Part shown: one piece after another, positions 1 to 6,389 of the stretch | Numbering within the stretch: the stretch's first letter is position 1 | Layout of the letters: each line of letters begins with the position of its first letter | Source of the DNA: a virus | Taxonomy: Duplodnaviria > Heunggongvirae > Uroviricota > Caudoviricetes | Reading direction: 5' to 3' (one strand) | Virus record (IMG/VR): IMGVR_UViG_2706794662_000016 | DNA: 6,389 nucleotides | Position numbers and translations under genes: made by a program | The notes under the pieces: model-generated | The model's database searches: none | Seen by the model: only the letters and a program-made list of their open reading frames with translations | What the model was told of the DNA's origin: nothing

Positions 1-50
1 GGCAGCGGGCTTGTAATGGGTTAAGTGATAACAGATGTCTGGAAATATAG
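1..50 (+). CDS. insD: IS2 transposase OrfB (InsD), C-terminal fragment truncated by window edge
   Basis: In-frame codons from position 3 to TAG at 48-50; peptide matches recalled IS2 OrfB C-terminus. Confidence 0.75.
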
Positions 51-61
51 GGGCAAATCCA
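1..61 (+). mobile_element. IS2: IS2 right terminus (IRR); body of the element lies left of the window
   Basis: Reverse complement of 1-61 reads TGGATTTGCCCCTATATTTCCAGACATCTGTTATCACTTAACC..., which I recognise as the IS2 right inverted repeat. Codons at 3-50 translate to [15 protein letters not shown]-stop, matching my recollection of the InsD/OrfB C-terminus. Recalled, not searched. Confidence 0.8.
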
Positions 62-116
62 CAACCAGTTGAGCGGATTCGCGTTTAAACTCTGCGCTAA
101 AATTTCTTTTTTTCAT
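62..116 (-). pseudogene. IS911-like orfA (transposase A) N-terminal fragment, disrupted by IS2 insertion
   Basis: Only 18 codons present before the IS2 junction at 61/62. Confidence 0.7.
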
Positions 117-188
117 TGGAGCACCTGTGTTGTTCTGAGGTGAGCATATCACCTCTGTTCAGGTGGCCAAATTCAGTGTGCCACTTCA
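62..188 (-). mobile_element. IS3-family (IS911-like) left end: terminal inverted repeat plus first 18 codons of orfA, interrupted by IS2
   Basis: Minus strand from 188 reads TGAAGTGGCACACTGAATTTGGCCACC..., an IS3-family terminus (TGAAGTGG). Complement of 114-116 is ATG, followed by [18 protein letters not shown], which matches my recollection of IS911 OrfA; the frame is cut at 61/62 by the IS2 end. Confidence 0.7.
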
Positions 189-642
189 CTTAGCAGCACC
201 TAAGCAACAATTGACTAACAGATTCGGTAGAGTCTATCTCATAGGTCAACTTCATAAACTCAGAGCTAAGTTACCTTGAAAGATTCTACCAAGAACTACA
301 CAGGTGTTATTTAGTCTGACTGTGAAGGGATATTTAACGGGAGAAGAGATACGATATAACCCGAAGGGAGAGTATCATCTTAACAATTATCTTAAGAATA
401 AAAACTGAAAAACTCTTAACAGATAACCACCTAGAAAGAAGGGAACGATAAGACCAGAGGTAGTGACCTGTTAAACAGGCTGTTTCAAAGTCTCTTAAAT
501 AAGTAAGGTCATGTGAACAATCTTACCATTTTGTCAATGCTTTTGTCTTTGACCTAAATCAATAAAATGTATCGTTTGATATGCTTTTAAACAAAATAGC
601 TAAAAAATCTTTTTTTAGAGGGGCGCTTCGCTTGGGGTCACT

Positions 643-930
643 ATGAATGATTTTTCTCTCGCTAAGAGAGCGCTTACAGAGGTCTTTCAAATCTCAATAG
701 CCAGCCGAGGAACACAGGAAACCGAGGGAAGAAAAACTATTGTGATTACCTTGAACAAGGTCTGTAAAGGTCGTTTAAGAGGTCGGTTAAGAAAGGAGCT
801 TCCCTCTCTGGGGTTATCGCTCTTCTCCCGATTAGTGGGGCGGTTAAGAGGGCTTGAAGTTATCTGTGAAGGTACTGGACAGCCTTATATATTGGGTGAT
901 TACAACTCGTTGAAAAATAAGCATTTTTAG
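643..930 (+). CDS. Doubtful ORF (95 aa) overlapping DNA repeats; likely non-coding
   Basis: Six-frame ORF with ATG, but no convincing SD or promoter upstream. Its repetitive peptide (GRLRGRLR...GRLRG) simply mirrors tandem 12-bp DNA repeats, and its 3' end lies inside direct repeat R1. Confidence 0.2.
   Translation: MNDFSLAKRALTEVFQISIASRGTQETEGRKTIVITLNKVCKGRLRGRLRKELPSLGLSLFSRLVGRLRGLEVICEGTGQPYILGDYNSLKNKHF
769..850. repeat. Iteron-like 12-mers GG(T)CG(T/G)TTAAGA: tandem pair 769-792, third copy 839-850
   Basis: Direct reading: ggtcgtttaaga / ggtcggttaaga / ggcggttaagag. A related ggtcgtttaa occurs at 1422-1431 inside repeat element A. Confidence 0.6.
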
Positions 931-1042
931 AAGTTACTGTTAAGGTTGCAGAGTTGTCTGTGAAGAGACTTGTCAGTTCTCTATATATGGCTAATTACAA
1001 CTTATTGAAAAATAAGAACTTTTAGAAATTACTGTCAGAGAG
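859..1042. repeat. Two tandem direct repeats of about 90 bp (R1 859-945, R2 953-1042), roughly 80% identical by eye
   Basis: Both copies share gtt(a/g)tctgtgaag ... tatatat(t)gg ... attacaac ... ttgaaaaataag ... ttttagaa(g/a)ttactgt, aligned by eye. Confidence 0.7.
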
Positions 1043-1117
1043 GTGAATGCTTGATAGATACAGCTTTCCGGTTCTGTCAAGCTATTTTTTAATGGATAGC
1101 ACAAAATGCTAAAGACA

Positions 1118-1162
1118 CCCCTGTACCATAGACTTCTATCTGTCATCTCGTGCAGGGGTTTT
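1118..1162. terminator. Palindromic hairpin (CCCCTG ... CAGGGG) followed by TTTT; weak candidate bidirectional terminator at the 3' end of the minus-strand gene
   Basis: 6-bp GC-rich stem at 1118-1123 and 1153-1158 with a T-run at 1159-1162; the 29-nt loop weakens the call. Confidence 0.25.
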
Positions 1163-1170
1163 GAAGGAGT

Positions 1171-1503
1171 TTAACGGGGGTCTGTGTGGTCGTTATCCTT
1201 AAGGTCAAGCGTCCATGTACGACCGAACAGTTTAAAGACAACAAGCACTCTGACGAGGACGTAGCGAAGTAGCAGGCCTGCAATCAGCCCAATACCTCCA
1301 CCAGTCCATACATCAGGTGACCCCAGCTCAGGAGGGAGATTTACCATTAGTTTTCCTTGTAAGACGCTCTCAATCGCATTCTGACACAAAAAGTACCTGA
1401 CCTTATGAGTTGACCTGAAGAGGTCGTTTAACTCGTTACAGGGCGATTGAAGAGGTCTGTGTGCAATGCAAAATATGCGACCAAATACATAGCCACGCCT
1501 CAT
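1171..1503 (-). CDS. Hypothetical small protein (110 aa) with hydrophobic C-terminal segment; alternative 58-aa product from internal ATG (complement 1345-1347)
   Basis: A minus-strand promoter lies immediately upstream, with SD GGGGAGAG 6 nt before the ATG at complement(1501-1503). The C-terminus GGGIGLIAGLLLRYVLVRVLVVF is hydrophobic. The internal Met53 has its own SD (AAGGA). The N-terminal third is encoded across repeat element A, so its true extent is uncertain. Confidence 0.5.
   Translation of the reverse strand: MRRGYVFGRIFCIAHRPLQSPCNELNDLFRSTHKVRYFLCQNAIESVLQGKLMVNLPPELGSPDVWTGGGIGLIAGLLLRYVLVRVLVVFKLFGRTWTLDLKDNDHTDPR
1362..1459 (+). repeat. Bipartite repeat element, copy A: conserved 5' arm (1362-1392) and 3' arm (1426-1459) around a variable core; arms carry inverted repeat CTCAATCGC / GCGATTGA(A)GAG
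   Basis: Near-identical to copy B in both arms (5' arm about 29 of 31 nt, 3' arm 31 of 34 nt by eye); the cores differ in sequence and length. Confidence 0.65.
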
Positions 1504-1525
1504 ATTTTACTCTCCCCATAAACCC

Positions 1526-1555
1526 ATTATACCACAGATGTTACGAAAATGTTAA
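1526..1555 (-). promoter_or_regulatory. Sigma70-type promoter on minus strand (TTAACA - 18 nt - TGgTATAAT) driving the 1171-1503 gene
   Basis: The -10 is complement of 1526-1531 (TATAAT) with an extended TG; the -35 is complement of 1550-1555 (TTAACA); SD and ATG follow within about 25 nt. Confidence 0.6.
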
Positions 1556-1561
1556 AAATAC

Positions 1562-1590
1562 TTGACATTAGTCTTTGAAAATGCTAATAT
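1562..1590 (+). promoter_or_regulatory. Sigma70-type promoter P1 (TTGACA - 17 nt - TGcTAATAT) driving the 1642-2953 operon
   Basis: Consensus -35 TTGACA at 1562-1567, 17-nt spacer, extended -10 at 1582-1590. Its -35 sits 6 bp from the -35 of the divergent minus-strand promoter. Confidence 0.65.
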
Positions 1591-1641
1591 TGTATATATA
1601 GGTTAACAGAATAATAACATCTTATGAGAGTCAGAACATGA

Positions 1642-2199
1642 ATGCAGTATTCAGAATTTAGAGCGATGCTTCAGGCATCAAGAGAACGCAACAAGCACAA
1701 CTCCTACGCTTACACAAACAACCCCACCAGCTACGAAGTCCCAACCTTTAGCAAATCCGAACGTAAGAACATTGAAGCGGTCATTCGTAGCATTACGCCA
1801 CGAGACAGATTTATGCCAGTACGCAAAACAACAAAGAATACTATTAAAAATTATCTGGCTAACTTTGACAGTTACGAGCAGTTACCAAGCAAGCTTGATG
1901 ATGTTTTTATTGGGTTCTGTAGAAGTGAAGGCCACCCGAAATACAACAAAAAACTATTTTATCTGCTAAAGAATCTTGACGAAATTAACGCATCCACCGT
2001 GACAAATCATCTTCAGCGACAGGCAACCAGACTTAGTTACGAATTACCAAGCGATAAATATTGCGCTTTGCTTGCTGTGATGTGCGCGAAATTAATTGGC
2101 ATTGTTGAACATCATATTGCCGTTGGGAATATTGAGCCAATGGAAAACGAGCAACCAGATTTCGAGTTTGACCCCTATTTAGTTACAGAGGATTTTTAA
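1642..2199 (+). CDS. Hypothetical protein (185 aa), first gene of operon
   Basis: Long ORF downstream of P1; the stop TAA at 2197-2199 abuts the next ATG. No family recognised; the SD is weak. Confidence 0.7.
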   Translation: MQYSEFRAMLQASRERNKHNSYAYTNNPTSYEVPTFSKSERKNIEAVIRSITPRDRFMPVRKTTKNTIKNYLANFDSYEQLPSKLDDVFIGFCRSEGHPKYNKKLFYLLKNLDEINASTVTNHLQRQATRLSYELPSDKYCALLAVMCAKLIGIVEHHIAVGNIEPMENEQPDFEFDPYLVTEDF

Positions 2200-2478
2200 A
2201 TGAATAAACACACATTAACCAGAGTTACAAAGACAGCCTTTGATGAACTGAACCGAATCAAAAACATTACAGGTCTGCCACACTCAGCAGTGATGAAGCT
2301 TGCAATTAACCGTGATATTAACGAACAGGATTTGCTTAATAGTCGCTTAGAGGCTGCAAGACACCATATCAGGATTAAGCAAGATGACCTTGATAGTCTG
2401 AAATCCTTAAATGCTTTTGGACTGGATTTAGCAAGGTTACTAAGTATCAAAATTCACAAACTGTCTCAGGAGGTCTGA
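2200..2478 (+). CDS. Hypothetical small protein (92 aa); possible ribbon-helix-helix-like N-terminus
   Basis: SD GAGGA 8 nt upstream; start abuts the upstream stop (TAAATG). The N-terminal HTLTRVTKTAFDELNRIKNITGLPHSAVMKLAI fits a strand-helix-helix pattern by eye only. Confidence 0.7.
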   Translation: MNKHTLTRVTKTAFDELNRIKNITGLPHSAVMKLAINRDINEQDLLNSRLEAARHHIRIKQDDLDSLKSLNAFGLDLARLLSIKIHKLSQEV

Positions 2479-2480
2479 TT

Positions 2481-2753
2481 ATGAAGCAATGGCGAGATGA
2501 TATTAAACGGTTCTTTGCAACTTACTTCATGATTAATTATGAGACAGGAATGCTTGAATGGATTGATGGTGGAGAGGTTAAGACAAGAGATGATGCTTAC
2601 GGTAATCCAATGATTCGTTATGGCACTCGTGATTATTATCTGAAGTATGTCATCTGGTTTTTGCATCATGAAGTTCAGGCAACTAAAAAGATTATCTTCA
2701 GGGATGGTAATAAAAGAAATTGCCACCCAAACAATTTACTCCTGGAGATTTAA
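2481..2753 (+). CDS. Hypothetical small protein (90 aa) with degenerate HNH_3-like signature (IIFRDGNKRNCHPNNLL); catalytic His apparently replaced by Arg
   Basis: Strong SD AGGAGG at 2468-2473, 7 nt before the ATG. The motif resembles the HNH_3 pattern HxDGNKxNN...NL from memory, with R in place of the first His. Confidence 0.7.
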   Translation: MKQWRDDIKRFFATYFMINYETGMLEWIDGGEVKTRDDAYGNPMIRYGTRDYYLKYVIWFLHHEVQATKKIIFRDGNKRNCHPNNLLLEI

Positions 2754-2953
2754 TGTTATGTATTAAATTCGAATATTTGACAGATAAAATGATTAAGCAT
2801 GTATCAGACCTGCTCATCAAAGAAGGTGGTTTCGGTGATGCTTGCAATCCAAAAGATATCTTCATTCATGCCACCAGCCCAAACGCAACACTAAAGACAG
2901 CAGTTACAGCGGAATGGTTTGAACGAAATAAAGCGGAATTAGGTTATTGGTAG
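2753..2953 (+). CDS. Hypothetical small protein (66 aa from ATG 2753; the track ORF begins at an upstream TTG at 2720)
   Basis: ATG overlaps the upstream stop (TAATG at 2751-2755); GGAG lies 6 nt upstream. Confidence 0.55.
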   Translation: MLCIKFEYLTDKMIKHVSDLLIKEGGFGDACNPKDIFIHATSPNATLKTAVTAEWFERNKAELGYW

Positions 2954-2990
2954 TCCGAGACTTTAAGAGAAATTAGAAAAACAGCTTATC

Positions 2991-3111
2991 AGACGCTCTC
3001 AATCGCATTCTAACGCAAAAAACTATCTTATTTTAGGGTGGGTAATACCACTGTACAGGCTACCCCTGAAAAAGACTGTTTAGCTCGTTACAGAGCGATT
3101 GAGGAGGTCTG
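2991..3111 (+). repeat. Bipartite repeat element, copy B: 5' arm 2991-3021, 3' arm 3078-3111, internal inverted repeat CTCAATCGC (2998-3006) / GCGATTGAG (3095-3103)
   Basis: Intergenic, with no ORF across it. Arms match copy A; the core contains palindrome CTGTACAG and a CCCCTGAAAAAG segment. Confidence 0.65.
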
Positions 3112-3131
3112 GTAAAAAGGAGATTTTAAAA

Positions 3132-3455
3132 ATGAACGAATATGAATTACAGATTTTCATTGATAGCGACACTGCTATGATGGTGCAGGCTTTCGCTGAT
3201 TCCGGTGTATCAATTGACCTTGATAAATTACTAAAGCTAATGGCTGAAAACTCAGAAGAAATTGAAGACTTTATTCAGGAAATTGAAACTGGTGAACCGC
3301 GTTTTATGTTTCCTGTTACCGACTCAAACATGAAGCGTCTTATTATCGAAGAAACGAACAAATACAGCGTTAGCCCTGAAAAATATCTCAAGGCGGCTAT
3401 AGCAATTTTGTATAGCGATAATATTCTGGTGACGGATTCGAAGGTGGTGCATTAA
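3132..3455 (+). CDS. Hypothetical acidic protein (107 aa from ATG 3132); possible RHH-like C-terminal region
   Basis: SD AAGGAG at 3117-3122, 9 nt before the ATG; the track ORF begins at an upstream TTG (3099) inside repeat B. C-terminal FMFPVTDSNMKRLIIEETNKYSVSPEKYLKAAIAIL fits a strand-helix-helix pattern by eye. Confidence 0.7.
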   Translation: MNEYELQIFIDSDTAMMVQAFADSGVSIDLDKLLKLMAENSEEIEDFIQEIETGEPRFMFPVTDSNMKRLIIEETNKYSVSPEKYLKAAIAILYSDNILVTDSKVVH

Positions 3456-3520
3456 TGGAATTGGTGATTATCTGTTTTGTATTGATTGGTATGATTGCAG
3501 GTGCATCTATTAAAGTATAA
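3455..3520 (+). CDS. Candidate micro-ORF, 21-aa hydrophobic peptide (MELVIICFVLIGMIAGASIKV)
   Basis: ATG overlaps the upstream stop (TAATG at 3453-3457); SD-like AAGGTGG at 3441-3447, 7 nt upstream. Not in the ORF track (below its length cutoff). Confidence 0.3.
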   Translation: MELVIICFVLIGMIAGASIKV

Positions 3521-3544
3521 ATGTTACCAATCTGTTAAAAGCTG

Positions 3545-3573
3545 TTGACAAACAACCTTGAGCATGACATAAT
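3545..3573 (+). promoter_or_regulatory. Sigma70-type promoter P2 (TTGACA - 17 nt - TGaCATAAT)
   Basis: Consensus -35 at 3545-3550, 17-nt spacer, extended -10 at 3565-3573. Followed by TGTATATATGG, which also follows P1. Confidence 0.6.
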
Positions 3574-3742
3574 TGTATATATGGGGGAGAGCAATTCTCT
3601 CTTATTTTTTCTTTCAATAATCCGATGGATGGATATTCTGAGTTGGAAAGGTGCAATGCTTTTCGTCCTAGCCTTTCAGGTTGGTCTGAGAGGCTATCTC
3701 AAAAAGTCTTTGTTCATTCATTATTGAATCCTTTACAGCTTT

Positions 3743-3770
3743 GCCCTAATCATGAGTTAGGGCTTTCTTT
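3743..3770 (+). terminator. Candidate intrinsic terminator (GCCCTAA - 7-nt loop - TTAGGGC, then TTTCTTT)
   Basis: Perfect 7-bp stem at 3743-3749 and 3757-3763 followed by a U-rich tract. Confidence 0.5.
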
Positions 3771-3840
3771 AAGAGTTTTTAAACAGAGCTTTTAAAGAAA
3801 GTTTTCCTGAAACTTCGTTAACGTTATAAGCAAACCTCCA

Positions 3841-3875
3841 AAGCCCTTCACAGATTATGTTTAGGGCTTTTCTTA
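3841..3875 (+). terminator. Second, weaker hairpin paralogous to the 3743-3770 hairpin (AAGCCCT ... AGGGCTT then TTCTT)
   Basis: 7-bp stem with a 15-nt loop; shares TTAGGGCTTT(T)CTT with the first hairpin. Confidence 0.3.
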
Positions 3876-3946
3876 ATAGAGCATCTTTAATAAATCGTTA
3901 AGTCATCTTCTAAGTGTATTGGCGTTGAAGGTGCTCTATTAAGAAA
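3869..3946. repeat. 15-bp perfect inverted repeat TTTCTTAATAGAGCA (3869-3883) / TGCTCTATTAAGAAA (3932-3946) with 48-nt spacer, in the leader of the 3971 gene
   Basis: Extended base by base until the first mismatch. A second interleaved inverted repeat, CTAAGTGT (3910-3917) / ACACTTAG (3952-3959), abuts the SD GAGG at 3959-3962. Confidence 0.65.
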
Positions 3947-3970
3947 TAACCACACTTAGAGGAAATTATA

Positions 3971-4681
3971 ATGACAAACGATTTATATATTAACGGTAAA
4001 AAGGTTGATAGCTTCGGAGACTGGTCACCACAGGGTGAACATCCGCTACATACTATTCAGCGTCAAGAGCATGACAAGCGCATTGAGCTTGAGCAAGAGC
4101 TAAAGATGTCACCAAAGGTAATTTCCTTTGTGTCTCCTGAGCCTCAAGAAATGCCTGATATCTGCAAAACTGAAGCACTATTTGAGCTTGAGCGTGAATA
4201 TTACCCAGCTTTAAAATCACAGCGTCTTAGACTTGATGTCGCTTACGATGCTGTTAAGAACTTCGAAGAAACCTCGAAACCTTCAGAATATGATATTGCT
4301 TACGAGATTAAGTCAAACCCGTTTATCTATTATGAAGGAAACTTTAATGATGGTTTTGGTACAGCGATTGAAGACGTTCCTAAAGTTCTTCAAAGTATCC
4401 CTGAAGGGTTCCGGTTAATTGATGTCAGACAAGCATTAAGGGGTTCTGGTCAATTTATTCTGATGACTGATAAAACAGATGAAGAGATTCTTCAGTTAGC
4501 TGAAGCTAATTTGACTAAGCATTATTCCGGTAAACTGGATAAGTTAAAGCAAAAGCTTAAAAAAGAACTTGATACTATGAAAGAACTTGTTAGTGAATAT
4601 GAGTCGCAGAAGAAGATTGCTTTGATGGCTGATATTGAGCAGTTAACGAAGATTTCTCAGAAGTATAGCAAGGCTGTTTGA
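3971..4681 (+). CDS. Hypothetical protein (236 aa)
   Basis: ATG with SD GAGG 8 nt upstream; long ORF. No family recognised. Confidence 0.8.
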   Translation: MTNDLYINGKKVDSFGDWSPQGEHPLHTIQRQEHDKRIELEQELKMSPKVISFVSPEPQEMPDICKTEALFELEREYYPALKSQRLRLDVAYDAVKNFEETSKPSEYDIAYEIKSNPFIYYEGNFNDGFGTAIEDVPKVLQSIPEGFRLIDVRQALRGSGQFILMTDKTDEEILQLAEANLTKHYSGKLDKLKQKLKKELDTMKELVSEYESQKKIALMADIEQLTKISQKYSKAV

Positions 4682-4703
4682 TTATGAATTAAAGAGGTGA
4701 TTA

Positions 4704-4913
4704 ATGTTTGAAGAACGTTTAGAGACTATTCGGTCTGTTTGTGAAAACTTAAAGTTACAAACTAAGCCAGCCTTAAGAATTAAAAACAAACGTCAAGTTA
4801 TCACCTCACACAAACCAAAAACACGCAAGATTCCAAAGTGGTGTATTGACCGTATTCCTTCTGATGCTCAAATCATAGGTGAAACGGAATTACATTATCT
4901 TGTCCGACATTAA
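4704..4913 (+). CDS. Hypothetical small basic protein (69 aa)
   Basis: SD AGAGGTG immediately upstream of the ATG; followed by a terminator. Confidence 0.65.
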   Translation: MFEERLETIRSVCENLKLQTKPALRIKNKRQVITSHKPKTRKIPKWCIDRIPSDAQIIGETELHYLVRH

Positions 4914-4936
4914 AAAAGAATTGGTTGGGTAAATAC

Positions 4937-4979
4937 GGGGAGAGATTATCGAGTGACATCGGTAGCTCTCCCTTTTTTT
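4937..4979 (+). terminator. Intrinsic terminator (GGGGAGAG ... CTCTCCC then TTTTTTT)
   Basis: 7-bp GC-rich stem at 4938-4944 and 4966-4972 followed by seven T at 4973-4979; the 21-nt loop is long. Confidence 0.6.
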
Positions 4980-5069
4980 GTATGTGTGCTACGTGAAATC
5001 TGTAAAGCTAATACCCACACTGAAAAATAGAATTTACGTACAACACGCTTAAAGAGGTGAAAAATATGA

Positions 5070-6347
5070 ATGGCACAATTTAAAGTTGATGATTTTCTGA
5101 TTGAGTTAAGTTTTAACTCTCAGAAAGTTTTAAAAGGCTTGGAAAAAGCCGAGAAACAAACGATGCAGGTAGCATCACGAATTGAGAAGCGATTGAATAA
5201 GTCGTTTAGAGTTAATCCTACGCCTTTAAATGATTCTCTCAAACTAATGGAAAGAAATGTCGATAAAACTGTTTCCAAGATTGAGCAGCGTCTTAAAAAC
5301 ACTAGAGCGTTTAAGATTAAAACTGAAATTGAGGATACTTTAAAGCCACTTAGACAACCAAGACAGCCACGAATTAGCGGAAGCAGAGCAATCACAGCAG
5401 CTTACTCAGCGAATATGAGCAAGCTTCGTGACTTTAATCCTATGCTTGAGAAGTATTTTAAAAGCCAGTATTACAGCTTAAGCAGTAAATCCAAGACACT
5501 TGGAAACGAAACTTTTAATCGTGAGTTAGCAAAGTTAAATCAGTCTCTTCGTGAAACACTTTCTAAGTTTAACAAGACCACCAGCAAAAATAATCACAGT
5601 GAAAATGCTTCAAATAGTCTGGATGTATTAGCTACGAGTGCAATCAAAGCAGGTACAGCCATTTATAGTTTTCAGACAGCCTTAGAAGCTTACAGGCGGA
5701 TTATGGAGGTTGGTCTGAAAAAAGAAGCATCACAACGAGCGGCACAATTCGTTTTAGGTGATGAAGGTGCTAAACGAGCTACAGAATTTGTTAAGAATCT
5801 TGCTGATAGTAGTGGTGTAGACCAGATTGAAACATTAAGCAGTTTTGCTAAGTTTTCCGCTGGTGCTGGTGATATGAATGCAGACCAGAAAGAATCCTTA
5901 TTTTCTAATGTGATTGGTACATCCAGATTAATGGGGCTAAGCACCGATGAAATTAACGGGATTTTAAAAGCTTTCGAGCAGATGGCATCTAAAGGAAAGA
6001 TTCAGGCTGAAGAGCTACGCGGTCAATTAGGTGACAGAATGGCAGGTGCTTTTCAGTTATTTGCCAGAAGTCTTGGGATGACTACGGAAGAATTAGACAA
6101 GGCCATGAAAGACGGTAAGATTCTTTCTAAAGATGTTCTTCCTAAAGTATCCGCTGAAATGGGAAGGATGATTGATAAAGCTGGTGGATGGGAAAAGATT
6201 ATTAACTCTACTCAGACGCAGTTAGGCCGCTTAAGTAATTCATGGAATAATAATCTGGCCTTAATGTTCGATGGTTCACAGGAAGGTTTAACAGACTTTA
6301 CAAGGTCACTGACTAATTTACTTAATTCACTAAATAGCTGCGCTTAA
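5070..6347 (+). CDS. Tape-measure-domain protein (425 aa), lambda gpH-like N-terminal region; possibly a truncated remnant
   Basis: SD AAAGAGGTG 10 nt upstream. The motif EELRGQLGDRMAGAFQLFARSLGMTTEELDKAMKDGKILSKDVLP matches the conserved phage tape-measure core as I recall it, and the N-terminus MAQFKVDDFLIELSF resembles lambda gpH MAEPVGDLVVDLSL. Domain assignment is from memory. Confidence 0.8.
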   Translation: MAQFKVDDFLIELSFNSQKVLKGLEKAEKQTMQVASRIEKRLNKSFRVNPTPLNDSLKLMERNVDKTVSKIEQRLKNTRAFKIKTEIEDTLKPLRQPRQPRISGSRAITAAYSANMSKLRDFNPMLEKYFKSQYYSLSSKSKTLGNETFNRELAKLNQSLRETLSKFNKTTSKNNHSENASNSLDVLATSAIKAGTAIYSFQTALEAYRRIMEVGLKKEASQRAAQFVLGDEGAKRATEFVKNLADSSGVDQIETLSSFAKFSAGAGDMNADQKESLFSNVIGTSRLMGLSTDEINGILKAFEQMASKGKIQAEELRGQLGDRMAGAFQLFARSLGMTTEELDKAMKDGKILSKDVLPKVSAEMGRMIDKAGGWEKIINSTQTQLGRLSNSWNNNLALMFDGSQEGLTDFTRSLTNLLNSLNSCA

Positions 6348-6389
6348 TACCGCTACACTTTTGCCAGCCCATGTTTGCCTCCGGGGAAT

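Follow-up and report, generated by a model that had tools for sequence, protein, structure and literature searches.

The repeat region and its surroundings

The window, by which we mean the whole 6,389-nt stretch of DNA analysed here (IMG/VR record IMGVR_UViG_2706794662_000016, Caudoviricetes), begins with insertion-sequence (IS) pieces, which truncate on the left the element to which the DNA beyond them belongs, and the alignment of this element's family begins at about position 190. From there a non-coding region extends to a terminator at 1117-1162, which forms its right limit and also lies downstream of a leftward small ORF. The features of this part of the window are as follows (strand in brackets where assigned).

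1-189: pieces of an IS3-family insertion sequence, with 100% matches to sequences annotated as IS3 family transposase or integrase core domain
190-1116 (+): non-coding, putatively cis-acting region, truncated on the left in the window; no conserved ORF on either strand
221-245 (-): copy of a 27-bp element, 88% identical over 25-26 nt to both copies in phage CHB7
377-422 (+): TCTTAAC/TCTTAAG repeats (inverted GTTAAGA, 12-bp period), from Tandem Repeats Finder (377-399) and motif positions
421-490 (+): homologous to the central part of the short direct terminal repeat (DTR) of Felixounavirus
496-635: most conserved block, largely A+T-rich
755-792 (+): CTGTAAAG and two tandem 12-mers, GGTCGTTTAAGA at 769-780 and GGTCGGTTAAGA at 781-792
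768-792: 12-bp tandem repeat, 2.1 copies, 92% matches (Tandem Repeats Finder)
795-823: small conserved hairpin, GGAGC..CCC..GGG..GCTCT, between the 12-mers; identity 0.88-0.89
838-849 (+): third 12-mer, GGGCGGTTAAGA, more weakly conserved, relatives retaining just TAAGA(A/G)G
855-949 (+): 95-bp unit 1 (repeat searches; consensus from 29 distinct units), containing a CTGTGAAG..CAG quasi-palindrome, TATATAT, ATTACAACT, TTGAAAAATAAG and TTACTGTTAAG
858-1035: 95-bp tandem repeat, 1.9 copies, 81% matches, 3% indels, score 240 (Tandem Repeats Finder)
950-1044 (+): 95-bp unit 2 (repeat searches; consensus from 29 distinct units)
1016-1115: second highly conserved block, running from the last part of unit 2 to the terminator; identity 0.91-0.98
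1117-1162: hairpin followed by a T run, a + strand terminator (-21.3 and -19.3 kcal/mol on the two strands)

Chance would give 0.13 exact matches to GGNCGKTTAAGA in the window, which has three (769-780, 781-792 and 838-849), and in 200 dinucleotide-preserving shuffles this count was never equalled. The 12-mers are real, and the original prediction, which had three of them with two in tandem, was right about both their coordinates and their description. The larger repeats, given there as about 90 bp long, do form a tandem pair, but their unit is 95 bp according to Tandem Repeats Finder; a second repeat search agrees with this program, pairing 893-940 with 988-1035 (85%) and 858-892 with 952-986 (74%).

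The sole ORF at the repeats, 643-930 (95 aa), had been suspected of being a by-product of the repeats with doubtful coding capacity, and comparison with relatives bears this out. Its RLRGRLRK stretch consists of the translated 12-mers, the ORF in that form is absent from 17 of 17 relatives, among them one that is 96% identical (L013), and it has no Pfam or PHROG match. No CDS is annotated in the repeat region of any relative examined. Because the reading frame is not kept among relatives, we rejected a protein-coding reading, and the repeat region is non-coding.

Conservation across the family is uneven along the region. Mean pairwise identity per 20-nt window (20 distinct family sequences) ranges from 0.84 to 1.00 in the block at 496-635, mostly reaching at least 0.91 and including an invariant window at 556-575; identity is 0.81-0.95 at 421-490, 0.79-0.89 in the part that holds the 12-mers and the hairpin, and 0.67 at 836-855. 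The best-conserved blocks, 496-635 and 1016-1115, fall beyond the repeat region or on its margin. The stem of the terminator is conserved, with a 17-nt loop insertion in the window's copy. An A+T-rich unwinding element and a DnaA box had been suggested as companions of the repeats: A+T-rich DNA is indeed present nearby (GC 0.33 at both 401-600 and 901-1100), and the search for a DnaA box near the repeats found none, the sole one-mismatch match in the window being at 5258.

A family of chromosomal islands

Between its IS flanks, the window is ~86-91% identical to an island of 10-11.5 kb that occupies sites in the E. coli chromosome at yciI/tonB, at ymdF/wrbA and inside a DUF72 gene, and ~60 bases at its right end match DNA found elsewhere beside a transposase gene. 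Intact islands, such as those of E. coli A0 34/86, EcPNK006 and ECONIH4, start with an accessory gene that varies in identity (small serine recombinase, AP2/ERF-like, HNH or Dam) as well as in orientation, continue with ~1.6 kb of geneless DNA and a rightward operon of small proteins, and end with a tape measure protein of 688-725 aa, a Dit-like 'baseplate' protein and, pointing leftward, a large serine recombinase of 506-547 aa. The copy in the window has a truncated tape measure gene and no recombinase, and is a dead, IS-truncated remnant of an integrated element of ~10-11.5 kb. Since a Shigella sonnei protein found on at least 1000 contigs matches its 185-aa protein at 100% identity, we regard this copy as a Shigella-type remnant.

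Matches to positions 560-1170 of the window were present in 432 of 5,426 complete E. coli genomes (~8%), and further relatives were found in E. albertii, in Citrobacter and on 17 contigs from gut metagenomes. All 842 E. coli matches to the non-coding region were chromosomal, and the plasmid collection gave no match to it, on which grounds we rejected a plasmid origin or partition site; searches of the element proteins likewise found no Par-like (parA/parB-type) protein. The original prediction had taken such clustered repeats as typical of replication origins, partition sites or regulator-binding arrays on plasmids and phage-like elements, and of this proposal the binding-site-like array stands, with a copy number of 2 to 4 and a motif that turns up again in other non-coding stretches of the element, and the plasmid or partition locus does not, there being neither a DnaA box nor a recognisable initiator gene. 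Among 20 metagenome and Logan contigs, of which 17 were mapped to the element and 9 checked for end overlap, none was of virion type, circular or DTR-bearing, and the ends of the ~11-12 kb contigs proved to be chromosomal flanks with no terminal overlap, a negative result of little weight. An invertible segment serving the neighbouring small serine recombinase was also rejected, as the BLAST segments were all collinear and no relative was inverted.

The recurrence of the repeats in homologous elements, on which the prediction had been made to depend, was found throughout a family of phage-like elements. In a comparison of 33 family sequences the short array was present in all of them, with two to four copies at a period of 12 or 13 bp and a constant core, GTTAAGA(A/G)G. 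In the lineage of the window the array has two copies at a 12-bp period; elsewhere in the family the period is 13 bp (GGTTAAGAAGGTC) and the copy number is two, three (L005) or four (L007). The 95-bp unit occurs twice in 21 of the 33 sequences, once in 12 and three times in none. Between units 1 and 2 there are signature differences that recur from lineage to lineage, and their retention indicates that the duplication is old. The single-unit forms are chimeras that join the 5' part of unit 1 to the 3' part of unit 2, and they were found in lineages whose flanks are otherwise identical to those of two-unit forms, so that they must have arisen by deletion, and repeatedly so; from this repeated loss we conclude that one unit is enough for the unit's role. 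The Citrobacter element, whose non-coding region is 69% identical, retains two GGTTAAGAA repeats, the small hairpin and one 95-bp unit with a conserved first half.

Relation to the genome ends of Felix O1-like phages

When the non-coding region was compared with 50,697 phage records (2.3 Gb), only Felix O1-like phages matched, and they did so through 421-490, at 82-95% identity and with E-values down to 5e-7. A segment homologous to 421-490 is conserved in 255 phage records, and in those with mapped ends it lies inside the annotated DTR, which is 581 bp long in Pr103Blw and 618 bp in UAB_69; a DTR of 613 bp has been reported for Ro111lw (PMC6454146). A profile of the non-coding region searched with nhmmer against an 88,421-bp phage genome matched only the two copies of the DTR (E 4e-5). 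The similarity expected of packaging-site mimicry, namely one that is non-coding, conserved within the family and directed at the terminal region of the helper, was thus found at 421-490, and this strongly supported homologue is the strongest link between the element and its putative helper phage.

The proteins point to the same phages. The tape measure protein of the element is closest to those of ~86-kb Felix O1-like (Ounavirinae) phages; it is 33% identical to that of Felixounavirus Pr103Blw, the first 27 residues being almost the same and the C-terminal tail conserved. The phage gene immediately after the tape measure gene encodes a protein with 69% identity to the Dit-like protein of the element (E 5e-123). 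The other element proteins gave nothing below E 0.6 against the full Felixounavirus genome (tblastn). Together with the serine recombinase and the island boundaries, these matches fit an integrated island that is related to Felix O1-like phages and may depend on one of them as a helper.

Beyond the core segment, the phage ends and the island share a family of short motifs. Repeats of (C/T)TGTTA(A/G)(A/G) and CTGTNAAG with a period of ~11 bp make up the DTR of the phage and the non-coding DNA on its flanks, and three TCTTAAC copies in the opposite orientation lie at the extreme left end of the DTR. Both motifs are concentrated at the ends of the phage genome: YTGTTARR occurs 18 times in the first kb and 10 times in the last, and CTGTNAAG 10 and 5 times, compared with 0-3 per kb elsewhere for either motif. 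The window has 11 copies of CTGTNAAG where 1.14 would be expected; seven of them fall in 320-1081 and 10 of the 11 in non-coding DNA.

Several alignments connect individual parts of the region to phage terminal DNA. The repeats at 377-422 are 90% identical over 21 nt to positions 16-35 of the Pr103Blw DTR (E 0.049) and resemble the three TCTTAAC copies at its left end, and 755-792 is 80% identical over 40 nt to positions 211-250 of the same DTR, a tandem TTTAAGAG pair that directly adjoins the phage segment matching 433-474 of the window. The 13-bp-period arrays of lineages L005 and L007 align with phage arrays outside the DTR and also, in reverse, with the terminal TCTTAAC array (E 7e-4, 4.6-kb database). 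In three Erwinia Kolesnikvirus phages, Panisse and two relatives, an array of four GTTAAGA copies stands at the margin of the terminal non-coding region, and part of it is identical to positions 775-796 at 22 of 22 nucleotides. Phage CHB7 carries the 27-bp element twice, just outside its terminal repeat, and the copy at 221-245 matches the two with E 0.004 and 0.014 (4.6-kb database). A palindrome of 26-30 nt, AGGGATTGGTAACAATACCAATTAG, is present in some relatives and in the terminal regions of CHB7 and UAB_69 (E 7e-10 and 2.5e-9).

The repeat region proper had no significant homology to phage DNA, the best E-values being 0.35-0.49 in the profile search and 0.3 against the whole phage database, and the resemblance of the 12-mers to phage DNA is at the level of motifs only. 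The whole phage database and the profile search showed nothing in phage DNA that corresponds to the 95-bp units except at their CTGTGAAG and ACTGTTAAG ends. We also considered a 71% inverted resemblance of the units to the promoter at 1562-1590 and dismissed it, as it is within the range of chance. The genome paper of Felix O1 inferred short terminal repeats, found a large terminase and no small one, and does not discuss terminal repeat arrays (PMC3185647).

Possible roles of the repeats

Since the relatives of the 12-mers are arrays in or beside the DTR of Felix O1-like phages, we place mimicry of a helper's genome end and packaging site first among the possible explanations. We favour a view of the ~1-kb region as a condensed, rearranged copy of the genome-end region of a Felix O1-like (Ounavirinae) helper, that end consisting of the DTR of 581-618 bp and its flanking non-coding DNA. 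The features common to the island and the ends of Felixounavirus, Suspvirus and Kolesnikvirus genomes are the DTR-core segment at 421-490, the GTTAAGA and CTGTNAAG motifs, tandem GTTAAGA(G/A)G arrays, TCTTAAC repeats in the opposite orientation, the 27-mer and, in some members only, the 26-30-nt palindrome. We infer that the 12-mers are putative protein-binding repeats of a satellite's cis-acting region, and the CTGTGAAG/ACTGTTAAG boundaries of the 95-bp units probably are too. Most likely the repeats serve to hijack the DNA handling of a Felix O1-type phage rather than acting as a plasmid-style origin; the more specific proposal, that they are helper-mimicking binding sites used in packaging or end formation, is tentative and falls slightly short of an even chance.

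Under this proposal, infection by the helper would lead to excision of the island by its own serine recombinase, and a helper protein that would normally sit on the phased repeats at the junctions of the phage concatemer would also occupy the satellite array. The satellite DNA might then be recognised, cut and packaged, and the same mimicry could recruit replication functions of the helper as well. One 95-bp unit would be sufficient, the second being an old and dispensable duplication. Some features of the array speak against mimicry: its period is 12-13 bp compared with ~11 bp in the phage, and its core is usually one base away from the repeats of E. coli phages (GGTTAAGA versus TGTTAAGA). 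The satellite region is also shorter than the phage DTR region and rearranged, has 2-4 array copies rather than ~25, and contains 95-bp units and an invariant block at 496-635 that have no phage equivalent. Further points against mimicry are the want of significant phage homology in the repeat region proper, the location of the best-conserved blocks, the lack of virion-type, circular or DTR-bearing contigs among those examined, and the decayed state of the window's copy.

A replication origin is the main competitor, and we consider it unlikely. The 12-mers would be iterons bound by an initiator that the helper supplies or that the satellite encodes in unrecognised form, such as its 185-aa or 236-aa product, and the A+T-rich DNA would be the site of duplex opening, at ~556-615 and inside the 95-bp units. 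Origins of SaPIs consist of iterons flanking A+T-rich DNA, and the satellite P4 needs short iterons for replication as well as a crr of two direct ~120-bp repeats that carry initiator sites and of which one suffices. The tandem arrays of variable copy number, the larger direct repeats of which one suffices, and the invariant A+T-rich DNA nearby would all suit an origin, with the 95-bp unit, in one or two copies, acting like crr; each unit also has an IHF-like TTTCAAnnnnTTG, though its count is not above chance. P4 differs in having a temperate helper, a tyrosine integrase and a primase-helicase initiator of its own that binds the iterons; nothing of the kind is seen here. Pfam, PHROGs, NCBIfam and a PDB sequence search revealed no initiator, primase or helicase among the element proteins; homologue searches for an initiator- or terminase-like protein returned only close relatives that were unannotated or dubiously named ('transposase', with no domain), and an AlphaFold2 model of the 185-aa protein (pLDDT 51) was too poor for a structure search. 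Classical iterons are 17-22 bp long and usually number three or more, whereas the repeats here are 12-13-mers, mostly two per family member. The absence of a DnaA box near them also counts against an origin, as does the occurrence of the motif's known relatives at phage genome ends, where no origin is mapped.

The closest parallel to helper mimicry leaves some room for an origin too. Copying the packaging site of a helper is a known strategy of satellites, including P4, SaPIbov5 and the Vibrio satellite PLE, and in PLE the pac-site mimic, found as a BLAST match to the pac site of ICP1 and required for transduction, is adjacent to the origin within one non-coding region (10.1101/2024.04.22.590561). 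Because PLE has the two side by side, an origin here retains some plausibility, and the packaging and origin readings would be compatible if the terminal region of the helper also serves replication. Like PLE of Vibrio cholerae, the element is an integrated island with a large serine recombinase and, putatively, a virulent myovirus as helper (ICP1 in the case of PLE), and it has a short, BLAST-detectable match to the packaging region of the helper that is non-coding, conserved in the family and situated beside repeat-bearing DNA. Unlike PLE, it would exploit a phage that packages with short exact direct terminal repeats and not from a headful pac site; it is about half the size of PLE, has no recognisable RepA, carries tape measure and Dit-like genes, and is known from sequence alone. 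In P4 the packaging site that is copied is cos. A second parallel is phage T7, in which short-repeat arrays (SRL and SRR) flank the terminal repeat and have a role that is only partly understood; the arrays discussed here are likewise phased short motifs at the ends of phage genomes packaged with short direct terminal repeats, in a phage family and of a sequence unrelated to those of T7.

It is improbable that the region is one of transcriptional control, with the repeats as operators or promoter modules that switch the island on after infection through the element's own small regulators or a transcription factor of the helper. Such a role would accord with the CTGTNAAG copies in other non-coding leaders of the element (3731, 3846 and 5000), the 19-bp quasi-palindrome in each 95-bp unit, and the strong divergent promoters and repeated long palindrome just to the right of the region. 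Each unit also has a leftward promoter-like site (943-914 and 1038-1009, 9 of 12 matches), but these sites are weak, and 16 of their kind occur in 4 kb where 10.6 are expected. Moreover, the region has no gene in a constant position that it could drive, given that the accessory gene on its left varies in identity and orientation, and in the phages the motif is limited to the ends of the genome and absent from promoters genome-wide.

We think it quite improbable that the region is functionless, decayed DNA in which the repeats are products of slippage or leftovers of phage DNA. The copy in the window is a remnant bounded by insertion sequences and the copy numbers of the repeats vary, both of which would suit decay, but the array, the hairpin and the cores of the units are conserved from E. 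coli to Citrobacter, despite the 69% identity of their non-coding regions, and the unit-specific signature differences kept across lineages indicate an old duplication under constraint. A structured non-coding RNA, with the repeats and the variable hairpin insertions seen at fixed places in some relatives as its stems, is very improbable: the terminator downstream and a compensatory change in the small hairpin (one A:U to G:C among 8 pairs, in a single lineage of 3 sequences) would suit it, but we found no convincing promoter, a known RNA family was rejected as the non-coding region had no Rfam match even at E up to 1, the RNAalifold consensus of 16 distinct sequences was weak (11 pairs, -6.5 kcal/mol across 100-190 nt), and the hairpin insert also occurs in phage terminal DNA at positions that differ between phages, which a DNA element fits better than an RNA.

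Returning to mimicry of the helper's genome end, we found no report of satellites of Felix O1-like phages in the literature searched. It is possible, though we would not call it probable, that the window is a relic of an undescribed and widespread family of enterobacterial satellites that exploit Felix O1-like myoviruses, and that the repeats belong to the first DTR-packaging mimic known in a satellite, which the element would combine with a tape measure and a Dit protein of its own to build or to poison helper tails. If so, the helpers exploited (virulent Felix O1-like myoviruses that infect enterobacteria), the nature of the copied site (a DTR built of repeats, and neither cos nor pac) and the combination of a DTR mimic with satellite-encoded tape measure and Dit proteins would all be new.

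Felix O1-like phages are classic phages for typing, biocontrol and therapy in Salmonella and E. coli. An island that copies the end repeats of its helper together with two of its tail genes would, if our reading is true, constitute a new helper-satellite pair in a tractable host, and could explain some of the failures of Felix O1-like phages on natural isolates. It would also offer a first handle on how these phages, whose small terminase is unrecognised, find and cut their terminal repeats, and the short motifs shared between the island and the phage ends are obvious candidates for the recognition code of this cutting.

Variable modules at and near the non-coding region

In the relatives L001, L013-L022, and L046-L048, the accessory gene in the left slot of the island, between its left end and the non-coding region, varies by member, and encodes a small serine recombinase/invertase-like protein, an AP2/ERF-like protein, an HNH endonuclease, or a Dam methylase. 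The gene for the last of these has, in some members, inserted into the non-coding region itself. The left slot of the island is a cargo hotspot.

In the region equivalent to window positions 780-850, some family members carry a small palindrome as an insert, AGGGATTGGTAACAATACCAATTAG, with TTAG on its flanks. Its short form is found in L007, L015, L018, L033, and L034 and its long form in L014 and L037, and the TTAAG site that it occupies varies among family members. An identical 26-30 nt of this insert is present, at differing positions, in the terminal regions of the Felix O1-like phages CHB7 and UAB_69. The insert behaves like a tiny mobile or recombining module common to phage and satellite.

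Promoters, a small leftward ORF and a repeated quasi-palindrome

The following features lie to the right of the non-coding region:
1171-1347, minus strand: conserved hydrophobic ORF of 58 aa (MVNLPPELG...)
1356-1459: quasi-palindrome copy 1, between a strong leftward promoter and the small leftward ORF
1562-1590 and 3545-3573: strong sigma-70-like promoters, one reading TTGACA-17-TAATAT and the other TTGACA-17-CATAAT (TG in both)
2985-3111: quasi-palindrome copy 2, directly 5' of a 107-aa gene

The same TGTATATATRG motif lies downstream of both sigma-70-like promoters, and each 95-bp unit of the non-coding region has a TATATAT(T/A)TGG motif as well. Immediately after the promoter at 3545-3573 come a terminator-like hairpin (3581-3605) and an untranslated leader of 380 nt. 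The 58-aa ORF would be transcribed from a predicted leftward promoter at 1555-1526 (11/12 consensus matches, with TG), and the hairpin at 1117-1162 comes after it. We sought a family match for this ORF and found none; in several relatives its counterpart is annotated as a hypothetical protein of 58-62 aa.

The two copies of the long quasi-palindromic element are ~90% similar, and copy 2 has a predicted fold of -50.7 kcal/mol (z -6). This repeated element looks like a common operator or leader structure.

Truncation of the window copy and its encoded proteins

Insertion-sequence DNA cuts the element at both ends (1-189, consisting of nested IS3-family pieces, and about 6326-6389), and in this copy the tape measure gene has lost its end and neither the Dit-like gene nor the serine recombinase is present. 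The element in this genome is a fixed relic, and the 185-aa protein that it encodes is identical to one seen on at least 1000 contigs of Shigella sonnei. The 236-aa product of 3971-4681 is called 'transposase' in thousands of database records, a name that appears unsupported given that the protein has no match in Pfam, NCBIfam, PHROG, or PDB.

The tail genes are located as follows:
5070-6332: truncated tape measure gene of the window
13533-16652 in the relative L013: tape measure and Dit-like genes

In the element's tape measure protein, the first 27 residues and the C-terminal tail match those of the Felixounavirus protein, and identity is otherwise only 33%. The adjoining Dit-like protein is 69% identical to its Felixounavirus counterpart and nearly identical in its central part. 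These similarities suggest that the satellite makes altered helper tails or disturbs tail assembly.

Follow-up and report, generated by a model that had tools for sequence, protein, structure and literature searches.

The two repeats at positions 1362-1459 (copy A) and 2991-3111 (copy B) of a 6,389-nt stretch of viral DNA (Caudoviricetes, IMG/VR record IMGVR_UViG_2706794662_000016; hereafter the window) are real non-coding hairpin modules, and sequence comparison indicated that their arms share homology with Col156/ColE2-like plasmids, namely with the part of the cer-type Xer site that adjoins the XerC arm. We give an even chance to the explanation that they constitute a hairpin module of ~100-120 bp, comparable to the one that, on small Col156/ColE2-like plasmids, makes up the inner portion of the accessory DNA in cer-type XerCD multimer-resolution sites, copy A belonging to a cer-like site and copies B and C (the latter present in intact islands, see below) being its paralogues. 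The initial annotation could place these repeats in no known class, which did not prove right: a formerly orphan repeat now stands beside the well-studied cer/Xer/Rcd system. A piece of that system is found here outside its usual plasmid setting, in at most three copies, mostly without a recombination core, within a little-known island.

Arms, cores and folding of copies A and B

Copy A is a 98-nt imperfect palindrome, with arms at 1362-1392 and 1426-1459 around a core at 1393-1425, and its functional strand is likely the minus strand, which corresponds to an rcd-like direction. Copy B, read here on the plus strand, is a 121-nt imperfect palindrome with arms at 2991-3021 and 3078-3111 and a core at 3022-3077. 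The repeat finder paired the 5' arms over 37 nt at 89% identity (1356-1392 vs 2985-3021) and the 3' arms over 34 nt at 91% (1426-1459 vs 3078-3111), and BLAST lengthened the 3' likeness to 47 nt at 85% (1414-1459 vs 3065-3111). No alignment was obtained between the 33-nt core of A and the 56-nt core of B. This is in line with the arms of 31 and 34 nt, about 90% identical around unrelated cores, that had been reported at the outset.

The 9-nt inverted repeat noticed earlier, CTCAATCGC/GCGATTGAG, is exact in B and conserved at 8 of 9 positions in A. Allowing one mismatch at most, the 9-mer occurs 7 times, for 0.94 expected, and the 14-mer ATCGCATTCTAACG, with at most three mismatches, matches the four arms only (4 occurrences for 0.48 expected). 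The true inverted repeat is indeed longer, with ~25-30 nt per arm interrupted by bulges, and on either strand each copy was predicted to fold into one long imperfect hairpin, which bears out the closure into a stem that had been suspected. On the plus strand, folding energies reached -34.3 kcal/mol for A (z -4.2) and -44.1 kcal/mol for B (z -5.6), values that no shuffle equalled. A coding function was rejected: the 110-aa minus-strand frame over A is not conserved, a stop falling within A in the Escherichia coli island L001, and no open reading frame of at least 40 aa crosses B. This agrees with the conservation at the nucleotide level proposed in the initial annotation.

Relationship to plasmid cer-type sites and Rcd

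Copy B agreed with the Col156 cer-like site at 30 of 32 nt, and copy A at 27 of 29 nt. The Col156-type site, present in 1,267 plasmid records, has the same build, with inverted arms round a variable middle, and possesses an ARG box and a core that agrees with ColE1 cer at 10/11 positions in the XerC arm and 11/11 in the XerD arm. Its elements follow one another in the order ARG box, -10-like hexamer, inverted-arm hairpin, AGCGATTGAGAGCGTTTTAG, XerC arm, 6-nt spacer and XerD arm. The regulatory RNA Rcd of ColE1, which binds tryptophanase, is encoded inside cer, where it occupies the stretch from the ARG box to the XerC arm and is read towards the core. The accessory region of cer-type sites is bound by ArgR and PepA. 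Transcription of ColE1 rcd proceeds from the ArgR side to XerCD, and the plasmid site DNA that contains the box is bound by accessory proteins (PMC2831885).

Copy A lies in the Rcd position, between ARG-like box and XerC-like arm, and the accessory sequence expected over ~180 bp on the XerC side is represented by the 27/29 nt adjoining the XerC arm, which is a partial coverage. Overall, the sequence likeness between island and plasmids extends over ~30-36 nt only, to which the architecture adds. No significant BLAST match linked the island copies to the ColE1 cer region, and their likeness to ColE1 rcd is slight. What they have in common with Rcd is the position in the site, the favoured strand of copy A, which is the rcd direction, and a long hairpin of ~80-120 nt in which the ends pair and the middle varies (PMC4393325); primary sequence likeness is almost absent beyond GCG..GCGTTTTAG. 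Unlike Rcd, the island copies have no Pcer-like promoter with an intact -10. Indeed, no Pcer promoter with its -35 over the ARG box was found in them, relative to ColE1 promoter positions that were themselves inferred, and at the plasmid -10 position the TAAAAA of plasmid L114 is degenerate in the island copies (CTTCAA or CCTCAA).

Other features separate the island copies from cer. The cer sites of ColE1 and Col156/ColE2-like plasmids share with the repeats 27-30 of 29-32 nt of the 5' arm (Col156-type XerC-proximal segment) and, with copy A, the succession of hairpin, XerC-like arm, short spacer and XerD arm, preceded by a possible ARG-like box. However, cer resides on plasmids, whereas the present repeats reside on a chromosomal integrative island where B and C are core-less. 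The XerC arm and the ARG box of the island are weak, a protein gene starts within the core, and the arms are extended so as to pair what is a single-stranded tail in the plasmid (GCGATTGAGAGCG).

Surroundings of copy A

A Xer-core-like sequence (1339-1367, minus strand) abuts copy A and is conserved in E. coli (L001) and E. albertii (L005). It consists, on the same strand, of a XerC-like arm at 1357-1367 (GCGTCTTACAA), weak with 7/11 positions in agreement with the ColE1 cer core, a 7-nt spacer at 1350-1356 (GGAAAAC), and a XerD-like arm at 1339-1349 (TAATGGTAAAT), in agreement with ColE1 cer at 10/11 positions. These lengths are those of a cer-type core (XerC arm of 11 bp, centre of 6-8 bp, XerD arm of 11 bp), and with respect to the box the core keeps the side and the strand that it has in plasmids L114 and L115. 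At 10/11 or better, the XerD arm has a single match in the window, beside A, and the junction at which A is inserted (TTACAA/GGAAA) coincides with the boundary between XerC arm and spacer. The XerD-like arm may nevertheless be protein-constrained, since it holds the ATG of a 58-aa open reading frame and is also found in some islands that have no copy A (L007 type).

On the other side of the hairpin, a weak ARG-box-like palindrome (1464-1480, minus strand, TCGCATATTTTGCATTG) is located ~125 bp from the Xer-like core, the same distance as in cer, where an ArgR box is expected ~100-130 bp from the crossover; in an alignment read by eye, its half-sites are recognisable and their spacing is off by one relative to the ColE1 and L114 boxes. 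Further upstream, a leftward sigma-70-like promoter (1526-1555, minus strand; TTAACA-18-TATAAT with a TG, score 11/12), conserved in islands with and without A, diverges from a rightward promoter (1562-1590, plus strand, score 10/12). This predicted leftward promoter would transcribe A in the rcd-like direction and then TM58, an unannotated gene for a 58-aa membrane protein (1171-1347, minus strand) with copy A in its leader. TM58 was intact in 34/34 distinct alleles, with a dN/dS of ~0.14, and is followed on its 3' side by a terminator-like hairpin.

Copy A and its left flank together rebuild the plasmid layout, from weak ARG-like palindrome through hairpin, XerC-like arm and 7-nt spacer to XerD-like arm. 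Copy A may be, or may recently have been, the cer-like Xer site of an excised circular form of the island, and its transcript, read in the direction of rcd, would be the folded leader of the 58-aa membrane-protein gene. The homology to cer accessory DNA and the XerC/XerD-like core at A suggest that the initial reading as a protein-recognised site may be right. An action of Xer, ArgR or PepA, any Rcd-like activity and the role of the solo copies are inferred.

Strand-specific preservation of the fold

Natural variation distinguished the two strands of copy A. Over 29 natural variants, the minus-strand fold averaged -33.0 +/- 1.8 kcal/mol and the plus-strand fold -26.7 +/- 4.1 kcal/mol, the rcd-direction (minus) strand giving the better fold in 27/29, and the consensus energies were -27.5 (minus) vs -14.9 kcal/mol (plus). 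On the minus strand, 98.7% of the cells were paired, and variation consisted mostly of one-sided, G-U-compatible changes. Variants of A preserve the fold on one strand only, the rcd-direction strand. Double (compensatory) changes in A did not exceed those in shuffles.

For B and C, the strand tests were ambiguous, folding energies and pair counts being symmetric; this symmetry arises because each strand finds its own G-U-tolerant structure. These two paralogues have kept the long hairpin, with stem sequences and register that differ. The plasmid hairpin stem shows a compensatory change from A-T to G-C (L114 vs L117), and the plasmid variant L118 favours the opposite strand. The copies of T1-like phages, being identical, gave no covariation information. 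Strong folds, their preservation on one strand in A, and the hairpins kept by B and C all speak for a structured single strand, in line with the structured RNA family among the options of the initial annotation.

Copies B and C in the Escherichia island

Both ends of the window are cut: it represents what is left of an Escherichia island of 10-17 kb bounded by a large serine recombinase. This island looks like a satellite of virulent phages; besides that recombinase, it has a baseplate protein and a tape measure protein of Felix-O1-like type. Searches of its open reading frames against Pfam, PHROGs, NCBIfam and PDB sequences gave no match other than those for the serine recombinase and the tape measure protein, plus a weak HNH hit that fell short of the Pfam cut-off. 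The island also encodes a small serine recombinase (resolvase) with its own res-like TGTCTATAG repeats; with such a resolvase present, a Xer site is not obviously needed, which goes against a cer-like reading of the island. DNA inversion by this small recombinase was rejected, as 9/9 loci aligned to L001, including ones with copies on opposite strands, were collinear.

Intact islands have a third, inverted copy C, which, like the plasmid and phage relatives, lay outside the sequence available to the initial annotation. The order C(-) ... A(+) ... B(+) held in all loci mapped. Each copy is optional: every combination was seen, and many islands have only one. A is a clean 97-nt insertion/deletion relative to islands L007, L038 and L091. 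Copy B is located between ORF4 (stop 2953) and ORF5 (Shine-Dalgarno 3117-3122, ATG 3132), where a swappable gene module ends on the right, and in L082 a C-type copy takes its place; these facts, with the optional presence of the copies, lend slight support to the earlier idea of a module-boundary sequence. An alignment of B, C and the L082 C-type copy revealed a common upstream extension (2952-2990, plus strand; AGTCYGAGACTTTA ... AGCTTNTC). At a coverage of at least 80%, B was found in 335/5,426 E. coli genomes, always in unannotated DNA, and copies occupied a median of one place per genome, all within the island family and at three fixed positions.

A search of the 150 nt around the box (defined below) gave no Xer-core-like sequence for copies B and C, nor for the T5-like, 121Q-like, SPAsTU, KVP40 and T1-like copies, and B and C, being core-less, cannot recombine through Xer. 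As core-less paralogues of A, B and, in intact islands, C would most likely act as co-transcribed RNA hairpins, a few nucleotides 5' of the ribosome-binding site of the next gene; alternatively, they could possibly offer extra binding DNA to the same accessory proteins.

The 22-nt box in phages

The arms contain a 22-nt box, (A/G)ACGCTCTNNANCGCATTCTAAC, found in plasmids, T5-like phages, Asteriusvirus, Seoulvirus, KVP40 and T1-like phages, which have its sequence in common but not the fold. The box also occurs in jumbo and T4-like phages and, in jumbo coliphages/Asteriusvirus, within the terminal repeats; in SPAsTU and T1-like phages it stands just before a gene start. Among T5-like phages, many isolates keep a box of 22-24 nt with 95-100% identity, one copy on each side of a hypervariable operon and the two inverted relative to each other, and the fold of T5-like and KVP40 copies is not significant (z ~0 to -1.3). 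T5 itself has two inverted copies of the box, within and next to the annotated injection-stop signal (bioRxiv 10.1101/866236), and the box marks the inner, not the outer, end of long inverted repeats. The T5 non-coding repeat regions 2 and 3, including iss, display conserved arms and a swappable middle on a large scale. Unlike the island copies, those of T5 have no significant hairpin; they also have no Xer core and adjoin DnaA boxes and a LexA-box-like palindrome.

This distribution leads to a broader proposal, possible though rather doubtful, in which the box and its GAGG-rich partner would be a portable recognition module for a conserved host machine, an ArgR/PepA/Xer-type nucleoprotein complex or an Rcd-like RNA pathway, shared by plasmids, island and phages. 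Plasmids would use this module in cer-like sites, the island would have multiplied core-less hairpins, and unrelated virulent phages would have co-opted it, with the box in the injection-stop region of T5 and the terminal repeats of Asteriusvirus, and also in KVP40-like, Seoulvirus and T1-like phages. In that case, a cer-type architecture, or an Rcd-like RNA arresting the growth of the host, would belong to the means by which T5 and these elements deal with DNA entry, regulation or host take-over.

Alternative explanations

The hairpins could also act purely in cis within mRNA, in a 5' leader (A) and an intercistronic gap (B), setting processing, stability or translation of the next gene, their likeness to cer reflecting shared ancestry only; we regard this as somewhat unlikely. 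RNase III sites are known in T7 early mRNA and in the lambda N leader. Followed in the local direction of transcription, each hairpin stops 4-6 nt short of a Shine-Dalgarno sequence (AAGGA and ATG 1347 for A, AAGGAG and ATG 3132 for B), the folds are very stable, variants of A keep theirs on the transcribed strand, the long hairpins of B and C persist despite altered stem sequences and register, optional presence is expected of a modulator, and the box precedes a gene start in SPAsTU and T1-like phages. However, the arm sequences are conserved far past what pairing needs, the same box is found in T5-like and KVP40 copies that have no significant fold, and, because A faces transcription the other way round from B and C, one sequence-specific RNA-protein contact cannot serve all copies. 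The stem length is compatible with an RNase III site of at least 20 bp, cleavage by this enzyme not being predictable from sequence. Should the solo copies be ordinary mRNA hairpins, they would still provide a useful annotation for ~6% of E. coli genomes. In an unlikely alternative, the box would be bound as duplex DNA by a conserved protein of the host or of a phage (e.g., PepA, ArgR or FIS-type accessory factors), close to promoters, within Xer sites and in the injection-stop region of T5, and the hairpin potential would simply follow from having two inverted boxes: box sequence rather than fold is common across plasmids and phages, T5 boxes lie at the injection-stop signal, the plasmid box lies in DNA bound by accessory proteins, and orientation relative to genes varies. 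Yet the spacing of inverted boxes ranges from 13 nt to 3 kb, head-to-head and tail-to-tail arrangements both occur, the cores of B and C are self-complementary with changed sequences, PepA has no defined consensus, and the strand-asymmetric tolerance of variants in A (G-U vs C-A) is not predicted for duplex binding.

Three further explanations appear still less compelling. Spread of a MITE-like miniature mobile palindromic element among phages, plasmids and islands would account for the clean 97-nt insertion of A in otherwise collinear islands, for arms resembling terminal inverted repeats around a variable middle, and for a box common to unrelated replicons; it is very unlikely, given that the A junctions show no target-site duplication, a cognate transposase is absent, the T5 box sits at the inner end of its inverted repeats, and the copies, confined to the island family with a median of one place per genome and three fixed positions, are not dispersed. 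Trans-antisense pairing of the leftward A RNA with the arms of B (and C), comparable to P4 CI RNA/seqA-seqC or to a type I toxin-antitoxin, seems highly improbable: A and B are direct repeats under divergent promoters, which would make their RNAs ~90% complementary over 31 and 34-47 nt, and downstream of A lies the gene for a small hydrophobic protein, but the three copies occur in every combination, often alone, and both partners would be buried in very stable hairpins. As regards processive antitermination at lambda nut-like or put-like sites, which we consider barely credible, the 5' arm starts with GACGCTCTCAA, to be compared with GACGCTCTTAA in lambda nutL; the cores hold CCUGAAGAGG and CCCCUGAAAAAG, which resemble boxB loops, and terminator-like hairpins lie downstream of B. 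A lambda nut site was nonetheless rejected, since the boxA-like half is not conserved in T5 (ACGTCCTAGAT), the boxB-like hairpin is broken by A variants on the plus strand and lacks a local stem in B, an arginine-rich N-like protein is not encoded, A points against the direction of transcription, and the similarity of the box to rrn leaders is not above that of shuffles.

Other known systems

Rfam, recommended as a check, returned no match at E <=1 for the window or for the box at the T5 and 121Q loci, and ARAGORN detected no tRNA in the T5, 121Q and L001 loci. Pairing with, or mimicry of, rrn operons (16S, 23S, 5S and leader boxA) was rejected, the best scores being no better than those of shuffles. 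Mimicry of an anticodon loop (CGC-AUUCUAA-GCG) was likewise set aside, this motif being found only in C, KVP40, SPAsTU and T5-like copies; to our knowledge, it has no similarity to argU. The box is not a T5 nick site, as the annotated major nick (9748-9749) is ~380 bp away and the box has no GCGC. Single-strand priming signals beside an iteron-like region were discarded because their polarity fits the island and not T5, and a primase is not encoded.

PeSL cassettes of T4-like phages are, as here, short conserved intergenic cassettes at the boundaries of insertions or deletions of small accessory genes in phage-like genomes (PMC4122927, PMC2839356). They associate a terminator stem-loop with an early promoter consensus, whereas the present elements have no consensus promoter or U-tract terminator, and this class was rejected for want of its defining promoter and terminator. 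An integron attC site was rejected in the same way, the R'/R'' consensus and IntI being absent. The enterobacterial ERIC, YPAL and MITE-like elements are imperfect intergenic palindromes of 100-170 bp, which are co-transcribed with the neighbouring genes in either orientation and fold as RNA hairpins. They are dispersed in many copies, usually with TA duplications, whereas the family described here occupies three fixed positions in the island and regulatory regions of plasmids and phages.

Hairpin repeats in an Escherichia island

Repeat finding and alignment confirmed the two-copy repeat proposed in the initial annotation (copy A, 1362-1459; copy B, 2991-3111). With the repeat finder, the 5' arms of A and B were 89% identical over 37 nt and the 3' arms 91% over 34 nt, the 3' similarity stretching to 47 nt (85%) by BLAST, and the cores (33 nt in A, 56 nt in B) were unrelated, as had been claimed. 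The 9-mer CTCAATCGC, with at most one mismatch, occurred 7 times in the window against 0.94 expected, and a 14-mer taken from the arm matched the four arms only. The inverted repeat described initially is indeed present, but its real length is about 25-30 nt per arm, rather than 9 nt. Each copy forms one long imperfect hairpin (-34.3 kcal/mol, z -4.2 for A; -44.1 kcal/mol, z -5.6 for B). Neither A nor B is coding, in line with the proposed conservation at the nucleotide level, and an Rfam search gave no family at E <=1 in the window.

The sequence derives from an Escherichia chromosomal island of 10-17 kb, of which the window is a remnant truncated at both ends. Fragments of IS2 (1-61) and IS911 (58-190) occupy its left end, and the tape measure gene is truncated from ~6332 and fused to lambdoid sequence (6330-6385 matches lambdoid phages ev099 and mEp332), the ORF stopping early at 6347. 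Missing from the window are the small recombinase, a third repeat type (copy C), the baseplate gene, and the large serine recombinase that bounds intact islands. The latter were found at several chromosomal insertion sites (the yciI/tonB interval in the E. coli locus L001; within yecE and mdtG in others), with a cargo of tape measure gene, baseplate gene and small uncharacterised ORFs and, in most, a small serine recombinase; E. coli A0 34/86 is one strain with an intact island. Felix-O1-like virulent phages provide the nearest match to the tape measure protein (~28% identity over full length).

Distinct copies of A (n = 29), B (n = 23) and C (n = 20) were collected from 81 metagenome, 9 viral and several genome loci. 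Copy C resembles B (~70% identical) in inverted orientation and precedes the small recombinase gene by ~400 nt, within the island part absent from the window. The order C(-) ... A(+) ... B(+) was constant, with no inversion of the intervening DNA among mapped loci. Each of A, B and C is optional, every combination being found. Copy B, located between ORF4 and ORF5, moves together with an ORF4/HNH module, and a C-type copy takes its place in one locus (L082); copy A is cleanly inserted or deleted as a 97-nt unit, and its junctions show no target duplication. Among 5,426 E. coli genomes, B was present in 335-396 and A in 172-220, always within unannotated DNA and not dispersed (median one place per genome).

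Relatives on plasmids and in phages

A relaxed search of E. coli records retrieved the box, i.e., the first 22-24 nt of the 5' arm ((A/G)ACGCTCTNNANCGCATTCTAAC), on small plasmids encoding a ColE2-type Rep protein and typed Col156. On these plasmids, an ARG box (TGTGCATAGTTATGCA) and an XerC/XerD core (GGTACGTACAA-CAGGAG-TTATGGTAAAT) flank the element, the same layout as in ColE1 cer, retrieved for comparison. In ColE1, Rcd RNA is encoded in the interval separating the ARG box from the XerC arm, and its transcription runs from the ArgR side toward XerCD (PMC4393325, PMC2831885). The plasmid element comprises inverted arms TTCTGACGC ... GCGTCAGAA enclosing a variable middle, followed in turn by AGCGATTGAGAGCGTTTTAG and the XerC arm; the site was found in 1,267 plasmid records. 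It agrees with window copy B at 30/32 nt, with copy A at 27/29 nt and, by eye, with the box in T5-like phages (e.g., T5_ev212) at 28/32 nt, the GCGTTTTAGC tail included. Between plasmids L114 and L117, one stem pair is altered from A-T to G-C. A tRNA-Lys gene was also observed on a Col156-type small plasmid (L115, 3156-3231), ~650 bp from the cer-like site; it is noteworthy in that tRNA-Lys-targeting defences are the subject of recent work.

The box is also present in several phage groups: it was intergenic, at 95-100% identity, in many T5-like and 121Q-like jumbo phages, and was found at lower scores in Seoulvirus, KVP40-like and T1-like phages. The copies of 121Q and KVP40 are accompanied by a GAGG-rich 3' box, and in 121Q the inverted-arm element is complete. 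No significant fold was obtained for T5-like and KVP40 copies, so that the box sequence is what the whole family shares. In the T5 reference (L109, NC_005859), two inverted boxes (6267-6289 and 9350-9372) stand either side of the hypervariable T5.011-T5.017 operon, the second falling within the annotated injection stop signal, next to a LexA-box-like palindrome and DnaA boxes (bioRxiv 10.1101/866236). The long inverted repeats of T5 repeat regions 2 and 3 (6000-6300 and 9300-9560) each end with DnaA boxes, a LexA-box-like palindrome (CTGTATAAATATACAG), a -10-like hexamer (TATAAT or TAATAT) and the box. Given this order, both T5 boxes would be promoter-proximal, facing into the variable operon.

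Strand preference of copy A

Among natural variants of A, the fold is kept when the minus strand is read, but not when the plus strand is. Folding energy was -33.0 +/- 1.8 kcal/mol on the minus versus -26.7 +/- 4.1 on the plus strand, the minus-strand fold being better in 27 of 29 variants, and the consensus energies were -27.5 and -14.9 kcal/mol, respectively. On the minus strand, 98.7% of cells were paired, and variation consisted mostly of one-sided changes to G-U, which would be C-A mismatches if read on the plus strand. Double changes (n = 1) were not above the shuffle control; the pattern is thus one of strand-asymmetric tolerance, not classical covariation. The two strands of B and C were indistinguishable by folding, and both copies retain a long hairpin despite different stem sequence and register.

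A possible cer-like site at copy A and a neighbouring membrane-protein gene

A Xer-core-like sequence (GCGTCTTACAA-GGAAAAC-TAATGGTAAAT, 1339-1367, minus strand) lies directly left of copy A; its side and strand with respect to the box match the plasmid arrangement. Its XerD arm matches at 10/11 positions, the sole such match in the window, and its XerC arm at 7/11, with a 7-nt spacer. This core is conserved in L001 and in E. albertii, and the insertion junction of A coincides with the XerC arm/spacer boundary. A weak ARG-like palindrome was found ~125 bp from it. The rcd direction at A is the minus strand, which is both the fold-favoured strand and that served by the leftward member (1526-1555, minus) of a divergent promoter pair (rightward, 1562-1590, plus). 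No Xer core was found near B, C or the phage copies.

An unannotated 58-aa membrane-protein gene (1171-1347, minus strand) also lies left of copy A. It is clearly real, since all 34 alleles are intact with a dN/dS of 0.14; PGAP called it in none of the genomes examined. Its product, with a single hydrophobic helix (MVNLPPELGSPDVW..GGGIGLIAGLLLRYVLVRVLVVF..), could be a type I toxin-like or exclusion protein, and a terminator-like hairpin is located 3' of the gene. From this minus-strand position and the leftward promoter, copy A is placed in the leader of the gene. A short ORF with a good Shine-Dalgarno sequence (1460-1503, minus; MRRGY... or MKRGY...) was observed ahead of the 58-aa gene in the window, L038 and L091. 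Where A is absent, the stop codon of this ORF runs into the start codon of the 58-aa gene (TGAATG), pointing to translational coupling; A, inserted between the two, breaks this coupling.

Nature of the repeats

Judging from sequence and layout, the repeats appear to be a cer/Rcd-type accessory hairpin module, and both the homology and the architectural placement beside cer/Rcd are fairly secure, although the homologous stretch is short. Copy A may further be a working Xer site. Further points against the cer/Rcd reading are that the XerC arm and ARG box of A are weak, that the XerD-like arm overlaps a start codon and is also found in some A-less islands, and that a separate serine resolvase is present, together with res-like repeats of its own. 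Any of the copies might yield an Rcd-like RNA. As for the core-less copies, they may act as hairpins in co-transcribed RNA immediately ahead of ribosome-binding sites, provide additional DNA to which accessory proteins bind, or be relics. The kind of element, a cer-like accessory sequence with Rcd, was already known; what is new is the setting, a satellite-like island bearing several copies that mostly lack a core, and the presence of the same box in the T5 injection-stop region and other virulent phages.

Other features of the island

Repeats TGTCTATAG and TATATAGACA occur immediately upstream of the small serine recombinase gene in L001 (11291-11450) and resemble a res site with several subsites; this recombinase is therefore likely to act on a target of its own and not on the hairpin repeats. 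Three minimal islands (L017, L021, L075) retain only the large serine recombinase, one C-type hairpin and the small serine recombinase, all DNA in between being gone. The HNH endonuclease gene (region 2481-2953 of the window; loci L038, L050, L065 and others) behaves like a free-standing homing endonuclease gene: it occurs on either side of ORF4 (HNH-ORF4 or ORF4-HNH), and is missing in islands where an alternative 387-nt ORF is found and the B position is taken by an unrelated hairpin.

At 763-849 and 858-1035, AGGTCG(T/G)TTAAGA-like repeats (three or four) and a tandem duplication of 95 bp sit in a ~1-kb stretch without conserved ORF (the 95-aa reading frame at 643-930 lacks a start codon in L001), which may be the island replication origin. 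One repeat of this type (GAGGTCGTTTAA) is also found within the core of copy A. Further right, at 3545-3970, a second strong promoter (TTGACA-17-CATAAT), sharing a TGTATATAT tail with the promoter at 1562, is directly followed by three terminator-like hairpins (3583-3605, 3743-3763 and ~3843-3875) ahead of ORF6; this region resembles a lambda PR'/6S-type leader needing antitermination, or could be a small-RNA gene. A 21-codon hydrophobic ORF (MELVIICFVLIGMIAGASIKV) was observed at 3455-3520, its start overlapping the ORF5 stop (TAATG).

Follow-up and report, generated by a model that had tools for sequence, protein, structure and literature searches.

A small leftward gene and its reading frame

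The window (the whole stretch of DNA that was analysed, 6,389 nucleotides from the IMG/VR virus record IMGVR_UViG_2706794662_000016) contains, on its minus strand, an ATG-started ORF of 110 aa at 1171-1503, within which an internal ATG (1345-1347) opens a product of 58 aa. The short gene, its leader, the promoters beside it and two copies of a palindromic element, here called repeat A, are listed in Table 1. The locus was compared across 28 loci, namely the window and 27 further loci from E. coli, E. albertii and Citrobacter, which were drawn from E. coli records, E. albertii and Citrobacter genomes, viral contigs, and assemblies with divergent family members.

Table 1. Positions of the leftward gene and associated features in the 6,389-nt window
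Feature	Position	Strand	Description
Post-stop hairpin	1117-1159	-	CCCCUG...CAGGGG stem; begins 12 nt after the stop codon
Short CDS	1171-1347	-	Real CDS, 58 aa plus stop, MVNLPPELGSPDVWTGGGIGLIAGLLLRYVLVRVLVVFKLFGRTWTLDLKDNDHTDPR; predicted single-pass membrane protein
In-frame extension	1348-1503	-	52 codons, giving the 110-aa ORF; lineage-specific, without protein-level selection
Shine-Dalgarno AAGGAA	1353-1358	-	5 nt upstream of the start codon of the 58-aa gene
Repeat A copy 1	1360-1459	-	Optional palindromic module of ~100 nt in the leader of the small gene; hairpin abuts the Shine-Dalgarno sequence
Leader hairpin	1467-1496	-	GTGGCTAT...TGGTCGC, then U-rich tail; terminator-like in promoter/terminator scan
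Upstream start	1501-1517	-	SD-like GGGGAGAG (1510-1517) and ATG (1501-1503); opens both an optional leader uORF and the 110-aa frame
Leftward promoter	1526-1555	-	TTAACA, 18-nt spacer, TG-extended TATAAT; near-consensus sigma-70, 11/12 matches
Rightward promoter	1562-1590	+	TTGACA-17-TAATAT, promoter of the island operon; back to back with the leftward promoter
Repeat A copy 2	2989-3111	+	Intergenic; repeats copy 1 directly, with 23 nt inserted centrally
Micro-protein gene	3455-3520		Conserved, 21-25 aa; end of the 107-aa gene

A short protein of 58-62 aa is encoded throughout the 28 loci. Each locus has the conserved ATG at the start of the family frame; in one of them (L034) that frame is not collinear with the conserved core, which suggests that the small gene is frameshifted there downstream of the ATG. 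Relatives retain a Shine-Dalgarno (SD) sequence at the same spot (CAGGAAA or GAAGGT), with or without repeat A. The 19 distinct nucleotide sequences of the short ORF vary at 28, 13 and 41 sites at codon positions 1, 2 and 3, respectively, and their sole length difference is an in-frame indel of four codons. In pairwise comparisons dN/dS lies between 0.16 and 0.23 for dS 0.5-1.1; the closest pair gives 0.90 at dS 0.045, a value that rests on seven differences and is uninformative. Purifying selection thus acts on the short ORF, which is intact in 19 distinct sequences at dS up to 1.1 and is not a product of chance.

The 52 codons upstream of the conserved ATG behave differently. An open, ATG-started 110-aa frame is confined to the window and the near-identical locus L003 (2 of 27 loci); in two loci (L011 and L012) the extension is closed by a stop codon immediately upstream, and in most of the others it is shortened or has no start codon. 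The extension has a dN/dS of 0.4-1.9 (8 differences per pair only), compared with 0.07-0.18 for the short ORF in the same pairs, and hydropathy analysis found no hydrophobic or recognisable feature in it. Existing annotation gives a mixed picture, with gene-caller lengths for the small gene ranging from 39 to 113 aa and starts other than the conserved ATG chosen in L033 and L034. PGAP annotates the 62-aa homologues as hypothetical proteins (WP_000247741, WP_000247742, WP_000247746 and WP_000247757), never annotates the longer form, and omits the 58-aa type altogether. It is well supported by the comparison of loci, which settles the choice of start, that the conserved gene consists of the last 58 codons of the 110-codon frame. 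An annotation trap is thereby corrected: the conserved product has 58-62 aa.

An earlier note on this DNA had described a divergently transcribed minus-strand gene for a small hydrophobic protein, with a strong promoter and an SD sequence of its own. That description stands, with back-to-back promoters, a leftward promoter close to consensus, and GGGGAGAG located 6 nt upstream of the ATG at 1501-1503. The same note had held that part of the long frame is conserved as nucleotides rather than as protein, and the contrast in dN/dS agrees: codons about 15-48 of the 110-aa frame fall on copy 1 of repeat A. Its internal ATG, said to have its own SD sequence and to yield a largely hydrophobic peptide, does follow AAGGAA and does encode such a product; its insistence that the choice of start matters was justified, given that the internal start is the one conserved in 28 loci.

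The origin of the long frame can be read from the leaders. An upstream ATG linked to an SD sequence is optional, being present in about 14 of 27 loci, and in the window it lies 16 nt from the predicted transcript start. Where repeat A is absent from the leader, this ATG opens an upstream ORF (uORF) of 19-32 aa whose stop codon lies at or overlaps the main ATG, and in most leaders with repeat A the uORF terminates inside the repeat. In the lineage of the window it happens to remain in frame through copy 1; the 110-aa frame exists there because the optional leader uORF reads through the repeat. In this scheme the uORF from 1501-1503 ends at the main start codon in leaders of ancestral type, and in the window it continues in frame through copy 1, a dispensable palindromic module inserted between leader and SD sequence. 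The interpretation of the 110-aa ORF as a leader uORF, an inserted palindrome and the real gene, joined by an accident of the window's lineage, is well supported by the aligned loci.

It is very unlikely, by comparison, that both products are made in the window's island, with ribosomes starting at 1501-1503 melting the repeat A hairpin and yielding a 110-aa isoform with a role of its own. Such an isoform would have a good SD sequence, an ATG close to the predicted transcript start and a frame open into the gene, likewise open in L003, and gene callers gave a 101-aa version (P0001). However, the frame is present in so few loci, the extension shows neither protein-level constraint nor a hydrophobic or recognisable feature, and translation must pass a hairpin of -33 kcal/mol. 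The case illustrates a way in which RNA can be mistaken for protein: once a palindrome has been inserted, a leader uORF may become fused to a gene, and conservation of nucleotides then passes for coding.

Transcription unit and repeat A

The leftward and rightward promoters are conserved in every aligned locus, those of Citrobacter included. TGTTAA motifs repeat over the leftward promoter and could be operators. The leader, about 170 nt long in the window, has a constant order: a purine tract at its 5' end, a hairpin (GTGGCTAT...ATGGTCAC) and a U-rich tail of variable quality. The stem of this hairpin occurs in all leader variants, the U-run varies, and in some islands other palindromes are nested in the hairpin loop. 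The hairpin and its U-tail form a possible attenuator, and may end most transcripts before the small gene. The fold of the whole leader is no better than that of shuffled sequences (z = -1.24) and leaves the SD sequence unpaired, and the 5' purine tract can pair with the pyrimidine-rich codons 4-6.

The hairpin that follows the stop codon (-22.7 kcal/mol, z = -2.45) was missed by the terminator scan because its loop is long; it possibly ends the small transcription unit. GC content is 0.51 over the small gene and about 0.38 elsewhere. On the plus strand between 1100 and 1500, a consensus scan, which weak or non-sigma-70 sites could escape, found no sigma-70-like promoter. A self-contained leftward unit, made up of promoter (1555-1526), leader, SD sequence with ATG 1345-1347, 58-aa ORF and hairpin, is well supported by these sequence features.

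Copy 1 of repeat A is an optional part of this unit. Eighteen of the 28 loci have it, with an IS truncation in L006, and the other 10 lack it and show a clean junction; these include the most divergent loci (Citrobacter L014, L030-L034), where leaders measure only about 75-85 nt. In the leader alignment it appears as an indel of about 105 nt between a conserved TGTGTGCAATGC block and the SD sequence, with TGTG at both junctions. To judge from the aligned loci, the small gene does not need repeat A. Within the islands the element occupies three fixed slots: that of copy 1; that of copy 2, which lies 1.5-1.9 kb to the right of copy 1, is occupied independently of it and in the window ends 20 nt upstream of the 107-aa ORF; and a third that lies some 1.3 kb leftward, close to the small recombinase, and contains a diverged, inverted copy. 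Every combination of occupied slots occurs, even none. Two segments match between copies 1 and 2, one of 37 nt (89% identity) and one of 34 nt (91% identity); because the copies are direct repeats, the leader of the leftward transcript runs antisense to the rightward mRNA in these segments. Antisense pairing of the two copies was rejected as a general mechanism, one or both being missing in many islands.

Whichever strand is folded, repeat A forms a long, irregular hairpin (z-scores from -3.3 to -6.0). Single-sequence folds were used, since RNAalifold on a mixed MAFFT alignment of copies 1 and 2, misaligned in its centre, lost the closing stem. Across 11 variants of copy 1, canonical pairs fill 355 of 363 cells on the mRNA strand versus 315 of 363 on the plus strand, and the changes in the outer stem on the mRNA strand are all U-A to U-G or C-G to U-G. 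This G-U asymmetry between strands mildly favours an RNA role in the leader of the small gene. Covariation in copy 1 did not rise above the shuffle control because there is too little variation. The inner helices of the three repeat A paralogues differ in sequence and all still pair; together with the G-U asymmetry, these differing but pairing inner helices of copies 1, 2 and 3 are the only observations that favour a folded strand. Between islands whose adjacent coding sequence has a dS of 0.5, copy 1 is about 93-95% identical, which implies either nucleotide-level constraint or recent spread.

No Rfam match was found in the whole window at E-values up to 1. Outside the window's island family, repeat A was found in just one further type of island, and jumbo phages contain a 23-nt fragment of it; this exact match is not accompanied there by a matching 3' arm. 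Like T7 RNase III sites and ERIC- or Correia-type elements, repeat A is an imperfect palindrome of ~100-125 nt in intergenic or leader positions; set beside them, it comes in two size classes, in fixed slots that are filled or empty, with a TGTG direct repeat. Unlike them, it was found in a few element types only and has no Rfam match. Candidate roles for repeat A are those of a site for RNase III-type processing or for protein binding, a stabiliser, or a mobile palindrome.

The protein and its island

The hydropathy of the 58-aa protein reaches a Kyte-Doolittle maximum (19-residue window) of 2.29 at residues 19-37, with a peak of 2.2-2.3 in three divergent members, and AlphaFold2 predicts a single helix at residues 11-51 (pLDDT 91-95 for residues 21-40). 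A transmembrane helix, whose prediction the earlier note had named as a check, is thus predicted. A crude Hessa sum of about +1.4 to +2.0 kcal/mol makes membrane insertion borderline on that scale because two arginines lie inside the hydrophobic stretch. Every lysine and arginine lies on the C-terminal side of the helix, and the first 13 residues are acidic, so that the N-terminus is predicted out and the C-terminus in. The helix bears a GxxxGxxxG motif (G16xxxG20xxxG24) and two invariant arginines; G17, G18, G20, G24, R28, Y29, R33 and F38 are among the invariant positions, and G16 is nearly invariant. An invariant tail follows (F41-G42-R43-x-W45-x-x-D48-L49-K50-D51, or FGRxWxxDLKD), which is both basic and acidic and predicted to lie inside. 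The product is therefore modelled as a single-pass inner-membrane protein with a short acidic N-terminus outside and its tail inside.

The protein has no match in Pfam (E-value up to 10), PHROGs, PADLOC or NCBIfam, and no PDB chain corresponds to it. An exhaustive profile search returned 16 proteins among 1.8 billion representatives, all of them fragments or variants of the family; this and a word-indexed search (48 matches) found close relatives only, none annotated. A literature search for the protein accessions, the peptide and Felixounavirus satellites found nothing. The protein appears to be a new and strongly conserved orphan; it joins the small membrane proteins encoded by mobile elements, a broad class.

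The window is a fragment of a mobile island. Its left ~190 nt are the end of an IS3-family element, with the N-terminus of orfA on the minus strand, and the remainder matches E. coli chromosomal islands of ~11 kb at 86-91% identity. Two complete copies (L001 and L002) sit in host DNA, one in the yciI/tonB interval and the other in a split DUF72 gene. In complete copies, a small serine recombinase is accompanied by the region studied here and by a rightward operon whose small genes have no known function and in many copies include an HNH endonuclease; a ~690-aa tape-measure gene, a 'phage baseplate protein' and a ~506-aa large serine recombinase are also present. The tape-measure ORF of the window is truncated and stops after 425 aa. 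Of 5,426 complete E. coli genomes, 410 contain the region 1100-1660, in every case on the chromosome and with roughly 440 island copies in all, and the island-carrying strain Z1323CEC0006 is 98.7% identical in this part; the plasmid collection gave no match to the window, and in the phage collection the tape-measure segment is the only match. Over about 200 nt the tape-measure gene is 75-78% identical to that of Felix O1-like (Ounavirinae) phages. Neither the window nor the complete islands L001 and L002 yielded a lysis gene (endolysin or spanin).

With recombinases and Felix O1-related tape-measure and baseplate genes, the island looks like a phage satellite: its relatives combine an integrase with a partial set of virion genes within about 11 kb. 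Judged by its gene content, the island probably depends as a satellite on virulent phages of the Felix O1-like group, which are employed for phage therapy and typing. Barth, Nguyen and Seed (2023; PMC10055350) described E. coli elements, putatively satellites, that contain genes for a tape-measure protein and a baseplate hub and in some cases for a serine recombinase. The present island resembles them in having a tape-measure gene and one baseplate gene with most tail genes missing (PMC10055350), whereas those elements were described with capsid genes, RepA_N initiators and mostly tyrosine integrases near tRNAs, none of which was seen here.

Candidate functions of the small gene

At the sequence level the locus has the make-up of an exclusion trait: a small membrane protein whose gene has its own promoter and post-stop hairpin. 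The lack of an endolysin in the island and of an antisense promoter at the gene was counted in the same direction. A membrane-anchored immunity protein is plausible, and this reading appears to fit the anatomy better than a type I toxin-antitoxin system does, because the gene is an autonomous unit, has a higher GC content than the island and is oriented away from the operon. The resident island would express the protein, which would serve in exclusion or immunity at the inner membrane: oligomerised via its glycine zipper, it would interfere with membrane events, such as DNA entry, of an incoming phage or rival island. An exclusion or immunity function is proposed with low confidence; the explanation as a whole, gene structure and function together, we consider slightly on the probable side.

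A precedent is HK97 gp15, a small inner-membrane protein expressed from the prophage that blocks genome injection in a manner depending on the phage tail (PMC3594210). Like gp15, the protein described here is a small membrane protein encoded in an independent unit on a mobile element with a tape-measure gene; unlike gp15, it has no similarity to gp15/YebO and its gene adjoins a divergent promoter switch rather than a tail operon. Other small inner-membrane exclusion proteins are T4 Imm and P22 SieA. Searches of Pfam, PHROGs and the PDB gave no homology to gp15/YebO, Imm, SieA or Sie2009. If the protein excludes phages or alters lysis, the phage susceptibility of clinical and food-chain E. coli would be affected.

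Two other functions draw on the same small hydrophobic product. The protein might be a lysis-timing or holin-like effector, made on helper infection and altering membrane integrity or the holin clock of the helper, as LidI does; this is rather unlikely. At least one transmembrane domain and a charged C-terminal tail (from the sequence and AlphaFold2), the small size and the glycine zipper are compatible with it, as are the resemblance of the island to a satellite of virulent myoviruses and a second conserved hydrophobic micro-ORF with GxxxG in the rightward operon, which could be a partner or antagonist. There is also an orphan transmembrane precedent: LidI of the Vibrio cholerae satellite PLE, itself a parasite of a virulent myovirus, is a transmembrane protein of 66 aa or 121 aa without homologues that had been left unannotated, and it too is a short, easily missed single-transmembrane orphan from an island with a large serine recombinase (PMC7182436). 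The two proteins nevertheless show no homology, and LidI is expressed during helper infection, whereas the gene studied here has a host-type promoter and is transcribed away from the main operon with its morphogenetic genes; moreover, no holin family matches, and searches of the window and the complete islands found neither endolysin nor spanin genes. A type I toxin-antitoxin-like module, in which a membrane toxin held in check by RNA stabilises the island, is unlikely. Its RNA could be a prematurely terminated leader transcript, or copy 2 in the rightward mRNA pairing with copy 1, an antisense relation that is real in sequence terms. The size and hydrophobicity of the product (58-62 aa, a single helix), a strong promoter, a leader of at least 80 nt with a conserved hairpin, and a purine tract able to pair with codons 4-6 recall Hok/Gef, Ldr, TisB, ZorO and Fst. 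Unlike those systems, however, this one has no detected antisense RNA gene, its conspicuous leader structure is optional (copy 1 being missing from 10 of 28 loci), and its product ends in a conserved hydrophilic tail. Most type I toxins are smaller and simpler than a protein of 58-62 aa that ends in an invariant hydrophilic tail. Pairing of copies 1 and 2 is not a general mechanism, given that all repeat A combinations occur, none included; the predicted fold of the whole leader is no better than that of shuffles and leaves the SD sequence open. The likeness to type I systems suggested by the earlier note therefore finds no support: the consensus scan of 1100-1500 showed nothing promoter-like on the plus strand, and the protein does not match Hok, Ldr, TisB, Ibs, Fst or any other Pfam family.

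It is quite unlikely, from what the sequences offer, that the 58-aa protein and the 21-25-aa micro-protein would pair via glycine zippers as a two-peptide toxin-antidote or holin-antiholin switch, by which a previously uncharacterised satellite of Felix O1-like phages would control DNA entry or lysis, with repeat A as a mobile hairpin tuning both transcripts. In such an arrangement the 58-aa protein would come from the leftward promoter and the micro-protein from the rightward operon.

A hydrophobic micro-ORF behind the 107-aa ORF

The 107-aa ORF, a gene of the rightward operon, is followed immediately by a hydrophobic micro-ORF, the stop codon of the former and the ATG of the latter overlapping in TAATG. 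All 16 loci examined carry an ORF of 21 to 25 aa in this slot, and these fall into two sequence types, both of which contain GxxxG or GxxxGxxxG, as does the 58-aa protein. Inverted repeat I3 is merely the two stretches encoding 'IG(L/M)IAG' in the 58-aa gene and the micro-ORF.

Additional features in the window and in related loci (L numbers)
Feature	Position	Strand	Basis or remark
Micro-ORF, 21 aa, MELVIICFVLIGMIAGASIKV	3455-3520	+	read from sequence
Inverted repeat I3	1277-1293 and 3485-3501	opposite strands	'IG(L/M)IAG' coding stretches
Iteron-like short repeats, GGTCGTTTAAGAGGTCGGTTAAGA and similar	762-849		sequence
Tandem pair, units about 95 bp	858-940 and 952-1035		sequence
Second promoter-like sequence, GTTGACA...CATAAT	within 3545-3612	+	sequence
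Two direct TGTTAA/TTAACA copies	within 1535-1625		over -35 of leftward promoter
Inverted TGTTAA/TTAACA pair	about 1604-1622		just 3' of rightward promoter
TTATTCGATA...AACCGAATCAA insertion	L002, L009, L010, L011, L019, L023		small-gene leaders
Third repeat A copy	L001 11658-11779; L010 395-510; L015 4951-5073; L035
ACGCTCTCAATCGCATTCTAACG match in jumbo phages	L016 401-424; L025		L016, phage EJP2

Palindromes in the leader and elsewhere

The small gene's leader has a conserved hairpin, whose loop in some relatives holds a second palindromic insertion (TTATTCGATA...AACCGAATCAA) that is unrelated to the palindromic module repeat A, and some of these insertions carry an additional nested GGGGTTGGTACAAGCCCAAC. 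Nested palindromes have a hotspot in this leader.

Close to the small serine recombinase gene, some relatives have a third copy of repeat A that is absent from the window; in L035 it sits to the left of the small gene, at a distance of about 1.38 kb. This third copy is diverged (about 70% identity), has the opposite orientation to copies 1 and 2, and has a closing stem with a different partner sequence, GCTCTGT/ACAGAGC. A different island type (L017 6206-6288) also has a diverged copy, which lies upstream of a small serine recombinase at a distance of 1.4 kb. Exact matches of 23-24 nt to the 5' block of repeat A, ACGCTCTCAATCGCATTCTAACG, occur between genes in Asteriusvirus jumbo phages (121Q, PBECO4, EJP2), where the 3' arm is not present.

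Putative regulatory motifs and short repeats

Four copies of the TGTTAA/TTAACA hexamer surround the back-to-back promoters (1535-1625); because both the direct and the inverted pair are kept in relatives, they are candidate operators for some regulator. Downstream of the second promoter-like sequence is TATGGGGGAGAG, followed by a GAGAG/CTCTC hairpin and then by a T-run. This region shares TATGGGGAGAG with the start of the leftward leader (1520-1510, minus strand), and the two sites may have a leader or attenuator motif in common.

Left of the small gene, the repeat region 760-1035 could be an origin or recombinase-binding region. A 95-aa ORF at 643-930 has no family match and may be non-coding.

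Limits and left arm of the island

The left end of the window (1-190) is the end of an IS3-family element; this accounts for the 4,827 E. coli genomes, out of 5,426, that have a match to it. On the right, resemblance to related islands ceases at 6332, leaving 6332-6389 outside, and the tape-measure ORF is shortened (425 aa versus about 690 aa). Hence what the window holds is a fragment of an island, probably truncated by insertion sequences.

The relative orientation of the small serine recombinase gene and the small gene varies among L001, L003, L005, L006, L008, L014, L030, L033 and L037: some islands have both on one strand, others have them on opposite strands. This suggests that the left arm is invertible or rearranged.

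Follow-up and report, generated by a model that had tools for sequence, protein, structure and literature searches.

A conserved pair of TGTTAA hexamers at three predicted promoters of an enterobacterial island with likeness to Felixounavirus

The DNA analysed here, referred to as the window in its full length of 6,389 nucleotides, comes from Shigella sonnei and is a decayed copy of an approximately 11-kb chromosomal island without prior description. Comparison of related loci indicates that the conserved element common to all three sigma-70 promoters found in it is a pair of TGTTAA hexamers placed one helical turn apart. The best explanation, to which we assign a probability of roughly 0.5, is that this DNA holds the early control region of the island, in which a single regulator would act via the TGTTAA pairs, perhaps in a manner coupled to infection. 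The preliminary description of this sequence had already proposed that two of the promoters, P1 and P2, answer to a shared regulator, a notion which gains support from the alignments presented below, although the TGTTAA pairs appear to be a better shared element than the start-site motif TGTATATAT(A)GG, which had been put forward for this role.

Results

Island family and gene layout

The island is carried by 409 of 5426 complete E. coli genomes (~7.5%, approximately 1 in 13) and occurs also in Shigella, Salmonella, Citrobacter and E. albertii. It measures ~10-11 kb, occupies at least three chromosomal sites, has a G+C content of 38% and possesses a large serine recombinase; tape measure (TMP) and Dit genes are its sole recognised virion genes, and annotation of island genes and domains revealed neither a replicase nor a terminase of its own. 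Being a small integrated element with its own integrase and an incomplete set of virion and replication genes, it looks like a phage satellite in terms of gene content. Literature searches turned up neither this island nor a satellite of Felixounavirus, the defence-system models of PADLOC gave no match, and Rfam returned none in the window at E <= 1. Among 50,697 phage genomes searched, matches were confined to the TMP and Dit genes and to short non-coding patches, none being obtained for the promoter DNA or for the proteins of 185 and 236 aa. The genes of the window are arranged as follows.

1171..1347, minus strand: conserved gene of a 58-aa single-pass membrane protein (MVNLPPELGSPDVW.GGGIGLIAGLLL...), putative product of Pleft
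1642..3520, plus strand: P1 early operon, made up of the next six genes
1642-2199, plus strand: 185-aa protein
2200-2478, plus strand: 92-aa protein (p92)
2481-2753, plus strand: HNH protein of 90 aa, directly after p92
2753-2953, plus strand: 66-aa protein
3132-3455, plus strand: 107-aa protein (p107)
3455-3520, plus strand: hydrophobic peptide of 21 aa
3971..6347, plus strand: operon located 3' of P2, made up of the next three genes
3971-4681, plus strand: 236-aa protein
4704-4913, plus strand: 69-aa protein
5070-6347, plus strand: tape measure protein, truncated at about 6332

Based on this layout, Pleft is predicted to serve the membrane protein gene, P1 the early operon and P2 the operon of tail genes. 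The 58-aa short form is annotated by PGAP in two loci (L003 and L007) and has no family match. A 110-aa leftward ORF, extending the same frame to 1503, was considered as a regulator and rejected, since its N-terminal half and start codon are not conserved.

Three promoters of the extended -10 type

The promoters have the following composition.

1555..1526, minus strand: Pleft, with -35 TTAACA (1555..1550), 18-nt spacer and TG-extended -10 TGgTATAAT (1534..1526); 11 of 12 consensus matches
1562-1590, plus strand: P1, with -35 TTGACA (1562-1567), 17-nt spacer and TGc-TAATAT ending at 1590; 10 of 12 matches, TG present
3545-3573, plus strand: P2, with -35 TTGACA (3545-3550), 17-nt spacer and TGa-CATAAT ending at 3573; 11 of 12 matches, TG present

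These are the top three sigma-70-like sites of the whole window, in which the total number of weaker promoter-like sites (22) does not exceed that of shuffled sequences (15.9 +/- 3.6). The near-consensus -35 element, 17-nt spacer and TG-extended -10 element ascribed earlier to P1 and P2 are all in place, and so is the 6-bp gap (1556-1561) separating the -35 hexamers of Pleft and P1 on opposite strands. The back-to-back divergent arrangement is likewise borne out by the sequence and kept across the island family. Transcription is expected to start near 1519 from Pleft, near 1596-1598 from P1 and near 3579-3581 from P2. TATATAT and the O-R hexamers described below were also considered as parts of an additional promoter, which was rejected for want of an acceptable -10 or -35 partner.

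The promoters are kept in 13-22 loci of the family (E. coli, E. albertii, Citrobacter and Salmonella). For Pleft, the -10 hexamer and its TG are conserved in 13 loci, and in the Citrobacter island this promoter is among the top two promoter-like sites. At P1 the -35 hexamer and TG are invariant across the family and the -10 hexamer changes only at positions 3-5 (TAnnnT, with variants TAATAT, TAGTAT, TAGGAT, TAAGAT and TAATGT), a pattern of substitutions that fits promoter function. At P2 the TG is missing only in locus L010, where the -10 hexamer improves to TAAGAT. Thus all three possess both hexamers at a spacing of 16-18 bp, the TG and conserved key positions, as is characteristic of extended -10 sigma-70 promoters. 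Since the compared islands are closely related (mean column identity in the alignment of the P1 region is 87%), conservation by itself has limited power here.

P1 and P2 as parts of a duplicated cassette

Resemblance between P1 and P2 extends far beyond their hexamers. They align without gaps over 67 nt (1536-1602 versus 3519-3585) with 46 of 67 positions identical, against a background of 18.8 +/- 3.7 identities and a maximum elsewhere of 33. Judging by this collinearity, P2 is a paralogue, located 2 kb downstream, of the cassette around P1 (roughly -60 to +5), so that the downstream motif shared by the two promoters represents a segment of the duplicated cassette rather than an isolated coincidence. 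By the same token, the likeness of P1 and P2 5' of the -35 element could merely be inherited through duplication. The reverse complement of 914-944 within repeat R1 is 71% identical to the P1 core, and R1/P1 likeness stays at or below the background maximum (33/67).

Start-site motif

Two A/T-rich stretches were proposed earlier as copies of a shared motif.

1591..1602, plus strand: start-site stretch of P1, TGTATATATAGG, A/T-rich, about -6 to +5
3574..3584, plus strand: start-site stretch of P2, TGTATATATGG, the last bases of which form the foot of a 5' hairpin

The window contains exactly two copies of TGTATATAT (1591-1599 and 3574-3582), both beginning at the base that adjoins the -10 element, with 0.04 expected and two copies reached in 0 of 200 shuffles; the presence of the same TGTATATAT(A)GG at both promoters, abutting the -10 element, is thereby confirmed. 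Also correct is the observation that TATATAT-(T)GG occurs in tandem repeats R1 (886-895) and R2 (982-990) without a usable promoter. TATATAT as such is mildly enriched, with six matches in the window versus 0.94 expected, a number reached in 2 of 200 shuffles.

Comparison between islands gives another picture. Islands that seem intact carry four alleles at the start site of P2 (TGTATATAT, TTTAATTAT, TTTAAGTAT and GGTAATAGG), and the identical 9-mer is found at P1 and P2 in only 5 of 15 islands, which makes TGTATATAT a poor operator candidate. At P1 this stretch is variable (TGT[A/C/G][T/C][A/G]TAT), the distance between the -10 element and O-R amounts to 10-12 nt, and 5 of 9 columns of the motif are invariant versus 14 of 17 columns in the spacer between -35 and -10. 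An operator is expected to keep the same sequence at all regulated promoters across relatives, and TGTATATAT(A)GG does not, its length varying too. As far as sequence comparison can tell, it is an easily melted start-site stretch retaining A/T-richness and rough length but not exact sequence.

Paired TGTTAA hexamers

Three pairs of hexamers accompany the promoters.

1538..1555, plus strand: O-L, ATGTTA-cgaaaa-TGTTAA, hexamers 11 bp apart, ending 6 bp 5' of the P1 -35 element
1603..1620, minus strand: O-R, an inverted pair reading TTAACA-gaata-ATAACA on the plus strand, at about +6 to +23 of P1
3521..3538, plus strand: O-P2, ATGTTA-ccaatc-TGTTAA, ending 6 bp 5' of the P2 -35 element and starting immediately past the stop codon that ends the 21-aa ORF

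The pattern ATGTTA-N6-TGTTAA has three matches in the window versus 0.09 expected. The proximal hexamer of O-L is at the same time the -35 element of Pleft on the opposite strand, and O-L and O-P2 lie at an equal offset from their promoters, both covering -42 to -59, which for a promoter as close to consensus as P2 is not a classical position of a repressor. Eight islands have exactly three pairs at the same three positions, and 19-46 kb of flanking DNA contains none elsewhere. The hexamers are invariant or nearly so (those of O-R are conserved in all loci, Citrobacter and Salmonella included), and the 5-nt spacers between them differ among loci. TGTTAA-N5-TGTTAA thus has sequence properties expected of an operator: it is repeated above chance at promoter elements and has conserved half-sites separated by a variable spacer. 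The distance from O-L to O-R varies between 51 and 54 bp across loci, weakening a strict looping model. An A-tract, TTAAAAA(A), occupies positions of roughly -44 to -38 in P1 as well as in P2, and TTAAAAA beside the -35 element could be a proximal UP element.

Likeness to Felixounavirus

Phages closest to the tape-measure and Dit-like genes of the island belong to Felixounavirus: the Dit-like protein is 66% and TMP 31% identical to gp119 and gp118 of phage garuso, respectively. The 581-bp direct terminal repeat of this genus is packed with the phased TGTTAA hexamer. Over the first 50 kb of the garuso genome, 11 matches to the operator pattern were counted (0.81 +/- 0.84 expected), nine of them within 530 bp; a gene-free stretch of 1.65 kb holds 30 TGTTA[AG] hexamers, where the median across the genome is 3 per 1650 bp, and their commonest spacing is 11 bp. 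In phage D4, for which direct terminal repeats were assigned by PhageTerm (PMC11737134), 23 hexamers fall within the 581-bp repeat. The window itself contains a patch of similar DNA.

425..474, plus strand: terminal-repeat-like patch, 83-87% identical to the interior of the Felixounavirus repeat (garuso 49673-49724; D4 259-303)

Short patches matching the phage terminal repeat, mostly of 45-60 nt, are found in the left non-coding region of all compared islands but one (L003). What the hexamers of island and phage have in common is limited to the 6-mer core and their 11-bp phasing, the flanks being different (TTGTTAAGA in the phage and TGTTAA[A/C/T] in the island). TGTATATAT occurs once in the phage, within coding DNA, and the motif of the preliminary description hence stays outside the phage link. 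Searches with tblastn, hmmsearch and phmmer detected no homologue of the island regulatory proteins in the candidate helper phage. Likeness to Felixounavirus in both tail genes and terminal repeat DNA is clear, yet likeness is not proof of dependence.

Leader of the P2 transcript

The non-coding leader of ~390 nt downstream of P2 carries two terminator-like sites.

3581..3612, plus strand: 5' hairpin of P2 and terminator-like site T1, with stem 3581-3590 / 3596-3605 followed by a U-rich tract in the window allele
3743..3771, plus strand: terminator-like site T2, GCCCTAATCATGAGTTAGGGC followed by TTTCTTT, present with stem variants in 12 of 21 leaders

The 5' hairpin has a predicted energy of -10 kcal/mol (z = -3.05) and is supported by covariation, with 87% of cells paired and two compensatory pairs. 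In the window the hairpin at 3581-3605 shows the features of an intrinsic terminator, namely a G+C-containing stem and a subsequent U-rich tract; across the family the hairpin itself is conserved and the U tract follows it in only 12 of 21 leaders. Terminator-like sites number 1.14 per P2 leader versus 0.12 in shuffled sequences and are present in 19 of 21 leaders. The P1 leader is unstructured and has no terminator. A hairpin and one or two terminator-like sites preceding the first gene suggest that late expression probably has a second, post-initiation level of control.

Candidate DNA-binding proteins

The 92-aa and 107-aa products of the early operon had been named as possible RHH-like regulators. 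p92 is basic (pI 9.8), and its most conserved parts are two putative beta-strand segments. Its only Pfam match was DndE at 15-16 bits, below the cut-off of 25; no RHH family profile matched significantly and profile searches against PDB were empty. In hhalign comparison with CopG, the probability was 52% with 37 columns in register, and in a Foldseek search with an AlphaFold2 model of low confidence (pLDDT 47, two coil-helix-helix units) CopG 1ea4_B ranked 5th with E = 7.4. A match to the P27-family small terminase was also sub-threshold (E = 0.027). About 95 weak remote homologues of p92 were rejected as artefacts of a profile contaminated by the chimeric sequence P0034, the true family comprising ~10 clusters. 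p107 is acidic (pI 4.2, 21 acidic versus 9 basic residues), has no family or PDB match and gave a model of low confidence (pLDDT 46), making DNA binding by this protein unlikely. p92 may be the best candidate among the island proteins for binding of TGTTAA.

Discussion

Under the explanation favoured here, one sequence-specific protein reading the phased TGTTAA hexamers would bind O-L, O-R and O-P2. Its binding to O-L would block Pleft, and joint occupation of O-L and O-R would enclose P1 and repress it; at P2 the protein would sit beside the -35 element. Since the phased hexamer is found in the Felixounavirus repeat as well, the binder could be either an island protein recognising phage DNA or a phage protein recognising the island, and with either identity transcription of the island would become coupled to infection. 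A more far-reaching idea, which we regard as tentative and less likely than not, is that the island represents a new type of satellite of virulent Felix O1-like phages, with the TGTTAA pairs serving as an infection sensor based on a shared DNA motif and not on a protein-protein trigger. Such a sensor might operate by titration, an island repressor of Pleft, P1 and P2 being drawn away by dozens of terminal-repeat TGTTAA sites on incoming and replicating phage DNA, or else a terminal-repeat-binding protein of the phage might switch the island promoters.

Several other readings were weighed against control by a TGTTAA-binding regulator. It is unlikely, in our estimation, that no dedicated regulator exists and that TGTTAA and TTAAAAA are mere promoter architecture (UP element, bent DNA or -35-like sequence) of promoters that are constitutive or silenced by H-NS as AT-rich foreign DNA, with phage likeness due to descent or chance. 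This reading draws on the A-tract present at both P1 and P2, on the 38% G+C of the island, on the complement TTAACA matching the -35 consensus in five of six positions and serving as the -35 element of Pleft, and on the unlike flanks of hexamers in island and phage. It leaves unaccounted for O-R, which is inverted and lies 3' of the P1 start, where no UP or -35 role is available, yet in every locus keeps its hexamers unchanged around a spacer that varies. Invariance extends to the distal hexamer (-54 to -59), though it lies beyond the proximal UP subsite, and the phage array is extreme (30 hexamers per 1.65 kb) and belongs to the genus closest to the tail genes of the island. We consider it improbable that the pairs are packaging or replication sites for a small-terminase-like or initiator protein acting also on the phage terminal repeat, their position at promoters being incidental. 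The phage arrays do sit in a direct terminal repeat, a landmark of packaging and replication; the island lacks an annotated replicase or terminase; p92 has the sub-threshold likeness to a P27-family small terminase, and the HNH endonuclease gene directly after it recalls the pairing of small terminase and HNH which is a feature of HK97-like packaging modules. Nevertheless, the offset to the -35 element is identical at P1 and P2, O-L overlaps the -35 element of Pleft, only three pairs exist per island, all at promoters, and the part of the island truly resembling the terminal repeat is elsewhere (425-474).

The remaining two readings assign function to the start-site stretch. There is little chance that TGTATATAT(A)GG is an operator by which a small RHH protein of 92 or 107 aa co-represses P1 and P2 and perhaps binds R1 and R2. 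Its two abutting copies against 0.04 expected, its being the best-conserved P1/P2 segment in the window (9/9), the loose consensus T-TA--TAT(A)G surviving in the TTTAATTAT and TTTAAGTAT alleles (not in GGTAATAGG), TATAT(W)(T)GG retained by the R units of every locus and the weak RHH-like signal of p92 speak for it. They are outweighed by the four P2 alleles among intact-looking islands, by the rarity of matching 9-mers (5/15), by a length differing by up to 2 nt and by conservation below that of the P1 spacer; furthermore, the R units are conserved throughout, so that TATATAT is not singled out there, and p107 is acidic, with a pI of 4.2. It is very improbable that the start-site TATATAT acts as a -10-like element at which sigma-70 pauses and a Q-like or AlpA-like antiterminator loads in order to pass the terminators of the P2 leader. 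In 19 of 21 leaders terminator-like sites come after the near-consensus P2, an order reminiscent of the PR'-6S RNA-tR' layout of lambda. However, TATATA has no T at the last -10 position and ATATAT no A at position 2, other sequences take the place of the motif at P2 in the majority of islands, P1 combines the motif with an unstructured leader lacking a terminator, and no Q or AlpA homologue was found in the island.

A promoter pair with a shared A/T-rich start region is ordinary and unremarkable by itself. Weight is added by its context, an undescribed island in about 1 of 13 complete E. coli genomes with a cis-element shared with the terminal repeat of Felix O1-like phages, a group that serves widely in Salmonella and E. 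coli typing, biocontrol and therapy. Should this link prove functional, it would offer a simple mechanism for a chromosomal parasite to sense a virulent phage, a hidden host factor bearing on the success of Felix O1-like phages, and a pointer to the protein reading their terminal repeat. Temporal regulation in these phages has been described as unknown (PMC3185647).

Parallels with known systems are partial. In immI of P22, divergent Pant and Pmnt are controlled by the RHH repressors Arc and Mnt. As here, close divergent promoters are combined with short operators overlapping elements of both; the small repressors attach in pairs spaced by about one helical turn, and a single protein is able to close one promoter while influencing the other. 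The island differs in having direct hexamer pairs in both orientations, repeated at a second promoter 2 kb away, in a leftward gene encoding a membrane protein instead of a regulator, and in a candidate binder whose RHH fold is only putative. The omega repressor of plasmid pSM19035 and RHH proteins like it read a short phased direct or inverted unit placed 5' of, or overlapping, several promoters of one element, and arrays of this type give coordinated promoter control; here 6-bp units recur at a spacing of 11 bp, unlike the contiguous heptads of omega, and no sequence relation to omega was found. PLE, a Vibrio cholerae satellite of the virulent myovirus ICP1 that is silent until infection, as is presumed of the present island, resembles it in being a small chromosomal island with a large serine recombinase, a relation to a virulent myovirus and no capsid genes (PLE details partly from PMC9638900), helper dependence being presumed in our case. 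No protein homology to PLE was detected, and unlike PLE the island possesses tail genes of the tape-measure and Dit-like kinds along with DNA that mimics the terminal repeat. P2 shares with lambda PR' a strong promoter, a non-coding leader and one or more terminators before structural genes; unlike PR', it has no Q gene and no recognisable pause element, and in many alleles the first hairpin lies at the 5' end of the transcript.

The divergent pair was initially described as switch-like. In geometry this holds: the outward starts are predicted to be ~78 bp apart, compared with 82 bp for PR and PRM of lambda, and the operators occupy the shared upstream zone. Beyond geometry it does not, since the Pleft gene encodes a membrane protein and not a repressor, and loci are not inverted relative to one another; unlike the case of PR/PRM, no repressor gene is read from either promoter beside the operators and no sign of bistability is seen. 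An invertible-DNA switch was rejected because all loci are collinear over 324-1700 of the window. The orientation of the small serine recombinase differs between loci, this recombinase being part of the variable cargo.

Island family and gene order

Exact counterparts of the 185-aa and 107-aa proteins (p185 and p107) are found in Shigella sonnei, and positions 189-6332 are 79-93% identical to islands of ~10-11 kb in E. coli, the island being also present in E. albertii, Citrobacter and Salmonella. Of 5426 complete E. coli genomes, 409 have the region of the rightward promoter P1. The island's left part is replaced by the ends of IS2 (1-61) and IS911 (58-188), while similarity to intact islands ends at ~6332, which leaves 425 codons of the tape measure gene. 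The S. sonnei island is a remnant, its left end lost to insertion sequences and its tape measure gene cut. Intact islands (L001 18300-29400, L003, L005 and L029 among the compared loci) lie at no fewer than three chromosomal positions (yciI/tonB, ymdF/wrbA, within yecE) and have the following order.

Gene order of intact islands, left to right
1, left end: variable cargo (small serine recombinase, Dam methylase, or HNH-AP2 protein)
2: ~1.3 kb of conserved non-coding DNA
3: leftward small gene
4: divergent promoters
5: operon of small proteins
6: promoter P2 with a 300-450-nt leader
7: 236-aa and 69-aa genes
8: tape measure protein (PF20155)
9: Dit-like tail protein (PF21821)
10, right end: large serine recombinase

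The small proteins are unnamed, and Pfam, NCBIfam, PHROG and PADLOC models assigned none of them above threshold; the 90-aa protein alone had weak matches, below threshold, to models of HNH endonucleases. A literature search retrieved no paper on the island; since its tail genes are closest to those of virulent Felixounavirus phages, it looks like a new satellite family.

Divergent promoters and their predicted transcripts

Scanning all 6389 bases against the promoter consensus ranked three sites on top, whereas weaker promoter-like sites in the window were no more numerous than in shuffles.

Promoters located by reading of the window and consensus scan
1555-1526, minus strand: Pleft, leftward; -35 TTAACA (1555..1550), 18-nt spacer, TGg-TATAAT ending at 1526
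1562-1590, plus strand: P1, rightward; -35 TTGACA (1562-1567), 17-nt spacer, TGc-TAATAT ending at 1590; expected start A 1596/1598
3545-3573, plus strand: P2, rightward; -35 TTGACA (3545-3550), 17-nt spacer, TGa-CATAAT ending at 3573; expected start A 3579/3581

The -35 hexamers of Pleft and P1 lie 6 bp apart, so that the back-to-back arrangement proposed in the preliminary description, together with all of its coordinates, is confirmed. Divergent strong promoters with short repeated operators are of a well-known kind, and all three sites are probably active. Pleft would drive a conserved single-pass membrane protein of 58-62 aa (1171-1347, minus strand, start at 1347), which is present in all loci including Citrobacter, matches no family and may act as a toxin, in exclusion or like a holin; a 110-aa extension of this leftward frame in the ORF list is not conserved among loci. 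P1 is followed by an unstructured leader and six ORFs, in order 185 aa, 92 aa, HNH 90 aa, 66 aa, 107 aa and a 21-aa hydrophobic peptide. The latter (3455-3520, plus strand) overlaps the stop of the 107-aa gene (TAATG), and its own stop abuts the upstream site of P2. Other islands carry a second allele of this peptide ORF, of 25 aa; it lacks annotation in any record.

P2 heads the tail-gene operon, and its predicted transcript begins with a conserved 5' hairpin (3581-3605; -10 kcal/mol, z = -3) that has two compensatory pairs and pairing in 87% of cells, beats all slid registers and whose covariation score was matched by only 2 of 500 shuffles. A U-rich tract follows it in 12/21 leaders, and a second terminator-like hairpin (3743-3763) occurs in 12/21; at least one terminator-like site is present in 19 of the 21, with a mean of 1.14 per leader vs 0.12 in shuffles. 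Expression of the tail genes would therefore also be controlled after initiation, and the 5' hairpin may stabilise the RNA as well. Further down the leader, a 22-nt inverted repeat (3869-3946; 91% complementary, arms 34 nt apart) ends 24 nt upstream of the 236-aa gene start and may serve control of translation or processing. The 236-aa protein itself (3971-4681) is called 'transposase' by the NCBI pipeline in several genomes; no Pfam, NCBIfam or PHROG model matches it, and the label looks mistaken.

A duplicated cassette and the start-site motif

The preliminary description had also proposed TGTATATAT(A)GG as an operator common to P1 and P2. Its observations hold: TGTATATAT occurs in the window only twice (0.04 expected), both copies beginning one base past a -10, and TATATAT-(T)GG recurs in the tandem units R1 and R2, where no promoter is found. 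The identity is not limited to the motif, for 1536-1602 and 3519-3585 align without gaps at 46 of 67 positions (background 18.8 +/- 3.7; best elsewhere 33).

Identity of the P1 and P2 regions by segment
Upstream site: 15/18
-35: 6/6
Spacer: 8/17
-10: 3/6
TGTATATAT: 9/9

The two regions align as one 67-nt cassette, and the shared downstream motif is therefore part of a paralogous unit. Comparison of relatives argues against the operator. Across 14 distinct P1 sequences and that of Salmonella, the motif reads TGT[A/C/G][T/C][A/G]TAT and the next 1-3 bases vary, with 5 of 9 motif columns invariant vs 14 of 17 in the spacer; at P2 four alleles are found, each of them in islands with complete gene sets, and the 9-mers at P1 and P2 are identical in only 5 of 15 islands.

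Alleles at P2 among 22 distinct sequences, Salmonella included
TGTATATAT: 8
TTTAATTAT: 10
TTTAAGTAT: 2
GGTAATAGG: 2

Relatives retain, from the -10 to the next conserved element, 9-12 nt of A/T-rich sequence with the end TAT(A)G/R, as expected for ~-6 to +5 of a strong promoter; at P2 the motif's final bases make up the foot of the 5' hairpin. A -10-like pause element is a poor description of this stretch, none of its hexamers combining A at position 2 with T at position 6. The motif is the least informative part of the divergent promoters.

Paired TGTTAA sites as the proposed shared regulatory element

A repeat search picked out three other segments, matched by the pattern ATGTTA-N6-TGTTAA (three occurrences in the window vs 0.09 expected).

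Paired TGTTAA sites
1536-1555: O-L, upstream of P1, with 6-7 bp between its end and the -35; read on the opposite strand, its proximal hexamer doubles as the Pleft -35
1603-1622, inverted: O-R, at ~+6 to +23 of P1
3521-3538: O-P2, at the same offset to the P2 -35 as O-L to that of P1

O-L and O-R bracket P1, 51-54 bp apart. In eight islands of ~11 kb the pattern occurs three times per island at constant places, with one stray match in cargo DNA, and its strict form is confined to these promoters across 19-46 kb of flanking chromosome. The hexamers are invariant across relatives and the five bases between them variable, which would be the signature of a protein reading two hexamers one helical turn apart. 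A single such protein would occupy all three sites, repressing Pleft and P1 and modulating P2. We give about an even chance to the overall reading that the promoters are real, that TGTATATAT belongs to a duplicated cassette as its start-site stretch, and that the TGTTAA pairs are the shared regulatory site.

Ribbon-helix-helix (RHH) proteins of 92 and 107 aa had been suggested as regulators. The 92-aa protein (p92) is basic (pI 9.8) and shows two rounds of a pattern in which a short polar strand precedes two helices joined by a Gly-containing turn, the most conserved segments of its family being the two strands, HTLTR and RxH[I/V]RI. Formal support for an RHH fold is weak: hhalign to CopG gave 52% probability, DndE scored 15-16 bits (cut-off 25), the AlphaFold model has pLDDT 47, Foldseek returned no significant match and a PDB profile search was negative. 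P27-type small terminases also matched p92, below threshold. p107 is acidic (pI 4.2), without a match, and unlikely to bind DNA; p185 is a possible binder.

Relation to Felix O1-like phages

Among phages, the tape measure protein is most closely related to those of Felixounavirus myoviruses of ~86 kb. In Escherichia phage garuso the tape measure protein is 31% identical to that of the island, the Dit-like protein is 66% identical to the product of the gene directly after it, and patches of DNA reach 71-78%. The operator pattern, fixed on the island before the phage was scanned, gave 11 matches in the first 50 kb of garuso vs 0.81 +/- 0.84 expected, nine of them within 49418-49950. These nine fall in a gene-free stretch of 1.65 kb (L030 48953-50000 plus L031 1-602, both pieces of garuso), of the kind that surrounds the terminal repeat in Felixounavirus genomes; it holds 30 TGTTA[AG] hexamers, most commonly spaced by 11 bp, as compared with a genome median of 3 per 1650 bp and a 99.9th percentile elsewhere of 10. 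Phage vB_EcoM_D4 begins and ends with the same 581 bp, and 23 of the hexamers lie within this repeat; direct terminal repeats were assigned to it by PhageTerm (PMC11737134). The repeat region is conserved in 255 phage records, whose hosts (Escherichia, Salmonella, Shigella, Citrobacter) are those of the island. New here are the setting, a satellite-like island not described before and related to a genus of virulent phages, and the match of its promoter-flanking sites to the phage terminal repeat.

A TGTTAA-reading protein might couple the island to infection by Felix O1-like phages, either because phage repeat arrays titrate an island repressor or because a phage protein reading its own terminal repeat also reads the island. 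We consider such helper sensing rather unlikely. Likeness at the hexamers is limited to core and phasing, the flanks being different; in garuso no homologue of an island regulatory protein was found, and TGTATATAT is not a feature of this phage. We found no description of a protein reading the Felixounavirus TGTTA(A/G) array or of the array's role, and the temporal regulation of this phage lacks an explanation according to the genome paper on Felix O1 (PMC3185647). Apart from L003, all compared islands have in their left non-coding region short patches similar to the repeat or adjoining DNA, mostly of 45-60 nt and 80-87% identity (window 425-474 vs D4 259-303). Patch DNA is also seen at L012 4559-4704, and in Citrobacter a 149-nt patch runs across the repeat boundary; the patches could mimic a packaging or replication signal.

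Other repeats

A module of ~100-120 nt is present in two direct copies, A (1356-1459) and B (2985-3111), whose conserved ends pair (AGACGCTCTCAATCGC / GCGATTGAGGAGGTCT), with a compensating variant in L010; the copies are present or absent independently among islands. Copy B, which lies shortly before the 107-aa gene, folds as a rod-like hairpin (-49 kcal/mol, z = -5.1), and copy A is predicted to be transcribed in antisense from Pleft. The module might represent a site of processing, a mobile palindromic element or a trans-antisense pair. The highly conserved tandem unit of ~95 bp (858-1047; R1 858-940, R2 952-1035) occurs once or twice in every island; within it are TATAT(W)(T)GG, ATTACAAC and a near-palindrome, TTGAAAAATAAG-N3-TTTTAGAA. 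The segments 763-792 and 829-849 (GGTCGTTTAAGAGGTCGGTTAAGA, GGGCGGTTAAGAGGGC) contain iteron-like G(G/T)TTAAGA(G/A)G repeats at a distance of 12 bp, which resemble the phage unit TGTTAAGA with one change.

Follow-up and report, generated by a model that had tools for sequence, protein, structure and literature searches.

Four small genes behind a predicted promoter in a serine-recombinase island of Enterobacteriaceae, with an optional HNH_3-type cassette

The window analysed here, a stretch of 6,389 nucleotides (IMG/VR record IMGVR_UViG_2706794662_000016), holds between positions 1642 and 2953 four co-oriented ORFs on the plus strand (ORF1 to ORF4; Table 1), and the ORF listing confirms the coordinates and sizes (185, 92, 90 and 66 aa) given in an initial annotation made from the sequence alone. 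ORF1 and ORF2 abut (TAA|ATG, 2197–2202) and ORF3 and ORF4 overlap by one nucleotide (TAATG, 2751–2755), as originally described, whereas the gap between ORF2 and ORF3, first given as 3 nt, comprises 2 nt (TGA-tt-ATG). The length of ORF4 is counted from the ATG at 2753; an upstream TTG start would give 77 aa. Since dN/dS values against orthologues are low (0.14–0.18 for ORF1, 0.10–0.17 for ORF2, 0.04–0.11 for ORF3, calculated from only 7–9 differences, and 0–0.31 for ORF4), all four are under purifying selection and represent genuine genes, not chance ORFs.

Table 1. Genes and control elements of the locus, with positions numbered along the window.
Feature	Position	Strand	Description
58-aa single-TM protein gene	1171..1347	-	divergent from the operon; RefSeq-annotated in one genome
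P1 control region	1536..1622	+	promoter scan, inverted repeat, near-invariance in 8 islands
ORF1	1642..2199	+	185 aa; core island protein, helical HTH-like domain (predicted)
ORF2	2200..2478	+	92 aa; core island protein, predicted tandem beta-alpha-alpha (RHH-like) repeat
ORF3	2481..2753	+	90 aa; optional HNH_3-type cassette, Phe73 in place of the catalytic His
ORF4	2753..2953	+	66 aa; accessory small protein
Long imperfect hairpin	2985..3115	+	between ORF4 and ORF5; dG -51.6 kcal/mol, z -5.6
ORF5	3132..3455	+	107 aa; conserved island protein, probably co-transcribed with ORF1–ORF4
Mini-ORF	3455..3520	+	21 aa (MELVIICFVLIGMIAGASIKV); TAATG overlap with the ORF5 stop codon
P2	3522..3605	+	P1 paralogue upstream of the ORF6-ORF7-tape-measure genes; terminator hairpin directly after
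Tape-measure gene	5070..6347	+	PF20155, 2.5e-21; phrog_4036, 1.7e-72

The window represents an IS-eroded Shigella sonnei copy of an island of approximately 10–11 kb inserted at the yciI-tonB site, and the same gene order is found in E. coli both at yciI-tonB and at yecE. The region is present in 367 of 5426 complete E. coli genomes and never on plasmids, and a DNA-level search of phage and plasmid collections returned no match. Intact E. coli islands encode at one end a serine recombinase of 505–506 residues with Resolvase, Recombinase, and Zn-ribbon (Zn_ribbon_recom) domains, whose gene is destroyed or missing in the S. sonnei copy. One intact island lies in E. coli A0 34/86 (NZ_CP120567), at about 3,017,600–3,028,300. 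The GC content of the island is 39.7%, compared to 48–50% for its flanks, and is thereby near the value of the Felix O1-like phage SUSP2 (40.5%). This island of Shigella and E. coli is little studied; RefSeq accessions of its proteins retrieved nothing from the literature, where no Felix O1 satellite was found either.

The island carries tail genes copied from Felix O1-type phages. Its tape-measure protein can be aligned from end to end with the Felix O1-like counterparts, with which it shares 28% identity, and the baseplate (Dit-like) protein is approximately 70% identical to the product of the gene directly 3' of the phage tape-measure gene in 299 phage records, which are mostly Felix O1-like and comprise phages of Escherichia, Salmonella, Shigella, Citrobacter, and Erwinia. 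Sequence comparison shows the tape-measure gene and the following Dit-like gene to be colinear with those of Felix O1-like virulent myoviruses. In the window, 425 codons of the tape-measure gene are left, compared to 691 aa in intact islands (as in the intact copy L001), because an IS element truncates it; an IS630-type (DDE_3) transposase adjoins the gene in S. sonnei genomes. Replication, packaging, and capsid genes are not recognisable in the island, nor is a tail chaperone, and its status as a phage satellite rests on analogy.

The predicted sigma-70-like promoter P1 comprises a -35 TTGACA hexamer (1562–1567), a 17-bp spacer, an upstream TG, and a -10 TAATAT hexamer ending at 1590, according to a promoter scan. 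This agrees with the single promoter originally placed ahead of the operon. Conservation in the eight islands compared is strong: the -35 hexamer and the TG are invariant, as is most of the sequence around them, whereas the coding regions there are only 57–95% identical. P1 is flanked on both sides by a 20-nt inverted repeat (1536–1555 / 1603–1622) composed of TGTTA(C/A) and T(T)AACA units. Back to back with it on the minus strand lies the promoter of the 58-aa protein gene (TTAACA-18-TATAAT, 1555..1526), a gene with a dN/dS of about 0.06–0.11. A 110-aa version of this minus-strand ORF was rejected because only its last 58 codons are conserved, and ORF 643–930 was discarded as a gene since L001 holds no conserved ORF there.

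P2 stands at the start of the tail-gene operon, ahead of a leader rich in predicted terminators (3581–3605, 3743–3763, and about 3850–3880), and has the architecture TGTTAC-N5-TGTTAAAA-N4-TTGACA in common with P1. The 20-base composite motif of both sites, conserved in other islands, has two exact matches compared to none in 200 shuffles, a statistic that overstates the significance because the motif was defined post hoc from the two sites.

The plus strand is free of predicted terminator-like sites between 1642 and 3580; since none separates ORF4 from ORF5, the transcription unit probably extends past ORF4 and the long hairpin that follows it, to include ORF5 and a mini-ORF for a hydrophobic peptide. 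The 3' arm of this hairpin stops just ahead of the Shine-Dalgarno sequence of ORF5, and the element is a second copy of a repeat located at 1356–1459 (repeat families D3/D4). Other islands hold the same or a different hairpin in this gap, and a consensus fold mixed two unrelated intergenic alleles; an Rfam scan of the whole window returned nothing. The mini-ORF position is occupied in all eight islands by a hydrophobic peptide of 21–25 aa, in two to three allelic forms. On balance, ORF1–ORF4 are slightly favoured to be the promoter-proximal genes of an early rightward operon of the island.

These four genes do not constitute the single compact module proposed at the outset. ORF1 and ORF2, present in 8/8 enterobacterial islands compared, are a conserved core, to which ORF3 is added as an optional cassette and ORF4 as an accessory gene, with no fixed four-gene composition. 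ORF4 has orthologues in the islands L001, L008, L009, and L010 and a 40% variant in L003, while in L002 and L011 the ORF3/ORF4 slot is filled by a 128-aa HTH protein.

Searches of Pfam, PHROGs, NCBIfam, PADLOC, and PDB sequences with ORF1–ORF4 gave nothing past a sub-threshold HNH_3 match and weak DndE matches, in line with the original failure to recognise a characterised family among them; an assignment of all four to well-characterised families by profile search, the outcome that would have spoken against this view, did not occur. PDB sequence and profile searches produced chance-level matches only (antibodies, a xylanase, ClpP), and ORF4 has no detectable family in Pfam, PHROGs, PDB sequences, or NCBIfam. 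PADLOC-DB v2 (E<=0.1) holds no match for ORF1–ORF7, the 58-aa protein, the tape-measure protein, or the Dit-like protein. Among the regulatory, anti-defence, and defence roles initially guessed, the regulatory one is the most plausible, whereas evidence for the other two was not found, PADLOC having yielded nothing. Comparison of ORF1–ORF7 with phages by tblastn retrieved no homologue except for ORF1, which weakly matches a hypothetical protein of an Aeromonas phage with uninformative neighbours.

ORF1 is predicted to hold a helical HTH-like domain (residues ~60–165, core pLDDT ~85–93) preceded by a basic stretch. Its homologues amount to 1090 protein clusters, every one labelled 'hypothetical', which at 50% clustering reduce to essentially one cluster and three distant proteins. 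A fold search gave no informative match, and Foldseek against viral models returned uncharacterised phage proteins only, so that ORF1 appears, from its model, to be a confidently folded domain for which no structural relative was found. Homologues in the Aeromonas phage and in Citrobacter sit near tail genes, a location compatible with a non-regulatory role as well. In Citrobacter sp. NCU1, the genes next to the distant homologues are those for a tape-measure protein and a serine recombinase. The idea that the C-terminal extension of the distant homologues corresponds to the N-terminus of ORF3 was dropped, as BLASTP gave no match.

ORF2 has homologues in 34 protein clusters, all hypothetical. 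The possible RHH fold originally considered finds weak support in the predicted secondary structure, in which a beta-alpha-alpha unit occurs twice (E4-10 H11-24 H28-35 / E54-60 H61-72 H77-91), and in weak DndE N-terminal matches, which 15 of 21 homologues show at scores under the 25-bit cut-off (best E=0.0024). Furthermore, the two halves align in the expected register as a weak internal repeat (hhalign P=0.011), with a Gly at each helix-helix turn. However, neither ORF2 nor its homologues match the Pfam RHH families at threshold, a PDB profile search returned nothing relevant, and the AlphaFold model is of low confidence (mean pLDDT 47.9). According to these predictions, ORF2 may be a single-chain tandem RHH-like protein, an arrangement known from the F-plasmid regulator TraY. 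Like the RHH regulators Arc, MetJ, and CopG, it is small, and its gene follows a promoter with short repeats on both sides, which is typical of autoregulatory RHH genes.

The DNA-binding features predicted for both core proteins have been considered in the frame of replication, where ORF1 would be an initiator acting at an origin in the adjacent ORF-less region and ORF2 an accessory factor similar to RHH relaxosome or partition proteins. The island offers no other initiator candidate, the core gene ORF1 encodes a helical domain that is possibly winged-helix-like, and the ORF-less region of ~1.4–2 kb that adjoins the operon is conserved and contains short repeats and a 95-bp tandem duplication, which is reminiscent of the PLEs of Vibrio cholerae, whose origin lies in ORF-less space beside repA (PMC9410903). 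However, ORF1 shows no similarity to RepA_N, Rep_3, DnaD, or any other initiator family, repeat analysis found no regular iteron array, and the clearest repeated motifs are located on the two promoters and not in the ORF-less region, which makes this role unlikely.

ORF3 is the gene for which an HNH_3-like signature with a replaced catalytic His had been noted, and both parts of that observation are upheld. The protein matches PF13392 (HNH_3) with E=7.5e-5 and 22.7 bits, under the gathering score of 24.8, over model positions 1–38 of 46, so that the end of the domain is missing; matches to PHROG HNH families are at E=3e-4 or weaker. The homology is nevertheless credible because a 40%-identical paralogue in L009 passes the HNH_3 threshold with 34.3 bits. 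Alignment with this paralogue, which reads IIHRNGN where ORF3 reads IIFRDGN, places a His at Phe73, so this residue occupies the position of the catalytic (general-base) His. The L003 copy has Phe73 as well, and so does P0121, the main E. coli cluster with its 189 member sequences. Both paralogues retain Asn77 and Asn85-Leu86, and ORF3 ends four residues past Leu86.

The distribution of ORF3 is narrow. It comprises only 10 protein clusters and is found in 67 genomes, all with 95–99% identity, compared to about 367 E. coli genomes bearing the island. The allele is present in four of the eight islands (the window, L001, L003, and L008), in which it constitutes a clean insertion of 275 bp at the ORF2/ORF4 junction. 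In L010, ORF2 is joined directly to ORF4 by TAATG, and the L002 lineage lacks the gene as well, whereas in L009 the His-retaining paralogue is inserted after ORF4. This precise presence/absence polymorphism at gene junctions, with two paralogues at different insertion points, is what is expected of homing endonucleases. In addition, ORF3 is 94–98% identical between islands that differ in ORF2 (57%) or ORF4 (53%), although this could be due to general mosaic recombination throughout the island instead of homing, and degenerate derivatives (deletion-fusion and frameshift forms) exist in the population.

Despite these similarities to the free-standing HNH_3 homing endonucleases of phages, ORF3 exhibits clear differences. 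With 90 aa, it is far from the 174 aa of I-HmuI, and no sequence-specific DNA-binding module (NUMOD, IENR, or HTH) was detected within it by Pfam, PHROGs, and NCBIfam searches. Moreover, its catalytic His is a Phe, its HNH_3 match stops 8 positions short of the model end, and its C-terminal tail is derived from flanking sequence, the last eight codons being homologous to the tail of ORF2. As judged from its sequence, ORF3 is most likely the relic of a homing endonuclease, either in decay or domesticated. Its low dN/dS counts weakly against simple decay, a value based on 7–9 substitutions.

A further possibility is that ORF3 is the payload of a PLE-style effector module directed at a helper phage, either as a nickase similar to NixI that damages the helper genome or as a nuclease-dead repressor similar to CapR, with ORF4 as its partner. 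ORF3 is related to HNH_3, the I-HmuI family, and retains Asn85 (in 'NNL'), the counterpart of the validated catalytic Asn of NixI, an I-HmuI-like HNH/N nickase of PLEs (PMC9410903), while CapR provides the precedent of an endonuclease-derived repressor domesticated in these elements (PMC8096241). The gene is also intact with low dN/dS in its 67 genomes, and it is translationally coupled to ORF4. On the contrary, most islands, including the whole L010 and L002 lineages, do without it, decayed variants occur, the general-base His is lost, a protein of this size with 38/46 HNH_3 positions holds no DNA-recognition domain, and tblastn against phages detected no homologue. Such an effector role is therefore improbable.

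Two other readings that pair ORF2 with ORF3 are far less likely still. In a type II toxin–antitoxin or abortive-infection pair, ORF2 would act as RHH antitoxin of a small HNH-fold toxin, as its location directly 5' of a nuclease-fold gene of similar size, with a 2-nt gap, and weak VAPB_antitox matches in 2 of 21 homologues might suggest. This pair was rejected on co-occurrence, since ORF2 is constant and ORF3 usually absent, and a lone antitoxin would be senseless; the missing catalytic His, a predicted ORF2 structure of two beta-alpha-alpha units without a toxin-binding tail, and the lack of PADLOC matches also argue against it. Similarly, redirection of packaging would require that ORF2 functions as a small-terminase-like recognition protein and ORF3 as an HNH accessory factor, steering helper packaging to island DNA. 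HNH genes commonly adjoin terminase genes in HK97-like phages, and ORF2 shows a very weak match to the NCBIfam P27-family small terminase (E=0.027). However, this match extends over 41 residues and reaches 14.4 bits against a cut-off of 45.6, the operon has no terminase or portal gene in its vicinity, and ORF3 is both optional and His-less, so this proposal is highly improbable.

The reading that we favour, with a probability of roughly 0.55, is that ORF1–ORF4 open the early operon of a serine-recombinase island of the PLE-type satellite kind, with ORF1 and ORF2 as its switch and ORF3 as a homing relic. ORF1, through its basic arm and HTH-like helical domain, and ORF2, as a tandem RHH-like protein, would together form the DNA-binding switch of the island. 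Their targets would be the TGTTA repeats on either side of P1, which occur again at P2, and binding there would lead to autoregulation and to control of the late (tail-gene) expression. The link between these repeats and the two proteins is inferred, and the motif could instead belong to a host or phage factor. ORF3 would have invaded the ORF2/ORF4 junction as a free-standing homing-endonuclease gene, and would now be decaying or be domesticated as a non-cutting DNA binder. The whole island would behave as a PLE-type satellite of Felix O1-like phages.

The comparison with PLEs is based on published gene content. PLE11 from V. cholerae combines a large serine recombinase with tail genes of its own, for a tape-measure protein, a tail chaperone, and a baseplate hub, which give rise to chimeric tails (PMC12987554). 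PLEs further encode NixI and a small TM protein and include an ORF-less region (PMC9410903). The island described here is likewise a small chromosomal element with a large serine recombinase, nearly all of its genes are hypothetical, and it combines an ORF-less region with divergent transcription. It also carries its own tape-measure and baseplate genes akin to those of virulent myoviruses, as PLE11 does, an I-HmuI-family HNH/N gene (ORF3, where PLEs hold NixI), and small TM proteins (the 58-aa protein and the 21-aa mini-ORF product, where PLEs hold LidI). The use of a domesticated endonuclease as regulator has its precedent there in CapR. However, this island is about 10–11 kb long instead of about 17 kb, and lacks a recognised RepA_N, DNA Pol I-domain replication protein, or capsid-remodelling gene. 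Its HNH-like gene is optional, tiny, and devoid of the catalytic His, and its hosts are Enterobacteriaceae with a putative Felix O1-like helper.

A more ambitious version of the favoured reading, to which we assign little probability, would extend this analogy to a new satellite family in E. coli, Shigella, Salmonella, and Citrobacter, whose members would resemble PLEs and have Felix O1-type virulent myoviruses as helpers. The operon would be the control centre of these elements, ORF1 and ORF2 would be a new DNA-binding pair timing the tail-gene operon through P1, P2, and the terminator-rich leader, and ORF3 would be a nuclease-dead HNH protein binding helper or island DNA in a manner similar to CapR or NixI.

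If the island is inert, what is left is a cryptic element in decay with four hypothetical genes. If the context has been read correctly, a compact satellite-like element of enteric bacteria is directed at the Felix O1-type phages, which are used in Salmonella typing and are being considered for therapy. The satellite strategy of holding an own tape measure and baseplate hub would then reach beyond the Vibrio PLEs to the Enterobacteriaceae, and the operon would be the regulatory arm of the element, with tractable E. coli strains in which this strategy can be tested. Within that operon, ORF3 appears to be caught between invasion by a homing endonuclease and decay or domestication.

The four small genes at 1642–2953 form a tightly coupled, promoter-proximal unit that is under selection. 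All four were found with the positions and sizes proposed in the initial annotation, and two of the junctions it listed, the abutting TAAATG of ORF1/ORF2 and the 1-base TAATG overlap of ORF3/ORF4, are present in the window sequence, whereas the gap between ORF2 and ORF3 comprises 2 nt (TGA tt ATG) and not 3. Ribosome-binding sites of the AGGAGG or GGAG type, also read from the window sequence, precede ORF2, ORF3, and ORF4. The single promoter originally placed ahead of the unit is borne out by a promoter scan, which identified the sigma-70-like P1; across eight islands compared, in which coding regions are 57–95% identical, its −35 hexamer and TG do not vary, nor does most of the 90 bp around them. 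From ORF1 to position 3581, the + strand has no predicted terminator-like site, and the transcript would run on through the downstream gene ORF5 and a mini-ORF. The dN/dS values point to purifying selection on all four ORFs.

Features of the window, with coordinates and predicted properties
Feature	Position	Strand	Description
IS junction, left end	1–190		
IS3-family orfA fragment	21–152	−	
CG(G/T)TTAAGA-like repeats	772–792, 829–849		Clustered, in the ORF-less region (760–850)
Tandem duplication	858–940 / 952–1035		~95 bp, in the ORF-less region (858–1035)
58-aa gene	1171–1347	−	Conserved single-transmembrane protein; promoter 1555..1526; dN/dS about 0.06–0.11
Long hairpin, first copy	1356–1459		z −2.6
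Inverted repeat	1536–1555 / 1603–1622		20 nt; units TGTTA(C/A)
P1	1562–1590		TTGACA-17 bp-TG-n-TAATAT, 50 nt 5′ of ORF1; architecture shared with P2 spans 1539–1600
ORF1	1642–2199	+	185 aa; dN/dS 0.14–0.18
ORF2	2200–2478	+	92 aa; dN/dS 0.10–0.17
ORF3	2481–2753	+	90 aa; dN/dS 0.04–0.11, on just 7–9 differences
ORF4	2753–2953	+	66 aa counted from the ATG at 2753; dN/dS 0–0.31
Long hairpin, second copy	2985–3115		dG −51.6 kcal/mol, z −5.6
Mini-ORF	3455–3520	+	21 aa, hydrophobic (MELVIICFVLIGMIAGASIKV); overlaps the ORF5 stop codon by TAATG
P2	3522–3583		Precedes ORF6, ORF7, and the tape-measure gene
Terminator hairpin	3581–3605		Predicted; directly after P2, before ORF6
Second terminator	3743–3763		Predicted; before ORF6
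Third hairpin with T-run	near 3850–3880		By eye; before ORF6
Tape-measure gene	5070–6347		Cut at codon 425; the tape-measure and Dit-like pair lies at 24770–27774 in E. coli A0 34/86 (L001)
IS junction, right end	6333–6389		

The coupled layout agrees with the four genes forming one operon, but they are not a fixed set. ORF1 and ORF2, present in 8/8 enterobacterial islands compared, constitute the operon core, and a variable slot follows them. Besides the window, the comparison loci L001 and L008 hold ORF3 and ORF4 in this slot, L003 holds ORF3 with a divergent ORF4, L009 holds ORF4 with an HNH paralogue, L010 holds ORF4 alone, and L002 and L011 hold a 128-aa protein with a C-terminal HTH. A toxin–antitoxin pair made up of ORF2 and ORF3 is contradicted by their co-occurrence and appears very improbable. 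Junction alignments across the islands define ORF3 as a clean 275-bp insertion: ORF2 is joined directly to ORF4 via TAATG in L010, and the final eight ORF3 codons are homologous, in frame, to the final ORF2 codons. The L009 paralogue sits at the ORF4 stop codon, and its final codons come from the flank downstream.

The operon carries an optional HNH cassette; its lack of the catalytic His had been proposed in the initial annotation from an HNH_3-like signature. ORF3 matches HNH_3 at 22.7 bits, under the 24.8 cut-off, over model positions 1–38 of 46, and the protein ends four residues past Leu86. The L009 paralogue (40% identical) reaches 34.3 bits and has a His (IIHRNGN) where ORF3 has Phe73 (IIFRDGN); Asn77 and Asn85-Leu86 are retained in ORF3. 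The gene is present in 67 genomes at 95–99% identity in all, and is 94–98% identical between islands with diverged ORF2 (57%) or ORF4 (53%). It forms ten protein clusters only, several of them ORF3–ORF4 deletion fusions or frameshifts. The clean insertion, the high identity, the few clusters, and the decayed variants are the pattern expected of a recently spread free-standing homing-endonuclease gene that is now degenerating, although mosaic recombination, also seen elsewhere in the island, could account for part of it. As a degenerate free-standing HNH gene, ORF3 is nothing out of the ordinary, and it would represent a homing-endonuclease relic, either decaying or domesticated. ORF4, with zero matches in any family, profile, or sequence search made, is a putative accessory protein.

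All four proteins are uncharacterised, in line with their original description as unrecognised. The ORF1 family comprises 1090 clusters at 90% identity, every one annotated as hypothetical, which at 50% identity collapse to essentially one plus three longer, ~30% identical proteins. From the pattern of a helix (102–111), a turn, and a polar-basic helix (117–131), we infer that ORF1 carries an HTH-like DNA-binding domain; in distant relatives, a Lys/Arg/Pro-rich stretch precedes the conserved core. Distant homologues of 274–317 aa, with ~30% identity and an additional C-terminal region, are found in Citrobacter sp. NCU1 and in Pantoea (L007 1344–9377; L005/L006 about 9900–10800). In Citrobacter, the neighbours are a tape-measure-like protein of 716 aa and a large serine recombinase that is split, which suggests a wider element family with another gene order. 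The ORF2 family (34 clusters) is likewise entirely hypothetical. The RHH fold considered possible for ORF2 is favoured by a predicted beta-alpha-alpha ×2 secondary structure, albeit with a mean pLDDT of just 48, by the alignment of its two halves in register (P=0.011), and by weak matches to the DndE N-terminal region (15/21 homologues, best E=0.0024); these findings fit a single-chain tandem RHH but fall short of proof.

The DNA around P1 offers candidate targets for such proteins. An inverted repeat brackets P1, and one of its units also serves the 58-aa gene, as the −35 hexamer of that gene's leftward promoter. P2 is paralogous to P1 and shares its architecture (TGTTAC-N5-TGTTAAAA-N4-TTGACA-N17-extended -10-TTGTATATAT), which is conserved in other islands; a 20-base composite has two exact matches in the window and 0 in 200 shuffles, a generous statistic because the pattern was drawn from these same two sites. 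ORF1 and ORF2 would act as DNA-binding regulators of the island on the repeats common to both promoters, resulting in autoregulation and in the timing of the tail-gene operon. The terminator-like hairpins between P2 and ORF6 suggest that this leader is controlled by antitermination or activation. The composite reading, with ORF1 and ORF2 as regulators, ORF3 as a relic, ORF4 as an accessory protein, a transcript that reaches the mini-ORF, and the island as their context, is given a probability of about 0.55, the regulator assignment being its main uncertainty.

A 105–130-nt near-palindromic hairpin occurs twice in the window, with arms ~90% identical. Each copy ends just 5′ of a Shine-Dalgarno sequence, the first of the 58-aa gene (−) and the second of ORF5 (+); other islands retain a hairpin there, with a differing sequence. 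The 58-aa gene, divergent to the operon and annotated in some genomes only, has a leader of ~170 nt that holds one of these copies, and its product could have a lysis-, toxin- or LidI-like function. A hydrophobic peptide of 21–25 aa is encoded at the mini-ORF position in 8/8 islands, in 2–3 very different allelic forms; the 21-aa version has no annotation in RefSeq.

The operon lies inside a serine-recombinase island carrying Felix O1-type tail genes, with a GC content of 39.7% versus 48–50% in the flanks. The island is located between yciI and tonB in E. coli A0 34/86, D10, LSN03-016011/A, and HYM1, and splits yecE (DUF72) in ECONIH4 and 503829. The gene order is constant: a small serine recombinase of the resolvase/invertase type, whose orientation varies; an ORF-less region of ~1.4–2 kb, at times with cargo (for example a Dam methylase, or an FRG-domain protein along with others); the 58-aa gene (minus strand); back-to-back divergent promoters; ORF1, ORF2, and the variable slot; the long hairpin, ORF5, and the mini-ORF; the second promoter and terminators; ORF6, ORF7, a 691-aa tape-measure protein (TMP_3), and a 256-aa Dit-like baseplate protein (PF21821, 2.6e-17); and, on the opposite strand, a 506-aa large serine recombinase. 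Citrobacter sp. NCU1 holds a distant relative, where an ORF1-like gene, a tape-measure gene, and a large serine recombinase follow a differing order. The cargo between the left end and the ORF-less region varies (L002 12694–19137; L008 10523–11191; L010 8461–10205), and includes an FRG-domain protein with TPR and other hypotheticals, a Dam-type methyltransferase, and two hypothetical genes; this stretch may serve as a hotspot for cargo or defence genes, or may be invertible. The ORF-less region, which has no match in Rfam, contains a tandem duplication and clustered repeats and might be the site of an origin or of a non-coding RNA. ORF1 acting as a replication initiator on such an origin is an unlikely alternative to its proposed regulatory role.

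The tape-measure protein is 28% identical end to end to those of Felix O1-like myoviruses, and 299 phage records contain a protein with ~70% identity to the Dit-like protein; most of them are Felix O1-like phages of Escherichia, Salmonella, Shigella, Citrobacter, and Erwinia. The pair is colinear with these virulent myoviruses; in phage SUSP2, whose structural region has a GC content of 40.5%, the Dit-like homologue directly follows the tape-measure gene. Phages yielded no homologues of ORF1–ORF7, bar one weak ORF1 match.

The Vibrio cholerae satellite PLE11, which has a large serine recombinase, brings a tape-measure protein, a tail chaperone, and a baseplate hub of its own; these share 20–41% identity with their counterparts in the helper ICP1 and are used for chimeric tails (PMC12987554). 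According to this 2026 paper, a tape-measure protein had not been reported in satellites other than PLE11 (PMC12987554). PLEs also hold an ORF-less region between divergent operons, the small TM protein LidI, and the I-HmuI-like HNH/N nickase NixI (PMC9410903), as well as a repressor, CapR, that derives from a homing endonuclease (PMC8096241). Most of these features recur in the island, and this setting, which resembles an enterobacterial version of PLEs aimed at Felix O1-like phages, is what makes the operon of interest. The satellite label is applied by analogy in features, and no description of a satellite or island tied to Felix O1-like phages was found in the literature. By the same analogy, ORF3, perhaps with ORF4, might be a helper-directed effector similar to NixI or CapR, which is improbable compared to the relic reading; the redirection of packaging by the operon, to which one match only (E=0.027) points, is even more doubtful.

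The copy in the window is a decayed remnant from Shigella sonnei. Its ORF1 is 100% identical to an S. sonnei hypothetical protein present on more than 1000 contigs, and complete S. sonnei genomes carry the locus between yciI and tonB, full of IS elements; there the tape-measure gene breaks off at codon 425, just like the window copy, and the genes beyond it are broken. An IS630-type (DDE_3) transposase adjoins this cut (L013–L015). The window itself ends in IS junctions at both sides, the left one with an orfA fragment that we take to be IS911-like. ORF5, intact in the window, is split by IS1 in the complete genomes examined (L013–L015). A DNA-level search of phage and plasmid collections returned nothing similar to the window. 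Intact related copies, with 87–91% identity, are found in E. coli, where the operon region is present in 367/5426 complete genomes and is always chromosomal.

Follow-up and report, generated by a model that had tools for sequence, protein, structure and literature searches.

What does a near-consensus promoter transcribe when no credible gene follows it and a phage tail module lies a few hundred nucleotides downstream? The question is raised by a 6,389-nt stretch of DNA (the window; all coordinates refer to it and, unless stated otherwise, to its + strand), in which the initial annotation had placed a small RNA or an attenuator ahead of a gene starting at 3971. Part of that reading was upheld by the present analysis, namely a strong promoter without a gene of its own, a structured non-coding RNA, and terminators before the 3971 gene, while the first hairpin of the transcript could not be retained as a conserved terminator.

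Genetic context of the leader

The leader belongs to a phage-like integrative island of roughly 13 kb carrying a serine recombinase. Related islands are present in E. coli, Shigella and Citrobacter (approximately 9% of complete E. coli genomes); no literature on the island or its RNA was found. Its identification with SpLE2 or Sp13 of O157 Sakai was rejected, since SpLE2 is CP4-44-like and Sp13 is a P2-like prophage; in Sakai yecE is intact and the island is absent.

The only universal upstream neighbor is a gene encoding an acidic protein of 107 aa, a homologue of which was found in 81 of 82 loci. Its stop codon overlaps (TAATG) the start of a tiny hydrophobic ORF (MELVIICFVLIGMIAGASIKV; 3455-3520), which is the last coding sequence of the ORF list before the leader; in relatives it is kept as a hydrophobic ORF of 21-25 aa, unannotated in RefSeq records. 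Downstream of the 107-aa gene, an intergenic gap of 515 nt precedes the 236-aa gene (Shine-Dalgarno sequence AGAGGA and ATG within 3958-3973, from the ORF list; start at 3971), the first gene of a tail module that continues with a 69-aa gene, the tape-measure gene (TMP) and a Dit-like gene. When the neighboring proteins were compared with Pfam, NCBIfam, PHROG and PDB, only an HNH endonuclease and the tape-measure protein gave significant matches and no antiterminator was recognized; the 236-aa protein had no match in phage databases.

The leader occupies a mosaic junction. The same RNA core stands before downstream genes that are only 23-25% identical, and it is kept although both flanking gene modules are swapped. 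A comparison of three loci had suggested linkage between the 107-aa protein, considered as a cognate partner, and the RNA, but 11 divergent alleles from RNA-positive loci spoke against it: their identity drops to 26-32%, so the protein is not a clean cognate partner. A single-sequence AF2 model of this protein (pLDDT 43) was unusable.

Promoter P2 and coding content of the interval

Promoter P2 (3545-3573), identified by promoter scanning and conservation, is composed of the -35 hexamer TTGACA (3545-3550), a 17-nt spacer and the -10 hexamer CATAAT (3568-3573), with TG at 3565-3566. It shows 11 of 12 consensus matches plus the extended -10 TG and is the top-scoring site of the window scan. The scan alone is not significant (22 promoter-like sites in the window vs. 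15.9 ± 3.6 in shuffled sequences), and P2 is judged real because it is conserved across relatives, not because of its score. In loci found independently of the promoter, with the H2 motif (see below) or a protein as anchor, the -35 hexamer, the spacer, the -10 hexamer and about 25 nt upstream are near-invariant.

The region directly upstream (3521-3544) is a candidate upstream promoter element, near-invariant in relatives and composed of phased direct repeats: TGTTA (3521), TGTTA (3532) and TGTTG (3543). The TGTTA repeats are kept even in the distant relatives L129 and L130; in L130 the P2 spacer differs, and hairpins H2 and H3 are also absent. The same TGTTA-N6-TGTTAAAA arrangement precedes promoter P1 (approximately 1540), and P1 and P2 are paralogous. 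As predicted from sequence only, transcription from P2 would start at about 3579-3583, which places an AT-rich block (TGTATATAT / TTTAATTAT) between the -10 hexamer and +1-+2, outside the transcript. The window scan reported no + strand promoter between 3574 and 4187. A weak promoter before the TMP gene (TAGAAT at 5028-5033) may be an alternative source of transcripts.

Four further candidate signals were rejected: (i) an Ogr/Delta-type TGT-N12-ACA site, whose ACA is merely part of the -35 hexamer and whose spacing shifts by 1 nt in most relatives; (ii) an antisense promoter of the window scan (3993-3965), which lacks conservation as judged by reading L001; (iii) co-variation of the -10-proximal block between P1 and P2 of one island, which was not seen in L005; and (iv) a second GTGCAATGC copy at 1461, considered as a shared site or target, which relatives do not keep.

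The interval 3' of P2 is regarded as non-coding because its ORFs are not conserved and its indels are not multiples of 3. The 60-aa ORF uses the first three bases of the -35 hexamer as its TTG start, and the 56-aa ORF starts inside a (GATG)n repeat whose copy number changes in 4-nt steps; in relatives the candidate ORFs are broken or of different length. The ORF beginning at the AUG of the H2 loop (3656) encodes 23 aa in this copy, about 5 aa in L004 (MLFAT*), 12 aa in L003 and 4-7 aa in L095 and L071, and in L001 it extends through terminator T1. Among the 60 E. coli records listed, PGAP annotated nothing between the promoter and the gene. Both statements of the initial annotation about this site, that P2 is near-consensus and that no credible ORF follows it, thus agree with the comparative data.

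Structure and conservation of the leader RNA

The leader was compared across about 120 related loci; it differs among them in the number of 4-nt repeat units and through indels of some 28-30 nt. Folding gave z = -3.25 for 3580-3775 and z = -8.5 for 3580-3985.

Hairpin H1 (3581-3605), recognized by folding and covariation, lies at or near the 5' end of the transcript. Two of its pairs covary (GC, AU or GU), with both sides changed in 13-15 sequences. The hairpin with a U-tract that had been noticed first is present in this copy (U-run 3605-3614). The U-tract is missing from many relatives, in some of which H1 is displaced about 30 nt downstream, behind an inserted hairpin; as the U-tract is not conserved, H1 is not a conserved terminator. 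The subsequent linker (3606-3645) contains the (GATG)n repeat (n = 2 here) and is variable; in relatives it may belong to another family and may harbor an extra, inserted hairpin. A long-range helix that would close the core by pairing 3613-3634 with 3709-3728 (GAUG:CAUU repeats among them) was discarded, being predicted for one linker family only, that of this copy.

Hairpin H2 (3646-3664) has the stem GAAAGG/CUUUUC and the 7-nt loop UGCAAUG (3652-3658). The loop is identical in all 120 promoter-carrying loci, and the seven arm combinations observed are all compatible with pairing; the stems are compensated in L071, L095 and L129, and 100% of the H2 alignment cells are paired. The invariant stretch around the loop comprises 11 nt (GUGCAAUGCUU), single-stranded or in the loop. 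Hairpin H3 (3669-3696; 11 bp, UAGCCUUUCAG / CUGAGAGGCUA) has a variable loop, and its pairing is kept with covariation: all 27 distinct variants retain 10 consecutive pairs, often by way of double changes or G·U pairing, and 6 of 13 pairs are altered on both sides. For H2 and H3 together 94.3% of cells are paired, and covariation is 0.315, compared with 0.201 in shuffles (reached in 0 of 500) and 0.03-0.10 in slid controls. These estimates come from folding each sequence separately and from a trimmed alignment, since MAFFT with RNAalifold on the whole core under-called H3 owing to misalignment. Judged by sequence comparison, H2 and H3 are the two most constrained elements of the leader. The frequent G·U pairs in the stems indicate that the functional form is the + strand RNA.

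The core ends in a conserved A/U-rich 3' tail (3697-3742; CUCAAAAAGU…UUCAUUCAUUAUUGAAUCCUUUA), which in relatives includes a variable (TCAT)n repeat. A switch helix (GCUUUUCG/CGAAAAGU) competing with H2 was also considered and set aside as speculation, with 85.8% of cells paired, no covariation and one pair broken in 16 of 23 sequences. Searches of the whole window (both strands) with Rfam 15 covariance models gave no matches at E up to 1; the leader RNA likewise had no match in phage databases and, by blastn at E up to 10, none in a lambdoid phage.

Terminators and the long stem before the tail genes

T1 (3743-3770), recovered by scanning and folding, consists of a hairpin at 3743-3763 (GCCCUAAU…GUUAGGGC) followed by UUUCUUU and resembles an intrinsic terminator. 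Of 97 full-length leaders, 67 have the T1 module and the remaining 30 a single terminator. Its U-tract is also the 5' arm of a 16-bp hairpin predicted by folding at 3764-3800. T2 (3843-3874), recognized by folding and repeat analysis, has a hairpin at 3843-3867 (GCCCU…AGGGC) followed by UUUUCUU; with a loop of more than 8 nt it escaped the hairpin scan, but it does fold. The 3' arm and tail of T2 directly repeat those of T1, so that the initial annotation was right about both the terminator-like hairpin at 3743-3770 and its paralogue at 3841-3875. A positional equivalent of T2 occurs in all relatives, and each of the 97 full-length leaders has at least one, and at most two, GCCCU…AGGGC hairpins followed by a U-tract. 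Termination at T1 is predicted to yield an RNA of about 190 nt, and at T2 one of about 290 nt.

A long, near-perfect stem follows (3869-3946; inverted repeat with 22-nt arms at 3869-3890 and 3925-3946, dG -33.9), whose 5' arm begins inside the T2 U-tract. A stem of 22-27 bp is kept at this place by three unrelated sequence families, and it looks like an RNase III substrate. In 64 of 89 local folds the Shine-Dalgarno sequence of the 236-aa gene is left unpaired; when the full-length leader is folded, it pairs with 3834-3837.

T3 (4938-4979, dG approximately -20), a strong terminator hairpin with U7 behind it, separates the 69-aa gene from the tape-measure gene; a terminator of -16 to -22 kcal/mol occupies the equivalent position in all 45 loci listed, of 92 scanned. 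T3 is predicted to lie within the same transcription unit as the P2 leader. With T1/T2 and then T3 standing before the TMP and Dit-like genes, the region is laid out as an operon with serial terminators, a hallmark of processive antitermination operons (PMC8191782). The divergent relative L130 has the same architecture (a paralogous promoter, three terminators and the long stem) without H2 and H3.

This third terminator, the 22-27 bp stem, hairpins H2 and H3, and the upstream repeats with the promoter spacer are additions to the initial annotation.

Proposed mechanism

An unannotated, conserved and folded RNA, ending in terminators before the tail genes, most likely controls their transcription. 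Matters of observation are the promoter, the RNA structures and the selection acting on them, the universality of the terminators, the operon layout and the fact that no second + strand promoter is predicted ahead of the genes. From the sequences we infer that transcription does terminate, that RNA polymerase can get past the terminators and that H2/H3 enables it to do so. The reading that we tentatively prefer, with a probability somewhat short of even, is that 3521-3970 is the leader of a late operon, in which transcription starts constitutively and stops early (RNA of about 190 nt) unless read-through is switched on, H2/H3 being the recognition module.

In such a scheme, P2, as a near-consensus sigma-70 promoter, would be active without an activator, and the nascent RNA would form the 5' hairpin H1 and then the adjacent H2 (loop UGCAAUG) and H3. 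By default RNA polymerase would stop at T1 (stable product of about 190 nt) or at T2 (about 290 nt), and the genes for the 236-aa, 69-aa, tape-measure and Dit-like proteins would stay silent. The tail genes, also those behind T3, would be switched on only when RNA polymerase becomes terminator-resistant, with the H2/H3 module as the determinant read on the nascent RNA. Its reader would more probably be highly conserved and of host origin (RNA polymerase or a Nus-type factor) than one of the fast-evolving proteins of the island. In read-through transcripts the long stem at 3869-3946 would form and provide a probable RNase III site setting the 5' end of the mRNA. A point against the scheme is that transcripts of the upstream operon would carry H2/H3 too, so the RNA alone could not separate intended transcription from read-through.

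Comparison with known systems

The leader resembles the lambda PR'-tR' region, HK022 put and conAn, and is not a demonstrated member of any of these classes. The late region of lambda comprises the PR' promoter, the 6S RNA, the tR' terminator and the Q antiterminator, and the corresponding region of Stx phages gives rise to the StxS sRNA. As in lambda, a consensus-like constitutive promoter lies right before structural genes, an intrinsic terminator follows within about 200 nt and would produce a short transcript (about 190 nt), and more terminators lie inside the operon. The promoter spacer, which in lambda is the place where Q binds, is unusually conserved, and the regulatory region is located at a mosaic junction in both. 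Unlike lambda, the upstream proteins include no Q-family member as judged by Pfam, NCBIfam, PHROG and PDB, and the element is a 13-kb serine-recombinase island, not a lambdoid phage. The RNA described here has a strongly selected structure and an invariant loop, whereas we know of no need for either in the lambda 6S region. At the predicted transcript start, no -10-like pause hexamer with A2 and T6 is shared across all families; with no such element evident among the initial nucleotides, a mechanism of the lambda-Q type may be less likely.

The put RNA of HK022 (about 70 nt; two stem-loops with bulges and a triplex) directs protein-independent processive antitermination (PMC9378689). Here, too, two adjacent stem-loops of the nascent RNA are placed between a strong promoter and terminators, and an RNA so highly conserved within a mosaic family would be compatible with a partner that varies as little as RNA polymerase. 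In contrast to put, H2 and H3 together span only about 51 nt and have regular stems, and putL and putR share no sequence similarity with the leader (blastn, E up to 10; Rfam). The put RNA works in cis by way of the zinc-binding domain of the RNA polymerase beta' subunit.

In conAn systems of Gram-positive conjugation, a small ORFan is followed by a structured intergenic RNA (260-600 bp) that heads a long multi-terminator operon (PMC8191782). The likeness is one of architecture only: a small protein gene (107 aa), a large structured intergenic RNA and T1, T2 and T3 within the operon. As in conAn, architecture is kept while sequences diverge between systems, a relation exemplified by L130 and this window. 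Unlike conAn, the host is Gram-negative, the element is a phage-like island, and a second promoter lies between the small gene and the RNA.

The immunity RNAs of P4 and P1/P7 (CI, C4) offer a further parallel, i.e., a satellite-like element whose constitutive promoter drives a leader that is not translated, contains terminators and is the source of a short stable RNA. In those elements premature termination is controlled by the processed leader RNA. The present leader differs in having no Rfam match (which covers C4/CI only if Rfam holds such a model) and no repeats within the window complementary to the conserved loop that would be equivalent to seqA/seqC.

Alternative interpretations

The serious rival to the leader interpretation, possible though unlikely, is a free-standing trans-acting sRNA of about 190-290 nt, running from P2 to T1 or T2, whose H2 loop would pair with host or helper-phage mRNA or titrate a protein, the tail genes being expressed by occasional read-through or from elsewhere. 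StxS, from the late promoter of Stx phages, and SviR of the Vibrio PLE satellite are parallels. The promoter of its own and the intrinsic terminators with a U-tail are suited to an sRNA; the A/U-rich stretch beside the terminator and the U-tail has the usual Hfq-binding layout; a 5' hairpin is typical of stable RNAs; the core stays while both flanking gene modules change; and the 11-nt invariant block supplies a conserved unpaired seed. Promoter, terminator with U-tail and seed are necessary but not sufficient features of such an sRNA. Against this, no complementary target was found within the window, where CATTGCA occurs only as the antisense of TGCAATG at 3652 and 1462 (upstream of P1). The position directly before genes with no other predicted promoter, the conserved stem behind the terminators and the third terminator fit a leader, and L130 retains the promoter and terminators but not the supposed sRNA core.

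A further, doubtful reading is that H2/H3 constitutes a new, self-sufficient RNA acting on a conserved host machine, either by conferring protein-free terminator resistance (a second, unrelated "put-like" class) or as a satellite RNA that senses or manipulates a helper phage. It is entertained because the 7-nt loop is invariant while every flanking protein module is exchanged.

Improbable, in our view, is a leader serving mainly mRNA processing, stability or translation, with H1 and the long stem as RNase E/RNase III determinants, H2/H3 bound by a translational or stability regulator, and terminators whose sole role is to shield the tail genes from early transcription coming from upstream. It would account for the 22-27 bp stem just before the ribosome-binding site in three unrelated families, for H1 as a 5' hairpin and for the pairing of the Shine-Dalgarno sequence in the full-length fold. 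However, insulators downstream of the operon's own consensus promoter would kill its transcripts too, the Shine-Dalgarno sequence is free in most local folds, and there is then no reason for a loop kept invariant some 300 nt before the start codon.

The large non-coding gap in a mobile element, the invariant sequence blocks and the phased TGTTA repeats might also suggest a DNA-level site (a replication origin, pac/cos or recombination site), with the "promoter" and palindromes as protein-binding DNA. This is very improbable: stems kept by G·U pairs would contain A·C mismatches on the opposite strand or as a cruciform in DNA, neither loop sequences nor spacings are constrained, the similarity to a phage genome expected of a hijacked pac/cos is lacking, and the interval contains no iterons except T1/T2.

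Hardly credible, finally, is a small protein or leader peptide (the 60-aa or 56-aa ORF, or that of the H2-loop AUG), for although these ORFs are present in this copy and GAAAGG, 5 nt upstream of the H2-loop AUG, resembles a ribosome-binding site, the ORF from that AUG differs widely in length among relatives, the other two start in (GATG)n and in the -35 hexamer, and no Pfam or PHROG matches were obtained.

Implications

Were it no more than an sRNA or terminated leader like lambda 6S or StxS, the element would be an ordinary, well-conserved regulatory feature, for which annotation would still be due. If the satellite version of the self-sufficient RNA holds, it would operate in serine-recombinase islands encoding TMP and Dit, a family not described before. 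To our knowledge, RNA-based control of terminator read-through is limited to a handful of systems (put, EAR and conAn). If the preferred leader interpretation is true, the structural genes of an uncharacterized but widespread phage-like island of Escherichia, Shigella and Citrobacter would be under the control of an unannotated family of RNAs, whose invariant loop, pair of covarying stems and serial terminators are clear features open to mutation. It would add an enterobacterial example of such control, testable by standard E. coli genetics, and would give a handle on the induction of the island and on why only a tape-measure and a Dit-like tail protein are carried.

Organization and distribution of the island

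The window holds a degraded copy of a phage-like integrative island of ~13 kb, intact copies of which are found in E. coli inside yecE or adjoining wrbA. The left part of the island comprises an AP2-domain gene, a Dam methylase gene and an early operon headed by promoter P1 (a 185-aa or HTH gene, then the 92-aa, HNH, 65-aa and 107-aa genes). After an unannotated gap of ~500 nt, the right part encodes a 236-aa protein, a 69-aa protein, a TMP_3 tape-measure protein (TMP), a Dit-like protein and a large serine recombinase. In the window, IS3-family ends (1-189) cut the island on the left, while an IS630-like element lying within the TMP gene (~6315-6389) forms the right edge and truncates this gene (425 aa vs. 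~690 aa in intact copies), which fits an IS-rich genome of the Shigella type.

With blastn, 477 of 5426 complete E. coli genomes were found to have the gap sequence; every copy is chromosomal, and the sequence is without annotation in all 60 E. coli records listed. Among 50,697 phage records, there was no match to the gap or to the 236-aa protein; the protein belongs to a tiny family (18 clusters among 1.8 billion representatives) and its PGAP label, "transposase", has no domain support. The recognizable virion parts of the island are limited to the tape-measure and Dit-like tail proteins, the other products being the large serine recombinase, the Dam methylase, the AP2-domain protein and the HNH endonuclease. 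The island looks like a member of an undescribed family of satellite-like elements. Its identification as SpLE2 or Sp13 was rejected; strain Sakai lacks the island.

Promoter P2 and its relatives

The near-consensus promoter P2 reported in the initial annotation is present at 3545-3573 (TTGACA-17-CATAAT with an extended -10 TG) and is the top-scoring of 22 promoter-like matches in the window. The scan expected 15.9 ± 3.6 such sites by chance, and 4.8 ± 2.3 terminator-like sites (6 observed); since consensus scans performed no better than chance, the weight of the argument falls on comparison with relatives. No plus-strand promoter was predicted by the window scan between P2 and the 236-aa gene (start at 3971).

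Related loci were gathered through four independent anchors: (i) blastn in E. coli (L001-L006), (ii) a 20-mer of the RNA, matched exactly in viral and genome collections (L007-L024), (iii) a degenerate promoter pattern in metagenomes (L025-L125), and (iv) distant homologs of the 236-aa protein (L129 and L130). The region is mosaic, built from alternative modules, and its diversity (74 representatives below 95% identity) makes covariation informative. The -35 and -10 hexamers, the 17-nt spacer and ~25 nt upstream are near-invariant, also in loci whose anchor was the RNA motif or the protein. The promoter is always accompanied by the RNA motif and vice versa, and both patterns retrieve the same 13 viral contigs.

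Phased repeats (TGTTA-N6-TGTTA-N6-TGTTG) lie upstream of P2. P1 (1535-1600) and P2 (3521-3583) have in common TGTTA-N6-TGTTAAAA, TTGACA, the 17-nt spacer, the -10 and TGTATATAT, and are paralogous promoters, because the same phased-repeat arrangement precedes both. A common regulator may bind these repeats, which have the look of its sites. The repeats and the -35 are kept, with a different spacer, in L130, a locus without hairpins H2 and H3. A divergent minus-strand promoter (1555-1526; 11/12) faces P1.

Conserved hairpins of the leader RNA

The first leader hairpin, H1 (3581-3605), and its U-run fold as originally described, but the U-run is missing in many relatives and some carry an extra hairpin between the start site and H1; H1 is therefore a conserved 5'-proximal hairpin rather than a conserved terminator. 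Its stem covaries, with GC, AU and GU alternating at two pairs and both sides changed in 13-15 sequences.

The core of the leader is formed by H2 (3646-3664) and H3 (3669-3696). The H2 loop, UGCAAUG, is identical in all 120 loci where 200 nt or more follow the promoter, while its arms occur in seven combinations, all compatible with pairing (in the three most distant loci, GGUAAG/CUUACU, AGUAAG/CUUGCU and GGAAG/CUUUC). All 32 distinct H3 variants fold as a hairpin of 10-13 bp; 27/27 distinct hairpins retain ten consecutive pairs, and five positions switch among GC, GU, AU and UA. In a trimmed 23-variant alignment, 94.3% of H2 and H3 cells were paired, both sides had changed at eight pairs, and covariation reached 0.315, compared with 0.201 ± 0.016 in shuffles (0/500) and 0.03-0.10 with partners slid. 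The many G·U pairs, which on the opposite strand would become A·C mismatches, argue that the selected molecule is the plus-strand RNA, and not DNA or an antisense transcript.

The tracts (GATG)n (3624-3634) and (TCAT)n (3713-3722) vary in copy number among relatives (n up to 5) and could pair mutually via G·U pairs; their copy numbers do not co-vary. The GGAUG units resemble CsrA-binding motifs. Small optional hairpins of the form GAGG-stem-loop-stem-CCGAA (e.g., GAGGATAGTCTTCTATCCGAAG) are found in L003, L004, L007, L129 and others, and are absent from the window leader. Their insertion point differs by relative (after the start site, before H2 or inside the T2 loop); their behavior is that of a miniature RNA hairpin, mobile or modular.

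Terminators and the post-terminator helix

Two terminator-like hairpins, T1 (3743-3763, followed by UUUCUUU) and T2 (3843-3867, followed by UUUUCUU), fold as annotated, and the proposed paralogy is borne out by a direct repeat that covers the 3' arms and tails of both hairpins. GCCCU…AGGGC hairpins with U-rich tails are present in 97/97 full-length leaders (one in 30, two in 67). Between T2 and the ribosome-binding site, the RNA forms a near-perfect helix of 22-27 bp (here 3869-3890/3925-3946), retained in three unrelated sequence families. As its 5' arm starts in the T2 U-tract, it can form only on read-through transcripts; by its size, it may be a substrate of RNase III.

A further strong plus-strand intrinsic terminator, T3 (4938-4979, hairpin 4938-4972; GGGGAGAG…CUCUCCC and U7, dG ~-20), lies between the 69-aa and TMP genes. 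Its equivalent (-16 to -22 kcal/mol) is present in all 45 loci listed, from 92 scanned. The T3 stem is similar in sequence to that of H1.

Exchange of neighboring genes

The core is found ahead of two unrelated downstream gene families within E. coli. In L129, whose downstream protein is 25% identical to that of the window, the promoter, H1, H2, H3, terminator and long stem are all kept; L130 (43% identity) retains a paralogous promoter, three terminators and a long stem. The sole universal upstream neighbor (81/82 loci) is the 107-aa gene with a tiny hydrophobic ORF, and the 107-aa alleles are merely 26-32% identical in eleven RNA-positive loci. With neighbors exchanged and these alleles divergent, the loop is invariant without an obviously co-invariant island protein, which points to a conserved host partner.

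The hydrophobic ORF (3455-3520, plus strand; 21 aa, MELVIICFVLIGMIAGASIKV) is unannotated, its ATG overlapping the 107-aa stop (TAATG), and every relative keeps it as a hydrophobic peptide of 21-25 aa, even the distant L129 and L130. The codons for IGMIAG are complementary to 1277-1293, a site at which a minus-strand small membrane ORF reads IGLIAG.

Other repeats in the window

An element bounded by the inverted repeats AGACGCTCTCAATCGC … GCGATTGAGGAGGTCT, with a variable interior, is present in two copies. One, on the plus strand at 2985-3115, separates the 65-aa gene from the 107-aa gene and adopts a long rod-like fold (dG -50.7, z -6.4), and the copy at 1356-1462 lies upstream of P1 within a mechanical 110-aa minus-strand ORF; the element may be a processing site or another structured RNA. 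Upstream of the early region (858-1035), a unit of ~80 nt (…TCTGTGAAG…TATAT…ATTACAAC…TTGAAAAATAAG…TTTTAGAA.TTACTGT) occurs in two tandem copies ~95 nt apart, and GAGGTCGTTTAA-like motifs are repeated at 762-792, 829-849 and 1415-1431.

Possible functions of the leader

The conserved theme is a consensus promoter followed by a structured RNA, serial terminators and, lastly, tail genes without their own promoter. Operons under processive antitermination have this layout, as in lambda PR'-tR'-Q, and by this analogy we rank first, tentatively and at somewhat under even chances, a cis-acting leader of the late operon. By default, transcription would end in a terminated RNA of ~190 nt, H2/H3 being the putative determinant of read-through. 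In HK022 put, RNA polymerase becomes resistant to terminators through two stem-loops of the nascent RNA, with no protein needed (PMC9378689), and in conAn a small gene and a structured intergenic RNA of 260-600 bp head a terminator-studded operon (PMC8191782). The leader cannot be assigned to one of these three systems: it has no similarity to put or to Rfam families, family searches found no Q-like protein among the neighboring island proteins, and no pause signal is evident in the first bases of the transcript.

A free-standing trans-acting sRNA, the main rival, is on balance unlikely. The invariant loop and the A/U-rich stretch beside a U-tailed terminator speak for it, as does a core that persists when both flanks are exchanged, but the downstream architecture is leader-like and a target search within the window was negative. 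Leader and sRNA are compatible readings; the late promoter of Stx phages yields both. More unusual, and also unlikely, would be an element that works like put without a protein, or an RNA aimed at a helper phage. A leader for processing or stability, for which the post-terminator helix would be the candidate site, is doubtful, and a DNA site, given the G·U pairing, very improbable. A small protein is barely credible: the 60-aa ORF does start, as noted initially, at the TTG of the -35 hexamer, a 56-aa ORF starts in the (GATG)n tract of variable copy number, the ORF from the H2-loop AUG has 23 aa here, 5 in L004, 12 in L003 and 4-7 in L095 and L071, and extends through T1 in L001, leader ORFs have no family matches, and the stretch is probably non-coding.

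The initial observation of a strong promoter feeding a hairpin-rich stretch is real, and there is more to it than was first seen. This is an unannotated, strongly selected RNA family heading the tail module of a widespread, uncharacterized island, and by its kind it belongs with the known promoter-proximal terminated leaders and antitermination RNAs.

What the first reader, a model, noticed from the sequence alone, without database searches (positions are those of the whole stretch)
3869..3962. 15-bp perfect inverted repeat and an interleaved second helix overlapping the ribosome-binding site of gene 3971
Helix 1 (3869-3883 with 3932-3946, 15 bp perfect) and helix 2 (3910-3917 with 3952-3959) are mutually exclusive because their arms interleave. 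The 3' arm of helix 2 ends on the first base of the SD GAGG at 3959-3962. This geometry fits a translational switch or thermosensor; alternatively the long perfect repeat is a protein-binding palindrome.
Basis: seen in the sequence. Interest (0 to 1): 0.5.

Follow-up and report, generated by a model that had tools for sequence, protein, structure and literature searches.

The report
Conserved RBS-masking hairpin in mRNA leader
The two helices are real, conserved RNA structures just upstream of the first gene of a tail-gene operon in a common, uncharacterised E. coli/Shigella island: a long hairpin carries in its loop a sequence that can pair with and hide the ribosome-binding site, which most likely controls translation, though what triggers it is unknown.

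Summary
The 15-bp perfect repeat is the longest in the window (60 shuffles reach at most 12). As RNA it is a continuous 22-bp helix (H1). Helix 2 (H2) extends to 12 bp and covers the whole GAGG.

About 100 related loci carry three leader types (A, B, C) with very different sequence but the same layout:
- a terminator-like hairpin;
- an H1 of 21-27 bp that starts in that hairpin's U-tract;
- a 34-nt apical region containing an anti-Shine-Dalgarno;
- a variable spacer, then the SD.

H1 has 9-12 pairs with compensatory changes. Its G-U pairs fit only the + strand. The anti-SD co-varies with the SD.

I read this as a cis-acting RNA element in the mRNA leader that gates translation of gene 3971 by masking the ribosome-binding site. 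H1 acts as scaffold or gate and is probably also an RNase III substrate.

- "Mutually exclusive because interleaved" does not follow, because the arm order is a pseudoknot topology.
- A thermosensor is unlikely.
- A protein-binding DNA palindrome is unlikely.

The trigger, and whether the element acts in cis or in trans, remain untested. There is no Rfam match. I rate it a new variant of a known kind, of moderate interest.

The parts
3545..3573 (+). Sigma-70-type promoter-like site (TTGACA, 17 nt, TG-n-CATAAT; 11 of 12). It is the probable origin of the roughly 390-nt leader transcript.
   Evidence: The block AAAAGCTGTTGACAAAnAACC...CATGAcATaAT is nearly invariant in 64 distinct homologous loci and is present in the E. 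albertii and O157:H7 loci. Promoter function is inferred, not shown.
3581..3605 (+). Hairpin A at the 5' end of the predicted transcript.
   Evidence: The stem changes sequence but stays complementary in E. albertii loci (GGGGAGTAATTTCCC). There it is not followed by a T-run, so it is more likely a 5' stem-loop than a terminator.
3670..3695 (+). Hairpin B, preceded by the conserved motif GGTGCAATGCTTTTCG.
   Evidence: RNAalifold consensus of 64 sequences. The stem is replaced by a different complementary stem in the O157:H7 locus.
3743..3770 (+). Intrinsic-terminator-like hairpin C plus T-run.
   Evidence: 8 pairs, 4 G-C, loop 5, TTTCTTT. It lies just after a mosaic breakpoint at about 3735.
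3763..3801 (+). Hairpin D. Its 5' arm starts in the U-tract of terminator C. C plus D is a shorter duplicate of the unit 'hairpin E + helix 1'.
   Evidence: inverted repeat I3 (13 nt, 92%) and direct repeat D1 (3757-3775 / 3861-3879, 84%). Absent from type C leaders.
3840..3874 (+). Hairpin E (stem 3840-3847/3863-3870, AAAGCCCT/AGGGCTTT) with a U-tract. It is terminator-like and directly abuts helix 1.
   Evidence: The stem and U-tract are present in all three leader types. The loop varies from 13 to about 45 nt and is inverted in L056. In type C it is a canonical terminator, GCCCTCttgaatGAGGGCGTTTTTT.
3869..3890 (+). Helix 1, 5' arm (perfect core 3869-3883). It begins in the U-tract of hairpin E.
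3925..3946 (+). Helix 1, 3' arm (perfect core 3932-3946).
   Evidence: 22 pairs including 2 G-U. On 61 distinct leaders, 98.3% of cells are paired and 9 of 21 pairs changed on both sides. RNAalifold predicts this helix independently, with 12 compensatory pairs.
3906..3917 (+). Anti-Shine-Dalgarno (helix 2, 5' arm) in the 34-nt apical region of helix 1.
   Evidence: The core TCTTCTAAG is invariant in types A and B. In type C it is replaced by TTCACCTC, matching that type's SD GAGGTGAA.
3952..3963 (+). Helix 2, 3' arm, containing the SD GAGG (3959-3962).
   Evidence: 98.2% of cells paired; the target sequence is unique in the window.
3890..3899 (+). Second segment of the apical region, perfectly complementary to codons 3-6 (3977-3986). 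Specific to type A.
   Evidence: I7, 10 nt, 100%; across the whole 390-nt leader, the best duplex with the initiation region is this apical region, and it is kept through a G-U pair in L017.
3971..4681 (+). Regulated gene, a 236-aa protein of unknown function and first gene of the tail-module operon (followed by a 69-aa ORF at 4704-4913 and tape measure at 5070-).
   Evidence: No Pfam, PHROG or NCBIfam family. No promoter-like or terminator-like site between 4600 and 5120. Neighbours are TMP_3 and Dit_like.

Best explanation
The region 3869-3963 is part of the 5' leader RNA of the + strand mRNA for gene 3971.

Helix 1 is a long hairpin (22 bp here, 21-27 bp in relatives). It sits immediately after a terminator-like hairpin and uses that hairpin's U-tract as the foot of its 5' arm. 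Its 34-nt apical region carries an anti-Shine-Dalgarno sequence. This sequence can pair with the ribosome-binding site 5-20 nt downstream of the hairpin (helix 2), and in this leader type also with codons 3-6.

Pairing of the apical region with the RBS blocks 30S binding and keeps gene 3971 untranslated. By inference, the untranslated mRNA would expose the downstream tail genes to Rho-dependent polarity.

Helix 1 is the gate or scaffold. It holds the anti-SD next to the RBS. Depending on whether its upper part is formed, it either constrains the anti-SD (RBS open) or lets it reach the RBS as a pseudoknot on the 15-bp core (RBS masked).

Helix 1 is also an uninterrupted A-U-rich duplex of two helical turns, so it is very probably cut by RNase III in E. 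coli. Cleavage would detach the anti-SD from the mRNA. I consider RNase III processing the most likely way the block is relieved or reset.

Shown: the helices exist, are conserved and covary; the strand is +; the SD is the target. Inferred: repression of translation, pseudoknot feasibility, RNase III cleavage, the direction of the effect, and polarity.
For: (1) Existence beyond chance.

(2) Three leader types were found in about 100 loci encoding relatives of the downstream protein (52-92% identical). All share the same architecture, and the apical region measures 34 nt in the five representative leaders measured.
- Type A: TTTCTTAATAGAGCA.../...TGCTCTATTAAGAAA
- Type B: TTCAGYTTTTAAAAAGCATACTTGGCA/TGTCAGGTGTGCTTTTTAAAAACTGAA
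- Type C: TTTTTTAAAGCACCTTTGGCA/TGCTGAGGGTGCTTTAAAAAA

(3) Covariation. 98.3% of helix-1 cells are paired, and 9 pairs changed on both sides, against 42-57% paired when partners are slid. An unbiased RNAalifold run recovers helix 1. Within type C, one-sided changes pass through G-U (L095, L096).

(4) Strand. G-U pairs occur only on the + strand, and the + strand hairpin is more stable (-33.2 vs -17.5 kcal/mol in this window).

(5) Helix 2.
- The 10-bp core is 98.2% paired.
- Types A and B extend it at opposite ends (GTGT/ACAC versus CC/GG).
- Type C swaps both partners together (TTCACCTC/GAGGTGAA).
- Across the whole 390-nt leader, the best partner of the initiation region is the apical part of helix 1.

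(6) Energetics. With the helix-1 5' arm removed, the SD is 99.9% paired. With everything upstream of 3936 removed, it is about 50% free. The helix-1 core alone is -15.3 kcal/mol and the extended helix 2 is -27.9. Together these compare with -33.2 for the complete hairpin, so the masked and open states are of comparable stability before an unknown pseudoknot penalty.

(7) RNase III. The idealised E. coli substrate is 22 bp, two A-helical turns (PMC3867540). Helix 1 is 22, 27 and 21 bp in the three types.

(8) Operon context. No promoter-like or terminator-like site separates gene 3971 from the tape measure gene.
Against: - No expression, probing or processing data exist for this locus. Everything functional is inferred.
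- Nested thermodynamic folding puts types A and B firmly in the helix-1 state with the SD open (-37.5 vs -29.7, -45.3 vs -25.7). Masking in cis therefore needs a pseudoknot or partial melting, and ViennaRNA cannot score either. My geometry and energy estimate for the pseudoknot is crude.
- The spacer between helix 1 and the RBS varies from about 3 to 22 nt and carries (AC)n indels. This does not suggest a tightly packed pseudoknot.
- The covariation comes from essentially three lineages. Many changed positions trace back to only two or three splits.
- The anti-SD core is identical in types A and B, so independent support for helix 2 rests on type C, where p is about 0.02 by loop shuffling.
- RNase III antideterminants could not be evaluated. 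RNase III cleavage can also destabilise an mRNA rather than activate it.
Confidence: 0.55

Rival explanations
1. A true two-state switch. Helix 1 and helix 2 exclude each other. Helix 1 formed means RBS open and translation ON. Helix 2 forms only on RNAs that lack or cannot use the helix-1 5' arm, for example transcripts starting or cut inside the hairpin, or with the arm held by another partner, and these are silenced. This would resemble fold-back inhibition.
For: - Nested folding favours helix 1 with a free SD in types A and B. In type C the two states are nearly equal (-24.8 vs -26.6).
- Removing the 5' arm masks the SD completely.
- With the full 22-bp helix plus the inner apical helix, the 5-nt spacer is too short for helix 2 to form (my geometric inference).
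- Spacer length is unconstrained.
Against: - No conserved alternative partner was found for the helix-1 5' arm. The CCTCC at 3835-3839 that pairs with the SD in the MFE is polymorphic (CCTTC) in many relatives.
- No promoter-like site was found inside the hairpin.
- In types A and B the energy gap (8-20 kcal/mol) is too large for an equilibrium switch.
- Interleaving alone does not imply exclusion.
Confidence: 0.17
2. A co-transcribed antisense (immunity-type) RNA. The helix-1 hairpin is excised from the leader and acts in trans as well as in cis. Its loop pairs with the RBS of gene 3971 on other transcripts or other copies of the island. This would work like the C4 RNA of phages P1 and P7, which is made from the same transcript as its target icd/ant and blocks the icd RBS (the C4 mechanism is from my own knowledge of that literature).
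For: - The very stable stem presents a largely single-stranded complementary loop.
- The spacer length is irrelevant to a trans model.
- Loop and target change together between types A/B and C, like an immunity specificity.
- Some genomes carry 2-3 copies of the element.
- In the type C island the loop UUCACCUC is complementary to the identical extended SD GAGGTGAA of three tail genes (L093 at 5989, 7066, 9226).
Against: - No Rfam hit to C4 (RF01695) or to any family at E <= 1.
- There is no terminator or defined 3' end after helix 1, so release would need processing, and no processing data exist for this locus.
- In types A and B the target occurs only once per island.
- GAGGTGAA is simply the consensus extended SD, so its recurrence may reflect strong RBSs rather than targeting.
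Confidence: 0.12
3. Helix 1 is only an RNase III processing or stability determinant of the long leader, as in the rnc and pnp leaders or the T7 inter-cistronic sites. The loop-RBS complementarity would have no regulatory role.
For: The helix length is conserved at 21-27 bp, which matches the 22-bp ideal substrate. Helix-1 covariation is much stronger than that of helix 2.
Against: - Loop-RBS complementarity is significant in each type.
- It is extended differently in types A and B, and swapped as a pair in type C.
- The invariant TCTTCTAAG in an otherwise variable loop needs an explanation.
Confidence: 0.1
4. A DNA-level element: a palindrome bound by a protein, a cruciform, a recombination or packaging site, or complementarity maintained by template-switch homogenisation of the arms.
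For: - The 15-bp core is perfect at the DNA level.
- A mosaic breakpoint lies at 3855-3871, at the foot of the repeat.
- Hairpin E is inverted in one locus, which shows DNA-level palindrome dynamics nearby.
Against: - The arms are 34-48 bp apart.
- Types B and C keep 3 G-U positions per hairpin that would be mismatches in DNA and on the - strand.
- The arm sequences are not conserved while pairing is.
- The large serine recombinase gene lies at the far end of the island in the related loci, so an attachment-site role for this mid-island repeat is unlikely (my inference).
Confidence: 0.04
5. An RNA thermometer, in which helix 2 melts at host temperature and frees the SD.
For: Only the geometry of an SD paired to an upstream sequence.
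Against: - Helix 2 has 12 perfect pairs or more, at -15 to -28 kcal/mol.
- The computed SD accessibility is 0.001-0.002 from 25 to 50 C when helix 2 can form.
- There is no ROSE or FourU match.
- Known thermometers use short, imperfect helices (established knowledge).
Confidence: 0.02

Closest known systems
IS200 tnpA left end: a terminator hairpin followed by a long inverted repeat in the 5' UTR that sequesters the SD (PMC4513863)
   Same: - Two successive inverted repeats upstream of the gene.
- The first is a Rho-independent terminator that stops incoming transcription.
- The second is a roughly 70-nt stem-loop that occludes the SD and blocks 30S binding.
- The 5' UTR is also processed into a small RNA (PMC5435999, abstract listed).
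   Different: - In IS200 the SD lies inside the lower stem of the hairpin (nested). Here the SD lies outside the hairpin and pairs with its loop (interleaved).
- There is no sequence or Rfam similarity.
- No antisense promoter is conserved here. The minus-strand promoter-like site at 3993-3965 lies in a hypervariable spacer.
C4 antisense RNA / icd-ant of phages P1 and P7 (Rfam RF01695), and the related CI RNA of satellite P4
   Same: - A structured RNA encoded upstream of its target on the same transcript.
- Its loops are complementary to the RBS of the first downstream gene.
- Translational block of that gene silences the operon.
- Loop and target covary between heteroimmune relatives.

The mechanism is recalled from the literature. 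Family presence in Rfam is confirmed in PMC2864571.
   Different: - No match to RF01695.
- One complementary loop here rather than two.
- Release by processing, and action in trans, are untested here.
RNase III-controlled phage and host leaders: lambda N leader, T7 early sites, rnc and pnp leaders
   Same: A duplex of two helical turns in a leader immediately upstream of an RBS. Cleavage there changes RBS accessibility or mRNA stability. The substrate rule is from PMC3867540; the individual systems are from my own knowledge.
   Different: - Cleavage here is only inferred from helix length and composition.
- In lambda N the RBS region is itself part of the RNase III hairpin.
SD-sequestering H-type pseudoknots (SAM-II and preQ1-II riboswitches, rpsO leader) and the timP 5' UTR structural switch (PMC13000454)
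   Same: The arm order is hairpin, loop, then 3' tail containing the SD. Alternative long-range pairings decide whether the SD is accessible.
   Different: - Those have short stems (5-8 bp) and conserved ligand- or protein-binding cores.
- Here the stem is 21-27 bp, and loop sequences outside the anti-SD are not conserved between types.
- No Rfam match.

Membership tests
RNA thermometer (ROSE, FourU) | Match to the family model | tested here: not met
   No Rfam hit at E <= 1 anywhere in the window.
RNA thermometer (ROSE, FourU) | SD paired in a short, imperfect helix that melts between about 30 and 42 C | tested here: not met
   Helix 2 has 12 pairs with no mismatch (-15.3 kcal/mol), or -27.9 kcal/mol in its extended form. 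The computed P(unpaired) of GAGG is 0.001-0.002 from 25 to 50 C when helix 2 can form. This is computed, not measured.
C4 antisense RNA (RF01695) | Sequence and structure match to the covariance model | tested here: not met
   No hit at E <= 1.
C4 antisense RNA (RF01695) | Encoded upstream of, and co-transcribed with, a target whose RBS is complementary to its loop | tested here: met
   The loop 3906-3917 is complementary to 3952-3963 on the same strand, 35 nt downstream, in all three leader types. Co-transcription is inferred from the absence of an intervening promoter.
C4 antisense RNA (RF01695) | Excision as a stable small RNA (by RNase P) and action in trans | not testable with these tools
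   Needs a Northern blot or RNA-seq and a trans-complementation test.
E. coli RNase III substrate | Uninterrupted dsRNA of about two A-helical turns (22 bp ideal) | tested here: met
   22 bp in type A, 27 bp with one A-C in some type B variants, and 21 bp in type C. The rule is from PMC3867540.
E. coli RNase III substrate | No antideterminant base pairs in the proximal and distal boxes; cleavage observed | not tested
   The cleavage site is unknown, so the box positions cannot be assigned. This needs in-vitro cleavage or a comparison of rnc+ and rnc- strains.
Intrinsic terminator or attenuator formed by helix 1 | G+C-rich stem followed directly by a U-tract | tested here: not met
   Helix 1 is followed by TAACCACAC, with no T-run, and is not called by the scan. 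The upstream hairpin E does have the U-tract.
Ligand-binding pseudoknot riboswitch (SAM-II, preQ1-II and similar) | Family model match and a conserved ligand-binding core | tested here: not met
   No Rfam hit. Outside the anti-SD and the central AGCA/TGCT, the stem and loop sequences differ between types A, B and C.
Protein-binding DNA palindrome (operator) | Closely spaced symmetric half-sites that are identical at the DNA level and strand-neutral | tested here: not met
   The arms are 34-48 bp apart. There are 2-3 G:T positions per hairpin and 0-1 A:C. The + strand fold is more stable than the - strand fold.

The most novel reading that the evidence does not exclude
The hairpin is the core of an RNA-based immunity or timing switch of a previously undescribed satellite-like island that encodes only tail parts (tape measure, a Dit-like protein). 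A constitutive promoter would make a terminated leader RNA. Read-through transcripts would stay translationally locked by the loop-RBS pairing until a helper-phage or host signal (RNase III, an antiterminator or an RNA-binding protein) releases it. The excised hairpin would act in trans, with type-specific (A/B versus C) immunity, as C4 does in P1 and P7.
Probability: 0.15. Interest if true: 0.7.

Novelty: new variant of a known kind. Interest (0 to 1): 0.45.

Why it matters
RBS masking by leader structure is a well-known principle, so the class is not new. This version is unusual in three ways, and it is not in Rfam:
- the anti-SD sits in the apex of a two-turn, RNase III-sized hairpin;
- the hairpin is fused to the U-tract of a terminator;
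- the layout is kept across three sequence-unrelated versions.

The element guards the first gene of a tape-measure/Dit operon in an island found in about 9% of complete E. coli genomes (477 of 5426), including O157:H7 and Shigella. That island has no match in the phage collections and no described biology.

If the element really gates that operon, it offers a handle on when and how the island expresses its tail genes. It would also be a compact natural example of a terminator coupled to a translational lock. Testing it needs only reporter fusions and an rnc mutant.

Tried and rejected
- **Rfam scan** of the whole window at E <= 1: no hit.
- **Leader peptide across the helix-1 5' arm.** An ATG at 3857 in the loop of hairpin E opens a 14-codon ORF ending at 3901. 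The ATG is missing in several relatives (ACG; ATCTAGGGC), the frame and length vary, and most have no SD. Rejected.
- **Second anti-SD, CCTCC at 3835-3839.** It pairs with the SD in the MFE of this window but is polymorphic (CCTTC) in many relatives. Rejected as conserved.
- **Antisense promoter-like site** on the minus strand (3993 to 3965, 10 of 12). Its -10 lies in the hypervariable SD-ATG spacer. Rejected.
- **Additional targets or decoys of the anti-SD** in the window: none.
- **DNA and protein searches of the phage and plasmid collections** for the leader and the 236-aa protein: no match.
- **Function of the 236-aa protein.**
  - No Pfam, PHROG or NCBIfam family.
  - AlphaFold2 model of moderate confidence (pLDDT 74.8, long C-terminal helix).
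  - No significant match to viral structures (best E = 0.06).
  - The public name 'transposase' has no support.
- **Literature searches** for a tail-encoding E. coli satellite: nothing relevant.
- **Genome-contig scan with a single protein query** returned only one locus. The metagenome scan with an alignment query supplied most of the diversity.
Full report

Yes. The arms 3869-3883 and 3932-3946 are perfectly complementary over 15 bp. This is the longest perfect inverted repeat with a loop of 100 nt or less in the window. Sixty dinucleotide-preserving shuffles of the window gave maxima of 9-12 bp.

The repeat finder extends the helix to 22 nt at 91% (3869-3890/3925-3946). Both non-complementary positions are T:G, so as + strand RNA helix 1 (H1) is 22 continuous pairs.

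Helix 2 (H2) as reported (3910-3917/3952-3959) is correct but under-called. With one G-U pair it is 12 bp (3906-3917/3952-3963, -15.3 kcal/mol) and covers all of GAGG at 3959-3962. In this window the complementarity continues: 3890-3899 is perfectly complementary to codons 3-6 (3977-3986). The whole apical part of H1 can therefore pair with the initiation region from -19 to +16, at -27.9 kcal/mol. Across the entire 390-nt leader, this apical region is the best possible partner of the initiation region.

The RNA folds much better than shuffles: z = -7.0 for 3835-3985 and z = -8.1 for 3575-3985.

**2. Context**

The window is part of an island of about 12 kb in E. coli, Shigella and E. albertii chromosomes. 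Fragments of IS2 and IS911 occupy 1-188. The gene content in related loci is:
- a small resolvase/HTH protein, an HTH protein and an HNH endonuclease;
- a 118-aa ORF;
- a non-coding stretch of about 515 nt;
- the 236-aa gene at 3971;
- a 69-aa ORF;
- a tape measure protein (TMP_3);
- a Dit-like 'baseplate' protein;
- a large serine recombinase.

The island is inserted next to tonB or inside yecE. It is found in 477 of 5426 complete E. coli genomes and never on plasmids. O157:H7 carries it. Neither the leader nor the 236-aa protein matches anything in the phage collection. The protein has no Pfam, PHROG or NCBIfam family. Its public name 'transposase' is unsupported.

The non-coding stretch is a chain of structures:
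- a strong promoter-like site at 3545-3573 (11 of 12, with TG), nearly invariant in 64 distinct loci;
- a 5' hairpin A (3581-3605);
- hairpin B (3670-3695);
- terminator-like hairpin C (3743-3763 plus T-run);
- hairpin D (3763-3801);
- hairpin E (3840-3870 plus U-tract);
- then H1, H2 and the start codon.

No promoter-like or terminator-like site lies between gene 3971 and the tape measure gene. Gene 3971 is therefore probably the first cistron of the tail operon.

**3. Comparative evidence**

I collected about 100 loci encoding relatives of the 236-aa protein at 52-92% identity. They came from metagenomes, viral contigs, E. coli genomes and E. albertii assemblies. The 125 nt before the start codon fall into three types:
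- Type A (this window).
- Type B (for example O157:H7): H1 = TTCAGYTTTTAAAAAGCATACTTGGCA / TGTCAGGTGTGCTTTTTAAAAACTGAA, and H2 = CCTCTTCTAAGT / ACTTAGAAGAGG.
- Type C (E. albertii): H1 = TTTTTTAAAGCACCTTTGGCA / TGCTGAGGGTGCTTTAAAAAA, and H2 = TTCACCTC(GT) / (GT)GAGGTGAA.

Leader type is uncoupled from the divergence of the protein. Types A and B both occur with proteins 56-92% identical to the query. The intergenic region is mosaic, with breakpoints near 3735 and 3855-3871.

All types share the same layout:
- a terminator-like hairpin;
- an H1 that begins in its U-tract;
- a 34-nt apical region holding the anti-SD (in the five representative leaders measured);
- the H1 3' arm;
- a spacer of about 3-22 nt;
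- the SD.

On an alignment of 61 distinct leaders (A2), the named structure gives 98.2% standard pairs, against 42-57% when the partners are slid by 1-3 columns. For H1, 9 of 21 pairs changed on both sides and 98.3% of cells are paired. The 10-bp core of H2 is 98.2% paired but nearly invariant between types A and B. RNAalifold, run without my structure, recovers H1 with 12 compensatory pairs.

Support for H2 comes from four observations:
- Its core TCTTCTAAG is invariant in an otherwise variable loop.
- Types A and B lengthen the helix at opposite ends (GTGT:ACAC versus CC:GG).
- Type C replaces both partners together.
- Loop shuffles rarely reach the observed loop-RBS duplex energy: 1 of 2000 for type A, 0 and 3 of 2000 for type B, and 36-40 of 2000 for type C.

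A caveat applies. The many covarying cells trace back to only three lineages, so the number of independent events is small.

**4. RNA or DNA, and which strand?**

The non-Watson-Crick positions in H1 are G-U on the + strand (2-3 per hairpin). A-C, which would be G-U on the - strand, occurs 0-1 times. Within type C, single substitutions pass through G-U. The + strand hairpin is more stable than the - strand one:
- type A: -33.2 vs -17.5 kcal/mol;
- type B: -33.6 vs -25.8 and -40.7 vs -26.7;
- type C: -24.9 vs -22.1.

The arms are 34-48 bp apart. These points argue for a + strand RNA structure. They argue against a protein-binding palindrome, and against complementarity kept merely by DNA-level homogenisation of the arms.

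**5. How it most likely works**

The anti-SD masks the RBS. If the 5' arm of H1 is removed in silico, the SD is 99.9% paired from 25 to 50 C. If everything upstream of 3936 is removed, it is about half free.

The open question is how H1 and H2 relate.

Pseudoknot-free folding favours H1 with an open SD in types A and B: -37.5 vs -29.7, -34.8 vs -30.1, and -45.3 vs -25.7 kcal/mol. The two states are about equal in type C, at -24.8 vs -26.6.

With the complete 22-bp H1 plus its inner apical helix, the 5-nt spacer cannot reach the loop; this is my geometric inference. With only the 15-bp perfect core formed, the linkers (5, 6 and 14 nt) are long enough. The sum of core (-15.3) and extended H2 (-27.9) is then comparable to the full hairpin (-33.2), before an unknown pseudoknot penalty. 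A masked pseudoknotted state and an open hairpin state of similar stability are therefore plausible. This is an estimate, not a computation with a pseudoknot model.

H1 is an uninterrupted, A-U-rich duplex of 21-27 bp in all three types. The idealised E. coli RNase III substrate is 22 bp, two helical turns (PMC3867540). I therefore expect RNase III to cut H1 in vivo, which would sever the anti-SD from the mRNA. Whether this activates translation (as in the lambda N leader) or destabilises the mRNA (as in the rnc and pnp leaders) cannot be decided here; both examples are from my own knowledge.

An untranslated first cistron would also expose the operon to Rho-dependent polarity. This is an inference from established knowledge.

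**6. Rivals**

- A strict two-state switch, which needs a trigger that frees or removes the H1 5' arm. None was found. The CCTCC at 3835-3839 is polymorphic, there is no internal promoter, and no conserved leader peptide.
- A C4-like co-transcribed antisense RNA acting in trans.
  - It is attractive because the spacer length is unconstrained, and because loop and target swap together in type C.
  - In the type C island the loop also matches the identical extended SD GAGGTGAA of three tail genes.
  - Against it, there is no Rfam C4 match and no evidence of excision.
- RNase III or stability site only.
- DNA palindrome.
- Thermometer, which the stability of H2 makes unlikely.

**7. Comparison with known systems**

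The closest in layout is the IS200 left end. It has a terminator hairpin followed by a roughly 70-nt inverted repeat that sequesters the tnpA SD (PMC4513863). There, however, the SD is nested inside the stem. The closest in logic are P1/P7 c4-icd, RNase III-controlled leaders, and SD-sequestering pseudoknots or structural switches such as timP (PMC13000454). None is a family match. The membership table lists the features that were tested and not met.

**8. Verdict**

The general interpretation, RNA-level control of the RBS of gene 3971, is supported. The specific arguments (exclusion by interleaving, thermosensor, protein palindrome) are not. It is a new variant of a known kind of element. Interest is moderate (0.45), raised somewhat by the uncharacterised, widespread tail-gene island it controls.

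Noticed in passing
whole window; L001-L003, L093, L099: The window belongs to an island of about 12 kb. It encodes a tape measure protein (TMP_3), a Dit-like distal tail protein, a large serine recombinase, a small resolvase/HTH protein and an HNH endonuclease, but no capsid or terminase genes. It is present in 477 of 5426 complete E. coli genomes, including O157:H7, and is inserted next to tonB or inside yecE. The leader and the 236-aa protein have no match in the phage collection, and I found no description in the literature. It may be an undescribed satellite-like or tail-module element.
   Followed up: partly
3455-3520 (+): An unannotated 21-codon ORF encodes a hydrophobic peptide (MELVIICFVLIGMIAGASIKV). 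Its ATG overlaps the stop codon of the 118-aa gene (TAATG). Similar small hydrophobic ORFs sit at the same place in the E. albertii and O157:H7 loci.
   Followed up: partly
3545-3740 (+): The most widespread and best-conserved module of the intergenic region is non-coding. It holds a near-consensus extended -10 promoter followed by TATAT(G)GGGG, a 5' hairpin, the motif GGTGCAATGCTTTTCG and hairpin B. With up to three terminator-like hairpins downstream, it resembles a late-promoter/terminated-leader arrangement that would need antitermination or read-through. It could also yield a small RNA ending at hairpin C or E.
   Followed up: partly
3743-3801 versus 3840-3946: The unit 'terminator C + hairpin D' is a shorter duplicate of 'hairpin E + helix 1' (direct repeat 3757-3775 / 3861-3879, 84%). 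In both units a hairpin starts in the U-tract of the preceding terminator. The C+D unit is absent from type C leaders and from many type B leaders.
   Followed up: partly
3848-3862; L056: The loop of hairpin E is hypervariable, 13 to about 45 nt with different insertions. In locus L056 the loop is inverted while the stem is kept.
   Followed up: no
3947-3970: Two hypervariable micro-regions flank the conserved SD. One is an (AC)n-type length variation just 5' of helix 2's 3' arm (CCAC, CCACAC, CCACACAC). The other is an A/T-rich SD-to-ATG spacer that differs in length and sequence between otherwise near-identical leaders. This may be tuning of translation or a recombination junction.
   Followed up: no
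5054-5061 (+); L093 at 5989, 7066, 9226: The extended SD GAGGTGAA precedes the tape measure gene in all island types. In the E. albertii (type C) island the same 8-mer precedes three tail-operon genes. It is exactly complementary to the type C loop UUCACCUC, which resembles the 3' tail of 16S rRNA.
   Followed up: partly
3971-4681 (+): Public records name the 236-aa protein 'transposase', but it matches no Pfam, PHROG or NCBIfam family. The AlphaFold2 model (pLDDT 74.8) shows a small alpha/beta core and a C-terminal helix of about 65 residues. There was no significant structural match in BFVD.
   Followed up: partly
1-188 and 6330-6385: The 5' end of the window carries fragments of IS2 (1-61) and IS911/IS3-family (58-188) sequence. 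The last 56 nt, inside the tape measure gene, are 96-98% identical to unannotated stretches of lambdoid phages (ev099, mEp332, PhiR70_1).
   Followed up: no

Follow-up and report, generated by a model that had tools for sequence, protein, structure and literature searches.

A tape-measure gene fragment cut by IS630 in Shigella sonnei, and a family of chromosomal islands with intact copies beside a Felix O1-like tube-initiator gene

The PLE satellites of Vibrio cholerae parasitise a virulent myophage, ICP1, and integrate by means of a serine recombinase (PMC12987554). The chimeric-tail module of PLE1-11 consists of TAC, the tape-measure protein (TMP) and BhuB. The PLEs' own chaperone, TMP and baseplate hub are 19–41% identical to the ICP1 proteins, and the tails are approximately 10 nm shorter (PMC12987554). 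Like the island family described here, the mycobacterial EPIPs (PMC12822802) and some cf-PICIs (PMC12987554, Extended Data Fig. 10) are small elements with a TMP gene, and the EPIPs, at approximately 11 kb and with a serine integrase (PMC12822802), also share size and integrase type with it. However, EPIPs and cf-PICIs were reported with genes for head assembly or packaging (capsid, scaffold, adaptors, small terminase), of which the island has none, and the EPIP helper HerbertWM was reported to be a prophage, whereas the putative helper of the island is a virulent phage.

The DNA analysed here (the window, i.e. the whole stretch of 6,389 nucleotides) originates from Shigella sonnei. The best overall explanation, to which we assign a probability of about 0.62, is that it holds the IS630-cut TMP remnant of a PLE-like satellite or tail-hijacking island. 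The ORF at 5070–6347 (+ strand) encodes 425 aa, in agreement with the initial annotation, which had also assigned it a tape-measure core. Profile searches bore this out, as both TMP_3 of Pfam (aa 229–396, E 2.5e-21, 76.7 bits, cut-off 41) and TIGR02675 (E 5.6e-17, 61.8 bits, cut-off 21.35) matched above their curated cut-offs. The ORF also matched phrog_4036 (E 1.7e-72, at positions 250–470 only of a profile of length 749) and PDB 9ndy_F, the tape measure gp017 of phage Bas63 (E 3.6e-59). Public records list the exact protein as 'tape measure domain [Shigella sonnei]'. Its N-terminus, first described as resembling lambda gpH, is instead approximately 60–80% identical to that of the TMPs of Felix O1-like phages; BLASTP against gpH found a 16-residue central motif only and nothing N-terminal.

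Profile matches and orthologue alignment assign codons 1–421 of about 690 (5070–6332, + strand) to the native TMP gene. At 6332/6333 the match to the intact genes stops after ...TTCACTA; from AATAGCTGCGC on, the sequence is the inverted repeat of IS630. The left end of IS630 (6333–6389) is therefore the junction partner that the initial annotation had sought; it provides codons 422–425 (N-S-C-A) and the TAA stop at 6345–6347, and the end of the window matches annotated IS630-family features. The junction reads CACTA/GGTGG and contains the target CTAG, which is present in the uninterrupted gene as well, placing the insertion, at base 6332, in a CTAG/TA target. The G + C rise reported for the last 42 bp was real (0.548 at 6348–6389 against 0.385 for the whole window), but the junction lies at 6332/6333 and not at 6348, and that the frame is 'open' at the window end has no meaning past a stop codon derived from IS630.

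Extension beyond the window was possible on L003, the sole public contig to span the IS. On this contig the IS630 inverted repeats are located at 6345–6365 and 7485–7505, and the copy encodes a 343-aa DDE_3 transposase. All the hallmarks of IS630 were thus found (terminal inverted repeats, the TA within CTAG and the DDE_3 transposase). They are shared with the usual IS630 insertions in S. sonnei, from which this one differs in nothing except that its far side joins unrelated DNA (ygjI'). Beyond IS630, L003 continues into ygjI'/ebgC/ebgA, rather than into the remainder of the TMP gene. This suggests a later IS-mediated rearrangement of the far side, which is seen on this one short-read contig. 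No evidence contrary to truncation was found.

All orthologues compared that are not truncated have a length of 682–716 aa. Judged by its sequence, ORF 5070–6347 is a pseudogene, the front 61% of a TMP gene of normal length. Of the two options initially offered, a 5' remnant left by rearrangement or a naturally short protein with a different role, the first was correct in that IS630 interrupts the gene after codon 421. The ORF lacks the conserved C-terminal tip, whereas the intact E. coli orthologues are full length and include the hub-docking C-terminus. We regard it as scarcely credible that the 425-aa product works as a short TMP-domain protein in some new role. The allele is fixed and identical across many S. 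sonnei assemblies, and the ORF still has its promoter cassette, its Shine-Dalgarno sequence and both conserved domains, the N-terminal and the central one. Such uniformity is nevertheless expected for a neutral remnant in a lineage sampled by many near-identical assemblies; moreover, the C-terminus and stop codon of the product are IS630 sequence, and it has neither the hub-docking tip nor a partner tube-initiator (TI) gene. Without the C-terminal 270 residues of the TMP, the TI and the recombinase, the S. sonnei copy should be able neither to build tails nor to move, and we infer that it is a dead, decaying remnant. Its inactivation is ordinary, being one more IS-disrupted gene in the genome decay of S. 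sonnei.

On its left side the element has lost a part to IS911 and IS2. An IS2 end (1–61; matching IS2 ends recorded for phages and plasmids at 100%) is inserted in a copy of IS911, of which an end fragment with the start of OrfA remains (58–188, - strand; matching the IS911 annotated in phage Sf6 at 99%) and truncates the island on the left. A small ORF (21–152, - strand) is located at the IS911 fragment, and homology to E. coli islands begins at 189.

The gene in the window belongs to a family of chromosomal islands of approximately 11 kb present in E. coli, Shigella, E. albertii, Salmonella and Citrobacter. Island-related DNA was found in 539 of 5426 complete E. coli genomes and was chromosomal every time. 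Intact islands begin with a variable left end, followed by non-coding DNA that is highly conserved over approximately 1.4 kb and by two divergent promoters. Next come an operon with about eight small uncharacterised genes, a terminator, the TMP gene, the TI gene and, directly after the latter and adjoining the attachment site, a gene for a large serine recombinase (506 aa, with Resolvase, Recombinase and Zn-ribbon domains). The same gene order was seen at 20 loci, among which at least three types of recombinase occur. One island is present at the start codon of tonB, where comparison with the empty K-12 site showed an insert of 11.17 kb with a 13-bp direct repeat CAATGACCCTTGA on either side; further copies are located within yecE. 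Among the E. coli strains with intact islands are A0 34/86 (at tonB) and ECONIH4 and Ecol_517 (both in yecE). A literature search, which was not exhaustive, yielded no description of a satellite of Felix O1 or the Ounavirinae, nor of an island with a serine recombinase and a TMP, and the island has apparently not been described before.

Searches with Pfam, NCBIfam and PHROGs detected no capsid, terminase, tube or sheath gene in the window or the intact islands, and no chaperone, hub or fibre gene was present near the TMP gene in either. The lack of a major tail protein and a chaperone pair before the ORF, already remarked upon in the initial annotation, was confirmed with the same profiles, which showed no tube, sheath or chaperone gene upstream. 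The non-tail context is therefore real, but it is not the product of rearrangement, as the TMP and TI genes are the only virion-type genes of intact islands too. Tailocin, eCIS and T6SS identities were ruled out, as the island lacks sheath, tube and baseplate wedge genes. None of the island genes matched (Pfam, NCBIfam, PHROG) markers of P4-like elements, PICIs or cf-PICIs (tyrosine integrase/AlpA, primase-replicase, Sid/Psu/Delta, small terminase, or capsid, portal and protease). Among the small genes no replication initiator, small terminase, capsid-remodelling protein or tail chaperone was recognised.

The TMP gene could also be the leftover of a temperate phage tail cluster, eroded by deletions and IS elements in an ordinary decayed prophage. 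The IS richness of S. sonnei, the three IS elements that bound the window and the occurrence of such regions among IMG/VR viral contigs would suit such an origin. We consider it very improbable, since all E. coli copies examined are compact and att-bounded (11–17 kb), the recombinase gene coming immediately behind that for TI, and since neither the TMP nor the TI gene is disrupted and purifying selection acts on both (dN/dS 0.11–0.29 for each). The only phage relatives are, furthermore, the virulent Ounavirinae, in which the recombinase and other island genes were not found, and neither complete E. coli genomes nor IMG/VR yielded a larger relative possessing capsid or tube genes.

The TMP/TI pair is syntenic with gp17/gp18 of the Felix O1-like virulent myophages (Ounavirinae), with gene pair and order as in Bas63, Felix O1 and Sf14 (PDB 9NDY; PMC12609058). 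The island TMP could be aligned end to end with Bas63 gp017 (E 2.6e-72), and the island TI matched the Bas63 tube initiator gp018 (9ndy_A) with an E value of 5.6e-106. Identity to the Ounavirinae proteins is 28–34% for the TMP and 68–71% for the TI, which corresponds to the gene directly after the TMP gene in these phages. Conservation between island and phage TMPs is confined to three regions, namely residues 1–45, the central domain and the C-terminal tip, with the motif ..EDxL(L/I)SS(S/A)(Y/F)PE(D/E). In Bas63 the C-terminal 25 residues of the TMP are in contact with hub and puncture apparatus, and the TI is the adaptor between hub and tube (PMC12609058). When all island proteins were compared by tblastn with the whole genome of phage ESh21, TMP and TI matched and nothing else did. 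The two tail-building genes of the island appear to be copies from Felix O1-type lytic phages.

The pair nevertheless differs from its phage counterpart in several respects. Compared with the Felixounavirus TMP, the island TMP is 26–62 residues shorter and less than 30% identical outside the three conserved regions. In Bas63, Felix O1 and Sf14 gp17 and gp18 abut and are located after the chaperone genes and before those for hub, spike and wedge, whereas in the island TMP and TI each stand behind an upstream cassette of approximately 75 nt, between the small genes and the recombinase. In the window, the small-gene operon is closed by an intrinsic terminator (4937–4979, + strand) that had been noted initially and is conserved in other islands; it consists of a hairpin at 4937–4972 followed by T7 at 4973–4979 (-23.3 kcal/mol, z = -2.9). 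It is followed at 4989–5052 (+ strand) by an inverted-repeat cassette, CTACGTGAAAT ... TTTACGTAC and then CACGCTTAA, of a type that precedes both the TMP and the TI gene in all islands. This cassette is likely a regulated promoter of the TMP gene that has no -35 element. It was absent from phage ESh21, and in IMG/VR the full cassette was found in island copies only, other matches being due to chance.

On the basis of gene content and published descriptions, the closest precedent for the island is the Vibrio PLE, a satellite that builds chimeric tails with its own TMP. Both are small chromosomal islands with a large serine recombinase, which is present in the intact relatives but missing from the copy in the window. 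Both carry their own TMP and a baseplate-proximal protein as divergent homologues of virulent myophage proteins, and in both the TMP is somewhat shorter than that of the phage. HNH-type nucleases, a small membrane protein and a candidate small RNA are further common elements (compare NixI/CapR, LidI and SviR, respectively). The PLEs differ in being 18 kb rather than 11 kb and in their hosts and helpers, Vibrio and ICP1, as opposed to Enterobacteriaceae and, putatively, Ounavirinae. Their second tail gene encodes the hub protein BhuB, whereas that of the island encodes a tube initiator of the gp18 type, approximately 70% identical to the phage protein. Unlike the PLEs, the island has no recognised tail chaperone, with no sequence match to the chaperone genes of ESh21, nor were RepA/ori, TcaP or other PLE functions recognised.

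By analogy with the PLEs, the intact island would be a satellite or tail-hijacking element. Infection by a Felix O1-like phage would turn on its TMP and TI genes, each switched through the same inverted-repeat promoter cassette without a -35 element. Through the conserved TMP tip and the 70%-identical TI, the two proteins could dock on the phage hub and spike and nucleate polymerisation of tube and sheath from subunits supplied by the phage. The outcome would be chimeric tails, predicted to be approximately 4–9 nm shorter, which may serve transfer of the island, spoil phage progeny, or both, as for PLE and ICP1 in Vibrio. Against a satellite counts that an 11-kb genome in a capsid of the 86-kb type would need concatemer packaging or capsid resizing. 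The mapped IMG/VR loci, moreover, had no junctions of circular or concatemeric type, and their flanking host genes, where detected, were chromosomal. The lack of recognised genes for replication initiation, small terminase, capsid remodelling and tail chaperone, and the absence of the cassette from ESh21 and, outside island copies, from IMG/VR, count against it as well. The fullest version of this reading, in which the island is a new satellite of Ounavirinae in E. coli, Shigella, Salmonella and Citrobacter, lacks head genes, makes chimeric tails through its own TMP and TI and restricts its helper as a counterpart of the PLEs, with the window as its fossil, is tentative and has in our estimate somewhat less than an even chance of being right.

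The same docking regions would fit equally well if TMP and TI were dominant-negative decoys of a purely anti-phage island, giving defective tails that protect the host population while the island itself remains unpackaged. Tail assembly is a documented target of island defence, for instance of Rta of PLE11 and of other tail-targeting defences (PMC12987554). Packaging and replication genes were not recognised, and a TMP identity of 41–95% between islands suggests an arms race. We consider such a decoy island unlikely, however, because a decoy could do without a working length, whereas TMP length is held at 682–716 aa with the whole protein under purifying selection. In addition, the PADLOC-DB v2 defence models did not match any of ten island proteins, and own recombinases and several integration sites imply horizontal movement, for which some vehicle is needed.

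Felix O1-like phages find wide use in the typing of Salmonella, in biocontrol and in therapy directed at E. coli, Shigella and Salmonella. If intact islands do hijack or poison tails, approximately one in ten complete E. coli genomes would contain a so far overlooked factor in host range and in the failure of phage therapy. Piracy of tail modules, so far demonstrated for Vibrio PLEs only, would then not be peculiar to Vibrio, and E. coli would offer a tractable system for asking why satellites replace the tape measure.

The remainder of the window starts with a conserved non-coding stretch (189–1641) in which no CDS is annotated in E. coli islands and which is 93–98% identical between islands that are otherwise mosaic. 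It contains a 95-nt tandem repeat (858–940, 952–1035) and short GGTCGNTTAAGA-type repeats. An Rfam scan of the whole window at a permissive threshold gave no match, and folding of the most conserved non-coding block (430–650; z = +0.2) gave no support for a structured RNA. Divergent from the operon, a small ORF (1171–1503, - strand) encodes 110 aa with one transmembrane helix; its C-terminal part of approximately 60 aa is kept as an ORF in the islands L001, L011 and L015 and its N-terminal part varies. Back-to-back sigma-70-type promoters are present at 1526–1590 (both strands; minus TTAACA-18-TATAAT, plus TTGACA-17-TAATAT).

The first gene of the operon (1642–2199, + strand) encodes 185 aa, and the identical protein was present on at least 1000 S. 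sonnei contigs. It had no match in Pfam, NCBIfam, PHROGs or PADLOC, and its predicted structure was unusable (pLDDT 48). It is followed on the + strand by a 92-aa gene (2200–2478), with sub-threshold profile matches only (Pfam, NCBIfam), and a gene for a putative small HNH-type endonuclease of 90 aa (2481–2753), which matched HNH_3 under the Pfam cut-off (E 7.5e-5; 1.8e-8 for its orthologue in L011). A 107-aa gene (3132–3455, + strand; ATG start according to public assemblies) ends in the overlap TAATG with a hydrophobic mini-ORF of 21 aa (3455–3520, + strand), of which every island has a hydrophobic counterpart.

A 236-aa coiled-coil protein is encoded at 3971–4681 (+ strand), followed by a 69-aa ORF (4704–4913, + strand). 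The 'transposase' label of the former in NCBI records is unsupported, its fold search gave generic coiled-coil matches only and tblastn against 50,697 phage records gave no match. An exhaustive HMMER search returned only 18 clusters at 50% identity, indicating a narrow family; a contig scan with back-translated exact patterns found one locus but, being too strict, says little on taxonomic spread. Between the mini-ORF and this gene a candidate small RNA was found (3545–3771, + strand), with a promoter at 3545–3573, a 5' hairpin at 3581–3605 and a terminator at 3743–3763 plus a T run. Its strong promoter is invariant, and the pairing of the 5' hairpin survives changes on both arms.

The 425-aa ORF (bp 5070-6347, + strand) is a real tape-measure protein (TMP) pseudogene, truncated by an IS630-family element (probability above 0.95), and by itself it is ordinary. 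The tape-measure core reported in the initial annotation was confirmed by Pfam (TMP_3, 76.7 bits, aa 229–396) and TIGR02675 (61.8 bits). The best PHROG family was phrog_4036 (E = 1.7e-72), with only profile positions 250–470 of 749 aligned, and a structure-sequence search against solved structures gave as top match the tape-measure protein gp017 of the Felixounavirus Bas63 (9ndy_F, E = 3.6e-59). A lambda gpH-like N-terminus, proposed at the same time, was not recovered; BLASTP against gpH returned only a 16-residue central motif. As described initially, a terminator precedes the ORF (hairpin at 4937-4972 followed by seven T, −23.3 kcal/mol, z = −2.9) and recognisable tail neighbours are lacking: none of the upstream genes matched tube, sheath or chaperone families in Pfam, NCBIfam and PHROG searches.

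The G + C content of the final 42 bases (54.8%) is indeed higher than that of the window (38.5%). This change had been equated with the end of the gene; IS DNA is truly present there, but the junction lies at 6332/6333 and not at 6348. In the alignment, identity with uninterrupted orthologues stops after ...TTCACTA (base 6332), at which point the intact genes read CACTAGGTGG, including a CTAG site. From 6333 on the sequence is the IS630 terminal inverted repeat, and a database search matched the junction region (6326-6389) to the termini of annotated IS630-family elements in over 800 E. coli records. The final four codons (N-S-C-A) and the stop are therefore IS sequence, leaving 421 native codons. 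Of the two explanations offered initially, a naturally short TMP-domain protein is contradicted by this IS-derived C-terminus, and the 5' remnant of a tail gene cut by a rearrangement is what was found. In L003, the sole public contig crossing the IS, a 343-aa DDE_3 transposase lies between the IS630 inverted repeats (AATAGCTGCGC... and its complement, 1.1 kb apart); the DNA obtained beyond the IS carries ygjI'/ebgC/ebgA and not the remainder of the TMP gene, indicating that the 3' part was detached by later rearrangement. Records of a protein identical to the 425-aa product assign it to Shigella sonnei (82 contigs), and the adjacent 185-aa protein is present in at least 1000 S. sonnei contigs.

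The interest lies in the family context of the pseudogene, not in the truncation itself. Intact TMP genes reside on a chromosomal island of about 11 kb. Island-related DNA, mostly 80–90% identical and mosaic, was present in 539 of the 5426 complete E. coli genomes, in every case on the chromosome and in one to five places per genome. In A0 34/86, the boundaries were defined by comparison with the empty K-12 site: an insert of 11.17 kb lies between copies of a 13-bp direct repeat, CAATGACCCTTGA, which includes the tonB start codon. In L001, a locus with the island at tonB, these repeats are at 13247-13259 and 24416-24428. Integration at this site is exactly at the start codon, which is restored by CAATGACCCTTGA, and attL has dyad symmetry (GACTTCA...TGAAGTC). 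The island splits yecE in ECONIH4 and Ecol_517; tonB and yecE are the two integration sites documented.

Comparison of 20 loci from E. coli genomes and IMG/VR revealed one common gene order. The left end is variable and holds a small invertase-type resolvase, an HNH-AP2 endonuclease, or cargo. Next come roughly 1.4 kb of gene-free DNA, a short, divergently oriented ORF that has a transmembrane helix, an operon comprising some eight small genes, a terminator, the TMP gene (682–716 codons), a gene for a 256-aa protein and, on the opposite strand and adjoining the attachment site, a large serine recombinase of 506 aa. At least three recombinase types occur across the islands, with a mutual identity of about 29–35%. 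Profile searches of the island detected no capsid, portal, terminase, tube, sheath, wedge or fibre genes, ten island proteins matched no PADLOC models, and an Rfam scan of the window gave no matches. This common enterobacterial island is apparently undescribed; literature searches found no description of it.

Sequence comparison indicates that the TMP and tube initiator (TI) genes of the island were acquired as a pair from Felix O1-like lytic phages. The 256-aa protein is a Pfam Dit_like match, can be aligned along its whole length with the solved Bas63 tube initiator gp018 (9ndy_A, E = 5.6e-106) and shows 68–71% identity to the product of the gene lying directly 3' of TMP in about 250 Felix O1-like phages. 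These are Ounavirinae (Felixounavirus, Mooglevirus, Suspvirus and relatives), virulent myophages of 86 kb. Alignment of the island TMP and Bas63 gp017 spans both from end to end (E = 2.6e-72), and the island protein shares 28–34% identity and the starting methionine with Ounavirinae TMPs. In a local search of every island protein against the whole genome of Shigella phage ESh21, the TMP and TI genes were the sole matches, adjacent to each other (60312-62546 and 62546-63352). Between islands, both genes are under purifying selection (dN/dS 0.11–0.29). That the island is an ordinary decayed prophage is contradicted by such intact, selected genes, by its uniform, compact, att-bounded architecture across hundreds of genomes, and by the fact that its sole phage relatives are virulent.

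Conservation of the TMP with the phage is confined to three regions: residues 1–45 (58–84% identity), the central domain (55–72%) and the last dozen residues, (E/Q)(D/A)xL(L/I)SS(S/A)(Y/F)PE(D/E). Elsewhere identity is below about 30% and the sequence is highly variable between islands. In Bas63, the C-terminal 25 TMP residues touch the hub and puncture apparatus, and the TI hexamer fits the threefold hub to the sixfold tube (PMC12609058). The island proteins therefore retain the parts expected to touch phage-encoded partners. Island TMPs are 26–62 residues shorter than the phage's 742–744, which predicts tails about 4–9 nm shorter.

The nearest documented system is the Vibrio cholerae satellite PLE, which integrates by a large serine recombinase and parasitises the virulent myophage ICP1; PLE have genes of their own for a tail chaperone, a TMP and a baseplate hub protein, whose products are 19–41% identical to those of ICP1, and their chimeric tails are about 10 nm shorter and exclude the phage TMP (PMC12987554). 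A TMP/TI pair from a lytic phage is the signature that work in Vibrio has recently tied to tail-hijacking satellites. In PMC12987554, TMP genes in satellites are noted only for Vibrio PLE-like elements and some cf-PICIs, and a preprint describes 11-kb mycobacterial satellites with a serine integrase and TMP (PMC12822802). By analogy, infection by a Felix O1-like phage would switch on TMP and TI in intact islands; the two proteins would dock on the phage hub and nucleate assembly of tube and sheath from phage subunits, and the resulting chimeric tails might serve packaging and transfer of the island, harm the phage, or both. We somewhat favour the view that the island acts at least on Ounavirinae tail assembly, as satellite or defence; that it is a bona fide Ounavirinae satellite is a more tentative proposition, to which we give slightly less than even odds. 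A pure decoy defence island also fits, since the docking regions are conserved and no packaging genes can be recognised. The maintained length of the TMP and the element's evident horizontal mobility are less well accounted for on this view.

The copy in the window is missing the C-terminal 270 residues of the TMP, among them the docking tip, as well as the TI gene, the recombinase and the left end. It is able neither to move nor to complete a tail and is best seen as a remnant that has become fixed in S. sonnei. A residual dominant-negative activity of the 425-aa product is conceivable but has no support. Three different IS elements bound this remnant: on the left, the island is truncated by an IS911 end (58-188) in which an IS2 end (1-61) is nested, and on the right lies IS630. 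Another public contig (L006, region 6774-8593) encodes the identical truncated TMP and retains the yciI-side left end of the island, with an IS3-family insertion within the intergenic region that holds a candidate sRNA. The remnant is therefore present in more than one IS-decayed state.

One copy each of the same cassette of about 75 nt precedes the TMP gene (4989-5052 in the window) and the TI gene; cassette-related positions in L001 are 19688, 21921 and 13570-13654. The cassette ends are inverted repeats (CTACGTGAAAT ... TTT(T/C)ACGTAG; arms CTACGTGAAAT / TTTCACGTAG). It contains a -10-like hexamer and no -35, and terminates in CACGCTTAA(C)AGAG; we read it as a putative activator-dependent promoter. 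The A0 34/86 island has, close to its left end, a third inverted repeat with the same arms. Phage ESh21 lacks the full cassette, which in IMG/VR was found in island copies only. Several spacer variants occur, interchangeably before the TMP or TI gene. The TMP gene therefore lies between two near-identical cassettes, and these may additionally favour TMP allele exchange.

Within the otherwise mosaic island, conservation is highest in a stretch of about 1.45 kb without annotated genes (189-1641), with 93–98% identity at 439-638 and 789-1138. A tandem repeat of 95 nt (858-940 and 952-1035) lies within this stretch, together with short GGTCGNTTAAGA-type repeats (762-849, 1415-1431); its most conserved block (430-650) showed no excess RNA folding. 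The stretch could be an origin, packaging site or other cis-acting DNA. A candidate sRNA of about 190 nt (3545-3771, + strand) is located within the conserved 515 nt that separate the 107-aa gene from the 236-aa gene. Its promoter, TTGACA-17-CATAAT with an extended -10 TG, is invariant, pairing in its 5' hairpin (3581-3605) is kept despite changes on both sides at four pairs, and its terminator is GCCCTAA...TTAGGGC followed by a T run. PLE also have a conserved regulatory sRNA (SviR). Within 3841-3966 (+ strand) there is a second terminator-like hairpin, AAAGCCCT...AGGGCTTT, of variable loop length, and downstream of it two nested inverted repeats, CTTAATAGAGCA/TGCTCTATTAAG and TCTAAGTGT/ACACTTAGA. 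One of these sequesters the Shine-Dalgarno of the 236-aa gene, which suggests translational control.

The 236-aa protein (3971-4681) is named 'transposase' in hundreds of NCBI records and had no matches in Pfam, NCBIfam and PHROG. It is predicted to form a long coiled-coil hairpin plus a small alpha/beta domain (pLDDT 79.6), for which a fold search gave generic coiled-coil matches only; the model of the 185-aa protein was too poor for use. The 236-aa family is very narrow: at 50% identity, 1.84 billion proteins yielded 18 clusters. A scan of genome contigs with this protein returned one locus, but its back-translated exact patterns are too strict for it to say much on taxonomic spread. Islands also encode one or two HNH endonucleases of the phage type (HNH_3; one has an AP2 domain; phrog_99), at 2481-2753 in the window and at 8192-8716 and 11341-11628 in L011, another island locus; none match phage ESh21. 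In the PLE-ICP1 conflict domesticated nucleases serve as weapons. The ORF at 1171-1503 (− strand) has a single transmembrane helix, with the C-terminal 60 aa or so conserved and the N-terminal part variable with indels. It is divergent from the operon, with back-to-back sigma-70-type promoters (1526-1590) flanked by a 20-nt inverted repeat (1536-1555 and 1603-1622), a layout that resembles a genetic switch. Finally, a hydrophobic mini-ORF of 21 aa (3455-3520, + strand; MELVIICFVLIGMIAGASIKV), whose start overlaps the preceding stop (TAATG), has a hydrophobic counterpart of 21–25 aa and different sequence in every island.
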